A stretch of 64,000 bases of DNA, taken from NCBI GenBank assembly GCA_951406725.2, contig OX597828.1:61256001-61320000 (forward strand), given 5' to 3'. Below, one piece after another: positions 1 to 64,000 of the stretch. The DNA is from Octopus vulgaris. Its lineage: Eukaryota. Position 1 is the first letter of the stretch, and each line of letters begins with the position of its first letter. A program made the translations under genes and the position numbers. Below the pieces are notes generated by a model that had not been told where the DNA came from, did not search any database, and saw only the letters and a list, made by a program, of their open reading frames with translations.

Positions 1-183
1 AACCCCAAAGAATCCCTCTCAACACATGTCTATGATGCTCCCCCACTACTTCTGCTCGTGATCAGAGATGCACATATCGTCAGCCACCAAGGGACATGCT
101 CAACTGGTTAAGGTCAAACAACTGACAAGCAAATCTGTGGTATTGAGCAGAATATTTGCTGTAGCCCATCTTATATACCAAGA

Positions 184-185
<2 letters not shown>
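1..185 (-). mobile_element. Copy 1 (5'-truncated, runs off window) of a non-coding (TAA)n-embedded retroposon
   Basis: Closely matches ~26790-26972 and the reverse complement of ~63174-63330; abuts (TTA)n. Confidence 0.75.
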
Positions 186-2009
<1,824 letters not shown>

Positions 2010-2010
<1 letters not shown>

Positions 2011-5000
2011 AATTAAAAAAATTACATAGAAATCACCCTATCACGTACAGTTTATTCTCAAAAGCAATCATTGTATTTTACCATTATGACCGAGTTTGAC
2101 TATTGTCTTGTTTTAATAGCCTAAAACAGTATAATTACTAGGTATGATTTTAAAAACAGGCATCTTGCATCGTTTGGACAGCTTCAGCTACACAGAAAAG
2201 AGCCTGCATCACTGTAACATCAGTCACCCGTAAGCAGAGAGTAGAGAAAGATGCGCTTTACAAGGTCACGTTACTTAAGATAAAATGTTCTTATTTCAGT
2301 TATTTCTTAATGCCGTTTTTTTTTCAATGTATATATGCTACATACATTGCTTTATTGCATCATGTTATATTACAGTGCTTCTTTAATATTATGTATACAC
2401 TTAGATAGTAAATCAAATATATGCTGTTAAAAATGTTCCCTTCTCCTTTCTTTACAGACCTCCACATCATTTGAAGCAAGGATGTTTTCTAGATGTGCAA
2501 CAAGCCTGGATAACTTTTGTTACATTTCTGGCGCGTTTATGACCAAAAGAAAAACATTAATAAATTTGTCAAAAATCTTACTATGCCTACTTTGAAGGGA
2601 AATTAGGCGCCCAAGATAAAAAGTGGGCTCTTCATAAGGCCTGCTCAATTTGCGCTGAAGAACTAAGACAATGGAGAAAGTGCACAGAGAAGTTTTTTTA
2701 AATTTTGGGGTTTCCAAAAAATCACAGTGATAACTACTACTTTTCTTTACATAAGGAGCAGGGACACAATTCGGAGAGTGGGAAAACATTGTTTATTCAA
2801 ATCCCTCATCTGCATTACGACCTGTTACCCATGGACCAAACGTTCCAGTTCCATCCCCACCAGGAAACCATGAAGACTTACATTTGAGTTGTGAGGAGTC
2901 AGAAGGCAGAAATAGTAAATGATCTAGTGGGGAACTGAAGCTCAGAAAGGATTCATCAGAGATATTAGGTTTCAGACTTAGATCCAAGAGTCTTTTAGCT
3001 CCTCCAGCATTATTCTATTAATATCGTAACGGCGTAAAAATAATTTGTTCCTTATATCACTCAAGAAAATGATTCATTTTATTGTACAAAATATGATTCG
3101 TTTTTATTGTTGATCCGAAAACGGTTCTTTTGCCACCTCTACTTGGCCTCATGAAGTAAATTGTAAAAGCTTTGCCACAGAATAAAGATGGCTTCAAAAA
3201 TATACGTAGCAAGTTTTCAGTTCTATAAGATGCCAAAGCCGAAAAGGGTGTATTTGTAAGACAGATATAAAGAAACTCGCCAAGGATGAAAATGTTGAAA
3301 ACTCTCTTGGTGATTTTGAAAAGATGCATGGATTTGTTTCAAAGATGCGATGAAGAACAAGGATCCAAACTACAAAGACATAGTGGGAAGAATGCTGGCA
3401 AAGTTCGAAAATCTTATAATAATTCTGCTTGTCATTGCATTACTCAGCCCGTTGGTAACATTTTCACGTGATCAGAGAAAAAGAGGTAGAGAGAAAAAGA
3501 GGATGAGTGAAGCGTCCATGACGTGAGGTAGAGTGAATATAATTGCAACGCTTTCCTGTGATTAGTTGAAGAAAAAGGGGAAACAAAAGAGAGAGGAGAA
3601 GAGGATAAGGCGAAGAGTGAGGCAGAAAGGGAGACAGAAAGCTAAAGAGGAAGAGAGAAAAGACGGAGAGAGAAGCGTCCATAACATATGTTAGGGGGTA
3701 AGTAATATTAAGTGGTTAAAAAAGTTAGTTGAATGTAGAGGAGAGTTAGAGATGTAATTTTAGTAGGGGGGTGATGTTCTGATGGTGAGATTAAAGAAAA
3801 GCAGAGAGAGAGAGAGAGAGAGAGAGAAAGAAAGAAAGCAAGAAAGAAAGAAAGAAAAAAAGAGACAGATGATGTTGATGGTAACTTGTATTTAATTGTT
3901 TTTTTATATCACCCATCACTTAACGCATGCGCATTCTAAACTTAGAAAGAAACCAGTTTCCTATTCGCCTGCCATATGCAATGGCTATCAATAAATCACA
4001 AGGGCAGACATTTGAGAAAGTGGGGCTATTCTTGCCTGAGCCTGTATTCAGCCACAGTCAGCTCTATGTTGCATCCTCAAGGGCTCGCAAATTATCTGAC
4101 GTGAGAGTTAAAGTGATCAATACTGAGAAACAAGGGAAAAGAAGGAGAACTTACACGAAGAACATAGTCGGCAAAGAAATATTGGATTGAAAGGTGTACG
4201 CAAATTGAAATGTGTATTAGCTCTGACCCATCGCCTTGGCTTAGAAGATACCAACGATGTGGCTTTTAGAATATGTCATGTTAAATTTTTACCTCTGTGA
4301 AAGTGTGACCCTTCTATTTTACATATAAAATCATTTTTTTCTTTTTTACTATAGAATTTTTGTTTTCTAGATATGAAAAGTTTGAAATGTAATTTTTTCT
4401 GTTTATTGGAAAAAATGGAAAAATAAATGTGAATATTTATTTTATGTGTGGTGTATACTGAGTCTATAAAATTGCGCATAAAGTATACATATTATGTATA
4501 TCGTATTTCAATTTCCTTCACTTATCTATGAATAGCAGACGAGCGACTATCTTTTAATACAGACAACACAGGCTACGCTTTCAGGCTTTTGGGATAAAGT
4601 CTTCAGGAACAACCCAATAGGGTCCCGCTGGTGAGCATTAAAGTTTATTTCCTACAAGCTCATTCTGTAAAATCTGGAGGATCTACGTAAGGAGCAGGGG
4701 TAAGATTTAATTAAGACAAGAAGATATGAGGGAAGATGGAATATCGAGATATTGATCCACCAGGAAACCATGAAGGCATACATAGATGGAAGGAGCCTTT
4801 GTAAAAATCTATTTTCTCGCCTTTCAATTGTATTTGTACCGTATTATTTTCCTATCTAAAGTGTCATATTTATTTTCACTTGTTTCAATTTGTCCTACCA
4901 TATATGGAGTTACCTACAAATTATGGTATATTCTATAATTAGATTGTGAAAAAAACTTAGGTAATGGGAGATAGCTATTTTGATATTTCGAATTAGGAAC

Positions 5001-5069
5001 ACACAAATATAGAAAAATAACATACAATTATCAAAGTAATTTTCAAAAATTCCATTTCGCAGCCCTGTG
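2010..5069 (+). mobile_element. Decayed DNA transposon, probably Chapaev3-like (CMC), interrupted by other inserts
   Basis: Hand-read remnants RCATSLDNFCYISG (~2490), PKNHSDNYYF, SALRPVTHGPNVPVPSPP (~2810), LLPPL.LGLMK..VKAL (~3125), NKDPNYKDIVGRML; right end ...gcagccctGTG at 5069. Left boundary uncertain. Confidence 0.55.
3927..4190 (+). pseudogene. Helitron PIF1-like helicase C-terminal fragment
   Basis: QFPIRLPYAMAINKSQGQTF..VG..L..PVFSHSQLYVASSR. Confidence 0.9.
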
Positions 5070-5404
5070 TCGTAGAAGGCTTTTTCAAGCTGTTAAAATA
5101 ACACCATTGTCAGAGCGAGATAGGGACCCGGGTTTCCAAGCAAATATTGGAATTTTGTTTTGGAAAATGGTGCAGAGATATCAAACAACAGAAAGGAAGT
5201 ATAAGTTTTGTTACTCTGAGTGCAGAACCAATCGATTACCTCTCGCTCATCTTTCTCTCCCTTTCCTATGAGAGTTGTAAAAATTCAAGCGAGAGAGGTT
5301 GGGTGCTCCTTGTTTGGTCCATATCTACTTTTGGGCTGCAAATTGTTAATTCTATTGTGTTATAGTCAGAGAAAATCGCAGGCGCCTCCTTCAGGTTATA
5401 AAAG

Positions 5405-6180
5405 TTAAGTTGAGCTAAGTAAATTTTTTGGCTCAAAAAGCAAAAAGCAAGGCCATGTAGGGGGACATGGAGTTATGTACAGGGTGGTGTTCATGCAAAG
5501 AGTTCAGGCCATTTGTGGTCAAGGGAGACTTTGAACCGAGCGGTCGTCGGCATCTTCACTATCTCGTCCGGCAGCTTATTCCACGGATCCGCAACCTGGA
5601 CGGAGAGAACTCCTCTCCTTCGATTGAGATGAAATCGTCGCAGATAGAGCTTTTCGGAGTGACCCCGCAGCCGACGTTCTGGAGCAGGAGTGAAGAACAG
5701 CTCTTTCGAGAGGTTACACTTTCCGCTTATGATGTTGTGAGCAAGAATGAGATCACCACGGCGTCGTCGTTTTTCTAGAGAATAAAGGTCGAGCGTCTTC
5801 AGCCTTTCTTCTTAAGACAAATGCTTCAGACCAAGAACCATGCGGGTAGCCAGCTTCTGGACTCTTTCGAGATGATGTATGTCTTTGAGGAGATAAGGAG
5901 AAGAGGCTTGAATCCCGTACTCCAAAATGGACATAGAGCGGTAGGAATATGGCTGCTGTGAGCATTCCGAATGACGGTCGAATCGAAAACAGAACTCCGC
6001 GTGCTTTGTTGGCAGCATGGACGCACTGGGCCGAAGGCGGAAAGGAAGAATCCACCAAGATACCCAGGTCCTTTACCTGGTCGGTCCTCTCCAGCAGCAC
6101 ACGACCCGGCTCGAAATCAAGTTGAGTTGCAGGAGAAGAGCCAACAGGCATATGACAACACTTTGACACTATAAATGCTC
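5405..6180 (-). mobile_element. CR1/L2-group LINE 3' fragment (RT C-terminus and 3' UTR)
   Basis: VKDLGILVDSS..PSAQC..AANKARGVL and LEYG.QA.SPYL.KDI..LERVQKLATRMV.GL..LS in shifted frames. Confidence 0.85.
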
Positions 6181-6379
6181 ATAAAAGAATACTATTATTT
6201 GTTAAGTAGTGATATAGTGTAGTATTGCCTCTCGCTGGATAAAATACTATTGGTTTTCGTTTATGCAGTGACATTCGTGAAAGAATATGGTGCTTGGTCC
6301 ATTTGAAGTCACCTAAGAGAAGTACTGATCCAATTAGATTAACATCTACTCTATTTTTTTGTATACTGAAACTGTATAC

Positions 6380-6930
6380 CCCTCCCGGTAAAAAGTGGCA
6401 TCACCCTAGATCGAATGGAAAGGCCAAACGGTGCGTGGATACTTTTAACAGAATTTTAAAGGAAGCTAATAAGGAAGCTACGGACGAGGTTGCGATCCAA
6501 CAATTCTTAAGGATATACAGTGTAACTCTGAACCGAAATGCACCAGAAAGAAGTTCATCAGAAGAATTAATGTTGGCCAGAAAGGTGAAGTCAGTATTCG
6601 ATAAACTGTTACCAGTGAAGAAAAACATACGCGTTAGTAAAGATTCTTTAGAATCAGTGATAAGGTTTATGTAAGAATGTACAAAAACGGCAAGCAATAC
6701 TGGGAAGAAGGAGAAATTGTAACATACATGACGTATGATGTAAGAAGCAGAAATGGAATGAAAAGGAGACAAAAATCAGCTTCCGGAATGAGTCAGAGAA
6801 AAGGAACCAACTAGAGTAGAAATACCGATGGATTAACTATATGATACTTTCGGGTTCCAGCACCGTTACAAGAAGTCGAAGCCACACGTACAAGGGAAAG
6901 GAAGAACACTGAATTCCTAAACGAAATATC
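6380..6930 (+). mobile_element. Ty3/gypsy integrase remnant
   Basis: HPRSNGKAKRCVDTFNRILK...FLRIY..T...S.EELM.AR matches the HPQSNG.AER integrase motif. Confidence 0.8.
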
Positions 6931-7080
6931 AGCGTGATGATGATGGTCGCTTTGGCAGTAGTAGTAGTAGTAGAATTCCTAAGAAGAAAAGATATTGAGT
7001 ATATATATGAATTTTTTGCGTAATGAGATAAAAAAAAACCAAGGCTGTATAATAGATATTAGAACATTTATAGATAGAAG

Positions 7081-7201
<121 letters not shown>

Positions 7202-7218
7202 GATTAAAAAATGGGTGG

Positions 7219-7502
7219 GGTTGTACAGTGAAGCTTCATACCCCTGCCGGTAAAACGTGGTAGGACAGCCATTATAAATAGACCAGTAGCAGGTCGTAGA
7301 GAGAGGATCGAGAATCGAATAGTTGAGAATCGACAGTTCTAGTCGATATCTTGCGACAGAAATTAATGTATTACTACTCCGGTACAAAGAGATACAACTG
7401 TATCCGATGACTAGTAACCATTGTGGGTACTAGCGTAAAACAGCAACTACAGTGCAACGGCATTCACACTTCACGCCAATAGGAGGAACCCACTTTACAA
7501 CA
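7219..7502 (+). mobile_element. Probable 3' LTR (~284 bp) of the gypsy remnant
   Basis: Purine-rich tract aaaaaatgggtggg just upstream; terminal inverted repeat GTTGTACAGTG...CACTTTACAAC-A; internal TATAAATA at ~7273; same strand as the integrase. Confidence 0.6.
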
Positions 7503-7659
7503 ATTTTTCAGACCCCCTCTTCAAATTTTCTATCTATAGTACCGGATAGTAGAATGGTGTGACGAACAAAAGAAGCCTTCGGTATCCCAGCGGGGTTCCA
7601 GTGCAATGAGCGGAATCAGTAAAAGTGTGTGTGTATGCGTGTGTGCGCGCATGTATATC

Positions 7660-7692
<33 letters not shown>

Positions 7693-8001
7693 AGTCTGGA
7701 TGTATTCACTTGTAGATGTATCATGGCCGAAACGTTTATATCGTAACTACGAGATCCCATGCTATATATATCCATTCGGTGAGCTTCCACACAGTTTCAA
7801 TCGAGCTAATTTCACTCACGAACCTTCGATCGTTCCAATACTACGCAGTTTTGGGTGGGTTTATATATACTAGTTCATTTCGGCATTTTCATTTTCTGCC
7901 GACTGAAACTGCGCTTGCGTGGTAGATTTTGAAAAAATTATAACATATAAAGATGGGACACGTGCTTTGGTCTCATATTTATAGGTTAGTCTTGAATGGC
8001 T

Positions 8002-8073
8002 CGGTTACTGATGAGAAGTTGCCTAGTAAATTATTTTATTTACTAAAAAATTTGAAACCTATAGGTATAACCG
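8002..8073 (+). ncRNA. Type I hammerhead ribozyme, intact core
   Basis: CGGTTA-CTGATGA-[stem II with TAGTAAAT/ATTTACTA]-GAAA-CCTATAGG-TA^TAACCG; 6-bp stem I. Confidence 0.85.
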
Positions 8074-8302
8074 TAAAATCAAGGTAAAAGTTTAGATTTT
8101 TTCATTCCCTTTGAAATTGCTTAAATTTTGCGAGTAGAAATTGCCTGTTATAGGTAATTTCTCTTTGTGTTTAAATGTACACTATTTTATATTGAAGACT
8201 ATTTTATATTGTCGTCTATTGACTTATTATACATGCTAGGCCACTGGTAGTGAAATTTGTAAAAATTTACTACCCTATATATACATATACATACATACAT
8301 AC

Positions 8303-8335
<33 letters not shown>

Positions 8336-8536
8336 CATATATATATACATATATATAACCCCAAAACACTGTGTAGTATTGGAATGATCGAAGGTTCGTG
8401 ATTGAAATTAGCTCGCTTGAAACTGTGTGGTAGCTTGCCGAATGGACTGCATTGACCGTTGGCGGTTCGACGGCGAACTATTCACTTCTTATATTCCTAA
8501 CATTTTATAGCCAATTACTGCAAACATTACCACTCT

Positions 8537-8568
8537 TACTACTACTACTACTACTACTGCTGCTGCTG

Positions 8569-8633
<65 letters not shown>

Positions 8634-8769
8634 ACTACTACTACTACTACTACTACTGCTGCTGCTACTACTACTACTACTACTACTACTATTTCTACTG
8701 CTACTGCTACTGCTGCTGCTGCTACTACTACTCCTACTACAACTACTACTACTACTGCTGCTGCTGCTG

Positions 8770-8848
<79 letters not shown>

Positions 8849-8870
8849 CACTACTTCTGCTGCTGCTGCC
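8537..8870. repeat. (CTA)n/(CTG)n compound microsatellite
   Basis: Direct reading; source of poly-L/V/S ORFs. Confidence 0.98.
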
Positions 8871-11800
8871 AACGCGACCGCCAAACACCATCACCACCAC
8901 CGCTATCATCATCATCATCACGTTGATATTTCTTTAAGCTTAGCAAAACATATTTTCCGACTTAAGTAAATAATTATTTGTGAAAAATCAACGTGTCTTG
9001 ACAGAAAATATAACGTGGCGAGAGTTGGATGTCGGCAAACGATATGTGATGGGAATGATAATTATCAGAGTGGTATTCCATGTTTTGGGCAAGTTATTTT
9101 AGAGTCTACCAAATATGGAAGGAATTAAAAACAACGCTTTTACCGTTTGTTTGGGGTGATCATACACACGCGTGCGCGCGCGTATACATACATAAATACA
9201 CGCATACACACACATATACAAACACATGCACAAACTTATTCAACCACACGGACAAGCATATGTATTATGTGGGTAGGTAGGTAAGTAGGTAGATAGAGTG
9301 GTGGGTAGGTAGGTAGGTACTTCTGTGAAAGATGAGTAGTCCATGTATTTACAAGAATAAATAACATTAGAGAATCTATTATGTAATGAAGAGTTGTGAA
9401 GGCAAAGAATGGTTAATTATTCTTTTAGACATAACTTACACTTGCCGATGTTTGCATTGTATGGGGGAGCTTCGCTTACTATGGGCCAGGATAGAGTGTA
9501 TGAAATATTTTGAGATTTTATGTTGTGTATATACGTTGCTAAGGAGACTGATAATATAGAATTTGGATTGGAGGAAGAATTCCTGTGTGAACGGTAGTGG
9601 TGCTTGAAATCTACGGTGCCACCGATATATACCCTTGCTTGGTGGGAGTGTTGTTTTATAACACGGCACTTGTAGATTACATTTTTGCGTAGGCAGGAGC
9701 CTCCAAGTGGGCATACTTGGGAAACCTGACAATTGCAAGTTTTCCTACCTGCTCGATGGTTGGGATTTACTGCTAGCGAGGTTGAGCTCCGTTAGTTCAT
9801 TGTTACTGGGGGAGAACCTGAAGTGAAATTTGTATTTGTATTGGATTGTGAGGTGATATTGCAGCTAGTATTTGTTGTTGCGTCGGTAGGATCGTGGGAT
9901 GATGGTTTGAGTCTGGTATTATTTAATTGAGGGGGGTTACTAAGGGTTGTGTTATTGCTACTATGTGGGCTAATTTGGGATACAGTATGAGATTTTAGTT
10001 ATTCTGAGGATTGGTATTGGAATTCGCAATTGCTCGAGGAGGTGATTATGGATCCTAAACTATGTGTGCTGGAGTAGAAGATTTTCGCGGATGATTTGTT
10101 AAAGATGGCATAGTATTTATGCTGTGGTGGAAAATTAAATTTTAGGATTTTGAAGTAGAGTTTAGGTAGAGATTTAATTTGGAGAGAGAAAGGTGGTGCG
10201 ACCCATTAGATTTCTCTCTTCCTGACCTTAGAATGTTTAGAATGTGTGGTTGTAGTAAGTTTATCAGGAGGGGGTGCTTGTAGTTGTTATAGGCTAGGGG
10301 GCGACCAGTGGGGTAGCCAAATGCGATGTGTAGGGTTTTTTTTTAGAGTTGTTGGGTTACTGTAGAGTGGAAATAGTATTAGTAGATTCAGGGTTAGTAT
10401 TAGGAAAGAAATGTGTTATTTTAGTTTTAATCTTAGTATTGGGGATACAATAGATTTTTTCGCTGAAGCCACTTATTTGGAGGGTCTGATTATAATAACG
10501 GGCGTGAGTGTTAAAAATTTCTACGTTAACAGGTAAGTTAGAGATTCTGATAGATATGACTATGACAACGCTCTTAAGGATAAATTTAGGGTGATTAGAG
10601 AGGACATTTATATATTGTAAAGATTGGTTGGGTTTATGGAAACAGTGATATAGATGTGTGTTTAAGTCGAGAATAACATCTAAGGAATTTGCCACCTTAG
10701 TGTCAATTTCGAATTAAATACTCAGGTTATGATTTTTAAAAAAAGTGTGTAGGGCTTTCTTGGTGCATTCCACTGATGATCGAGATAATCCAATCGCTGA
10801 AAGGAGTGCATCATTCCTGTATAGTCTACCGGAGAGGTTGGAGAAGTATTGTTTAATTTGAGAGAGAAGGAATAGGCCAACTAGGTCAGTAACCTGGGCT
10901 GAGTCCGATACGCTTATGGTTACATTGAAGAAATCCGTAGATGAGTTGCGGGTCCAATTATTATCCTTAAAGTGAATTAGAGTCTTCATCGCAGCCAGGA
11001 TGATATTGATGTCAGATCGGGAGATGGGAATATATTTTCGGGTGAACACTAGGGCTTTATTTAAGAAGATTGGTGGTATTGATGAACAATAATTTGGGAT
11101 GTCAAATTGATGAAAATGGATATGTTGTTTATCATGAAGAGAGTGAAACCAAGTGATAACGTCTCCTGTGAAATTCCAGAGCGGAAGCTTAACGTTAATC
11201 CTAACAAGTGGTAGAATACGGTCAATAATACATTTACTAATTCGATCTAAGTCGGATCTAGAGGAGCAGATGAGTCTAATGGAAGGCTTAGTGTAGAGAT
11301 GAGTCTAATGGAAGTCTTAGAGTAGAGGCGAATCTAATGTAAGGCTTAGAGTAGAAGTTGAGTTTGTAGTCCTTTAGGGTAAAGTGGGGGAATATGGTTC
11401 AGTTCTGGTTAGTAAATTTAAATCGGCGATAAGCTTACACTGGATGTTGTTAATCTCATTAAGGGCATTTTTATGTGTATGTTTTTAATTTGTGTTTAGT
11501 TCCTTTGATATGAAGTTAGTATACGTTTCCAAGGGAAGGGAGTAAAGATTGCCGGTTTTGTCAGAAGAGAGTGCAGGTGTAGTGAAGTCCTTATTTTAGA
11601 TGTAATTTTGGATAGTAATTTTTGGAAGAAATTAGTATAATTAGAGAATTACTATAATTAGATCTTTCACAAAATTAGCCAATGCAGGGTTTGGGGGTGA
11701 GCTGTTGTGGGACTTTAGGTTGTAAGTGTCCTTTGCATTAGAATGTGCAGGATAGTTAGATTTTAGGTCATAGTGTAGGGCTTTCCACCTCATTCGAGTG

Positions 11801-12181
11801 ATAAAATTATTAATCTTCTGTAGTAATAGTTCCATATTTAGCTCCCTTGGTGGGATTGGAATATTTTTTGTAGGTATACCCCAAAATTGCTTAGCCATAA
11901 GTGCTATCTATAAGTAATGCTCGACCGAGCAAAAGATATATAGTTTATAGACGAGAAACAGATGTTCTCTGTATAGAATACACTTCATGGTGCTCAAAAG
12001 ATTTAAACTTGAACTGGTAGAGGAGTAAATGTAAGAACAAGCAAGTTAGGCAAGTCAATATACAGAAAATATTAAATACACTTGATACAAAAAACGTACA
12101 TATGTTTACATATAAAAATGTCCGGTTTACACAATAGAAATGATATCAGGAATTAAAGGGGTCGAATAAGAGTTTTACGAG

Positions 12182-12272
12182 TCCAACAGCTGTTTCTGGG
12201 GACTTGGTGGTCCAAAATAATGATTGTAAAATGATTCCATCATCAGATAATACCAGCCTCCGTCTTCAGGGA
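12182..12272 (-). ncRNA. Hammerhead-like motif in the PLE pLTR (sense copy)
   Basis: TCC-CTGAAGA-...-GAAA-CAGCTG-TT^GGA; a second nested CTGATGA at 12240-12246 is an alternative core. Confidence 0.6.
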
Positions 12273-12419
12273 GGTATTTTACATTTGGGGTGTTGACAGA
12301 AAGATTAAAGACGGAATGATTTTGTAGAGAACTAATTCTTCCTTCTAATACACTTAGTTCTCCACAAAATCATTCCATCTTTAATCTCCTTTCTGTCAAC
12401 ATCTAAAATGTAAAATTCC

Positions 12420-12509
12420 TCCCTGAAGACGGTGGCTGATATATCCGATGACGGAATCATTTTACAATCATTATCTTGTATCACCAAGTTCCCAGAAACA
12501 GCTGTTGGA
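12420..12509 (+). ncRNA. Hammerhead-like motif in the inverted pLTR copy
   Basis: TCC-CTGAAGA-...-GAAA-CAGCTG-TT^GGA; mirror of 12182-12272. Confidence 0.55.
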
Positions 12510-12765
12510 CTCGTAAAACTCTTATTCAACCTCTTTAAATCTTGATATCATTTCCATTCTGTGTAAGTCGGACCTTTTTATATGTAAACATATGTACATA
12601 TTAATCTATTTAATACTTTCTTTATATTGACTTGCCTAACTTGCTTTTCCTTACATTTACTCCTCTACCTGCTCAAATTTAAATCTCTTGAGCACTACGA
12701 AGTGTATTCTATACGTAGAATATCTGTCTCTCATCTCTCTCTTTCTGTCTCTCTCTCTCTCTCTG

Positions 12766-12831
<66 letters not shown>

Positions 12832-13620
12832 CTAGATGTACCCACCGTGACCCGTTGGGTCACAACCACACCAAGTTGAAAATGTGGATGTGCAGCAGGA
12901 AAGGAAAAAAATACTGTTTTAAGCTTCAAGTAATAAAATTCTTAAATAATACAGTTCTCCTGCCTTAGTAGGACAACATAAACACAACCAAGTGTTTCTT
13001 TGAAAACATTCAAATGTCCTTCAACTTTTTTCCTTGCTTTCTTCTTTCCCATCCTTGGTTACTACTGTTCTAGTTGAAATATATGTGTACTTCAGCATAA
13101 AGTAATGTTTTTGCTAAGTCATCACTGATGCACAGTGAAAAGAATTCTGTCAATGTTGTTCTCTTATGTTGTTCATTGACAGCCATACATATCCTCATAA
13201 TTTCTGAGCAATATTCTTTGTTCACCTGGTAGATGAACTTGCAGTCTCATTATTGCGGGTGTTCTTTCATGAAATGAAAACCCTAAAATGGATGCAGCGG
13301 CTTCAGATGGTCCAATATACCTACCCATTAGTTATTGACTAATTTCGTTATCATTGTTTATTTGAACAGTAGCTTGATCCTTTCCTTTCAGCTTGTACTT
13401 GACGACGCACATAGCTGACCTCACTGAGGTAACGAATTCAACGTCGCAGTGGCATTTGAATGCTCTTAAAAGAGTTTTAGTATAAGGTACAAACCATTTG
13501 TTGTTTGTTTTTCCATTCTTACGAAATTCAATTCCTCCTATTGCAGCTGATCTTCGTCTATAAAGAGATGTCCCTTAACTGTTTTTTCTACTTTTTGATT
13601 AAGATGATAAAAACTAATAT
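12832..13620 (-). mobile_element. Internally deleted Helitron: Rep fragment joined to the 3' terminus
   Basis: Minus strand WFVPYTKTLLRAFKCHCDVEF..S.....VKYKLKGKDQA and NEISQ*LMGRYIGPSEAA; 3' hairpin GTGACCC-AAC-GGGTCAC then CTAG|T. Confidence 0.8.
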
Positions 13621-14092
13621 TTTATTTCAAATAAAACAGTAATTTTCCCCTTTAGGAAAAGAAATCAAGTACCCGTGATTCAAAAAGTATCTCATAAAAA
13701 TATAGGCCGAATTTCTCCTTCAGCCCACGGCATTCGAAAGTTGTATAAAAGATCAATGGAAGAAAAAAGACAGTAGGAAAAAGGACTTTTTGACGCATCA
13801 ACATTTTCAGGAAAGCAAACTTTGAGTTTAATATAATATATATATATATATATATATCATATATATATATATATATATATATATGATATATATATATATA
13901 TATATATATATTACACACACATAAATTTGAATGTTTACACACATGTTGATTTACATATATATTGTTTGTATAGGTGTATTTGCTTTAGTGTGTAGATATA
14001 TATTTATTTGTATATACACACACAACACACGTGCACAAACACACACACACGCACACACACACAAACGCATACACTCACACGCGCGCATGCTG

Positions 14093-14164
<72 letters not shown>

Positions 14165-14888
14165 TATATATAAGTGCTAATTCTGTTTAGGAACATTGGC
14201 ACACAAGGCACATTACACATAGCAAGTAAACATTTCATTGAAGCTTAAAAATGAAAAGAGTCTTCAAAAACTGTTACTCCGAGCATCAGGTGACCTGTCG
14301 TCAGGCAGTGGCGAGCATTCAGGATCCTGAACCTTGATTCTGAATGTTTGCGTATGCCTTTACTATTATTTGTTTTTCTCGTATGTGTGCATACATGTAC
14401 TTGTATGTATTAATCTGTGTGTGTGTATATATATACAGATGTGTGTAGATATATATGTATATATATACACACATGTATGTATATATGTATATATACATGT
14501 ATGTATGAATGTATGCATGTGTGTATGTATGTGCGTGTGTGTGATTGTGTATGTGTGTGCGTATGTATGTAAGTGTGTCTGTCTATATACGTATATATTC
14601 AGTTTTTAATAATTTCATATTTTTCTCATTCTCGATGTTTCTCTCTCTCAGTAATTGTATCAGACCAGTAACAGTGTTCAGATGAACATAACACATCGCC
14701 CCCCCCCACTCTGATGAGCTGGGAAAACGTGGCGTTTGAATTAATTTAATTGAAATTTTATGAATATAGTAATTAGGTGACAACTGTTGAACACAGTTAA
14801 AGTGAAACATTTTTTGAAGGGTTTTTGCTTTTCTTCCTCTATTTTTGTATACGTATGCATGAATGTCTGTATATATGTATGTGCATAG

Positions 14889-14940
<52 letters not shown>

Positions 14941-14941
<1 letters not shown>

Positions 14942-15160
14942 CTCTTTACTCTCTTTTACTCTTTTACTTGTTTCAGTCATTTGACTGCAGCCATGCTGGA
15001 GCACCGCCTTTAGTCGAGCAAAATCGACCCCGGGACTTATTCTTTGTAAGCCCAGTACTTATTCTATCGATCTCTTTTGCCCAACCGCTATGTGACGGGG
15101 ACGTAAACACACCAGCATCGGTTGTCAAGCAATGCTAGGGGGACAAACACAGACACACAA

Positions 15161-15192
<32 letters not shown>

Positions 15193-15368
15193 TATACATA
15201 TATACGACGGGCTTCTTTCAGTTTCCGTCTACCAAATCCACTCACAAGGCATTGGTCGGCCCGGGGCTATAGCAGAAGACACTTGCCCAAGATGCCACGC
15301 AGTGGGACTGAACCCGGAACCATGTGGCTGGTTAGCAAGCTACTTACCACACAGCCACTCCTGCGCCT
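14941..15368 (-). mobile_element. Full-length tRNA-derived SINE, the dominant family in the window
   Basis: Head GGCGCAGGAGTGGCTGTGTGGT (A box)..GGTTCAGTCCC (B box), internal TA/TG tract, (GTAAAAGA)-like tail. Partial copies near 16094, 20405, 22845, 30890, 45960, 53265. Confidence 0.9.
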
Positions 15369-15700
15369 ATATATATATACATACTACATACGTACATACG
15401 CGCACGTGTACATACATACATACATACATACATACATACATACATACATACATACATAGAAAACATCACTTTGCGATACCAGTGTAAAAGATATCCCATG
15501 CATCATCAAACGTCTACATGTTAATACCTACTCCTTTGGCTGCTATTTCTAAAATTTTCGATATGTGGTCAAGCAACTTGTTGCAAAACCCTTATTGTTA
15601 TAATTATATAAGTTTTTACCGAATATGGTCCTTTTCTATACCGAAATACTACTAGGTGAAATTTGTTGATTTTATTAAAAAAATTATCTTTCACCCTATA

Positions 15701-15802
<102 letters not shown>

Positions 15803-15819
15803 CAAATGCCACGCTCTGG

Positions 15820-16050
15820 GAGGAGGCGCGTGGCTTAACAGTTTAGGGTGTTCGACTAATGATCGTAAGACTGTTTTTGATTCCTGGACCGGACGACGCG
15901 TTGTGTTCTTGAGCAAAAAACTTCATTTCATTTTCCTCACAGCTGTTAAAAATGAGTAATCCTGCGACAGTCCGGCGTCCCGTCAAGATGAGGAACATAT
16001 ACGCCACAGAAACCGGCAAACGAGCCCTTATTAGTCTATTAGCAGAGATA
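15820..16050 (+). mobile_element. Decayed tRNA-derived SINE, second family (CORE/Meta- and V-domain-like segments)
   Basis: ggaggcgcgtggcttaa..ttgattcctgg head, gtgttcttgagcaa, cctgcgacagtccggcgtcccgtc. Confidence 0.6.
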
Positions 16051-16329
16051 CCAGCCTCTCTCGGCATTAAAGTGGCATAGTATTTTTATTGTTTTAATTG
16101 TTTCAGTCATGTAACTGCGGCCATGCTGGAGCACCGCCTTTGATCGAAAAAATCGAACACAGGATTTATTCTTTGTTAGCCTAGTACTTATTCTATCAGT
16201 GTCTTTTTACGTTATGGGAACGTAAACACAACAACATCGTTTGTCAAGCAATGGTGGGGTACAAACGCAGACACAGATACACACACACACAAATATACAT
16301 ATATATACAACAGTCTTATTCCTACATAC

Positions 16330-16398
<69 letters not shown>

Positions 16399-16589
16399 AA
16401 TTAGTAAATAAATGGCACAACTAAGTACCGATATTTACTGGAAATAGCGAACGTAAAAATACGACGCTAATGTGTAGCTTCACCGCGTATGTATTAGCAA
16501 AAATGCGTGTGTGCAACAAATTAGAGAAAAAAACCGTCTTACCTCCAGGGAGAACATCTGAAAGATGAAACACCCGGAAAAGGATAATG

Positions 16590-16659
16590 TGGTACCTGCA
16601 GGTTTCAGGTTTTACAAGATATGTCTCTCACCCATATTTTGTTTTACCTTCGTCAGCCA
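16590..16659 (-). ncRNA. Type I hammerhead ribozyme, intact core
   Basis: Minus strand TGG-CTGACGA-AGGT...ACCT-GAAA-CCTGCAGG-TA^CCA; long stem II. Confidence 0.85.
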
Positions 16660-16925
16660 AACATATACCAAGACGAAATCTACGATGTTACCACATTAAT
16701 ACTAACACACTCGACTGAAATGCGGAACGCTAACAGTACGAGAAACGGTGAAGAAGTTTCAAAATATCAGTAATGCAATACAGAGTATTGCCTTATATAT
16801 ATTACCATATATATATATATAAATGTATGTATGCACACACACATAAATATACATTCATAAATATATATACATACATATGAATACACACATATACACACAT
16901 ACATACATACATACATACATGCATG

Positions 16926-16993
<68 letters not shown>

Positions 16994-17084
16994 AGGAAAT
17001 TGAAATTGAAATCATATAATAGTGAAAGTATTAATAGAGATGTTATTGTTTCACTTTCGAAACGTAATACAGAAACAGTGTAGG

Positions 17085-17277
17085 AGATTAGAGATTGCTC
17101 AGGGCTTGCATTAGGCATGACGTTGAAAATTCTTTTGGCCTAAGACACTGCATGGACCCTAAGTAAAGCATGTATAAAGTTTGAATGAAATTGTTTGGGT
17201 AGTTCTCGAGTTTTAGTGATGCACACAAACAAACAAACAGACACACATTCTCAGTTTTATATATATAGATAGATATC
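17085..17277 (-). mobile_element. Non-autonomous Helitron-like 5' fragment
   Basis: TCTATATATATAAAA start then (GTTT/GTCT)n tract; family recognised from pattern only. Confidence 0.5.
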
Positions 17278-19659
17278 ACTCGGGAAGAATCTTTATTGTT
17301 TTATCCTATATAATTAACTAAACATGATAAACTCATTTTCGCCACAGAGAAATATGTCACTCGATCCATGGAGTGTCATTAAATATAACAGAATCTTCAA
17401 CTCCGAACGAAGCAGCAGAGATTTTACGAAATTTTTAAAACACTTTTACAAACTATGCCAAACAAACAACACTGATAGCAGCAACAACTTTAGAAACAGT
17501 AATAGAGCAGAATTGATTTAAGAAATTAACGCTTTGCCCATAAAATTTTAAGGTTATAAATATAACACAAAGAACACGAAAATTCTGTAGAGTACAAACA
17601 GTATTAAAAACAACATTTATGGAACGAATAGGTTTTATCATGTGCACATTCTTATTATCAGGACACCTACTTATTACCTGGACACAACAGATCCATCATT
17701 TCAAATTCTACTCGATTCAGACAAAACAAACACTTTTATAACGGAAAATTATTATAATACACTTAAAAACTAGCACTGAAATAAATAGCACTCCCAAACT
17801 ATTATGGAACGGCAATTATTAAATTCTCTTTGGGAAATAATACCATGAGTGTAAAAGATTTTAAAAAAATATTCACAGATTTGTCAATAACATGTCAGAA
17901 TTTTTAAAATATATTTCATGGAAGGTATACTACGTAATCGTCGTAGTACACACTATTAAGGACAAGGGGTGGGGATATAGATCTAATTATATATTTAAAT
18001 GAATCCTAAATGGCACATTTTTCATAGAATGGGAATTCTATGAAAAATGTGCCATAATCATGCCAAAAATTGAACGATATAGATATTCGAACTATCTTAA
18101 CATTTGTCTTTGTACTTTGTTTACATGTATTTGGTAAACAGAGTTTTTCGTAACCAAGTCTAATTGCATCAACAATAGCTCTACCAGTCTACCTTGACCC
18201 ATATACATTACAGGAAGACTTCATCTCTAAGAAGGATGCTTTAATTTCAAAGACTCTCGGGGATAAGCTATTTAAATTTGCATGGTGATCTCAATACGAT
18301 AAAGATATGCTTGTCCAGACGTTTGAAGAGATGTATAGTTATCATGAACGATTTGTAACAGACGGTGTGATAAAACTTACGATACAGTACTTAATAACTG
18401 TTTATCTCTATAGTAATATCACAAGACACCAATGGTTGTAAAGAATCTTTTGTTAGCCTCATCGATCCCACTAAACATTGAGGATAATGAATATGAGTAA
18501 AAATAGTTGAGCATGGTTAAACAATTCAATATTTTGACGTTGCATTCTGCCATGGGTTACGATTCTCTGTGTCTTACAACCAACTAAACACTAAACAAGC
18601 GAAGAATAACAAACTTGCTCTCAGCTTTCCGAATCTGTCACATCCAACAATAGTCGATACAGTTTCCTTGACTGCCATAATAAGCTATACGTGCCATATT
18701 TTCAGAAACCATCCCCAAATTGTTAATACCTGTCGTAATAACTAAAATATTGCATAGTTACCAATATTTATCAGTTTTCAATAAACACCATACTTAAATA
18801 ATGTAGGGCATAGCTCATCAACGACTACTTTAAAGTCTACCTACTTACAATGGTTACCATTATCTGCTATAGCTACCAATAGCTGTCATAGTTCCCTATG
18901 TCCGCATAGTCACGGGCCATAGTTACGAAGACGTTTAATGTAGTCACCACTATCTGCTACACTTATCGTTGTATGACAGCTAGAATACGTCATAGTTAAA
19001 AGTGCCTTAGTTATATTACCAGCCATGTTCATCAGTAACTATCGTACCTATATCTGCAATAGTTACCAATGTTTGATTGAAAAAACAAAACCCCTGGAGT
19101 TTGAAAAAAATTTAAGATGGTCTTCATTAGAATGTCTGCCAGTTCGTTTTACTTAATGGATTTTTTTCGAGGTTATTATTAGAAAATACAAATATTTATA
19201 ATAACTGCAGCATTTCCCTGAAGTTATCCTAAACATATAATAAAACACAGTAAAATATACTTTCTTAGACTCTGTGAAAGAAACAAACATTTGTTCTTTA
19301 GAGGAAACCTCAGTTAAACAACAAAACCTCATCTTATCTCCTCCAAACCCCCAAATTTATATTATAATAGTTAAGCATTTGATCGCTAATCTCTTGATCA
19401 GGTTCCTCGAGTCCAACCACATTCCAACTCGAGCACCTGCCTTAGACTTCGTTCTGTAAGTGCATCCACATGAAATGAATAAAGCATGATATTCCAAGGG
19501 AGCACCCCGGTTATATGGTATATTACATTGATGGTAATTAGTTTTACGTGAAATCACTCGTAAAACTATTCCATGTGCAGCAATAGAGTCACTAATCGCA
19601 AATAATTTACGACGCAAACGTCCAAAGACGACGTCCGTAACAAAGACAATTACGATAAC

Positions 19660-19845
19660 CACGTCGTCGTCGTCATCATCATCATCATCGTCATCATCAT
19701 CATCATCATCATCAACAACAACAGCAAAAACAACAACAAAAATAACAACAACAACACCAACAACAGCAACAAGGACAATAACAGCGGCAAAAGCTATAGC
19801 AGCAGCAACAACAGCAACACCGATGTCAGTAATAAAAACAACAAT
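19660..19845. repeat. (TCG)(TCA)(CAA/CAG) compound microsatellite
   Basis: Direct reading. Confidence 0.9.
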
Positions 19846-20209
19846 TTCATTCCATAGCTGATTCTTGTCTTTCGTGTTGTTGATCCAGATGTGCTGCTCA
19901 TTCTTGTTGTCTCAGAAATGGTATCACAACTTGCCCCCGTCTTTTCCCCCTCAAGCTTCATAAACTATTGGGGTCGGACATAAAAAGAAAAAGCTGATGG
20001 TTGTCCTCCACTACAGCATCATCATCCGGAACGAACACTGTCATAAATCCATCAGTAATTCTGCATATCTTAATACAATATACACCTATAAAGTCATATA
20101 TATGTCTACAAAAACAGAAAAGCCTAGGCTCATACGCGCAATAATACATGTTTCTCGCTGACTTGCCACACACAGACACAGACAGACAGACAGACACACA
20201 CATATGCAT

Positions 20210-20242
<33 letters not shown>

Positions 20243-20891
20243 TATATAAGGAGTAAATATTCAAAAGTGAATATTTATATAGATATTATTGTTATTGTCA
20301 TCTGCGGTAAATATAAATAAGGGATAATGATAACAACAATAATATAGGTGGTTGGAGGCATTAAATAGCGTTAGATAGCTATAGAATTAAAATTTATATT
20401 ATCACTTGGTCGACATCAGGTTACAGTAGGAGACACCTGCCCAAGATGCTACGTAGTGGAACTGAACTCGGAACCATGTGGCTGGAAAACAAGTTTCTCA
20501 TCCCACAACCATATATGTATAGATATATATATATATTCAGGGTCATTTCATTGTGTTGATCCGTTAAACCCTACACATGTTTTTCACTCTCCATTTTTAC
20601 CCTTCTCAATCCTTTCTGTCGAACAGCGTAGACTCGAAACAGCCAAGACTTTCTCATTCTTCCCAATCGCCAAACAAATACACCTACTTGTTTCCTCACC
20701 TGTCTTCAGCTTTTGTTTTTTTGTTTTCTGTAACATCGAACTCTATATATAGATGTGAGTGTATATATATATGTGTGTGTGTGTGTATGTGTATGTGTGT
20801 ATGTATGTATATATATATATGTATGTATATGTATGTATATATATATGTATGAATGTATGTATGTATGTGTGTGTGTGTGTGTGTGTGTATA

Positions 20892-21738
20892 CAGGGTGTC
20901 CCAAAAAGTTTGATATCATTTGTGATGTCCATACCGGAGTGACTACATGGTCAACAGAAATTAAACTTAATAGGCTTAATTTTGAATATAACAAGTTTTA
21001 TTCCACAGATTTCCAACGAAAGCTTTTGTGAGATAATAATTTTATAATGTTCCAAAGTTATCACGGTTCTTGAGATGGCGCAGAACACATTCACTTGTGG
21101 TGAGTCCCTTTCGTGTCATGTGAATTTTCTTCGCCTTAAATCCGAACATTCTGCTTCTTCACTTTGCAATTCGTATGGAATGTGGCCTCGTCGTTGAAAA
21201 CAAGACGGTTTTCAAAGTCGTCATCTTCAAGTTTTTCTTGTATATCTTCACAGAAAGTTTTACGCTTTTGCTTGTCAACCGGTTTTAAAGCTAACACAAG
21301 CTGAAGCATGTAGGGTTTCAGCTGCAAGTGTTTCTTATGACACGTCAAACAGTTTCTAGGTTTGATCTTCGCACAGATTTCTTTGGACTCCGAATAAGCG
21401 TTTCCCGCAGGTGGTTCACCATCTCTTCTGAAACTACTGGCCGTCAAGATCCTTTTTTCCGACACAAATAACCTTCCTCTTGAAACTTCTCATGCTACGA
21501 CCGAATCTGCTTCCCTGTTGGCGCTTGTCTAGGAAATCTTCTAACAAATACATGCTGCACATTCATATTTAACTGAGTTTGGGCGTACTTCAATACACAA
21601 AACACCTTTTCTTTTACAGTAAACATTCAAAAGAATGTATTGAATTCTGGACATGCTGCTAAAATTTCAGACAATTTGGACGACAATTGGTCACGTTATT
21701 TGGTGATGAAAAGATGTCAAATTTGGGGGGAGACCCTC
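20892..21738 (-). mobile_element. Internally deleted Tc1/mariner-superfamily transposon
   Basis: Imperfect TIRs CAGGGTGTCCCAAAAAGTTTGATATC / GATGTCAAATTTGGGGGGAGACCCTC, TA on both sides; LKPYMLQLV..L...D..KR..FC..RLVFNDEATFH. Confidence 0.85.
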
Positions 21739-21758
21739 TATATGTATAAATACATATA

Positions 21759-22139
21759 TACTCTTTTACTCTTTTACTTGTTTCAGTCATTTGACTGTGG
21801 CCATGCTGGAGCATCACCTTTAGTCGAGCAAATCGACCCCGGGACTTATTCTTTGTAAGCTCAGTACTTATTCTATCGGTCTCTTTTGCCGAACCGTTAA
21901 GTGACGGGGAGGTAAACACCAGCATCGGTTGTCAAGCAATGCTAGGGGGACAAACACACTCACACAAACACACACACACATACATAAATATATATACATA
22001 TATACGACGGGCTTCTTTCAGTTTCCGTCTACCGAATCCACTCACAAGGCTTTGGTCGGCCCGAGGCTATAGTAGAAGACACTTGCCCAAGGTGTCACGT
22101 CTTCTACTATAGCCTCGGGCCGACCAAAGCCTTGAGTGG
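21759..22139 (-). mobile_element. Dominant-family SINE with head replaced by an inverted duplication
   Basis: Matches 14941-15300; 22038-22080 is inverted at 22099-22139. Confidence 0.85.
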
Positions 22140-22216
22140 GGGAAAGTAAAACTTCGTTCATAGAATATGCATATGCACACATGTACACATAAACATAGAA
22201 GTAGGCATACATACAC

Positions 22217-22275
<59 letters not shown>

Positions 22276-23025
22276 CATAGTCACACACGCGTGTACATAT
22301 ACATACAAACACATATATATTTATTCTATACATATGTAAACATACATAGATACAATACACACATACACGCGAATACACACGTATATATACCCATGCACGC
22401 ATCATTATGTTCATATACACATCTCTATACGCACATGCACATACATACGCGGATAGACGTATGTACAAATAAAAGCACACACGCAAAAATATAAACCGTA
22501 AAACATTCACATTTGCCGCAAAACTTGAATATACATGAGTTATATATGTATGTACACAAATATACCATTGTTCGCCATTAGACATGTTTCGTTACCTAAT
22601 AGGAATGACAAAGTTGTACATATTAAACAAACATAACAGAAATTTCTTATTAGAAATTCTTTAGAGATAGAATCAAATAATACAAAATTTACATTTGGAT
22701 GAAATGTTTGTCTATATATTTAGTAAACGGGAGTAGTATATGTAGTTGTGAGAAAGAATTAATTATATATACATACGTAAATATAGATGTGCATATGTAT
22801 ACACATGTATACACGCGTATACACTCACACAATGCTTTGGTCTCACCGTGACTATACTAGAAAACACTTGTCCGAGGTTTAACGCTGTCGGATTGAACCC
22901 GGAACCATGTGGCTAGGAAGCAGACTTCTTACTACACAGCTATCACTGCACATATGTATGTATGTATGTATGTATGAATGTACGAATGCATGTATATATG
23001 TATACACGTATGTATGTATTATATA

Positions 23026-23424
23026 TAGGATGAGAAAATAGAGTGGTAAATAAATACATTATAATTTATCAATTAACAAAATGACAAACATCTCTTACAG
23101 GTGTTTCAATTCAAACCCTCAGAAAATTACTTAATTAAATTAAAAATTAAACATTATTTGAAATTCGAATCTCTTCAAAGGTAGATAAAAATATATAAAA
23201 TAGTTGTCCAATTCCTGCATGTTGAGTAAACTGCTGCAAACATGCAGGAATTGAACAACTATTTTATATATTTTTATCTACCTTTGAAGAGATTCGAATT
23301 TCAAATAATATTTAATTTAATCAATTTTCTGAGGGTCTGAATTGAAACACCTGTAAGAGATGTTTGTCATTTTGTTTATTGATAAATAATGATTTATTAA
23401 TTACCTCTCTATTTTCTCATCTTA
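23026..23424. repeat. ~190-bp-arm fold-back with a degenerate hammerhead in each arm
   Basis: Arms 23026-23223 / 23239-23424; TTGAAGA-GATTC...GAATT-GAAA-CACCTG-TA at 23284-23355. Confidence 0.85.
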
Positions 23425-23434
23425 TTATTATCAT

Positions 23435-23499
<65 letters not shown>

Positions 23500-23637
23500 T
23501 ATATAAACCACGGTTTATATAGTTACTTTGCAGTTGAGTATTAAATGTAATGTTCAATATTTTTGTATAGGTAACTAACCAGTACTTTCATAGGATTTTG
23601 CTATTCCTTAATGAGGTTTGTAACCTTTAATTGTGCT

Positions 23638-23676
<39 letters not shown>

Positions 23677-23754
23677 GCATACACACATATATATTCATAC
23701 ATATACAGGGTGTCCATAAAGTCATGATGCAATTTAAAATACTTGTATCTTCGT

Positions 23755-24950
23755 TACTATAGAATAAGAAAGAGGAACGATATAAACTTTTTATTCATCC
23801 GACTTCCCAAATTAAAAAAGGATTTACAACCAAAAGCTCTACAATACATCTCCACACACAAACCCCCACTAACAATAAAACCTTCGACACCATCCTCTAC
23901 TAAAAAGGGACCACAGAGTGAATCTAATTCTGCAAATACACCTCATCATAAAGAGCAAAAGACAACCCAAGTCAATAATAAGTCTCCTAATACAAGCCCA
24001 TGTACACTCGGCAACAACATTGAAACCATCAGAAAAAAATGAGGAAGACCTAACTGCGGTATATGCATCATCCTGATTGAGGGATCGGAGTTCTCCTTCA
24101 AACAAAGTCAACGTTTTAGTGAAAAACAACTTCACATGTGCTTCGTAAAACCTAATATCCGTATTAGTTTGCACAGGGTGTCGAGAGCAATACATAGGCC
24201 AAACCAAAGACAGTTTACGCCAAAGGATGATCCTACACACATCTCAGATTAAAATACGGGAATATAGAAAAATAGCATTTAGCGAACACATCGACGTTTG
24301 CACCACTTAAGAACAACCAATTTCAGATTTTTCCCATCTATAAATTCGGGGACGATGCAACCTATATTCAGCGCATTAGCAAAGAGTCATATTTTATCGC
24401 AAGATATAAACCCCTTTTGAATGCTTCCACCACAAATAACACTACAAGGGCCTTAGAATAATACCCACGCAAATATCAAAAACGATTTATTCAGAACAGT
24501 TCCAATCACCACTACTATAACCGTAACAGTTCACTTTTAGGTCACTTGACCATTTAAGGAGACACTAGCAACAGCCTACTGCTGTCATATCACTCGTGTC
24601 GTTTTCTTCTTCTTCTTCTTCTTCTTCTTCTTCGGCTACTGCTGCTTAAACAATCAAAACCCAGAACCCACATCCTTCATATTAAATATTTCTTCCGATC
24701 TGCTATTGCCTACCTACCGAGCCTTCACAAAAGTAAAACAAAGAGAGATAGAAAATGGAAAATGCCGCACGTATTTGTGAACTATGAAAATATTCTAAAA
24801 AACATTTCATTTCATTTTTCCACAATTTAATTGTTTTTCATGCTTTACACTGAGTTGAAAAAGTCGCAAAGACTGAAACAGGTACCAAAATGTTCTTCAT
24901 AATAAAATTATTTTAGCATTTTCTACCTTGTCTTATTTTTCTTATATATA
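23755..24950 (+). mobile_element. Penelope-like element 3' fragment (GIY-YIG and pLTR with decayed hammerhead)
   Basis: FTCAS*NLISVLVCTGCREQYIGQTKDSLRQRM..H (~24130-24240); TTGAAAA-AGTC-GCAAA-GACT-GAAACAGGTA at 24855-24884. Confidence 0.75.
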
Positions 24951-24974
24951 TGAAATCGTGTGTTACTTTTCAAC

Positions 24975-26103
24975 CTTCTCTCATCAGAGGGCCCATCTGC
25001 TGTCAGCAGCCGCTGAGTGGAGGACTCGACATACTTTGGTTAATGAAGCACAGACATGCGCTGAGGCAGAAATATCTCCAACGTTTCCTTGGCGGTGAGC
25101 ACGTATGTTCGCCGTTTATCAGACATGACTTTCTGCAGCCTGGATCAAGGCTAGATAGAGCGCTTGGCACCTAGAGTGTCAGCAAGTGCTCACAACCCTC
25201 TGCCGATTGAACAATGCAGTCGGTGGAAGTTCCTCATTGGAGTTCTACAGGGGATTAGTGGTGAGCAAGAGAGACGACATCCTCTGGGAAACTCTGGGCC
25301 TCGAGTGAGAGCAATTAACTTGTCTTTTTCAGAGGACCTTCGGGTCGTAGCCTATGAATAATTTCCAGAAATCCCTGGACTGGCATCGTTACCAGGAAGC
25401 TCTGCAGGTTCGGGAAAATTTCTACAGAGATGGAATGCTATCAGATGGACCTGTCTCAGTTGTGCGCTGAGCGACGAAGCCATTCTGTATGAACTCGTCC
25501 AGTGTCCGGGTATTGATGACTTATGGAGCTTTGTCGAACAACTGTTGATGTGTGTAGGACAGATCCGCTTATCATCCGAGTCCACCGTGAGGATTATCCC
25601 GCTGATTTCTTTTGGCCGGGAAGGGAAGACAGTTTTCCTCCGTCTGGTGGCGAAAAAGGTAGTGCGGTTGATGAGGTAGGACAGAAGACAGATACTTTCC
25701 TCTCTGGCCAAGCTCCCATCGATCTTTTTAAGTTCCACTTGAAAAAGGAAGTGAGGTTAGAGAGGGAAGTGCTTCCCCTCGCCAGTACTTTTGCTGAAAT
25801 GTGGGTGAATGCAGCGGGGATGAACCGCGTGAATAGGCCTACTATCAACTTACACTTGCAAACCGGAGGCGGTTGAGAATGAGAAAGACACCTGTTCAGG
25901 TGCCCTTAGCGATCTGGGTAACCAGGATGAGTAGTGTTCCTCGGTTGTCCCTGAGTGAAACTCTCAGCTTTTGGGGAATTTTGTTGCTGAATTTTTGTTA
26001 TTAATTCTTCTTTTATTTTATACACAATATTTTATGTTAAGCCCACTTGTCCCTTATCTTGTATTATCCTTTTTCCGTTCGACCCTTTTGGCCAATAAAA
26101 AAA
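24975..26103 (+). mobile_element. L1/Tx1-like LINE 3' fragment
   Basis: TCLSCALSDEAILYELVQCP.I.DLW zinc-knuckle remnant (~25450), FKFHLKKEVRLER..L....F..MW; T-rich 3' UTR ending AATAAAAAAAG. Confidence 0.7.
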
Positions 26104-26126
26104 GATTATTATTAGTAGTAGCGATA

Positions 26127-26370
26127 AGGCGGCTAGACGGCAGAACCGTTAGCACGCCGGGCAAAATGCCGAGCAGCATTTTCTCCCCCTTAACGTTCTG
26201 AGTTCAAATGCCATTGGGGTTGACTTTACCTTTCATCCTTTCGTGGTTGCCTTTGCTTTTCATCATTTCAGGGTCAATAAAATGAGTACCAGTTGAGCAC
26301 TGAGGTGATGTAATCGACTTGTAGCCTACCCCCAAATTTCAGGCCTTGTGCCTATACTAGAAAGGATCAT
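26127..26370 (+). mobile_element. tRNA-derived SINE, third family
   Basis: GGCGG...GGCAGAACCGTTAG head, GAGTTCAAATG B box, tail into (ATT)n; partial copies at ~40331-40506 (+) and ~57095-57138 (-). Confidence 0.75.
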
Positions 26371-26419
26371 TATTATTATTAGCACTTACTGTCTTTTGTT
26401 ATATTATTATTATTATTAA

Positions 26420-26500
<81 letters not shown>

Positions 26501-26501
<1 letters not shown>

Positions 26502-27073
26502 GAGAGAGCAGTGCATGCCATCAAAGTGACACTAGTGTAAAATATACGAAGCCCAGTATATCCATCATGACTACCCGTCCGATAAGGGTACACCAGGCAC
26601 ATGCATCACAACCATATGTGCGCGACATGGAGATCTCATATCAAGATAAACAGCGCATGACCTCGCAGGTCGGGACCAGTTAGAATTTTCTTCTGGTCGA
26701 GTAACCCATCCCGCTCAAAAGGTCCCTGAATAAGGATTCTTTAAGGATGTTGAACGAACCACCCATGTTTCCAAAAGTGAATTATCCAAACCTCTAAGAA
26801 TTCCTTTTAACACACGGCTATGATGCTCCCCCACTACTTCTGCTCGTGATCAGAGATGCACTTATCGTCAGCCACTAAGGGACATGCTCAACTGGTTAAG
26901 GTCAAACAACTGACACGCAAATCTGTGGTATTGAGCAGAATATTTGCTGTAGCCCATCTTTCATACCATGACAAAACAATGTACATGATAACACTTTCAA
27001 TCAGTTAAGATCAGAAACCATGTGTGCCACTGTCTGGTACTGCATCAGAGCATTTATGGTACTGTATCAGGGC

Positions 27074-27078
<5 letters not shown>
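26501..27078 (-). mobile_element. Copy 2 (longest, ~578 bp) of the non-coding (TAA)n-embedded retroposon
   Basis: (TTA)n on both sides; homologous to 1-185 and 63052-63530. Confidence 0.8.
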
Positions 27079-27136
<58 letters not shown>

Positions 27137-27143
27137 CATTATT

Positions 27144-27276
<133 letters not shown>

Positions 27277-27515
27277 TTGTTATTTTGATTTCTCTGAATA
27301 TATACTGATAATGTATGATAGCTGACTTGGGTAAGCGTTCAAAGTGATACTGTCCCTCACTGTTTCAACCATGTTTAATTCTATACAAGTTTTGGGAAAT
27401 TTAGCATCCGTAATTATTTATCTGTAATGTGATTCAAACCGAATTTTACTGAAAGAATTGTAACCAATATTGAATTTATGCTACACTGATATCGTCATCT
27501 TCATCTTTGTCCTCT

Positions 27516-27569
<54 letters not shown>

Positions 27570-28375
27570 ACACACACACGCACACACACACTCACCCTTA
27601 AGCATACTTATATATAAATACATATATAGAAAGACTGATAAATATCTTTACGGATGCGTGAGAGGAAATGTGTATGAGTACATTTGCTTGTGTGTGTGCG
27701 TGTGCATGCGTGTGTGTGTGTGTGTTTATGCCTATGTTTATGATTACGCTGATCTAAACACCGGTATTGTTATAATACATTAAATCCCATGGCTTAATGA
27801 ATGGACACCTAGAAATTCTTCAATAAGAACTTGACTAAAATATGAACTCAAGCTGGTGTGACCGACTAAAGCCATGAAATCCTTCTGCTTTGCATGTAGA
27901 GGTTTGATCCCTGCTTCATATAATGACTGACTGGACAAAAGAATGCAGGAATAAAGACACATATTTACATTCTTATTCTCTGTTACTATTCGGCTTTCCA
28001 CAATTATCATTCATGATGTTTAAGGCACAATATTATGTCAAATAGGAGAAGTGTACGGAATGAATTAAATTGAAAATTTGTGTAAATAAGTGAAAAGAAA
28101 TATGATACGTTATCACGCGCGCGCACACGCAATACATTTACACACATACATGTATATATATGCATGTAGCTATATCCGTATACAGTTGTGTGCGCGTGTG
28201 TGATGGAGAAAATATGTCAGATTCTGTATGTAAACACGGTATGTATTTTGCGTGTGTGTGTGCGTGCGAGAGAGAGAGTTCTCTCACTCTAAAGTTCTTC
28301 AGTACAATCGTATCAATTACATTCATGTATTTATTTATTTGCACTCACATATACACGTACACATACGCACGCACG

Positions 28376-28410
<35 letters not shown>

Positions 28411-29231
28411 GTATATATACGCGTGTATTCATGTATGTATTTATACGTTTCTTGACTATTTCTTTCTTTTCAACTCTTCTACTATTTTATTTATCTATTT
28501 GTTCACTTTTTCCTATTCACGTCTCGTTTACATCTTTTCATATTTCTGCCTTTTCGCGTTGCTTTCACCCTCACTCCATCTGTCAGCGATCATTCCTTCT
28601 TACCAGTCATCATTCGTTATATGGTCACAAGGCATTAATAATAAATGTTATTTTAGCTGCCATTTCAATGTTATTTTGATAACAAACTTGAAATTGCTTC
28701 TGTGAAAAAACAGCGGCTTCGTTTGGCCAAGCGAAGCTCTCTTTATCATATTTTTTTCTTCTCCTCCTGTATTGCTTTACCTCGATAATGTCGTTTTGGT
28801 CGGATGCCAAAAGACCTCTACCATTTCTCTACCTATTAACGGAATACGGCAATTGGATAATATATTATCATGCATGGCTGGCCCAAAGTTTGAATTTAAC
28901 ACGCTTTGGCTCATGTCCTGAAGATTCTCAATGCACATGTATACACACACAAAGATACAAACACACTCGTACATACACACACACGCACGCAAATATTCAG
29001 ATGTGCTAATATGTGTGTACCTCTGAGCGTACTTGCGTGTATGAGCCTTTAAATACATATATACATATACAAATATGCACACACACACACTGCTGTTTGT
29101 ACATACATGTATATATATGTGTGTGTGTGTGTGTGCATGTGTTTGTGTGTGTGTGTGTGTGTGTGTTTGTGTGTATGTGTGTATGCGTGCGTGTGCGAGT
29201 GTGAGTGTACATACATACATACATACATACA

Positions 29232-29267
<36 letters not shown>

Positions 29268-29467
29268 TATATATAGTAAGAGGAGGAATATAATATCCAG
29301 GCAGACACCGAATTTCTGTTAAATGCCAAGGCCGATTCCTTCCTTTAACTCCCATCCGATGTGGCAGTTTATTTCTTGGCTACTTAGAGTGTAAAGTAAA
29401 ATATATTGATAATATTGATAATAGGGAAAACGAAGACTTTATTTCCAGTTAGTTCATTCATAATAAT

Positions 29468-29560
29468 AGTCTGATACGTGTTTCGATCGCATTAACTGCA
29501 TATTGTTGCATATTTACATGCAGCAATTTATGCATTATTTGTTCGATCTCTTCAGGGTAT
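29468..29560 (-). ncRNA. Degenerate hammerhead
   Basis: Minus strand CTGAAGA-GATCG...CGATC-GAAA-CACGTA-TC; stem II good, stems I and III damaged. Confidence 0.55.
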
Positions 29561-29659
29561 ATAAGTATGAAATTGTTCGAAGATCAATTTTTCTCCGATA
29601 TCAGTTTGAATTCGACTAGTTAGTAGCAGTATGAATAAACTGATTGGAAATACACGAAG

Positions 29660-29790
29660 TTCTTTTACTTGTTTCAGTCATTTGACTACAGCCATGCTGG
29701 AGCGTCGCCTTTAGTCGAACAAATCGATCCCTGTTATTATGTTTTGTAAGCATCGGTGTTCAAGCGATGGTGGGGAGATAAACAGATACA

Positions 29791-29821
<31 letters not shown>

Positions 29822-29998
29822 GTATATATATATATATATACGACGGGCTTCTTTCAGTTTCTGTCTACTAAATCCACTCACAAGGATTTAGTCGGCCCGA
29901 TGCTATAGTAGACGACACAAGCCCAAGATGCCACACAGTGGAACTGAACCCGGAACCATGTGGTTGGTAAGTAAGCTACTTACCACACAGCCACTCCT
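29660..29998 (-). mobile_element. Dominant-family SINE with internal deletion
   Basis: Homology to 14941-15368. Confidence 0.85.
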
Positions 29999-30318
29999 AA
30001 AGTAACAAACTGAGGAAAAGAAATCCTTCAAAGAGGTGTGTTAAACATCCAATTCCCATCCAATGAAAGGGTTTCAATTGGGATGTGTTTGAAATGTTAT
30101 GAAGTGAATTTCGATGGTCGTTGATTGCACTTACTTGACTGTATCGTCCGTTAGAGTGTTTTTGTTGTTTTTTAATTGTAATTGATGTAAGATTGAATTG
30201 TTAACGCTCACGCTCATCACACAGATATTTGAATTAATTTTTACAATCCAGTTTTTCTTTCACACGGAATTTCTAAAGTCAAGACCCTGAAGTGACTATA
30301 TATATATATATATATATA

Positions 30319-30525
30319 TACATTATATAAAAGGGCTTAGTAAAATAAATTACTTTGCCGCATACTGAACTCATTAGAAATAGCAGCTAAAAAAACTTTT
30401 TTAAAACTATCTCCAATACTTAAAGTATTGGAGATAGTTTTAAAAAAGTTTTTTTAGCTGCTATTTCTAATGAGTTCAGTATGCGGCAAAGTAATTTATT
30501 TTACTAAGCCCTTTTATATAATGTA
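30319..30525. repeat. Perfect palindrome, 103-bp arms, 1-nt spacer
   Basis: 30319-30421 is the reverse complement of 30423-30525. Confidence 0.92.
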
Positions 30526-31057
30526 ATAATTTGAATTCGCCTTAAATGGTCCCTTTGTATACTGAATACTTGGTGAAATTGATTAATTAATCAATTTTAC
30601 CCTCAATTGTTGAAATATATATATATATATATATAATGGAACTGTGCTTATGTATATCAGTGAAAAAGTCGAAACAATATGTTGACCTGTTAAGGTTTTT
30701 ATAATTATTTATGCTATATACTATTATGTTACGTTGTTACGTTATATATTATATTCATAGGATTTAATGTAATATTGTAATATAAAGAAATTATTAGATT
30801 GTCAATTGAATATCTCTATATTTAATTTATATACTTTATGTGTTTATATAGGTATATTATGTACATGTATGTATATCTGTATGTATATATAGGCACAGAC
30901 GCAGCTGTGTTGTAAGAAGTTTGTTTCCCAACCACATGGTTTCGAGTTCAGCACCTTGGACAAGTGTTTTAATACTCGGGTGAACCAAAATCTTATAAGT
31001 GGATTTGGTAGACTGAAAGAAACCCGTAGTGTATATATATATATATATATATATATA

Positions 31058-34000
31058 TCTTATGATAATCTTATGATAAAAGGCAGATTTTCTCTGCCTG
31101 TTCCCATGTTTCTTTTTAATACAATTCTACAATATAGAATTTCTTCAATTGGAATTTACCTATGATTTTTCCAAGTAGATTCGATTGGGTCATGGCATAA
31201 AAAGTTTTTTTTTAATTTGACCCCCAATTAAGCAAAAATTCGAGAAAACTCAATATTTTGCAAGTGTGAAACTATCAAAGTGAAAGCATTATATAACAGG
31301 GATGAGCCATTAATACTGGTCATCCATTTTGCTAGAGGAAGATCCGCTATGGTCTTATATGCTACACCACTGTTTTTTAATTCATATTAATCAAATTAAT
31401 ATTCAATTTTTCACCCTTATTATGTGTGTGTATTAGCAATACGTATAAAATTGCATCAATGACTTGAACTTGAATAAGTGGTTTCACATAAATGGGGATA
31501 AATTAAAAGGTTTGTTGTTATTATTATTACTGTTTGACTATTGTAATCACGTTTGTTGGTTCCTCGTCAGGGAAACGTTGTTGTGTTGCATTTGTTAAAT
31601 AATTGTAAACCGTAACCCTCCCCCTTTCGGAGAAGGGGCTTTGGTTACTGTTTAAAAATTGAATTGTGTCCCTGTTTGGGGAAATTGACAATATTTTCAC
31701 CGTCTTTACGGAAGCATTTTTGTTAAAATGCCTTCGATAGAAGAAAGTCCAAAAATGAATTACGCTGCAGCCGTACACTTCTATACAAGAGGGAGGACAA
31801 GATCCAATTGATCGAAATTGCAAGAGACGGAATTGCAATTCCAGTCTGGTATATATTTTGAGTATTGTTATCACTAGCGATATCAAGATATAACTTTGTA
31901 TTTTGTATTTTATGTGTAGATGTATATATATAGATGTACATGTAATATGTACACATATATATATACACATATATACATGCATAATATATCTACCCATACA
32001 CACATACGCACACACACACACACATACATAGGGGCAGGTGTGGCTGTGTGGTAACAAATTACGTTCGAAGATACTGTATTTGATATGGGCGGTAGTGCCT
32101 TGCCGGTCTATGGCCTACCTTCAACAAACCGGGAAGGCACAAACACTCTGTCTTCACATTTGCTGCGTGAGACATGATTTAATGTTGACGAGCTTGCCGA
32201 CAATGAACCAAAGCTCCTTCCAGAACAGAAGTTCGCTTACAACTCCGTTGTTAATTCAGTCCGGGCCAAAGCTGGGGGGATTTTTTTTCCTGGACGCTCC
32301 TGGGGGCACTGGGAAAACTTTTGTCAACAAATTAATATTGGCTGAGATTAGGCGAACACAAGGCATTGCCCTAGCTGTGGCATCACCTGGAATTGCGGTT
32401 ACTTTGTTGCCAGGCGGCAGGAAAGCTTACTCCACCTTCAAGCTCCCGCTCGACTTAGCGAAGACTGAGACACCAACTTGCAACATCAGTAACAGCTGCG
32501 ATCAGGCAGAAGTCTTCAGACAATGCAAGCTTATCGTTTGGGATGAATGCACGATGGCCCACAGAGGTGCTCTTGAGGCACTAGATAGATCTCTCAGAGA
32601 CATCAAACACTCTTCAGCTCCCATGGGAGGCATAACACTTCTTCTTTCAGGGGATTTCCGACAAACACTTCTCGTTATTTCCAAAGGGACTAGAGCTGAT
32701 GCAGTAAGTGCGTGTCTTAAGTCATCCACATTGTGGCCACTGGTGAAGACTCTCAAACTTCACACCAATATGCGTGCTCATATGCGACGTGATATCACAT
32801 CAGCAGCATTTTCTCACACCCTCCTTGCACTTGACGAAGGCAAAATACCAGGGGATGAAAATGATAATATTGCCATCGATTCCATTTGTACCATTGTTAA
32901 AACGCCTTCTGATCTCAGAGATGCAGTGTTCCCAGATCTACAAGCTAATTATCAGAATATGGATTGGATTGGCCAAAGGGCTATTCTGGCCCCGAGGAAT
33001 AAAACTGTTCACCATATTAATGATGAAATGCTAAAACTCATTGCTGGGGATGTCTATGCATATAAGTCTATCGATACAACTCCTGACCCAGAGGACGTCA
33101 TCAACTATCCAATAGAGGTACTCAATTCCTTTGAGCCCCCTGGACTATCACCACACATTCTCAAACTTAAAGTTGGTTCCCCTATAATGCTCATTAGAAA
33201 TTTGGTTCCCCCAAAACAATGCAATGGCACACGTTTGATCGTTAAGTCCTTATCTCCCAATCTGATTGAGGCCACCATTATCACAGGGTGCGGTCGAGGC
33301 AACGTTGTGCTCATACCTAGGATGCATCTTTTCCCATCAGGAGCAAACCTACCTTTCATATTTCGGAGGTCCCAGTTCCCAGTAAGGCCATGTTTCGCAA
33401 TGTCAATTAACAAAGCGCAGGGTCAAACACTGTCTGTGGCGGGAATACATTTGGGAGAGCCATATTTCTCTCATGGTCAGCTTTATGTTGCCTGCTCGCG
33501 TGTCGGCAGCAACACTGATGCTTTCGCATTCGTTCCACAACGAAAAACAAAAAAAAAAAACATTGTGTACAAGGAGGTTTTATAGGATTACTACGTTTCA
33601 TCATTTTCGAACACGTTAGTATTTCACTTACATACGACTCTCTTTTATGATGGCATTTACATTTTTAGGCGTTTCATGACATTAATTCACACTTAACCAA
33701 CACCTGTCCTTCGCTCACCTCTATTTCTATCCATTCATCATCAAAACACCAGCCTCATCTTCTATATCCAACGTACATGACACATCTACCCCCTACATCT
33801 ACACTCTCACTGTTAAAGTTTACATAAGCGACAACACGATCGCAACATACACTTTGGAAACTAAGCAACAGATCATTTTATACAACACATTTAATCATAA
33901 CGCCCATCAATGAAAACATCTCCACCACTGTGTTGTGATTTATCTATTCAACACCACTACAGTCTTGCCGGTCTGACATATGGTGAGTAGATGCTATTGT

Positions 34001-34414
34001 TCTATAAATTACCCATATTTACTTACCCATGCTTCATTCCCCTCTTGCCTACATAGGGCATCCATTCTCTTTTAACACAGCATGAAGTTTTGTAACAGCA
34101 CATCCGCTGCCGTTCGTGGAAAACTAAGAGACCCTATTCACCTGCGAACGTTTTACACCGCCTTCCACGACTATCAGATCTTACAATTAAGAGAACAATA
34201 ACATGGCTCTTTTCAAGGCAACCTCGCATTCAATTTTTACACCATTCTACGAGGGGGTAGGAACCCCTTTACACGGCTTTCTATACACTTACAAATACAT
34301 TCATTCGCCGTAAACTTATATCAATATTTGCCTGAATAATCATCATAATTCAGTGCAATCATTAACAGTACTTTCAAGCAATTCAGCCCCGAGCAACGCC
34401 GGGCAATTCTGCTA

Positions 34415-34415
<1 letters not shown>
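31058..34415 (+). mobile_element. Helitron lacking Rep, interrupted around 31500-32055
   Basis: Candidate 5' TC in (TA)n at 31058; PIF1 ORF; 3' hairpin CCCGAGCAACGCCGGG then CTAG|T at 34412-34416. Confidence 0.8.
32038..33585 (+). CDS. Helitron PIF1-family helicase domain; true homology starts ~32280, upstream part is frameshifted or SINE-derived
   Basis: DAPGGTGKT, LIVWDE..M, GDFRQ, ILAPRN, NGTRL, AMSINKAQGQTL, FSHGQLYVACSRV in one open frame. Confidence 0.9.
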   Translation: MWLCGNKLRSKILYLIWAVVPCRSMAYLQQTGKAQTLCLHICCVRHDLMLTSLPTMNQSSFQNRSSLTTPLLIQSGPKLGGFFFLDAPGGTGKTFVNKLILAEIRRTQGIALAVASPGIAVTLLPGGRKAYSTFKLPLDLAKTETPTCNISNSCDQAEVFRQCKLIVWDECTMAHRGALEALDRSLRDIKHSSAPMGGITLLLSGDFRQTLLVISKGTRADAVSACLKSSTLWPLVKTLKLHTNMRAHMRRDITSAAFSHTLLALDEGKIPGDENDNIAIDSICTIVKTPSDLRDAVFPDLQANYQNMDWIGQRAILAPRNKTVHHINDEMLKLIAGDVYAYKSIDTTPDPEDVINYPIEVLNSFEPPGLSPHILKLKVGSPIMLIRNLVPPKQCNGTRLIVKSLSPNLIEATIITGCGRGNVVLIPRMHLFPSGANLPFIFRRSQFPVRPCFAMSINKAQGQTLSVAGIHLGEPYFSHGQLYVACSRVGSNTDAFAFVPQRKTKKKNIVYKEVL

Positions 34416-34453
<38 letters not shown>

Positions 34454-34456
<3 letters not shown>

Positions 34457-34650
34457 TCTTTTACTATTTTACTTGTTTCAGTCATTTGACTGCGGCCATG
34501 CTGGAGCACCGCCTTTAGTCGAGCAAATCGACCCCGGAACTTATTCTTTCTAAGCCCAGTACTTATTCTATCGGTCTCTTTTGCCGAACCGCTAAGTGAC
34601 GGGGACGTAAACACACCAGCATCGGTTGTCAGGCAATGTTAGGGGGACAA

Positions 34651-34681
<31 letters not shown>

Positions 34682-34684
34682 CAC

Positions 34685-34757
<73 letters not shown>

Positions 34758-34948
34758 CATATACATATATACATATACATATATACGATGGGCTTCTTTC
34801 AGTTTCTGTCTACCAAATCCACTCACAAGGCTTTGGTCGGCCTGAGGCTATAGTAGAAGACACTTGCCCAAGGTGCCACGCAGTGGGACTGAACCCGGAA
34901 CTATGTGATTCGTAAGCAATCTACTTATCTCACAGCCACTTTTACGCC
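34454..34948 (-). mobile_element. Full-length dominant-family SINE
   Basis: Homology to 14941-15368. Confidence 0.9.
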
Positions 34949-35049
34949 TATAGTTGTTCTCCTTATTTAAAAAATATTTTAGTAGGACGGCCCACACCCG
35001 AGACAGAGGCAGAAATCTCATGTAGGGGTAACACAACATATCCACTGAA

Positions 35050-36060
35050 CGGCTACTTTAACACGAGGCAGATGTAACAATAGTAGAACCAAATGGGCAA
35101 CCAAACGTGCGAAAGTACGTGGGAGAAACTAAAAGCCCCTTCAGAACCCGCTATAGCAACCACAAGTCCTCTTTCAACATTCAGGAGATATGTAATGCCA
35201 CAACCCTACCCAAACACGTATGGCCATTGAAAAATAGTGCCACCGAGTACAACATAAAGTGGGAGATTCCAGAGAAATGTAAAGAGTACTTCAATAGCAG
35301 CTGGAAGTGCAGTGTGTGTCATTCTCGCAGCAGTGTGTGTGTGTGTGTGTTATTCAATAGCAGCAGAAAGTGCAGATTATGCCTGGCTGAGAATAGCAGA
35401 ACTGAAAATTTTAATACTTGCCCACATGAAAATGATATACATCCTATCATACCTTCATGCCCCATCATGACTATAATAATCATTTACTCAACTTCAGCCC
35501 TTCACTAATACCTGGGAATCCAACAGTGTTTGACCAGAAGATACACAAATGCACCTACCAACAAACACACGCCCCAGCACGGCGGCCACCCACTCGCCCC
35601 AGCACTGCGGCCACCACGAATTTAAGCAAAACATAATAAGGAAGCACACAAACGAACACAGCTGTGTGTGCCAACACCACCCACAAAGGTTATACATATA
35701 GTACCACTACACACATTCCATTTCCACATGAACACCAACCTTAAAAACTTGTTTTGGTACCAAGGGACATAATTTAATCCCCTGCTCAATTCGCTTCAAC
35801 ACCTTTTCACAGCAACCACAAACCGGATGTATCTATTCACCTCTAACAATAGAGAGCAGTCGCCATATTTCATTCTATATCGGCTACCTCTGATGAGCGC
35901 ATGGTTACATAATCTGATTGTTACCTAACACTCCATCGAATCCCTAGTGCGAAACCGATGGGTAAGATCGGCCGTAATGTATATATAATACTCCACACTT
36001 TGACTAATATAGCTACTCTACTGGGATATACGAGAGTATATTTCCTGACTTATGAAAGCT
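35050..36060 (+). mobile_element. Naiad-type PLE 3' end (GIY-YIG and pLTR)
   Basis: KYVGETKSPFRTRYSNHKSSF..ATTLPKHVW.LK..YNIKWEI..KC.LCLAE followed by a hammerhead. Confidence 0.85.
35881..35974 (+). ncRNA. Type I hammerhead ribozyme, intact core
   Basis: CGGCTACCT-CTGATGA-GCGC...GTGC-GAAA-CC-GATG-GG-TA^AGATCGGCCG. Confidence 0.8.
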
Positions 36061-37073
36061 TAGAGGCTTACACACACACACATATACACACATACACGCA
36101 TAAATACATGTACTCACACTCATATATATATGCTTATTTCGGTTAATGACTTATTCAGGAATATAGCAACACTAGCGCTCCTGAGGGTAATATTCTCTGG
36201 GAACGCACAAAAGGCCTTTTTAGAGTTATTTACTTTGAATTATTATCTCATACCTGATTAGCCTGTTATTACGTAACATGCTTCACGATTTTAGTATACA
36301 TACCTTATTAGTATTTCAGCCTATGTTTTATATACTCTGGGAGCGCCTTTCGAAAGAAGCCCGTCGTATATATATATTATTTAGTTATTGAAGATATGTA
36401 TTTCATTATTAGATTATAACTTAGCCAACGAGATATGTAGATCGTTAAATAGTTATACGGTTCTTTTAAGATAAGTTATACGTTTATAATTTGCTTTTTA
36501 ATCTTTAATTTTTTAATATATTTCATAAATATATTATATTAATATTTGATATTTACGTAAGTAATAATGGACTAATTAATTTTAATCCTTGCCCACATGA
36601 AAATGATATACATCCTATCATACCTGCATGCCCCATCATGACTATAAATCTAATGATTACATATATTCTGATCTTCCAGTAGAGAAAGTTCCTTTCTAAG
36701 GATAATTTTAACTCAAGTAAGGGCTAATTGAGGTAGTATATTTTATACCCTGCTAGTGTACTGGTTTTATCCTCAAGTATTATTTCTTGATGTGCATATA
36801 AATACCACGAGTTTTCCATCATAAATAGTCGTTATGTTATTTTTGCATTATCTGAAATGGAATACCCACGAATCTATTGATTGAAATCCCAATAACTGAA
36901 CTATTATTAATTTCTATTATTATATATTTTGTATATTTATATATAAATATATCATAATCATGATCTCACTGTACGATATGCTGGTATACCCGGTATATAT
37001 TCTCCATATTAAAATGCATGTAATGCTAAAGGGTGTGTACCTGATCGATTTAGAAATTCGTTTTCCGACATTA

Positions 37074-37142
<69 letters not shown>

Positions 37143-37163
37143 AATTATGTATATATATACAAA

Positions 37164-37674
37164 AAGGACACAGGGAAAAATGTGTCAAGGCCATCAGGAG
37201 GCGTTCGATGCTTCCTAGGGCTATACAGCGGTGGTGTACCCCCTACTGTCACGTTCTTGTTAGATTGACAGTATACAACCATTCTATCGCCCCACCACCG
37301 TACATGTCTCTACGAGAGATTTAGAAATTCAATATTTCTTATTTTGATAATCAGTGAATAGACTTCACTGAATATAGATATATACAATTGCGAAGTCGAG
37401 GCAAATATCACCGGCTGACCGGTGTCTGCTACTCTAGGCCGATGAAGGACAACGATCCTGAAACACGTGTCCCTAGATGCAGTTCCGGCAGCCGGGGGTG
37501 TTTGTCTCCCCTTCGTAAATGTATATAAGGACACAGGGAAAATGTGTCAAGGCCATCAGGAGGCGTTCGATGCTTCCTAGGGCTATACAGCGGTGGTATA
37601 CCCCTACTGTCACGTTCTTGTTAGATTGACAGTATACAACCATTCTATCGCCCCACCACCGTACATGTCTCTAC
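37164..37674 (+). mobile_element. Retrozyme-like element: ~150-bp direct repeats around a hammerhead-bearing spacer
   Basis: 37164-37313 repeats at 37527-37674 with 3 differences seen; period 361-363; no credible ORF. Confidence 0.75.
37433..37477 (+). ncRNA. Minimal type I hammerhead, one core substitution (CCGATGA)
   Basis: TCTAGG-CCGATGA-AGGA-CAACGA-TCCT-GAAA-CACGTG-TC^CCTAGA. Confidence 0.8.
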
Positions 37675-40165
37675 ATGCGTGTGTGACAGGCCATTTAGTT
37701 GAACTCCCATTAAAATCAATATTTTTCATTCGATTTCGTTCACACTTGGCATATACATCATTTATGTTCTAGAGATGGTACTACTCTTCAGATTATTCAC
37801 TTATGGCGTAATATGGTGTTATGGGGCTTCAGGTTTAAGAAAAAGTTCCATTCCTGGGATTCGTGTCTAATCTGGACAAGAGAGGTAACTCTTTGCGAAG
37901 TAATATTCAGAAATTGATTGTCTCTCTTATATTTGTATCTCTTAAACACTTTTGCATAGTACGTAAATAAACAATATGGATAATCGTTGCTTTAAGTGAA
38001 CATAATGAGTAACGCTACCCCTACTGGACAAGACGAAAGCATCTTTTCATAGTAGGTAGAGCGATCACCCTCCCACTACACCTGCCAATTACAACGGCGG
38101 GCTTCTTCTCTTGAAAGACTTGGTTATGGCAAGTGGAGATCAACGATTGGACGCTTACTCTCTCAACACTCCAGACAGAAATGAAGACGCCTGTCCTAAT
38201 CGCCTTATCCACAGAGAAACATCCTACAACATCTACAAACGCAACCAGTACATTGCTGACAAGACTCTTCTGAATTCCGATCAAAGCTGACGTATGCAAT
38301 TTTGTCCTCAGAAACATCTACACACACACTGGCGGAATCATCTTCTTCGACGCACCCGGTGCAACTGGAAAAACATTCCCCCTGAATCTTCTTCTTGCGA
38401 AGTTGTGGCGTAATGGTGACCTTGCTATTGTTGTTGCTACCTCAGAAATAGCCTCGACTCTTCTCGACAGCAGATGAACAGCAGACTCTACCTTCAAATT
38501 GCCTTTCAACGTAACACATCAAGAAAACCCAACGAGCCACATAATGCATTCCTCGGACGAAGCGATAATTTTGAAAAAGTGCAAACTCATTGTTTGGGAT
38601 GAAGCAACTATGCCCCATAAATGTTCCCTACAAGCACTTTACACCACAATGAGAGACCTTAGATCGAACAACATTCTTGGAGGTGCGACACACTCTGCCT
38701 ATTAAACCCAAAGGAACACTGCTCATAAACTTAATACCTGCCTTTAAAAGTCCCTCCTTTGATTGCATGTCCAATTGAAACAACTCACCATCAACATGGG
38801 ATGACGCCTACAGACTGGTCAGTCTACAACCCAGTTTTCGGAAATGCTCCTTAAGATCGGCAATGGACAAATTACGTCCGACAACAATGGATAGATTCAC
38901 ACTACTGCCACTGGCCACATTGTCTTCATCCCGTTTACCCAAATCTAACAACGGAATACATAGAACCAGATTGGCGTTTCAACAGGGCCGTTCTTGCCCC
39001 TACAACTGCAGCTGTCAACATTCTTAACTACGACTTACTGAGTCAGGTACCTTCTGAAGAATGTTGTTACAGACCAGTTGACACCGTTACTGACCTCGAT
39101 CAGGTTACACACTTTCCAACACAATTTCTCAACTCCCAACATCCTCCAGGACTCCCTCCCTATGAACTTCACTTAAAATCGGTTGCCCTGTAATCCTCCT
39201 ACGCAATCTAAATGCCCCTACACTACAAGCAACAGAACTTGCCTTGTGGTCAAACACAATGATGGACCACGTCATCAAATCCCAAATTATCACGGGACAA
39301 GGCAAAAACGATATCGTTTTCATTCCGAAAATTCCGCTAACCCCAACAGACTGCTCCTACCCTATGCAGAGACTTCAGTTCCCTCTCAAATTCAGCTTCG
39401 CCATGACAATTAGCAAAGCACAAGGTCAATCACTGAAAGTTGTCGGATTAGACCTTCGAACGTTGTACTTGAACAGTTCTACGTCAGTTGTTCCAGAGTT
39501 GGCCAGCCAGACAACTTACTCATCTATGCGCCTGAAGGAAAAACCAAAAATGTTGTCTACAAAGCAGCCCTACAGTAGTTATTCCTCTACTGCAATCTTC
39601 ACATCTATGCCAAACTGTAGCTGTTAGCAATCAGACTTCCTGTAAGCATTCCATTGATATTTTGCTTCATTTCCCCGATTGCTGTTAACAGTACATTACC
39701 TTCAATGACCCTTCTTACTTCATGCACACTGTTCGCTCATAAGCATGCTCTGATATTTATTTTTCTATTTGTGTGTTTGCTATAAATGTTTGCTTTTCTT
39801 TATCATACATGGCTTTCATTGAAAAAAAAAAGCTTCAATGCAGTTGTGTCAGGCATTACGAGTAAAATAACTACATGCTACAAAACACTTCAGGTGAGAT
39901 AAAGGATCCCTAATGCCTACTGCAATTGTGATCTCATTTTATGGGCTTTCATTTATTACTAACTGCCAAATTTGCGTTCAAAAAACTTTATTCATTACCT
40001 AGGTTGTTTAATACCATATAAACTGCTAACGAAAATGGCAATTAAACATTTTGCGTTTATCAACTTGAAACGACTTCTAGCTGCGGGCTAATTCAAATTA
40101 AACCGTCCACAGGAGTGCACCATTATAAGAAATTACACCGTCCAAAGGACGGGTGCATTTGCTAG
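37675..40165 (+). mobile_element. Decayed Helitron (PIF1 pseudogene ~38320-39580)
   Basis: FFDAPGATGKTF, LIVWDEATM, QFPLKFSFAMTISKAQGQSL; 3' hairpin CCGTCC-AAA-GGACGG then CTAG|T at 40162-40166. Confidence 0.85.
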
Positions 40166-41449
40166 TATACTTATAATTATTTAGATTGCTTTTTTCTTCA
40201 GTTAATGTAACATGGGTTTTCCTTTACGAAAACTAACAGTAAAATCATTGATGTCCATTGGACGAGTTTGATATGGAGTCCAAATGATTTTAACAAATGC
40301 GATTATGTGTCAAATTTTTGCCTATGTCATAATGCTTAGCGGCATTTCGTCCGTCTTTTCGTACTGAGGTCAAATTCCAGCGAGGCCAACTTTGCTTGTC
40401 ATTCTTTCGGGGTCGACAGAATAAATACCAGTCGAATACTGGAGTCGATGTAATTAACCTAGACACTCCCCAGAAATTGCTGGCCTTGTGACAAAATTTA
40501 AAACCAATTTTTTACCCATATAAAATGAGTAACTACAATAACTATCGTTGCTAACAATTTGTAAATTATGTAATTACGATGTCTGAGGAGTAACACCACT
40601 GAGCGAATCGTAAGCGGATAGTTCGAATCTTTTCCGATTCGTGTCGCCACAAAGAAAGGCATTAATAGTTATAGAATAGCGGAATATTCAGTTCATTGTA
40701 GCTATTAGTTACATTGTATAAAGAATATAAAAGTGAGGTCAATCTGAGATCAGTTAGACGATGGTTATTCAGTTTAGTAAATCTTTAATTAATGTTTTCG
40801 TTTTTTTTCTTCCTTTCCTTTCAACAGATGACCGTTGCGTTAGCAGTCATAGGTCGACTTCTTTATTACACATTCTATCCTATTCTCTACCGACCCGTTG
40901 ATATTAGTTTGCCATTTGTCTAGAATGTCTCCTTCTTTGATGAATTATTTAATTTCAACCGACACAATTGTGTTTGGCACGAACTTAAACAGTAAGGAAA
41001 AAAAAGACACGCTGTGATCATAATCATAAACATCAGCACCACAACAACTACAATGCACGAAGACTATGAATTCAAACAAAACCAAAATCTACGTTAGGTT
41101 TCCTTTCATGCTTTCCCCTCGAAGTCCTCACATCTTTTAAAAACACATTTAATAAGAAAAAAGGTAAAACATGTATACAAAGAAATATATAAAGTATATA
41201 TTTACCGGTGGCTGTATGTGTGTTGAGTATTAGCAATTCAGTCAACTGCTCTAGAGACGATCAAAGTACTAAGACTCTCAGATTAGCTGACACTATACAT
41301 CTATTAGAGTTTTTCTATCATATAAGCCGTGTGTGAGCTTATGTAAAGAAATGCTTTTTATGCGATCCTGCATACTTGGACACTACATTAACATACATAA
41401 ACAGACATGCGCATACATACAAAGCTACGTATATTCATGTATGATTGCG

Positions 41450-41502
<53 letters not shown>

Positions 41503-41526
41503 ATGTGTATCATGTGTGTACGTGTG

Positions 41527-41564
<38 letters not shown>

Positions 41565-42181
41565 GGACATCAAACCAGACGTTTACAATCCTTATTTTCA
41601 CAATACATGTAAGTTGTTCATTAGTCTGAAATAGTATGCGACGAATTGGATTTTTGTGCTATCTGGTCTGCAGTTTAATATATCCCAGTACATCATGACA
41701 GAACAATAAGACCCGATCTTCAGATATAAGAATAGTATAATATTCGATTTTTCTAGTGAAATTGATCAGTTTTAAAATCATCCACTCGATAGAATAATCT
41801 TTGTGCATAAATCTCCGTGTATATGTGTATTTTCAAAGTATTTTCAGTGACTTCAAATAAACTATAATCATCAAATGCATGTACAAATACATTTTGCTTT
41901 ATTCTAATGGCATTTCTTTCATTAAACTCCTAAGACTTCTTGCATACATATTCTCTCATCGTCCTTCTCTCCTCCTCCTCCTCCTCTTCTCTCTCTCTCC
42001 CTCTCCTTCTACACAGACATGTGTCCATACCAATATGTGTGTGGCTGTATTTGTCTTCCTCTTCTACCACTTGACAACCGTATAACTTTATGCGTGTGTT
42101 TACATGTTTGTGTGTATATACGTATGTATCTATGTTTATATGTAACCTTATTTCTATGCATGTATATCTATACACACATGT

Positions 42182-42306
42182 AAGGCACAGCTATGGCTTT
42201 GTGGTAAGAAGCTTGCTTCCCACCCACATGATTCCGGGATTAGTTCCATTGCGTGGTACCTTGGGCAAGTTTCTTCTACTGTAGCCGCGGGCCGATCAAA
42301 ACCTTG

Positions 42307-42310
<4 letters not shown>
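42182..42310 (+). mobile_element. Dominant-family SINE head
   Basis: ggcacagctatggctttgtggtaagaagcttgcttccc..ccttgggcaagt. Confidence 0.8.
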
Positions 42311-42354
<44 letters not shown>

Positions 42355-42765
42355 TACATACGCACGCGCACTAAATCTCATGGTGTATGCTACATAAGTT
42401 AGCTGTTACAGGCGAAAGAAAGAAAATGAAAAAATTGGAGAATAACAAGTGTGTGCGTGGGGGGGGGGGGTTAGACTGAAAGAAGGGGAAAAAAAGAAAA
42501 GGAAAAAGAAAATTTGAGAGAGAAAAGGAAAAATAGAGGTAAAGAGAGTGAAATGATGGCGTTCCAATAAGTATCTAACGAAGGCTAGATAATTCGTTCA
42601 GCTTGCGAAACGTACACAAAAACGCACACATAAAATTACATGTATGTCTACATAAATACAAACATACATACAAATACACACACATATAGACACGCATACA
42701 AATATACAAATAAATATGTACTCAAATATATGCCCATATATATATGTATATAGACGCACACACAC

Positions 42766-42870
<105 letters not shown>

Positions 42871-43289
42871 CAGGTACACACACATACATATACATACAGA
42901 TACCTACAATACATACATACACATAAATATATAGAGACATATCTTCACATCAAGACAAATACATACATCACACCGTATATACGCAAATATTAAAAAAAAC
43001 TTCCTGGTATATATAATATTAAAATGTTACAATAAGGAAATTGCACAATAAATCAATAAAACATAATTAAATACGTGGGCGAACAATAAAAATAAACCTC
43101 GGCGAAGCTTAAGCTTAAATTTGTAAAACAGTCGAATGCTTCCTTAAAATGAAGTCGAAATATGTACAATAATTGTAATACAAAATAACTATAAGGTGTA
43201 AAGTCAAATTCAAATGCGACTGTCAAAATTTTCCGAAAGTCAAAATATTTTACTCATACGGTATTTTATCGGTTGACATATTTAAACCC

Positions 43290-43720
43290 CACGGCGTACC
43301 TGCAGGAATTTAATGGCTTGCATCTCTGGTTCAAAGCATGTTATTCCTGGAACAGGATGAAGAACTTTTCTGAGAGGCAAAGATTACATTTCATAGGTCT
43401 TTTATAAGAACCATGTCTGTATGATAATGTGTCATTCTCTTTCAATTGTTTTGCAAGACTAGTTGCTGTCCTATTCTCGGGTATCGGAAAGAATTTCGGT
43501 GGGAATAGAATCGAGTCTTGAACGAATTTTCCGAAGAAGTATAACACGAAAGTTATTACAAACAATTACAGTGTCGAATCTAATCTGAGTAACTGCGACT
43601 TCAAAGATAAGACTTGCTGTCCGTTGGAAGGTAAATATTTTTAAAAAAGGAATTGTTTATAGAGCTAAAGTGCAAGTAGATAGATCACAAGAATATAAAA
43701 CATACACAGGGTCTTCGTGT
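43290..43720. mobile_element. Rearranged Naiad-type GIY-YIG fragments on opposite strands
   Basis: Minus: ATSLAK.LKEN..KCNLCLSEKFFIL (43341-43480); plus: CCPLEGK..KGIVYRAKV..YKTYTGSS (43590-43716). Confidence 0.7.
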
Positions 43721-43918
43721 ATGTTTGTGTTTGATCCCTCGCCATTGCTTGACAACCAATGCTGGTGTGTTTATCTCCCTGTAAATCAGAGGTTCGGCAA
43801 AAGACACCGATAGAATAAGTACTAGTACTGGGGTCAATTTATTCGACTATAACCCTTTAAGGCGGTGCTCCAACATCGCCGCTGTCAGATGACTGAAATA
43901 ATTAAAAGAATAAAAGAA
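43720..43918 (+). mobile_element. Dominant-family SINE 3' half
   Basis: gcttgacaacc..gatagaataagtac..ggcggtgctcc..gactgaaa..(aaaagaat)n. Confidence 0.85.
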
Positions 43919-43942
43919 TATACATAATACATACATACATAC

Positions 43943-44022
<80 letters not shown>

Positions 44023-45758
44023 TTATGTATGTATGTATGTACGTATTTATCTATGTGTGTGTGTGTGTAAAGGTCTATAAAATACACACACATACCCCCC
44101 CACACACACACACGCAAATACATAGAAAAGAAATTCATTCATATCTCTAGACAGATGAATATTAAGCACTGTTAAGGAAACGCTGATAAGAAGTTGGTAA
44201 AACAAGAATAATTTCGTAATGTAATGAGCCATCCGCTAAATTGTCGAGATGGTTCGGCTCCGATTAGCTTCTTGGAAGTTATTTCAACTTTAAGAAGTTA
44301 TTTTATCGTAGGCAATAAAGTGTTGACAGAGCTCTACTTAAGCGGAAAGCAGGTAAAGTATAGCCAAAGAGTCAGCTAATACAACCATCACCTGCAGCTG
44401 ATGTTTAAAACTGTGTTTATTTATGGTCATTCCAAGGGTGTAGGTGTGTGAAAAGCAGTAAAGTTTTCCGAAGCATAGTCTTAGAAGAAGGGAGGAATAT
44501 TAGTGGTACTCATTTTATTTACGCCCAGAAAGGTGGTAGCTGGTAAAATCAGTAACAAAATGTGCTTATTTCGAACCACACATGGTCAACTTAGCTTTTC
44601 TCCTTTTCAGGAGCTGTAGAAAAAGCATCAGTAATATCCAACGGTTTGATTCAGTTGCTTTTATTTCTCTTCTATGGGTCGTGACTTTTAGGTAATGGGA
44701 AAAATGTATGAAGTTTGATATGGTAGGCAGTACATACCATATTTATTTCTCGAAGACTCAAAGTAATACATGTACATTGGGAAGTTCTGAATGTTTGTTA
44801 CCTTCTGAATAGCGGCAGAGATCCTTTACTTTAGGAGAAGAGAAGAAGAAAGAATAGTAGGTGCTTGTTTTGTGATTTCGGTTTGTCGGGAACCTGTCCT
44901 GCGTAGTACATCAGTATTCTTTAAGCAATGAAAGAATGTAAATATTGAATTGAATGTTACACATTCCTAAAGGAAAAGAATCAACAAGTACTTATTTAAT
45001 CGGAACCTGAAAGGAGATTAATAGAAACAAATAGCCCCTTGGGACACTGTATGTGGTCGACTAGTTTGGTGGAAAAAGCAACCAAATGTCCCTCAAATCA
45101 CGTCGTATATAATGTAGTGCATAATATAGTGTATCATTAAAATATGGGACAATCACACCTGGAAGCATTTGATCATGGGTTAGCTCAGTGAGAGCTGGCA
45201 TTAGGCAAACAGCAGCTGTATGGTCATGGATTTATTGGACAGGGATAAGTGCATGTGTGTCCGTACAGGTGATCCTGGACTTTACTTTGAGACTTCTGTT
45301 ATTAAAATACCTCGATTCTATTGGATCATGAAAATAATAATCATATATCTTCTGACTTGTGGCCGGCGTGGAAGGAGTAGTAGGTCCCTTGCCAGCTTTC
45401 GAAGCCACATGAGACTTTATCACTGACGGGGAGTGAAATGTATTTAAAAAGTGGTCTTACTCGGTCACCAGGCGATTTCTGACACACACATACACACACA
45501 CACGCACACGCGCACACACACGCACGCACGCATACACGCACGCACACATACACACACACACACACACACACATATCAAGAGTTGAACAGACAGAACACAA
45601 CAAAAAAAAAAGTTAGACGAAAGCAGAGCAAATGGGGAAGTAGATAAAAACTTAACAGACGAGGAATATAGACAAAGTTACGATGCACGTAATAATCGCA
45701 GCTGAGTTTTCTGCGTCAGTCAATGAACCAAAATATCAACGCACACCCTGTTTGTTTA

Positions 45759-45821
<63 letters not shown>

Positions 45822-46080
45822 GAAAAATACAAACTGGGACAAGGACGTAAAACATTTAGAAGACGATACAAAAAACACGGACGGGACATTCGAAGCCTTC
45901 AATCTTCAGTCAAGAACCGGATCATCCTCGCAATTTATATATATATAAACACATGAGTATCTGTATATTGTTTTTTTGTCTCCCACTGCCGCTTGACAAC
46001 CGGTGTTAGTTTGTTTACGTTAGTGTAAATTAGTGGTTTGTCAAAAAAGTCTGTTAGAACAACGTACCAAGCTAAAAAAG

Positions 46081-46111
<31 letters not shown>

Positions 46112-46199
46112 GCAAGCGCCGTAAATCCAATGCAAAAAGAAGAAAAAAAGAAGAAAGTGATGTTTATGTTTACGTGAGTGTATGTATATGTGTATCGTC

Positions 46200-46520
46200 A
46201 GGTCAGAGATCTCATAACAGGCCGAGGAGACTTGCTACCGGTACCATGTAAATTAGTACTCCCTGTTCTATGGTCGAGTGGTCGGCGACCAAATCGGCTC
46301 CCTCGATTGAGTAGCTCGCTAGTCTTGTGAAGAGGATGTTTGGACACTCAGTAGGACTAAAAGCAAGTTGTGTCGAAGGATAGATATGCTCCTTGTAGGT
46401 CAACGGCCATCCAGTCAGGGAAGGCAATGGCTAATTACCCTCGTATTTCTGCCAAGAAATCACTATGAGAAAGTCAAAAAGAAATAACGCTCTGGGGTCA
46501 TCGGATGGGAGAAGTCGCGA
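46200..46520 (+). mobile_element. RTE-related 5' UTR-like or SINE segment
   Basis: GGGAAGGCAATGGC.AA..ACCCTCGTATTTCTGCCAAGAAA...GGGGTC resembles the conserved RTE/Bov-A-type block (recalled consensus). Confidence 0.5.
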
Positions 46521-46914
46521 TTAATTGGGAATACTTACATTGTAGTGTCATCAATGCGCTCCAAAAAGCGTACGGTACATGACAACGACAATGTATGTGT
46601 GAGTGTGAATGTGTGTGAATACATGTGCCCGCGTATACAAGAAAGAGAGAGTGAGAAAACCAGGAGGGGAAAGGAATAGTGACAGAATGAAAAGATAACA
46701 AAATAGATAATAGAAAGCAACAAGAATAATGTAGACAAAGATCAAATTGTAGTCTGATGGATCTTGGTGGATAATAATGGTCATAATAGATTTCAATAGC
46801 CTTAGGTTTTAAGATTTCACCAGACTGCCTAACAATTGTATATCGTATGCGTGGTATGTGTGCGTAGTCGTCATTGTCCCTTATATTATCTTCATATATA
46901 ATTTGTTCAGTTTG

Positions 46915-47000
46915 CGCCACTGTGTATACACGTGCACTGCCCCCTACTTATATACGCTTGTATTTACATAGCAGCAGCTGTGTGGCACGTCTCTTAACTG
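46915..47000 (-). promoter_or_regulatory. Candidate Pol II core promoter (TATA and Inr-like)
   Basis: TATATAAG at 46954-46947, ACAGT 31-33 nt downstream, upstream TGTAAATA and CAGCTG; motif-only. Confidence 0.3.
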
Positions 47001-48096
47001 CCTCTCATTTTCTTCCTTTTGTTTTCTACTTTCCATTTCTTTTCTCTTTTTCTTTTTTTTTTTTGTCACTGGAATTGATAGCAGTTATAGTATACATTGT
47101 TCCTTATTTTGATAGCACTCTTTCACACATACCGCCCATACACACGCAAAAGCGCATATGCATACATACACACAGTTGGAATATTTGTGAATCTGTGTGC
47201 GCATGTGTGTGTGTGCGCATGCGTGTGTGTGTGTGTGTGCATCTATGTGTCTATGGGCCTAAGTGTATATATACACATATATTCATATGTATATATTCAT
47301 ATACACGCACGCACGCCGACACACACACATACACAGAGAGAAAGAGAGGTGAGAAAGATACAATGTATATATACATATATATATAAATACACACGCACAC
47401 ACATACACATATATATACACATATACATGTAAGCATAATCATGTGTATTAGCGCTTAGGTGTTTAGGTGTTTGTATGAAAGAATGTAATCGTAGTGTCCG
47501 GTTGAGTATAACAACGTGAGCGTTTGTGCGTTCGTGCATACGTACGTACGTATGTATGCACGTATGTATGTATGCATGCATGTACAGTCCACAGATTACG
47601 TACAGAAAAGTTGAGAAAGCAAAGAATTGGTAAAAAAAAGTAAAGAGAGTAAAAAGCGACGTAATTTTTTCCCTGCCAAATTGTGTACAACTGTGTTACA
47701 ATCTCTTTATCGTGAATGTGTTTTAGAAATCTCTTTGTGTACGAATCTGTTTTAGCTTTGTCTGTTTACAGTTTTTCACCGAGTTCTGTACTAAATTGTT
47801 TTTATCACCCAATGTATATTCTCATTCAACAGCCCATAAGCTTTCTTTTAGCTTGGATTGCTTGACATTTCGTTCTATACCTAAGATATCTGTTTTTAAA
47901 TCTACGTGCAAAAACACAAAATCATCAAAAAAGTAAGCGTTCAATAGTTGCTTGTCTGAGAAGTGTATAGAATGTAGGGTGTGTGTGTGTGTGTGTGTAC
48001 AGAGAGAGGAAGAGAGAAAGAGAATGAGAAATTGATAGACAGGGAAAGAGAGAGCGGGAGAGAGAGAAAGAGAGAAAGAGAAAGAGAGAGAGAGAG

Positions 48097-48127
<31 letters not shown>

Positions 48128-51106
48128 GAGAAAAAAAGAGATAGAGAAAGTGAGCGGGAGAAAGATAATTCATTGTTCTAGACCAGAATTTCAACTGGAT
48201 ATTCTTGATTACTTTTCGATTAGATACGAAGAAGATACTGTTATAGGAACCGAACATTGCAGTCATGTAACCTATGAACCCAACATTGTCTAACGTTCTG
48301 TTCATTTTGCAGTGCCTATCATGATAGGTTTTGTACAGTGCAGACGTATGTAATGTGTGTTCAATTCGAGATTTTCTAGCACAAATCGCTAAGAGAGTAC
48401 ATTTGCGATTTTCTCACAGTTTCGACCTTTCCGTGTCTCGTTTGATGTCGATACTATAAATTCTTATGTTCTTTGAACAATATGATGGTATATATTTTAC
48501 CTACAAGATGGCCGATATTTTACCTGCTAATCATAGTCATGATTGTGTATTTTTTAATGAGACACCACCATGAAAAACCACACATATAAGCAGCCAGGAT
48601 GGTGTTTGTAGATGTTCTTTCGTAAAACACTTTTGAGCGGTGTAGTTTCAGACAGCAATCTTAAACTTACTCTACAATATATTCCAAAGTATATTCATAT
48701 ACATACATAGATGTAAATACATATATGCGTATACATGTCTATGTGTGTATGTGTGTATGTATGTATGTAAGGTGTATACATTTATATACTTATATACATA
48801 TAAACACTCACGCATACATATATACGTGTTACGTAATATATACATACATACATACAAACATACATACCATACATACCATACATACATACATACATACATA
48901 CATACATACATACATACATACATACATACCATACATACATACATATGTAGACCTTTAATGAAGCTGATTCTATAAATATAGCGTGGTATCTTATGCATTC
49001 AATTTGATAACAATAGCAATTCATCAGAGTTACACCAATGACTGTATTTTGCACGGCCTTTAGTGAAACCCATGATTAGTTGCTCAGAACTGAAACCTGA
49101 TAAAACCCAATGGATTGAAACGCATCAATGTTCCATATTTATGAATCTTGATTCAATCTCTAGCAAACGACTGTGGGCTGTGTACACAGAAATAGATAAT
49201 TTTATATATTTTACTAATTAGTACATTAGTTACATGGTATTTGTTTGAATTAAATATGTTGTCTTCTTGTGTGTAGCATATTGACCTCCACTAGTTCCAG
49301 TTCCATGTTTGTGTTTCAATAAATCCTAGTGAAAAGGAATTTTGAAAGATCTAAGTTGGTATTTAGTCTCACTTTTCTTCAGTGTGACTATAAAAATGGC
49401 CCTCACACTCTCATAAGTCAAGCCACATTCACTCACACACACAATGGTCAGTAAAGTTACGATAAACAATCGTAGCCTTCACTATTAGATATTTTAATAG
49501 TGTTTAGAATCTTACATTGCATCATTCCGGCACACTGTCTCTGAACAGTGCCTTTCAAAATGTTCCATCTGCCTCTATCCTTGTAGTCGCACGAACAGGT
49601 TAATCGTTGATACATTTCTATGCCGCTAGAAGGAACTGCTTCAACCATTTAAGGTGAATTAACTTTTCCCTTTATTTATTAATTCTTTTATTGTGAAATG
49701 TCGCGGTTCTGGTTTTAGGCTCATCACTCCATACATATCGCAAGACTACAGCAAACAGATATGAAAAATATATTATGTTTACACTGTTTTATATGCGACT
49801 ACTCCAACAGACATGCTCTAAGGTTTCTCAATTTCCTAGAAATAGCAGTACTATTTCCCTTAAATCGCCTTTTCTATCTTAAATATATTAAAAACAGGAT
49901 TTGAGTAGATAATCTAATTCTAACATAGGGTACTGTTGCATTGTTGTTGTTCATGGGTCAGTGCGACAAGGGTTGAATTAGAGTTTAACAACAACTCCAG
50001 CAATAAAAACAACAGAGCCGATAGGAATGCATGTCTATAGCGACACCAGAAGAATATTATACAGAATGCTGTTCTCAAACTATAGAACTCGAATAAAAAT
50101 GTTCTCCTGAGTTACTTCAGCATGCCACAGCAATTGGCGAGATGTCTTCCAGGAAACTAATTTAAGCTATTAATTAAACAAAAGTAATGATTAAAGTCAA
50201 GCAATTTAAAAAAAAAAAAGCAACATTAATCCAACAAAACTCCCCAAAATGAATACACTGAAGAACAATCCTTAATGATATAATATGTAATAAAATGTTT
50301 ATTAAAAATGTCAGTAAGTGATTTGTATGGAAAGGGTTAGGCATGCATTGGTTTTATTGAATACGTATGAAATGGTTCGAATTAGAAGTTTTCAATTGAT
50401 ATTTCATTATGCCAGCGCATCGAATCTGTGAATGCGTGCGTTTTTAGTTGCTGAAATTTCTGCAGAACAAATGTAGCTAGTGTGTATATATTTATACACA
50501 CTATCATTTGCATATCATTTGAAGCATACAAACAAATAATGATACACGAGAATGGTATGTGATATTAACAAGTATGTATCATTATGTGTGCTTGTGTATG
50601 TAGGTATATAGGTCTCTGCATGTGTGTATATATGTGTATATGTCAAATATGTGTATATATAAATGTATAACAGAACATTCCCGAAGATTTGAGTAAAAAC
50701 TGTTTTAAAATTAATTTGACTTAAATTGATTTAATTTAAAATCATTATCACAAATTATCTAGGTATACATTTGATGGCGTTTATGTTAATAAAACAGCTT
50801 CTTAATAAAATTAAACAATGATCTATATGCGAAATATATACTTTTAAGCTTTCATGCTAAATGTGTTGCTCTTTAAGATCGTTTTAGCCGTGTATGTATA
50901 TGCATACAAGTCGGTCTTACTTGGAATTACTGCAATGTAGTAACCTGTCGTAGTTTAATGACCTGTTGTCAATTCGGCTCTTTATAACTGTGGATTTATT
51001 CTTCCAATTTTATACATCAATTCACAATCTGTGTATATTTGTGTGTGTGTGTATACATATATATTCATGTATATATAAATTTGTATATTAATACATATGT
51101 ATACTC

Positions 51107-51156
<50 letters not shown>

Positions 51157-51287
51157 ATAAATATTAGGGAATAAATCCAAAAACAGGGAAAAAATCAGAT
51201 TTAGGATTAAATTCAATTTTATAGTAAAATATTATATAATATTAATTCGAGACTTCATAAATTGAAACTGATTTGAAAATCGGAAAT

Positions 51288-51331
51288 CCACCTGACGAAT
51301 GTCATTTGAAGATATGAAACGATTGTAGTGG
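51288..51331 (+). ncRNA. Minimal type I hammerhead ribozyme, intact core
   Basis: CCAC-CTGACGA-ATGTC-ATTTGAA-GATAT-GAAAC-GATT-GTA^GTGG. Confidence 0.85.
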
Positions 51332-51415
51332 CGGTTTATTTATTTTATATTAAAATTTTATGTATTGATTAAGTCTTTCCTTGTTTGTTTTGCAAAATAG
51401 TGGTTTTGTCTCGAA

Positions 51416-51886
<471 letters not shown>

Positions 51887-51921
51887 CAAACAATACACAA
51901 TGCTTCAAGCAAACTATAATA

Positions 51922-51987
<66 letters not shown>

Positions 51988-52133
51988 TATGGGTGGACAG
52001 GGGAAAATGCGAGACCTCATTCGTATGTTTTGAATTCGTTAGTACTGGTATTGAATATAGTCTGTCTGATGTTACTCGAATCAGATAGGTATGTTTAATT
52101 TTTTCAGTGCTCTCAAATTTAAAAGTTTGAAAT

Positions 52134-52216
52134 CTTGTGCTGATGAAGGGAATGATAGAATGAAAATGTGAATATTGCATTTTCATATCTATCTAACTCA
52201 GAAACGCGTCCACAGG
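52134..52216 (+). ncRNA. Type I hammerhead ribozyme, intact core
   Basis: CTTGTG-CTGATGA-[GATAG.ATGAAAATGTGAA / TTGCATTTTCAT..CTATC]-GAAA-CGCG-TC^CACAGG. Confidence 0.85.
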
Positions 52217-52490
52217 TAATCAAATACAGAGTTGGTTTTCATGGTTTTTTCCCCCTATGCCTACGTGGATTGTTTTGAGTATAATATGTTGTCTGGGAGT
52301 TGCTTCTTATAATAGAAGAAATAGCTAAGTTTTTTGGCTGCTATTTCTAAAGTTCGGTAAGTATAATTATACCCATAATTATATAAAAATATTGTTTAAG
52401 TTTACCGTAAATGGTCCTTTTAAGATGCCGAATACTACTTGGTGGAATTATTAATTACTAATTAATTAATCTTACCCTTTATTATTATTG

Positions 52491-52554
<64 letters not shown>

Positions 52555-53797
52555 TATATATATATACATACATGCACAAACATATATATATACTATATCT
52601 ATGCATAATACATGCAAATCAGAAGAACTGAAACAAATTTCAATACAAGCCTCAGTGTAGGTAAATAAATTCATGCATGATTAACTAACAACCAACTGCC
52701 AAAAGTACAAATATGCTAATTAGGCTGTCCAGGCGATGCTAGCATAATTCATAATTGCTTTGTACACATTAGGTCTAGGCCACTGGTTGAGAAGGAAGCT
52801 TGGTCAATCTTCTCCCGAGAGTGGTCAACAAGTTGTCAAACTTAGTCTTCTTTCTTTTCTTTTTTATGGCACACCAAAAATATGCGCTGTATTTTACTAG
52901 TGTAATATATTTAGACACTTCTGTACGCCGTTCACTATATACATATATTTCTATCATATATACATTTCAAAGTTGTGCGAAGAAGCTACCATATCCACAA
53001 GTGTAAAAGAAAACAAATAACTATGCAGCTAACAATACACACATGCCTACATACACATAGCATACATACATACACACGCTCATATAATAGGAGATATATA
53101 TATGCAAACATGTATCCATATGTGCACCTACATGTGATCAAAAAGTCTATAGAAACTGAGGTTGGTCTCTCTCTCATTCTTTCTTTCTTTCTTTCTGTCT
53201 GTCTGCCTGTCTCACTCTTTTTATACACATAACCACACATACGCATGCGCACAAACATATATGCAACAGGTTTCTTTTAGTTGCCGTTAACTATATTCAT
53301 TCACAAGGCTCAGTAGTAAAAAAGGCATTCGCTCAAGATGCCACGCAGTGGGACTGAACCCTGCACCATGGGAAGCAAATGTCCTACCAAACTGTTACAC
53401 CGTTCATATATAAATGTGATGATCTGGGGGTTATATCTTGGAAATCCGCTGGCCCAATGGTTTCCCTTTATGGCAGAATTAATTGTCAAGACAATTTAAG
53501 CATTTAATCTGATGAAATACACCCTATAATTGCAGAACTGTTCCGTAAGGAAACGCAATCTTTCAGAATGATATATATATATATATAAATGCGCGCGTGT
53601 GTGTGTGTGCCAACGCACGAAACTCTCGGGCATGAGTTACTCTCTTACTTCTGCTAAATATTAATATATAGAATGTGCAAATCTTTAGCCTGGCTCAAGA
53701 GTCATACAAGGGTCTCACGTTGCTTCATCAAGGATATATCTCAGTGATTCATTCTAGCTATGGTTTTGCTCGTATACGAGAAAGCAGCTACTATATA

Positions 53798-54742
53798 CAG
53801 GGGTCGGACAAAATAATGGAAACACCTAGCATCATAGCATCATAATTTTCAAATATCTATAAAACCGTAAAAAGCTTGTTTATTTTTATGTTTTTGATTT
53901 ATTATTAGTGCTGCTTAATATGTTTTGCTAAAACTGCTATTTCTTTTAGATATCATCAGAAAAAGGTTATTAAAATTCAATATAATGACAGATCTATCGG
54001 AGTTTCAAAGAGCTCAAATTTTTGGTACTCATATGGCAGGCGCTAGCGTAACGAAAACAGCCGAAATGTTTGGTGTATCAAGAAGTTCTGTCTCCAAAGT
54101 AATGACAGCCTTGGAGAAAGAGTAAAAAACTTCCTCGTCGAAACAAAGCTCTGGAAGAAAACCAAAACTTTCAGATAGGGACCATCAGACGCTTATGCGA
54201 ATTGTCAGAAAGAATCACAAAAGTACAGCTCCCAATTACTGCAGAGCTTCATGATCATCTCGAGAACCCACTTTCCACAAAAACTGTTCGCTGGGAGCCG
54301 CACAAAGCTGAATTTCACGGGAGGGCTGCAAACAGAAAACTACTATTTTCAAAAACAAACGTTGCAAAGCATTTAGAGTGGAGCAAAAACCTACAGAATT
54401 GGTCCCTATAGTAGTACAAGAATGTTATTTTCTCGGACGAGTCAACCTTTATCTTATTTCCGACCACCGGCCAAGTATACGTATGGAGACAACCAAAAGA
54501 AGTATTTGACCCAGACTGCCTTCTTTCAATTGTTAAACATGGAGGAGGATCTGTGATGATCTGGGGATTATATCTTGGAAATCCGCTGGCCCAATGGTTT
54601 CCCTTTATGGCAGAATTAATTGTCAAGACAATTTAAGCATTTAATCTGATGAAATACATCATATGATTACAGAACTGTTCCGTAAGGAAACGCAATCTTT
54701 CAGAATGATAATGCACCAATTCACACAGCTAAAGTTGTTACT
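53798..54742 (+). mobile_element. Tc1-like transposon, 3'-truncated and decayed
   Basis: TA-CAGGGGTCGGACAAAATAATGGAAAC TIR; MTDLSEFQRAQI.G...GASV; VIFSDES; VKHGGGSVMIWG; FQNDNAPIHTA. Confidence 0.9.
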
Positions 54743-55104
54743 GCCGTATACGTAGGACGTATTCTATCTCTCTCTTGTATCTTTTCTCTTGTCAAAGAAA
54801 ATATTTTCCCAGCGTTCGTTATTTTACCTTCGATCCTCCATGTTTGTCTTCGTTTAGTTTCCTTGTATGTCTCCACTGTCCTGCTTTGTTCCCAACTTTG
54901 AGAAGTAGATTGACAGCCGACAACTGATGTAGGGTCGTCTTTTATGTTACTTGTTCTGTTTTCCATTTGTTTCTCTCGTTGTTTGCGTATTGAATTCATT
55001 TGTTTTCGTATTTCATGTTGTTTACTGTTGGTGACGTCCTGTACCCATATATGCATATGTATATATATGTATATGCTTATTTATATATATGTGTGTGTGT
55101 GTGC

Positions 55105-55142
<38 letters not shown>

Positions 55143-55246
55143 AAGGGAATTTGAACCATAACTGCGAGTATAATCGACTAAACCACACGTGTGTTTGACG
55201 TTATGTTAAAATTTGGCGTGCGGTTTAGTAAATTGTATTCAAGACA

Positions 55247-55325
55247 AATTCTACTGATGAACTATGGATATGTTATGTAAGTAAAATTGCATAATACATT
55301 AATAGCGAAACAATTGTCTAGAATT
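55247..55325 (+). ncRNA. Type I hammerhead ribozyme
   Basis: AATTCTA-CTGATGA-aCTAT...ATAGc-GAAA-CAATTG-TC^TAGAATT; 7-bp stem I; A-C mismatch at base of stem II. Confidence 0.85.
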
Positions 55326-55522
55326 AATCTGCATTTTTGTTATTTTTCATTTGCCCTGCTCGTTTACGTTAAAAGTTGTGCTAATTCTCCTTGGAAACAA
55401 TTTTTGGTGGCTGAGACCATAGCGGATCTATTTTTAGCGCAAGAGTCGACCACATATCGGACATTCTCTTATATTTGTATATATATATATATATATAATA
55501 TATGTATATATATATATATGTA

Positions 55523-55553
<31 letters not shown>

Positions 55554-56061
55554 ATAAATAATATATATATATGCATATATGCATACGTATATGTACATAC
55601 ATCTATACATATATACATCTATACATACATCTATCCATATGTGGGTACGGGATGTCACGAAACCTGTACAACAAAACTACACATTACGAGTACATGGAAT
55701 ATGAACTATTTTTCGAACAAAGAAAAACACAAATGGAAAACAAAACAAACAGCACAAAAAACGACCCTTCATCAGTTGTTGGCTGTTTTTCTACTCTCGT
55801 ATTTCGAGCATTTAACAACAAGATACGCTTTCGATGAAACAGTTGCCCCTGCAAAGCAAATTAAATAGAATTTGGGATTTTGCGGAGGGTCAAATTTGGT
55901 AACACAAACAAACAGTGAAAACAAACAGGAAGGGCTGCTAATCCTAAAGGAGGTTGTGGGGGCGAACGCGTAAATCAAGCTCGGACTCACACACATACAC
56001 ACACACATACACACACATACACACACACATACACACACACACATATATATATATATATATC

Positions 56062-56420
56062 GTGGCCCTCCGTCGGTTACGACGACGAGGGTTTCAGTTG
56101 ATCCGATCAACGGAACAGCCTGCTCGGGAAATTAACGTGTAAGTGGCTGAGCACTCCACAGACAAGTGTACCTTTAACGTAGTTTTCGGGGAGATTCAGC
56201 GCGACACATTGTGTGACAAGGCTGGCCTTTTGAAATACAGGTACAACAGAAACAGGAAGAAAAAGAGTGAGAGAAAATTGTGATGAAAGAATACAGCAGG
56301 GCTCACCCCCCCCTGCCGGAGCCTCGTGGATATTTAGGTGTTTTCGCTTAATAAATACTCACAACACCCTGTCTGAGAATCGAAACCGCGATCCTATTCA
56401 CTGGGCCTTTGCGCCTCCAC
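56062..56420 (-). mobile_element. tRNA-derived SINE, fourth family, head partly deleted
   Basis: Minus strand GGAGGCGCAAAGGCCCAGTG..GGTTTCGATTC B box and a GC-richer body. Confidence 0.6.
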
Positions 56421-56518
56421 ACACACACACACAGAGTTATATTCGGGGACGGTCATCTTTTACTAATGAAATACACGCACTATTTATTTGATGTTCACTT
56501 TAGGTTACTTGTTTCTTT

Positions 56519-56561
56519 GTCGGAGTTCTTTCGATAAATATTCTATTCCATCTTCAACGAC
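56519..56561 (-). ncRNA. Degenerate minimal hammerhead, inverted partner of 57011-57051
   Basis: GTCG-TTGAAGA-...-GAAA-GAAC-TC^CGAC. Confidence 0.55.
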
Positions 56562-57010
56562 TTTGTGTCCCTCTTGGTCTCTCCTTCTCTCTGGCCTTGT
56601 TTTGTCTATTCCATTTTGTCATTCCATAAGGGGACAGCGTATAGCATAGGTGAGAGAATGAGTAAACAGTGATGGGAACTCGTTAGTGCCTTACCAATTA
56701 GGGTATGGAGGCTCAGTTGATAACATAGATGTTAGGATCTTATCAATGCATAGAACAGTTACAACACTCAGACAAATTATGTAGGTCATACACACGATAG
56801 AAAATAGAAATGGCTCAAGAGAACAGGTAATTGGAGTAATAACACCCCACACCACCCTACCACACTACGCAGCACGATGACTAAAGACAGAATGAAGAAA
56901 AACTAATGGCACAGAAACAAACAGTGTAATATTGAAATAGATATACACGCATACAAAATAGAATAAACAGGACAAGTCCAGAGAGAACACGAGACACAAG
57001 GGACAGAAAC

Positions 57011-57051
57011 TCACTGAAGAGGTCACTGAGTGTCAGACGAAAGAACTCTGA
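57011..57051 (+). ncRNA. Minimal type I hammerhead
   Basis: TCA-CTGAAGA-gGTC...GAC-GAAA-GAAC-TC^TGA followed by AATAAA. Confidence 0.7.
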
Positions 57052-57134
57052 CAAATAAACTACTATTAATAAGAATAATTCTTTCTACAGTTGAACATTT
57101 TGCCCGGCATCCTAACGAGTCTTCCAGAATGCCG

Positions 57135-57221
<87 letters not shown>

Positions 57222-57244
57222 TAATAATAATGATAATAATAATG

Positions 57245-57298
<54 letters not shown>

Positions 57299-57309
57299 TA
57301 TAATAATAA

Positions 57310-57972
57310 TATATGTGGAGATGGACAAGAAACAATAAATCATATTATCTCTAGCTGCCCAGTCCTAGCTAAGAAGGAATATATTCACAGACATGACAGA
57401 GTTGGAACCTACATACATTGGAATCTATGCCAACATTATGGAATAACAACAGAAAAAAGATGGTATAGGCACACACCAGAAAAGGTCACAGAAAGCGAGA
57501 AAGCAACCATACTCTGGGATATGCCGATACACACAGATAGAGAAATTAAGGCCAACAGACCAGATATAGTTGTCAGAGACCATGATGAAAAAAATGCTTT
57601 CTAATTGATGTATCAATACCGGCTGATGACAACGTGTCTCTAAAAGAAATGGAGAAACTCTCAAAATACAAAGACCTGGAAATAGAGGTAACTAGAATGT
57701 GGAATCTGAAAACAGAAACAATTCCTATCATAGTAGGTGCATTAGGCATGATAAAAAAAATATTCAGACAAATACATAACAAAAACACCAGGACTTACAA
57801 ACACATATAACATACAGAAAATTGCCCTACTAGGCACTGCACACATCCTACGCAGAACACTTTCCATACAATAACAATCAGAGCATCACAACAAATCACA
57901 GCACATACCCAAGGCACACAGAGCTGCGCTCGGTAGTGAAGTGAAAGCACGCTATAAAAATAAAACTACTGA
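57310..57972 (+). mobile_element. R4/Dong-like LINE, 5'-truncated (zinc knuckle, RLE, 3' UTR), inside (AAT)n
   Basis: ICG...ETINHIISSC..L....Y..RHD..WD..I.TD....NRPDIV, then IDVSIP..KE.EKLSKY.DL. Confidence 0.92.
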
Positions 57973-58009
57973 ATAATAATAATAATAATACTATATTATA
58001 TTAATATAA

Positions 58010-58650
58010 TTTGATATAATACAAAAACTATATGACATGTCTTTGCAACTTATGATTTATCTAATTTATTGCTGTGTCTTAAATGTAGGATTGAACTTAA
58101 TTGTCCCGTACTTAAATTTAATTAATTTCTCGAAAGTAACTTTTACCTCATGAGGTAAATTCTCATTCCCTGCTTTCTAATTCATTCCTCGCTCTTCCTT
58201 CTCCTCCTCTCTTTCTCTCTCTGCCTCTCCCGGGAGAGTCCCAGTCAAAACACCGTAAGCTATGATTTTAATATAATACAAAGATATATCTAAACAATAT
58301 GTCACATGTCTGTGCAACTCTTAATTTATCTAATTTGCTGCTGTGTTTTAAGTGTAGAATTGAACTTAATTATCCCGTCCTCAAATTTAATTAATTTCTC
58401 GAAAGTAACTTTTACCCCACGAACTATATTCTTATTACCCGCTCTCTAAATTCATTCCTCGCTCCCTCTTGCTCTCTCAGCCTCTCCCTCTCTGCAAAGC
58501 AAAAGTTTTAGTTGCTACTAAAACCACGCTGGATGTTTATTTACAACCGAGAGAGTCCTTCAGCCAAAACATCGTAAGCTATGATCTTAATATAATGCAA
58601 AGATATATCTAAAAAATATATGACAAACCTCAGCAACTTTTAATTTATTT
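58010..58650 (+). repeat. Diverged tandem array, ~2.3 units of ~280-320 bp
   Basis: ttgaacttaatt.tcccgt..aaatttaattaatttctcgaaagtaacttttacc at ~58090 and ~58360; cgtaagctatgat.ttaatataat at ~58255 and ~58573. Confidence 0.85.
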
Positions 58651-58979
58651 CTTGGCAGAATCTTTTCCAGTTTGGGCCGTAAGAAGCGCTGCAGTAGGCA
58701 CCTTCTCTCAACGGTTATGCGCCCGCTTTACCCACTCCCTCTACCATCTTCCCCTTATCATTTTCCCTTATGTCCAATATCTACCTCACCTCCGTGTCTA
58801 CAACCACTCCTAAGCAGTACTCCTATTCTCCCTGTCGATCTGAATTGATTATACTGAACTTGCTTTGTTAAATGGCTCCCTTCCCTCCCTAGTTGATCTT
58901 CCTTTCCTTTTCCTTTCATTTATTTCTCTCTCTCTCTCTCTTTCTTTCTCTCTTCTTTAATTTTTTCTTTTCTCTATTG

Positions 58980-61900
58980 ATGCCAAACCTACAGAAGAGT
59001 AGGAAAGGGTGAGTATCCGGCGCTTTCAAATAACCAGTGCTCCGGGTAGGCTGTATTCTTTAGCCTCGGACTGCAATCATCCTAGGTAACGGAACACTCT
59101 GAGTCCAAAACCAGGGGAGCAAATCTCTTTCGGCTTTGGCGGACAACCTCGATGGAGATGGTGTCTCGATAAAAATACCGGTTGGTAGTAACCTAAAAAC
59201 ACACATCATTTGTGAGTGAAAATGCCAAGAAAAATACATGACGATAACGTTGTGAACGGGATTGGAACCACTGGTGAAGGTGCTGCACTCGGCAGGCACC
59301 CCACTGTGCAGCAGGGTGGGCCCGGTCTTAATCCCGCCACTACTAGCCATGCTACAAGACTTAAGTGGAGTAAACAAGTAAACAGTATGGTTATGGAGTG
59401 TTACTACCGGAGCACCCCAGTGGATTCGAATGGTGTGCCTGTCAGAGGGTACAGAAAACGAATGCACAGTGAATGGAAGGCAATGGAACAGTTCGAAATT
59501 ACTGAACAGAGATTGTGCTACCAAACAAGAGCAATACGAAGGAATGGATGGTTAACAGAATTGGAGCTAGAAGCTATTAAAAGAAGGATATCGGGTGGTG
59601 CTGGGCATCTGAGAAACGAAATTGGTATAGTGGAAGAGGTGGACACTTGCTCGCAAGAATATACTACAGTGAATTGTGAAAGAATTGGGATCAGCGACTA
59701 CTCAAACAATAAAGGTCGATTAATATTAGACAAGATTTGGGATTTATTAAATACAGAAGCAATATAATTTATGTGCAACTTCAAGAAAGCTAACCAATGG
59801 AGACTAAATCAAGAGACGGGTAAAGTGAATAGTGTATTAAAACACATCCAAACAAAGAACATCACACAAACAAATAATCTTATCCAGGCTGCAAAGTAGG
59901 ATTGTGGCAGAAAGGATGGGATTGAGAACTTCTGAGTGACGGATAGAAGAGGAAATAAACAACCTTGGTGGAAAAGGAGAATTTCAGAAGATATAAACTC
60001 TTTGAACAATGTAGTGTCAATATTTGTCAGGCAAAGAAATTCGAAAAAGTTAGAAAGAAGATACAATTGGCCTGAATGTTGTAATTGAAGAAATGAAGCA
60101 GCGCATACTTGTAAAAAAAAAGCTAAGCTAACAAAGTTTGAACAACAGATTAAGCAATACCAGCAAAACAAATTGTTTAGAACCGACCAAAAAAGATTTG
60201 ATCAAGAGATGATGATAAAAAACGTGAAAGATGCTGATGAAAGTCGACTTTTCTGGGGCAAGATATGAGGTAAGCAAGAACAACATAATACTACAGCTGA
60301 ATGGCTCTGTAGCCTGAAGCAAACAGCTTCTTATCTCCAGAAAGAGGCTATCCACTTCACAGAAGACAGTATCAGAAATATGAATAAAAAGATAAGCAAC
60401 TGGAAAGCAGCAGGACCTGATGATGTACAAGGATTTGGGATAAAGAAGTTCAATTGTCGCCATAAATTGATCGCAGAGCAATTTATTGCATTGATCAATG
60501 GAAAAGAAGAAATCCCGGGCTGGTTGAGAAAAGAACAAAACGGTGTTGTGTCTGAAAATGCTGCTGACGATTACAGACCAATTTCTTGCCTACCATTCAT
60601 ATAGACGTTACTGTCAGGAGGAATTTCAGAACTGTATAAATTTCTTGATGAGAATGATATATTACCGACGGTACAAAAGGGCTGTAGAAAGTGATGCAGA
60701 GGTACCAAAGACCAATTATTGATAGATAAAATGGTAATGCAAGATCGTAAACAAAGGAGAACACATTTGGAAATGGCCTGGATTGACTATCGCAAAGCTT
60801 ATGATATGATTCCACATTCGTGGATCATCGAGTGCTTAGATCTGTTTGGAATTGCGAGGAATGTGATGTGTTTCCTGAAGAGAAGTATGGTGAGGTGGAA
60901 AACTGAACTAACAGCTTCCGGAAAAAGCTTGGGCGCCGTGGGTATCAGAAGAAGGATTTTCCAGGTTGCTGCTTGTTCTCTGCATGATACCCCTGACCTT
61001 GGTATGGACCTGGGGTATCAACTACAGGGAAAATCTCAAGCAATCAACTACCCTCTCTTCATGGATGATTAGAAACTGTATGGCAAGGATGAGACGCATA
61101 TGAGTTCCTTGGTGAATACTGTTTTAGTGCTGATATTAGAATGGAATTTCGACTCAAAAAGTGCGGAATAATCTACCTAAAAAAGAGGCAAGCTGCAGTC
61201 CCTACCAGGGATAAAACTACTGAATAGAGACTTGATTAAATAAATTGAACCGGAAGGCTACACATACCTTGGTGTACTATAGTCCAACGATATAATGGAG
61301 AAGGAAATGAAAGAGCAACTGAGGATGAAATATTTCCGAAGACGAAGGTTGGTGTTGCGCTCAAAATTGACTGGATGGAATAAAATCCAAGCAGTTAATA
61401 CGTGAGCGATAGTATCACTTCGGTATGGAGCGGGAATTGTAAAATGGCAAAAGAGAGAAGTGAAGAAAATGGATACCAAGACCAGAAAAAAATTGACAGT
61501 ACATAGAGCCTTCCACTCTAAGAGTGATACCGATAGGCTGTACTTATCCAGAAGAAATTGTGGGAGAGGTTTGATCAGTTGCCAGGACTTTATCGAAGTA
61601 GAGGAAAACAGTTTATGGCGGTATACAAAAAGTGCCGTGGAGCCATTGTTGAAAGATACTAAGAAGGCCGACGTCATCAAAACTGAAGATTAGATGAGAC
61701 GAGGAAAGCTTGTCAGAACAGAAGGTATAGGTTTGCCAAGTGGGGAGATGATGAAGACAATTTAACCTCAATCCAGCTATAAATACCTGGCAATACTTGA
61801 GGCAGATCGAATTAAACACCACGACATGAAGGAAAAGGAAGTGCCTGCGGTGAGTGAGAACAATATTGGCTTTAAAGTTGGATGCCAGATGCATGAACTC

Positions 61901-63010
61901 GGCAATAAACTTGCGCGCAGTCGGAGTAGTTCGGTATGGCATTGGAATACTGAAGTGAATAGAGGAGGCGCTAAAGGAGATAAACAGGGAGTCAAGAAAG
62001 CTCCTAACTATGCATGGAACCTATCATCCACGTGCTGACACTGATCGCCTCTACATGAAGAGAGCAAATGGAGGAAGGGGGTTAAGTGTGGAAGACTGTG
62101 TACGTATAGAAATCGAGAGCTTAATGAGATACCTACCTGAAAGTAAGGAAACTTTGCCAGTGACAGTTAAGAACGAGGGAGTTTTGAAAGCTGAGAAATA
62201 AAGAGAAAGCAAAGGAAGAAGCCGAAAAAGGACATGAAGACGAATTGCGCAACAAAGTACTATACAATCAATACCATGTAGCCACAACAGAAGTTTATGG
62301 CAAAAACAGGTGGGATTGGAAAGGGACACTAAAATAAGAGACCGAGAGCAGCAAAAGACCACAAACTGGAGGGTCAAACTTTGGAACGAGCAAGTGTCTT
62401 CTCTGTGCCGCATCTGTAAATAGAGTGGATGAAACCATTGCTCATATCACAAACGAATGCCCTGCAAGTTGTGGCAACATGATCAGGTAGCGAAAGTGCT
62501 ACATTGGAAACTGCGAAAAGTGTGGGCTAGAGAGAGGCAAGATGTGGTATGAGCACAAACCAGAGAGAGTGGCGGAGTCGGAGAGTAGTAAAATTCTCTG
62601 AGATTTCCCAATCCAAACAGATCAGGTGCTGGAGCATAACAGACCGGACCTTGGTGGTCGACAAGATGCACCACATGTAGTATATAGTTGATGTTGCATG
62701 CCCTTTGCCCAACAAATAGTCAAGAAAGATGGCGAAAAAATAGATAAATACAACTCTCTTAAGTACGGCTATTGAAAATGAAGAAAGTAAAGATAGTTCC
62801 AATTATTGTTGGGTCCTTGGGGACAGTATCAGAAGACATCAAGGAGAATATAAAAGAAATTGGAAAAGATAATCCAGTAGAACTGTTACAAAAGGCTTGC
62901 CTCCTTGGCACGATCAGAATAATCAGGAAAGGATCAGACAGCTGAAAAGAACGGATAGCAGGGTAGCGTAGGCTGCAGGAGTTTCAACAAAACCTGTAAT
63001 AAAAAGAAGT
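58980..63010 (+). mobile_element. Decayed R4/Dong-like LINE region; chimera of two elements joined near 61700
   Basis: KWSKQVNSMVMECYY..RGYRKRM..W; WKAAGPD; YRPISCLP; AWIDYRKAYDMIPHSWI; LFMDD; thumb motifs twice; RLE remnants; ends in (AAT)n. Confidence 0.9.
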
Positions 63011-63051
63011 AATAATAATAATAATAATAATAACAATAATAATAATAATAG

Positions 63052-63529
63052 TAAATGCCCTGATGCAGTATAAATGCCCTGATGCAGTATAAATGTCCTG
63101 ATGCAGTACCAGGCAGTGGCTCTCGTGGCTTCTGATCTTAACTGATTGGAATTGTTATCATGTACATTATTTTGTCTTGGTATAAAAGATGGACTACAGC
63201 AAATATTCTGCTCAATACCACATATTTGCTTGTCAGTTGCTTGACCTTAACCAGTTGAGCATGTCCCTTAGTGGCTGACGATATAAGCATCTCTGATCGC
63301 GAGCAGAAGTAGTAAGGGGAGCATCATTAGGGTTTGAATAATTCACCTTTGCAAACATGGGTGTTTCGTTCAACATCCTTAAACAACCCTTATTCGGGGA
63401 CCGTTTGAGCAGCTTGGGTTACTTGACTAGAAGAAAATTCTAACTGGGCCCCACCTGCAAGGTCATGTGCTGTTTATCTTAATATTTTACCCCAGTGTCA
63501 ATTTGATGGCATGCACTGCTCTCTCACTC

Positions 63530-63530
<1 letters not shown>
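63052..63530 (+). mobile_element. Copy 3 of the non-coding (TAA)n-embedded retroposon, with internal deletions
   Basis: Reverse complement of 26501-27078; (AAT)n on both sides. Confidence 0.8.
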
Positions 63531-63597
<67 letters not shown>

Positions 63598-64000
63598 TAA
63601 AAAACATAATAATGATAATAATAATAATCTACTAGACAGATGGAAGAGCATTGTAGAAAACGAAGGAGATTATATTTTAGGTTTTTGAAAAATAAAAGTA
63701 TAAAAAACCGCATTATTTATGGGATTACCAATATATATATAATAATAATAAAGGGTAAAATCATAAATGATTTTTACCTAGTGGTCAGCGCGGAAATAAA
63801 TTCTCGTAATTAAAATTTTATAAATATTTTATGAGAGAAGGATATGAATTCTACTTTGCAGTATATATCTGCGAGTCTCGAGGGGTATAAGATAAGCGAA
63901 AGCGCAGCTCGCTTGCGTATCCGTAGCCACTCGTATTTATATGCCTGGGTATACTGACGCTGATGAAGACAAAAAGGTAAAGTTTTTTATTAGTTCAAGC

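Follow-up and report, generated by a model that had tools for sequence, protein, structure and literature searches.

A multi-copy hammerhead repeat of probable non-LTR retrozyme type in Octopus vulgaris

Near the middle of the window (the whole stretch of 64,000 nucleotides of Octopus vulgaris contig OX597828.1 analysed here), two nearly identical direct repeats enclose a short interior that carries a hammerhead ribozyme motif. The question raised by this locus is what kind of element it represents, and how such an arrangement would have been produced and inserted. An earlier note, made from the letters alone, had described it as A (150 bp)-B (about 213 bp)-A with near-identical A copies and a unit of about 362 nt, and this layout was borne out: A1 and A2 align with one mismatch and two one-base gaps (98% identity), B is 213 bp long, and the unit, with a GC content of 45.7%, has a period of 361-363 nt. 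The features of the focal copy (37164-37674) and its surroundings are as follows.

37077..37142, no strand assigned: (AT)20(TG)13.5 microsatellite and likely insertion target region, ending 21 bases before A1
37164..37313, plus strand: A1, upstream partial unit of 150 bp, 98% identical to A2
37314..37526, plus strand: B, single-copy part of the 361-363-nt unit, 213 bp, containing the hammerhead
37314..37344, plus strand: candidate Penelope-type 'tail', the first 28-31 nt of B; three other copies stop at its end
37379..37527, plus strand: long imperfect hairpin extending helix I, with the hammerhead at its tip (from the helix list of the fold prediction)
37433..37477, plus strand: type I hammerhead, with helix I of 6 bp, helix II of 4 bp with a 6-nt loop, and helix III of 2 bp with a palindromic tetraloop
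37439..37445, plus strand: hammerhead core CCGATGA, with the U4C change at 37440
37527..37674, plus strand: A2, 148 bp, the 3' part of the full unit; the focal copy stops at 37674 without the tail

The view that the repeat contains no credible reading frame was also upheld, as the longest ATG-started frames of the unit read head to tail comprise 36 aa on the plus strand and 56 aa on the minus strand, and the unit lacks the frame for reverse transcriptase (RT) and GIY-YIG endonuclease that an autonomous Penelope-like element would carry between its pseudo-LTRs. The claim that the element begins at a TA/TG tract is correct in that the tract lies upstream, but the tract ends at 37142 and is separated from the start of A1 by 21 AT-rich bases. 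Just upstream of the microsatellite, 13 bases (37047-37059) match the start of B (37317-37329) exactly, which may be due to chance. A tRNA-derived unit was rejected (ARAGORN finds 0 genes), and a Pol III promoter is not claimed: A contains one B-box-like word and the unit no A box, with 0.14 expected per unit by chance, and this word loses a letter in 15-92% of the family depth.

The hammerhead reported at 37433-37477 was confirmed at the level of its architecture, with helices I-III and the GAAA/UH elements in place. Helix I is formed by TCTAGG (37433-38) and CCTAGA (37472-77), helix II by AGGA and TCCT around the loop CAACGA, followed by GAAA, and helix III by AC and GT around ACGT, and the predicted cut falls between 37471 and 37472. 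The helix III region, ACACGTGT, is self-complementary, and helix III does not form alone. A descriptor allowing up to one mismatch in the core and requiring a 4-bp helix II and a 6-bp helix I matched a single site on the two strands of the 64-kb window, namely 37433-37477, and none in 200 dinucleotide shuffles. The motif was missed by Rfam, which returned 0 matches over the window at the gathering score and, at E values up to 10, 19 weak matches in 37000-37800, none of them a hammerhead. In exact pattern scans, neither viral nor metagenome contigs yielded a locus. Canonical metazoan type I motifs have been described with a helix I of 6 bp, a helix II of 4 bp and a helix III of 1-2 bp with a palindromic loop, for which dimerisation is needed, and the minimal hammerheads of Penelope pseudo-LTRs with a longer helix II (PMC4209133). 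Judged from its sequence, the focal hammerhead matches in helix sizes the former description and not the long-helix-II minimal motifs.

The unit is predicted to be strongly folded. On the hammerhead strand the fold z-score was -8.1 to -8.5, versus -4.8 to -7.0 on the other strand, and none of 100 shuffles was as stable under any setting. The 361-363-nt monomer is predicted to be 65% paired, and the fold of 37400-37520 alone gave a z-score of -4.5, equalled by none of 200 shuffles. In the circular monomer, the active hammerhead fold is predicted to cost 2.7 kcal/mol over the minimum, which would be in line with the freely folding ribozymes described for most metazoan retrozyme circles (PMC7229834).

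A one-off local duplication, which the earlier note had set against its own reading, combined with a chance hammerhead-like motif might be suspected because the unit has no second copy elsewhere in the 64-kb window and Rfam finds no hammerhead in it. Its probability is negligible: apart from the shuffled controls and the fold z-score of about -8, the reading is refuted by hundreds of variant contigs with both junctions from independent studies. The stretch or part of it was present in 20 of the 24 listed public runs, with at least half of its words in 9 runs; these runs belong to 11 studies and 5 organism labels, and none is on record as RNA. Contigs of 4 of the 20 runs were placed on one unit plus its 3' flank (37314-38000), with 977 placed for run X3 and 976 for run X8, the two large runs. 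The summed contig depth over the unit in X3 ranged from 1,729 to 74,527, compared with 20.9 for the contig identical to the flank; summed depth is no copy number, and the plain ratio of 83-3,566, or of 3-115 if each contig is inflated by the maximal 31-fold, is safely read as a family copy level of tens to hundreds or more.

The joint between the end of A and the start of B was present in all four runs as a go-back joint in several sequence variants, and the B-to-A junction is present inside the stretch itself. The unit is thus closed on itself at both junctions in more than the focal locus. The repeat is a multi-copy, widespread family whose unit is continuous head to tail. The short contigs of the four runs cannot separate tandem arrays from 1.x-mers, and no locus with two hammerheads was seen among them. 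The 3' flank of the focal copy consists of two other repeated pieces (37705-37796 and 37866-37934), whose depth in X3 and X8 greatly exceeds that of a single copy and between which joints skip 89-128 bases. At 37682-37704, no exact contig of the focal locus was evident in X3 or X8, a hole that in itself proves nothing, and a polymorphic insertion is not claimed on this basis.

The ends of the other copies bear on how the family is inserted. In each of the four runs, family depth increases between 37383 and 37658 (Spearman 0.86-0.93), has its maximum in A2, and remains elevated over 37314-37359 before it drops. Graph fragmentation and sequence divergence in 37360-37405 may both contribute to this gradient, and because of family structure the four runs do not count as independent. 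The A-to-B depth ratio was 3.4-4.5 in the three runs for which it was computed; a ratio near 1 would be expected of long arrays, and one near 2 of a fixed A-B-A. Among 24 of the 316 loose-end rows, all three long 3' exits lie within 4 nt, at 37341, 37342 and 37344, so that the 3'-end cluster rests on three contigs; each continues into 236-255 unrelated letters, representing three different AT-rich flanks. The long 5' entries in the same set scatter (37538, 37620 and 37626), and the 3' end of the focal copy, at 37674, lies 28-31 nt earlier than the cluster. Taken together, the ends of the other copies appear polar, clustered at the 3' side and scattered at the 5' side, and not freely permuted.

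These ends also decide most of what can be said of the A repeats as true LTRs. A miniature LTR element of the TRIM type, with fixed ends, would account for near-identical 150-bp direct repeats flanking a short non-coding interior, but the A repeats show no TG..CA ends, and neither a primer-binding site nor a purine tract adjoins them; no clear target-site duplication was found, both ends matching over 3-4 bases only, TAC(A). Other copies end elsewhere, and the A-to-B depth ratio is not the expected 2. This interpretation is largely refuted by the variable ends and is very improbable. The preference in the earlier note for circular permutation over an LTR design was accordingly right in rejecting the LTR, but the displayed ends are polar instead of freely permuted.

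The end pattern resembles, by analogy, a Penelope 'tail' with 5' truncation more than it does freely permuted ends. Penelope-like elements have been described with 5' truncation, partial tandems forming pseudo-LTRs, an optional tail of 30-40 bp and a bias towards microsatellites (PMC8557442). Reverse transcription by such elements has been reported to initiate internally at two adjacent sites and on AT-rich targets, the tail corresponding to the distance between the two starts (PMC11167929). We infer that the same internal-initiation mechanism may have operated on the octopus unit. The greater-than-unit copy, which the earlier note took for cDNA of a small circular RNA, could also be an ordinary partial-tandem (pseudo-LTR) product of Penelope-type insertion, for which a linear head-to-tail RNA could serve as template.

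Penelope-type sequences do occur in the window. A decayed Penelope-type RT lies on the minus strand at 10453-11877 (E value of 1e-76 to P0001), its only homologue among 1,002 candidates being an Argonauta hians protein with 44% identity; the decayed element to which it belongs spans 9342-11877 (minus strand) and comprises the RT and an endonuclease-like frame. About 1.7 kb upstream of the unit, a plus-strand fragment at 35062-35508, which we take to be endonuclease-like from its motifs, is followed by a hammerhead-like motif at 35890. Residues encoded by 35062-35505 match the other Penelope remnant weakly (E value of 0.25), no homologue was found at an E value of 0.001 among 40 candidates, and Pfam recognises neither of the two Penelope fragments of the window. 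The segment 35062-36070 (plus strand) combines this fragment with a 3' region, and 70 bases of the C-terminal coding part recur, 97% identical, at 36578-36647, 1,171 bases further on. Five more hammerhead-like motifs with canonical CTGANGA...GAAA cores were found in the window, at 8008 (plus), 16656 (minus), 29555 (minus), 35890 (plus) and 51292 (plus); four have long helix II regions, several have a palindromic helix III, and the helix III letters of the motif at 29555 are nearly identical to those of the focal hammerhead. These five are probably Penelope pseudo-LTR remnants. Other repeats of the window include Helitron-type PIF1 helicase frames, at 32032-33585 (plus strand; an open stretch of 517 aa, Pfam PIF1 E value of 8e-55) and, decayed, at about 38000-39627 (plus strand), and a compound SINE-microsatellite repeat with copies at 14913-15371, 21739-22099, 29749-29998, 34419-34952 and 43718-43998 that share about 75-91% identity.

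With such remnants at 10453-11877 and 1.7 kb from the unit, the family might be the non-coding end, or pseudo-LTR region, of an autonomous Penelope-like element, in which case A-B-A would be an internally deleted or rearranged copy and the motif an ordinary pseudo-LTR ribozyme. The polarity and tail-like ends are Penelope hallmarks, retrozymes and pseudo-LTRs have been reported to share sequence in Xenopus (bioRxiv 10.64898/2026.07.22.740005), and with 24 of 316 loose-end rows seen, a branch leading into coding sequence may have been missed. Yet in many copies both junctions join unit to unit, the unit contains no coding frame, the 24 rows show no common exit into unrelated sequence, and the helix sizes are of the retrozyme type, versus the long helix II in four of the five other motifs. 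Moreover, the unit does not align to the local Penelope 3' regions, as local alignment on both strands with the five such regions of the window yielded only gappy low scores. We consider this origin unlikely. The possibility raised in the earlier note that all copies are attached to a Penelope-like reading frame with fixed ends found no backing either, since there is no sign of attachment to a coding frame and other copies end elsewhere. The lack of apparent sequence kinship between the unit and the Penelope 3' regions of the window also leaves a partner element without a counterpart there, and it is counted against the explanation that we prefer below.

The core of the hammerhead is its most unusual part. 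Its sequence departs from the canonical consensus C3 U4 G5 A6 N7 G8 A9 (as given in PMC3088659) by a C at position 4 (37440), and the earlier note had suggested that this copy, with CCGATGA, may be inactive. The core is indeed altered, but the C is probably the majority letter of the family, and in a viroid a naturally occurring U4C hammerhead (Ambros and Flores 1998, as cited in PMC3088659) was reported to be much weaker in vitro yet sufficient in vivo. The evidence on the family comes from the best-supported 40 of 119 rows of a difference table, 16 of which lie inside the unit; the rows are apparently ordered by the largest share reached in a single run, the lowest share shown being 43%. Although covered by all four runs, position 37440 does not appear in these 40 rows. 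If the ranking holds, T at 37440 stays under about 43% in every run, which leaves C as the prevailing letter. On this indirect evidence, U4C is probably carried by most of the family rather than being a private lesion. Core mutants were rejected by the filter used in PMC3088659.

Among the 16 top differences in the unit, 9 fall at unpaired sites, 4 keep a pair (three of them turning G-U into A-U) and 3 would disrupt one if the partner stayed unaltered; the differences are unphased, and the excess at unpaired sites has a p value of about 0.06. Helices I and II contain none of the best 40 of 119 differences. In helix III, one inserted G accounts for 17% of the depth in X3 and 21% in X8, and loose ends of runs X8 and X10 show a variant in which three pairs close a tetraloop. 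The intact helices I and II and this second subfamily, with its longer and apparently self-sufficient helix III, suggest selection on the fold.

Whether this ribozyme still processes RNA separates our preferred explanation from another one, in which the family spreads from linear transcripts only (for example A-B-A copies or short tandems, with internal initiation), the ribozyme being a weakened relic and no circular RNA being formed. Family contigs occur in runs X10 and X18, which are guessed to be RNA, several of them as fragments within longer unrelated sequence; some extend across the predicted cut, as would be expected equally of circles, of uncut precursor and of DNA. In comparison with a neighbouring repeat, the unit shows no enrichment there (0.00078 versus 0.00084 for X10/X3, and 0.0057 versus 0.0062 for X18/X3), a poor measure from runs only guessed to be RNA but one that does not speak for abundant RNA; this agrees with linear spread, as does U4C if it is indeed in the majority. 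Mutations of the hammerhead left insertion by a Penelope protein in vitro unaffected, with uncut RNA as the main substrate (PMC11167929), and 8 of 9 predicted Xenopus retrozyme dimers were reported without cleavage (bioRxiv 10.64898/2026.07.22.740005). However, the apparent selection on the fold outlined above does not suit a relic, and mussel, coral and axolotl units of like design yield circles (PMC7229834). We regard linear-only spread as rather unlikely; it departs from our preferred explanation in the processing step only. As the focal locus holds a single ribozyme, a monomer circle cannot be excised from it. RT-PCR across 37471/37472, which the earlier note had proposed, cannot discriminate, since both genomic DNA and uncut precursor run uninterrupted through this joint.

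Thus, the explanation that we prefer, with a probability of roughly 0.7, is that the focal locus is a 1.4-unit copy of a multi-copy non-coding hammerhead repeat, likely of the non-autonomous non-LTR retrozyme type and likely inserted by a Penelope-like RT and endonuclease. According to this explanation, a plus-strand family RNA, either head-to-tail or circular, would be bound by a Penelope-type protein, which would nick AT-rich or microsatellite DNA. Reverse transcription would have two preferred internal starting sites, separated by about 30 nt: the end of A (as in the focal copy) and a point about 30 nt into B (as in other copies). Copying would run 5'-ward and usually stop early, most family DNA being the 3' part of A. 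In the focal copy, it would have run through one full unit and a further 150 nt, with A1 representing a pseudo-LTR from a 5'-truncated second round. At tandem loci, the hammerhead would cut multimeric transcripts into monomers, which a host ligase would close; cleavage would be favoured in a dimer that pairs through the palindromic helix III, and would probably be slow owing to U4C. Retrozymes have been regarded as non-autonomous Penelope derivatives (bioRxiv 10.64898/2026.07.22.740005), and the Octopus vulgaris repeat annotation of 2026 lists 31 recently active Penelope-like families (PMC13282606).

Compared with described systems, the octopus unit shares with animal non-LTR retrozymes (Cervera and de la Pena 2020, PMC7229834; Li, Clavereau and Pollet 2026, bioRxiv 10.64898/2026.07.22.740005) a 150-450-bp unit, a GC content below 50% and the lack of protein, LTR, primer-binding site and purine tract, together with a type I hammerhead that is predicted here to fold freely in a strongly self-paired RNA, many variant copies and coexisting Penelope-like elements. 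The closest described size class is that of the 350-390-bp units of Mytilus galloprovincialis (PMC7229834). At the level of sequence, the unit has the features of an animal non-LTR retrozyme, and the class proposed in the earlier note is right: 361-363 nt, 45.7% GC, a type I hammerhead, non-coding, multi-copy and without LTR design. Unlike described animal retrozymes, it has a U4C core that is probably family-wide and copy ends that appear polar, clustering like a tail at the 3' side. Li et al. 2026 count a locus as active only if it contains at least two consecutive units, each with a complete hammerhead, and they reported cleavage in 1 of 9 Xenopus dimers (bioRxiv 10.64898/2026.07.22.740005); with one hammerhead in 1.4 units, the focal locus belongs to the 'monomer' and not to the 'active' class of Li, Clavereau and Pollet 2026, an assignment made from sequence.

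With endonuclease-bearing Penelope-like elements (PMC4209133; PMC8557442; PMC11167929), the unit shares partial-tandem direct repeats and a type I hammerhead with palindromic helix III, and apparently also 5' truncation, preferred 3' ends about 30 nt apart and AT-rich or microsatellite targets; it differs from them in having no reading frame, a hammerhead outside the repeated part of the focal copy, and a 4-bp helix II, beside a 6-bp helix I, in place of a long helix II. The satellite-2 hammerheads of newt and axolotl (PMC7229834; PMC6155905) are similar in their unit of about 330-350 bp, weak helix III and palindromic tetraloop, with dimer cutting expected, but they have a canonical core, and their arrays, monomers and circles were demonstrated by experiment. 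The core change is identical to that of the natural viroid U4C hammerhead (PMC3088659), whereas the octopus motif is a genomic type I hammerhead in a high-copy animal repeat. In contrast to LTR retrozymes and TRIMs, the unit has neither true LTRs nor a clear 4-6-bp target-site duplication, nor a type III hammerhead in an LTR. No report of a cephalopod retrozyme was found in the literature searched, which largely excluded subscription papers, and 'hammerhead' and 'retrozyme' gave no match in the main text of the 2026 Octopus vulgaris repeat annotation (PMC13282606).

The family would extend the animal retrozyme class to octopods, the focal locus itself being an ordinary single copy, and a family-wide U4C core, if true, would be an unusual natural variant that is skipped by strict-core searches. 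The dependence of animal retrozymes on Penelope-like elements is a published hypothesis that has so far been drawn from co-occurrence and sequence kinship, not from insertion anatomy; if the clustered 3' ends and the 30-nt tail hold, the insertion signature would name the mobilising machinery. A broader reading, which we offer only tentatively, is that of a high-copy octopod family spreading with a detuned ribozyme, in which U4C is the normal core, helix III subfamilies are either palindromic and dimer-dependent or of 3 bp and self-sufficient, and the copies bear the signature of Penelope internal initiation. If this is true, slow cleavage may have been selected to keep greater-than-unit templates, and the family would show directly, from genomic copies, by what means animal retrozymes are mobilised.
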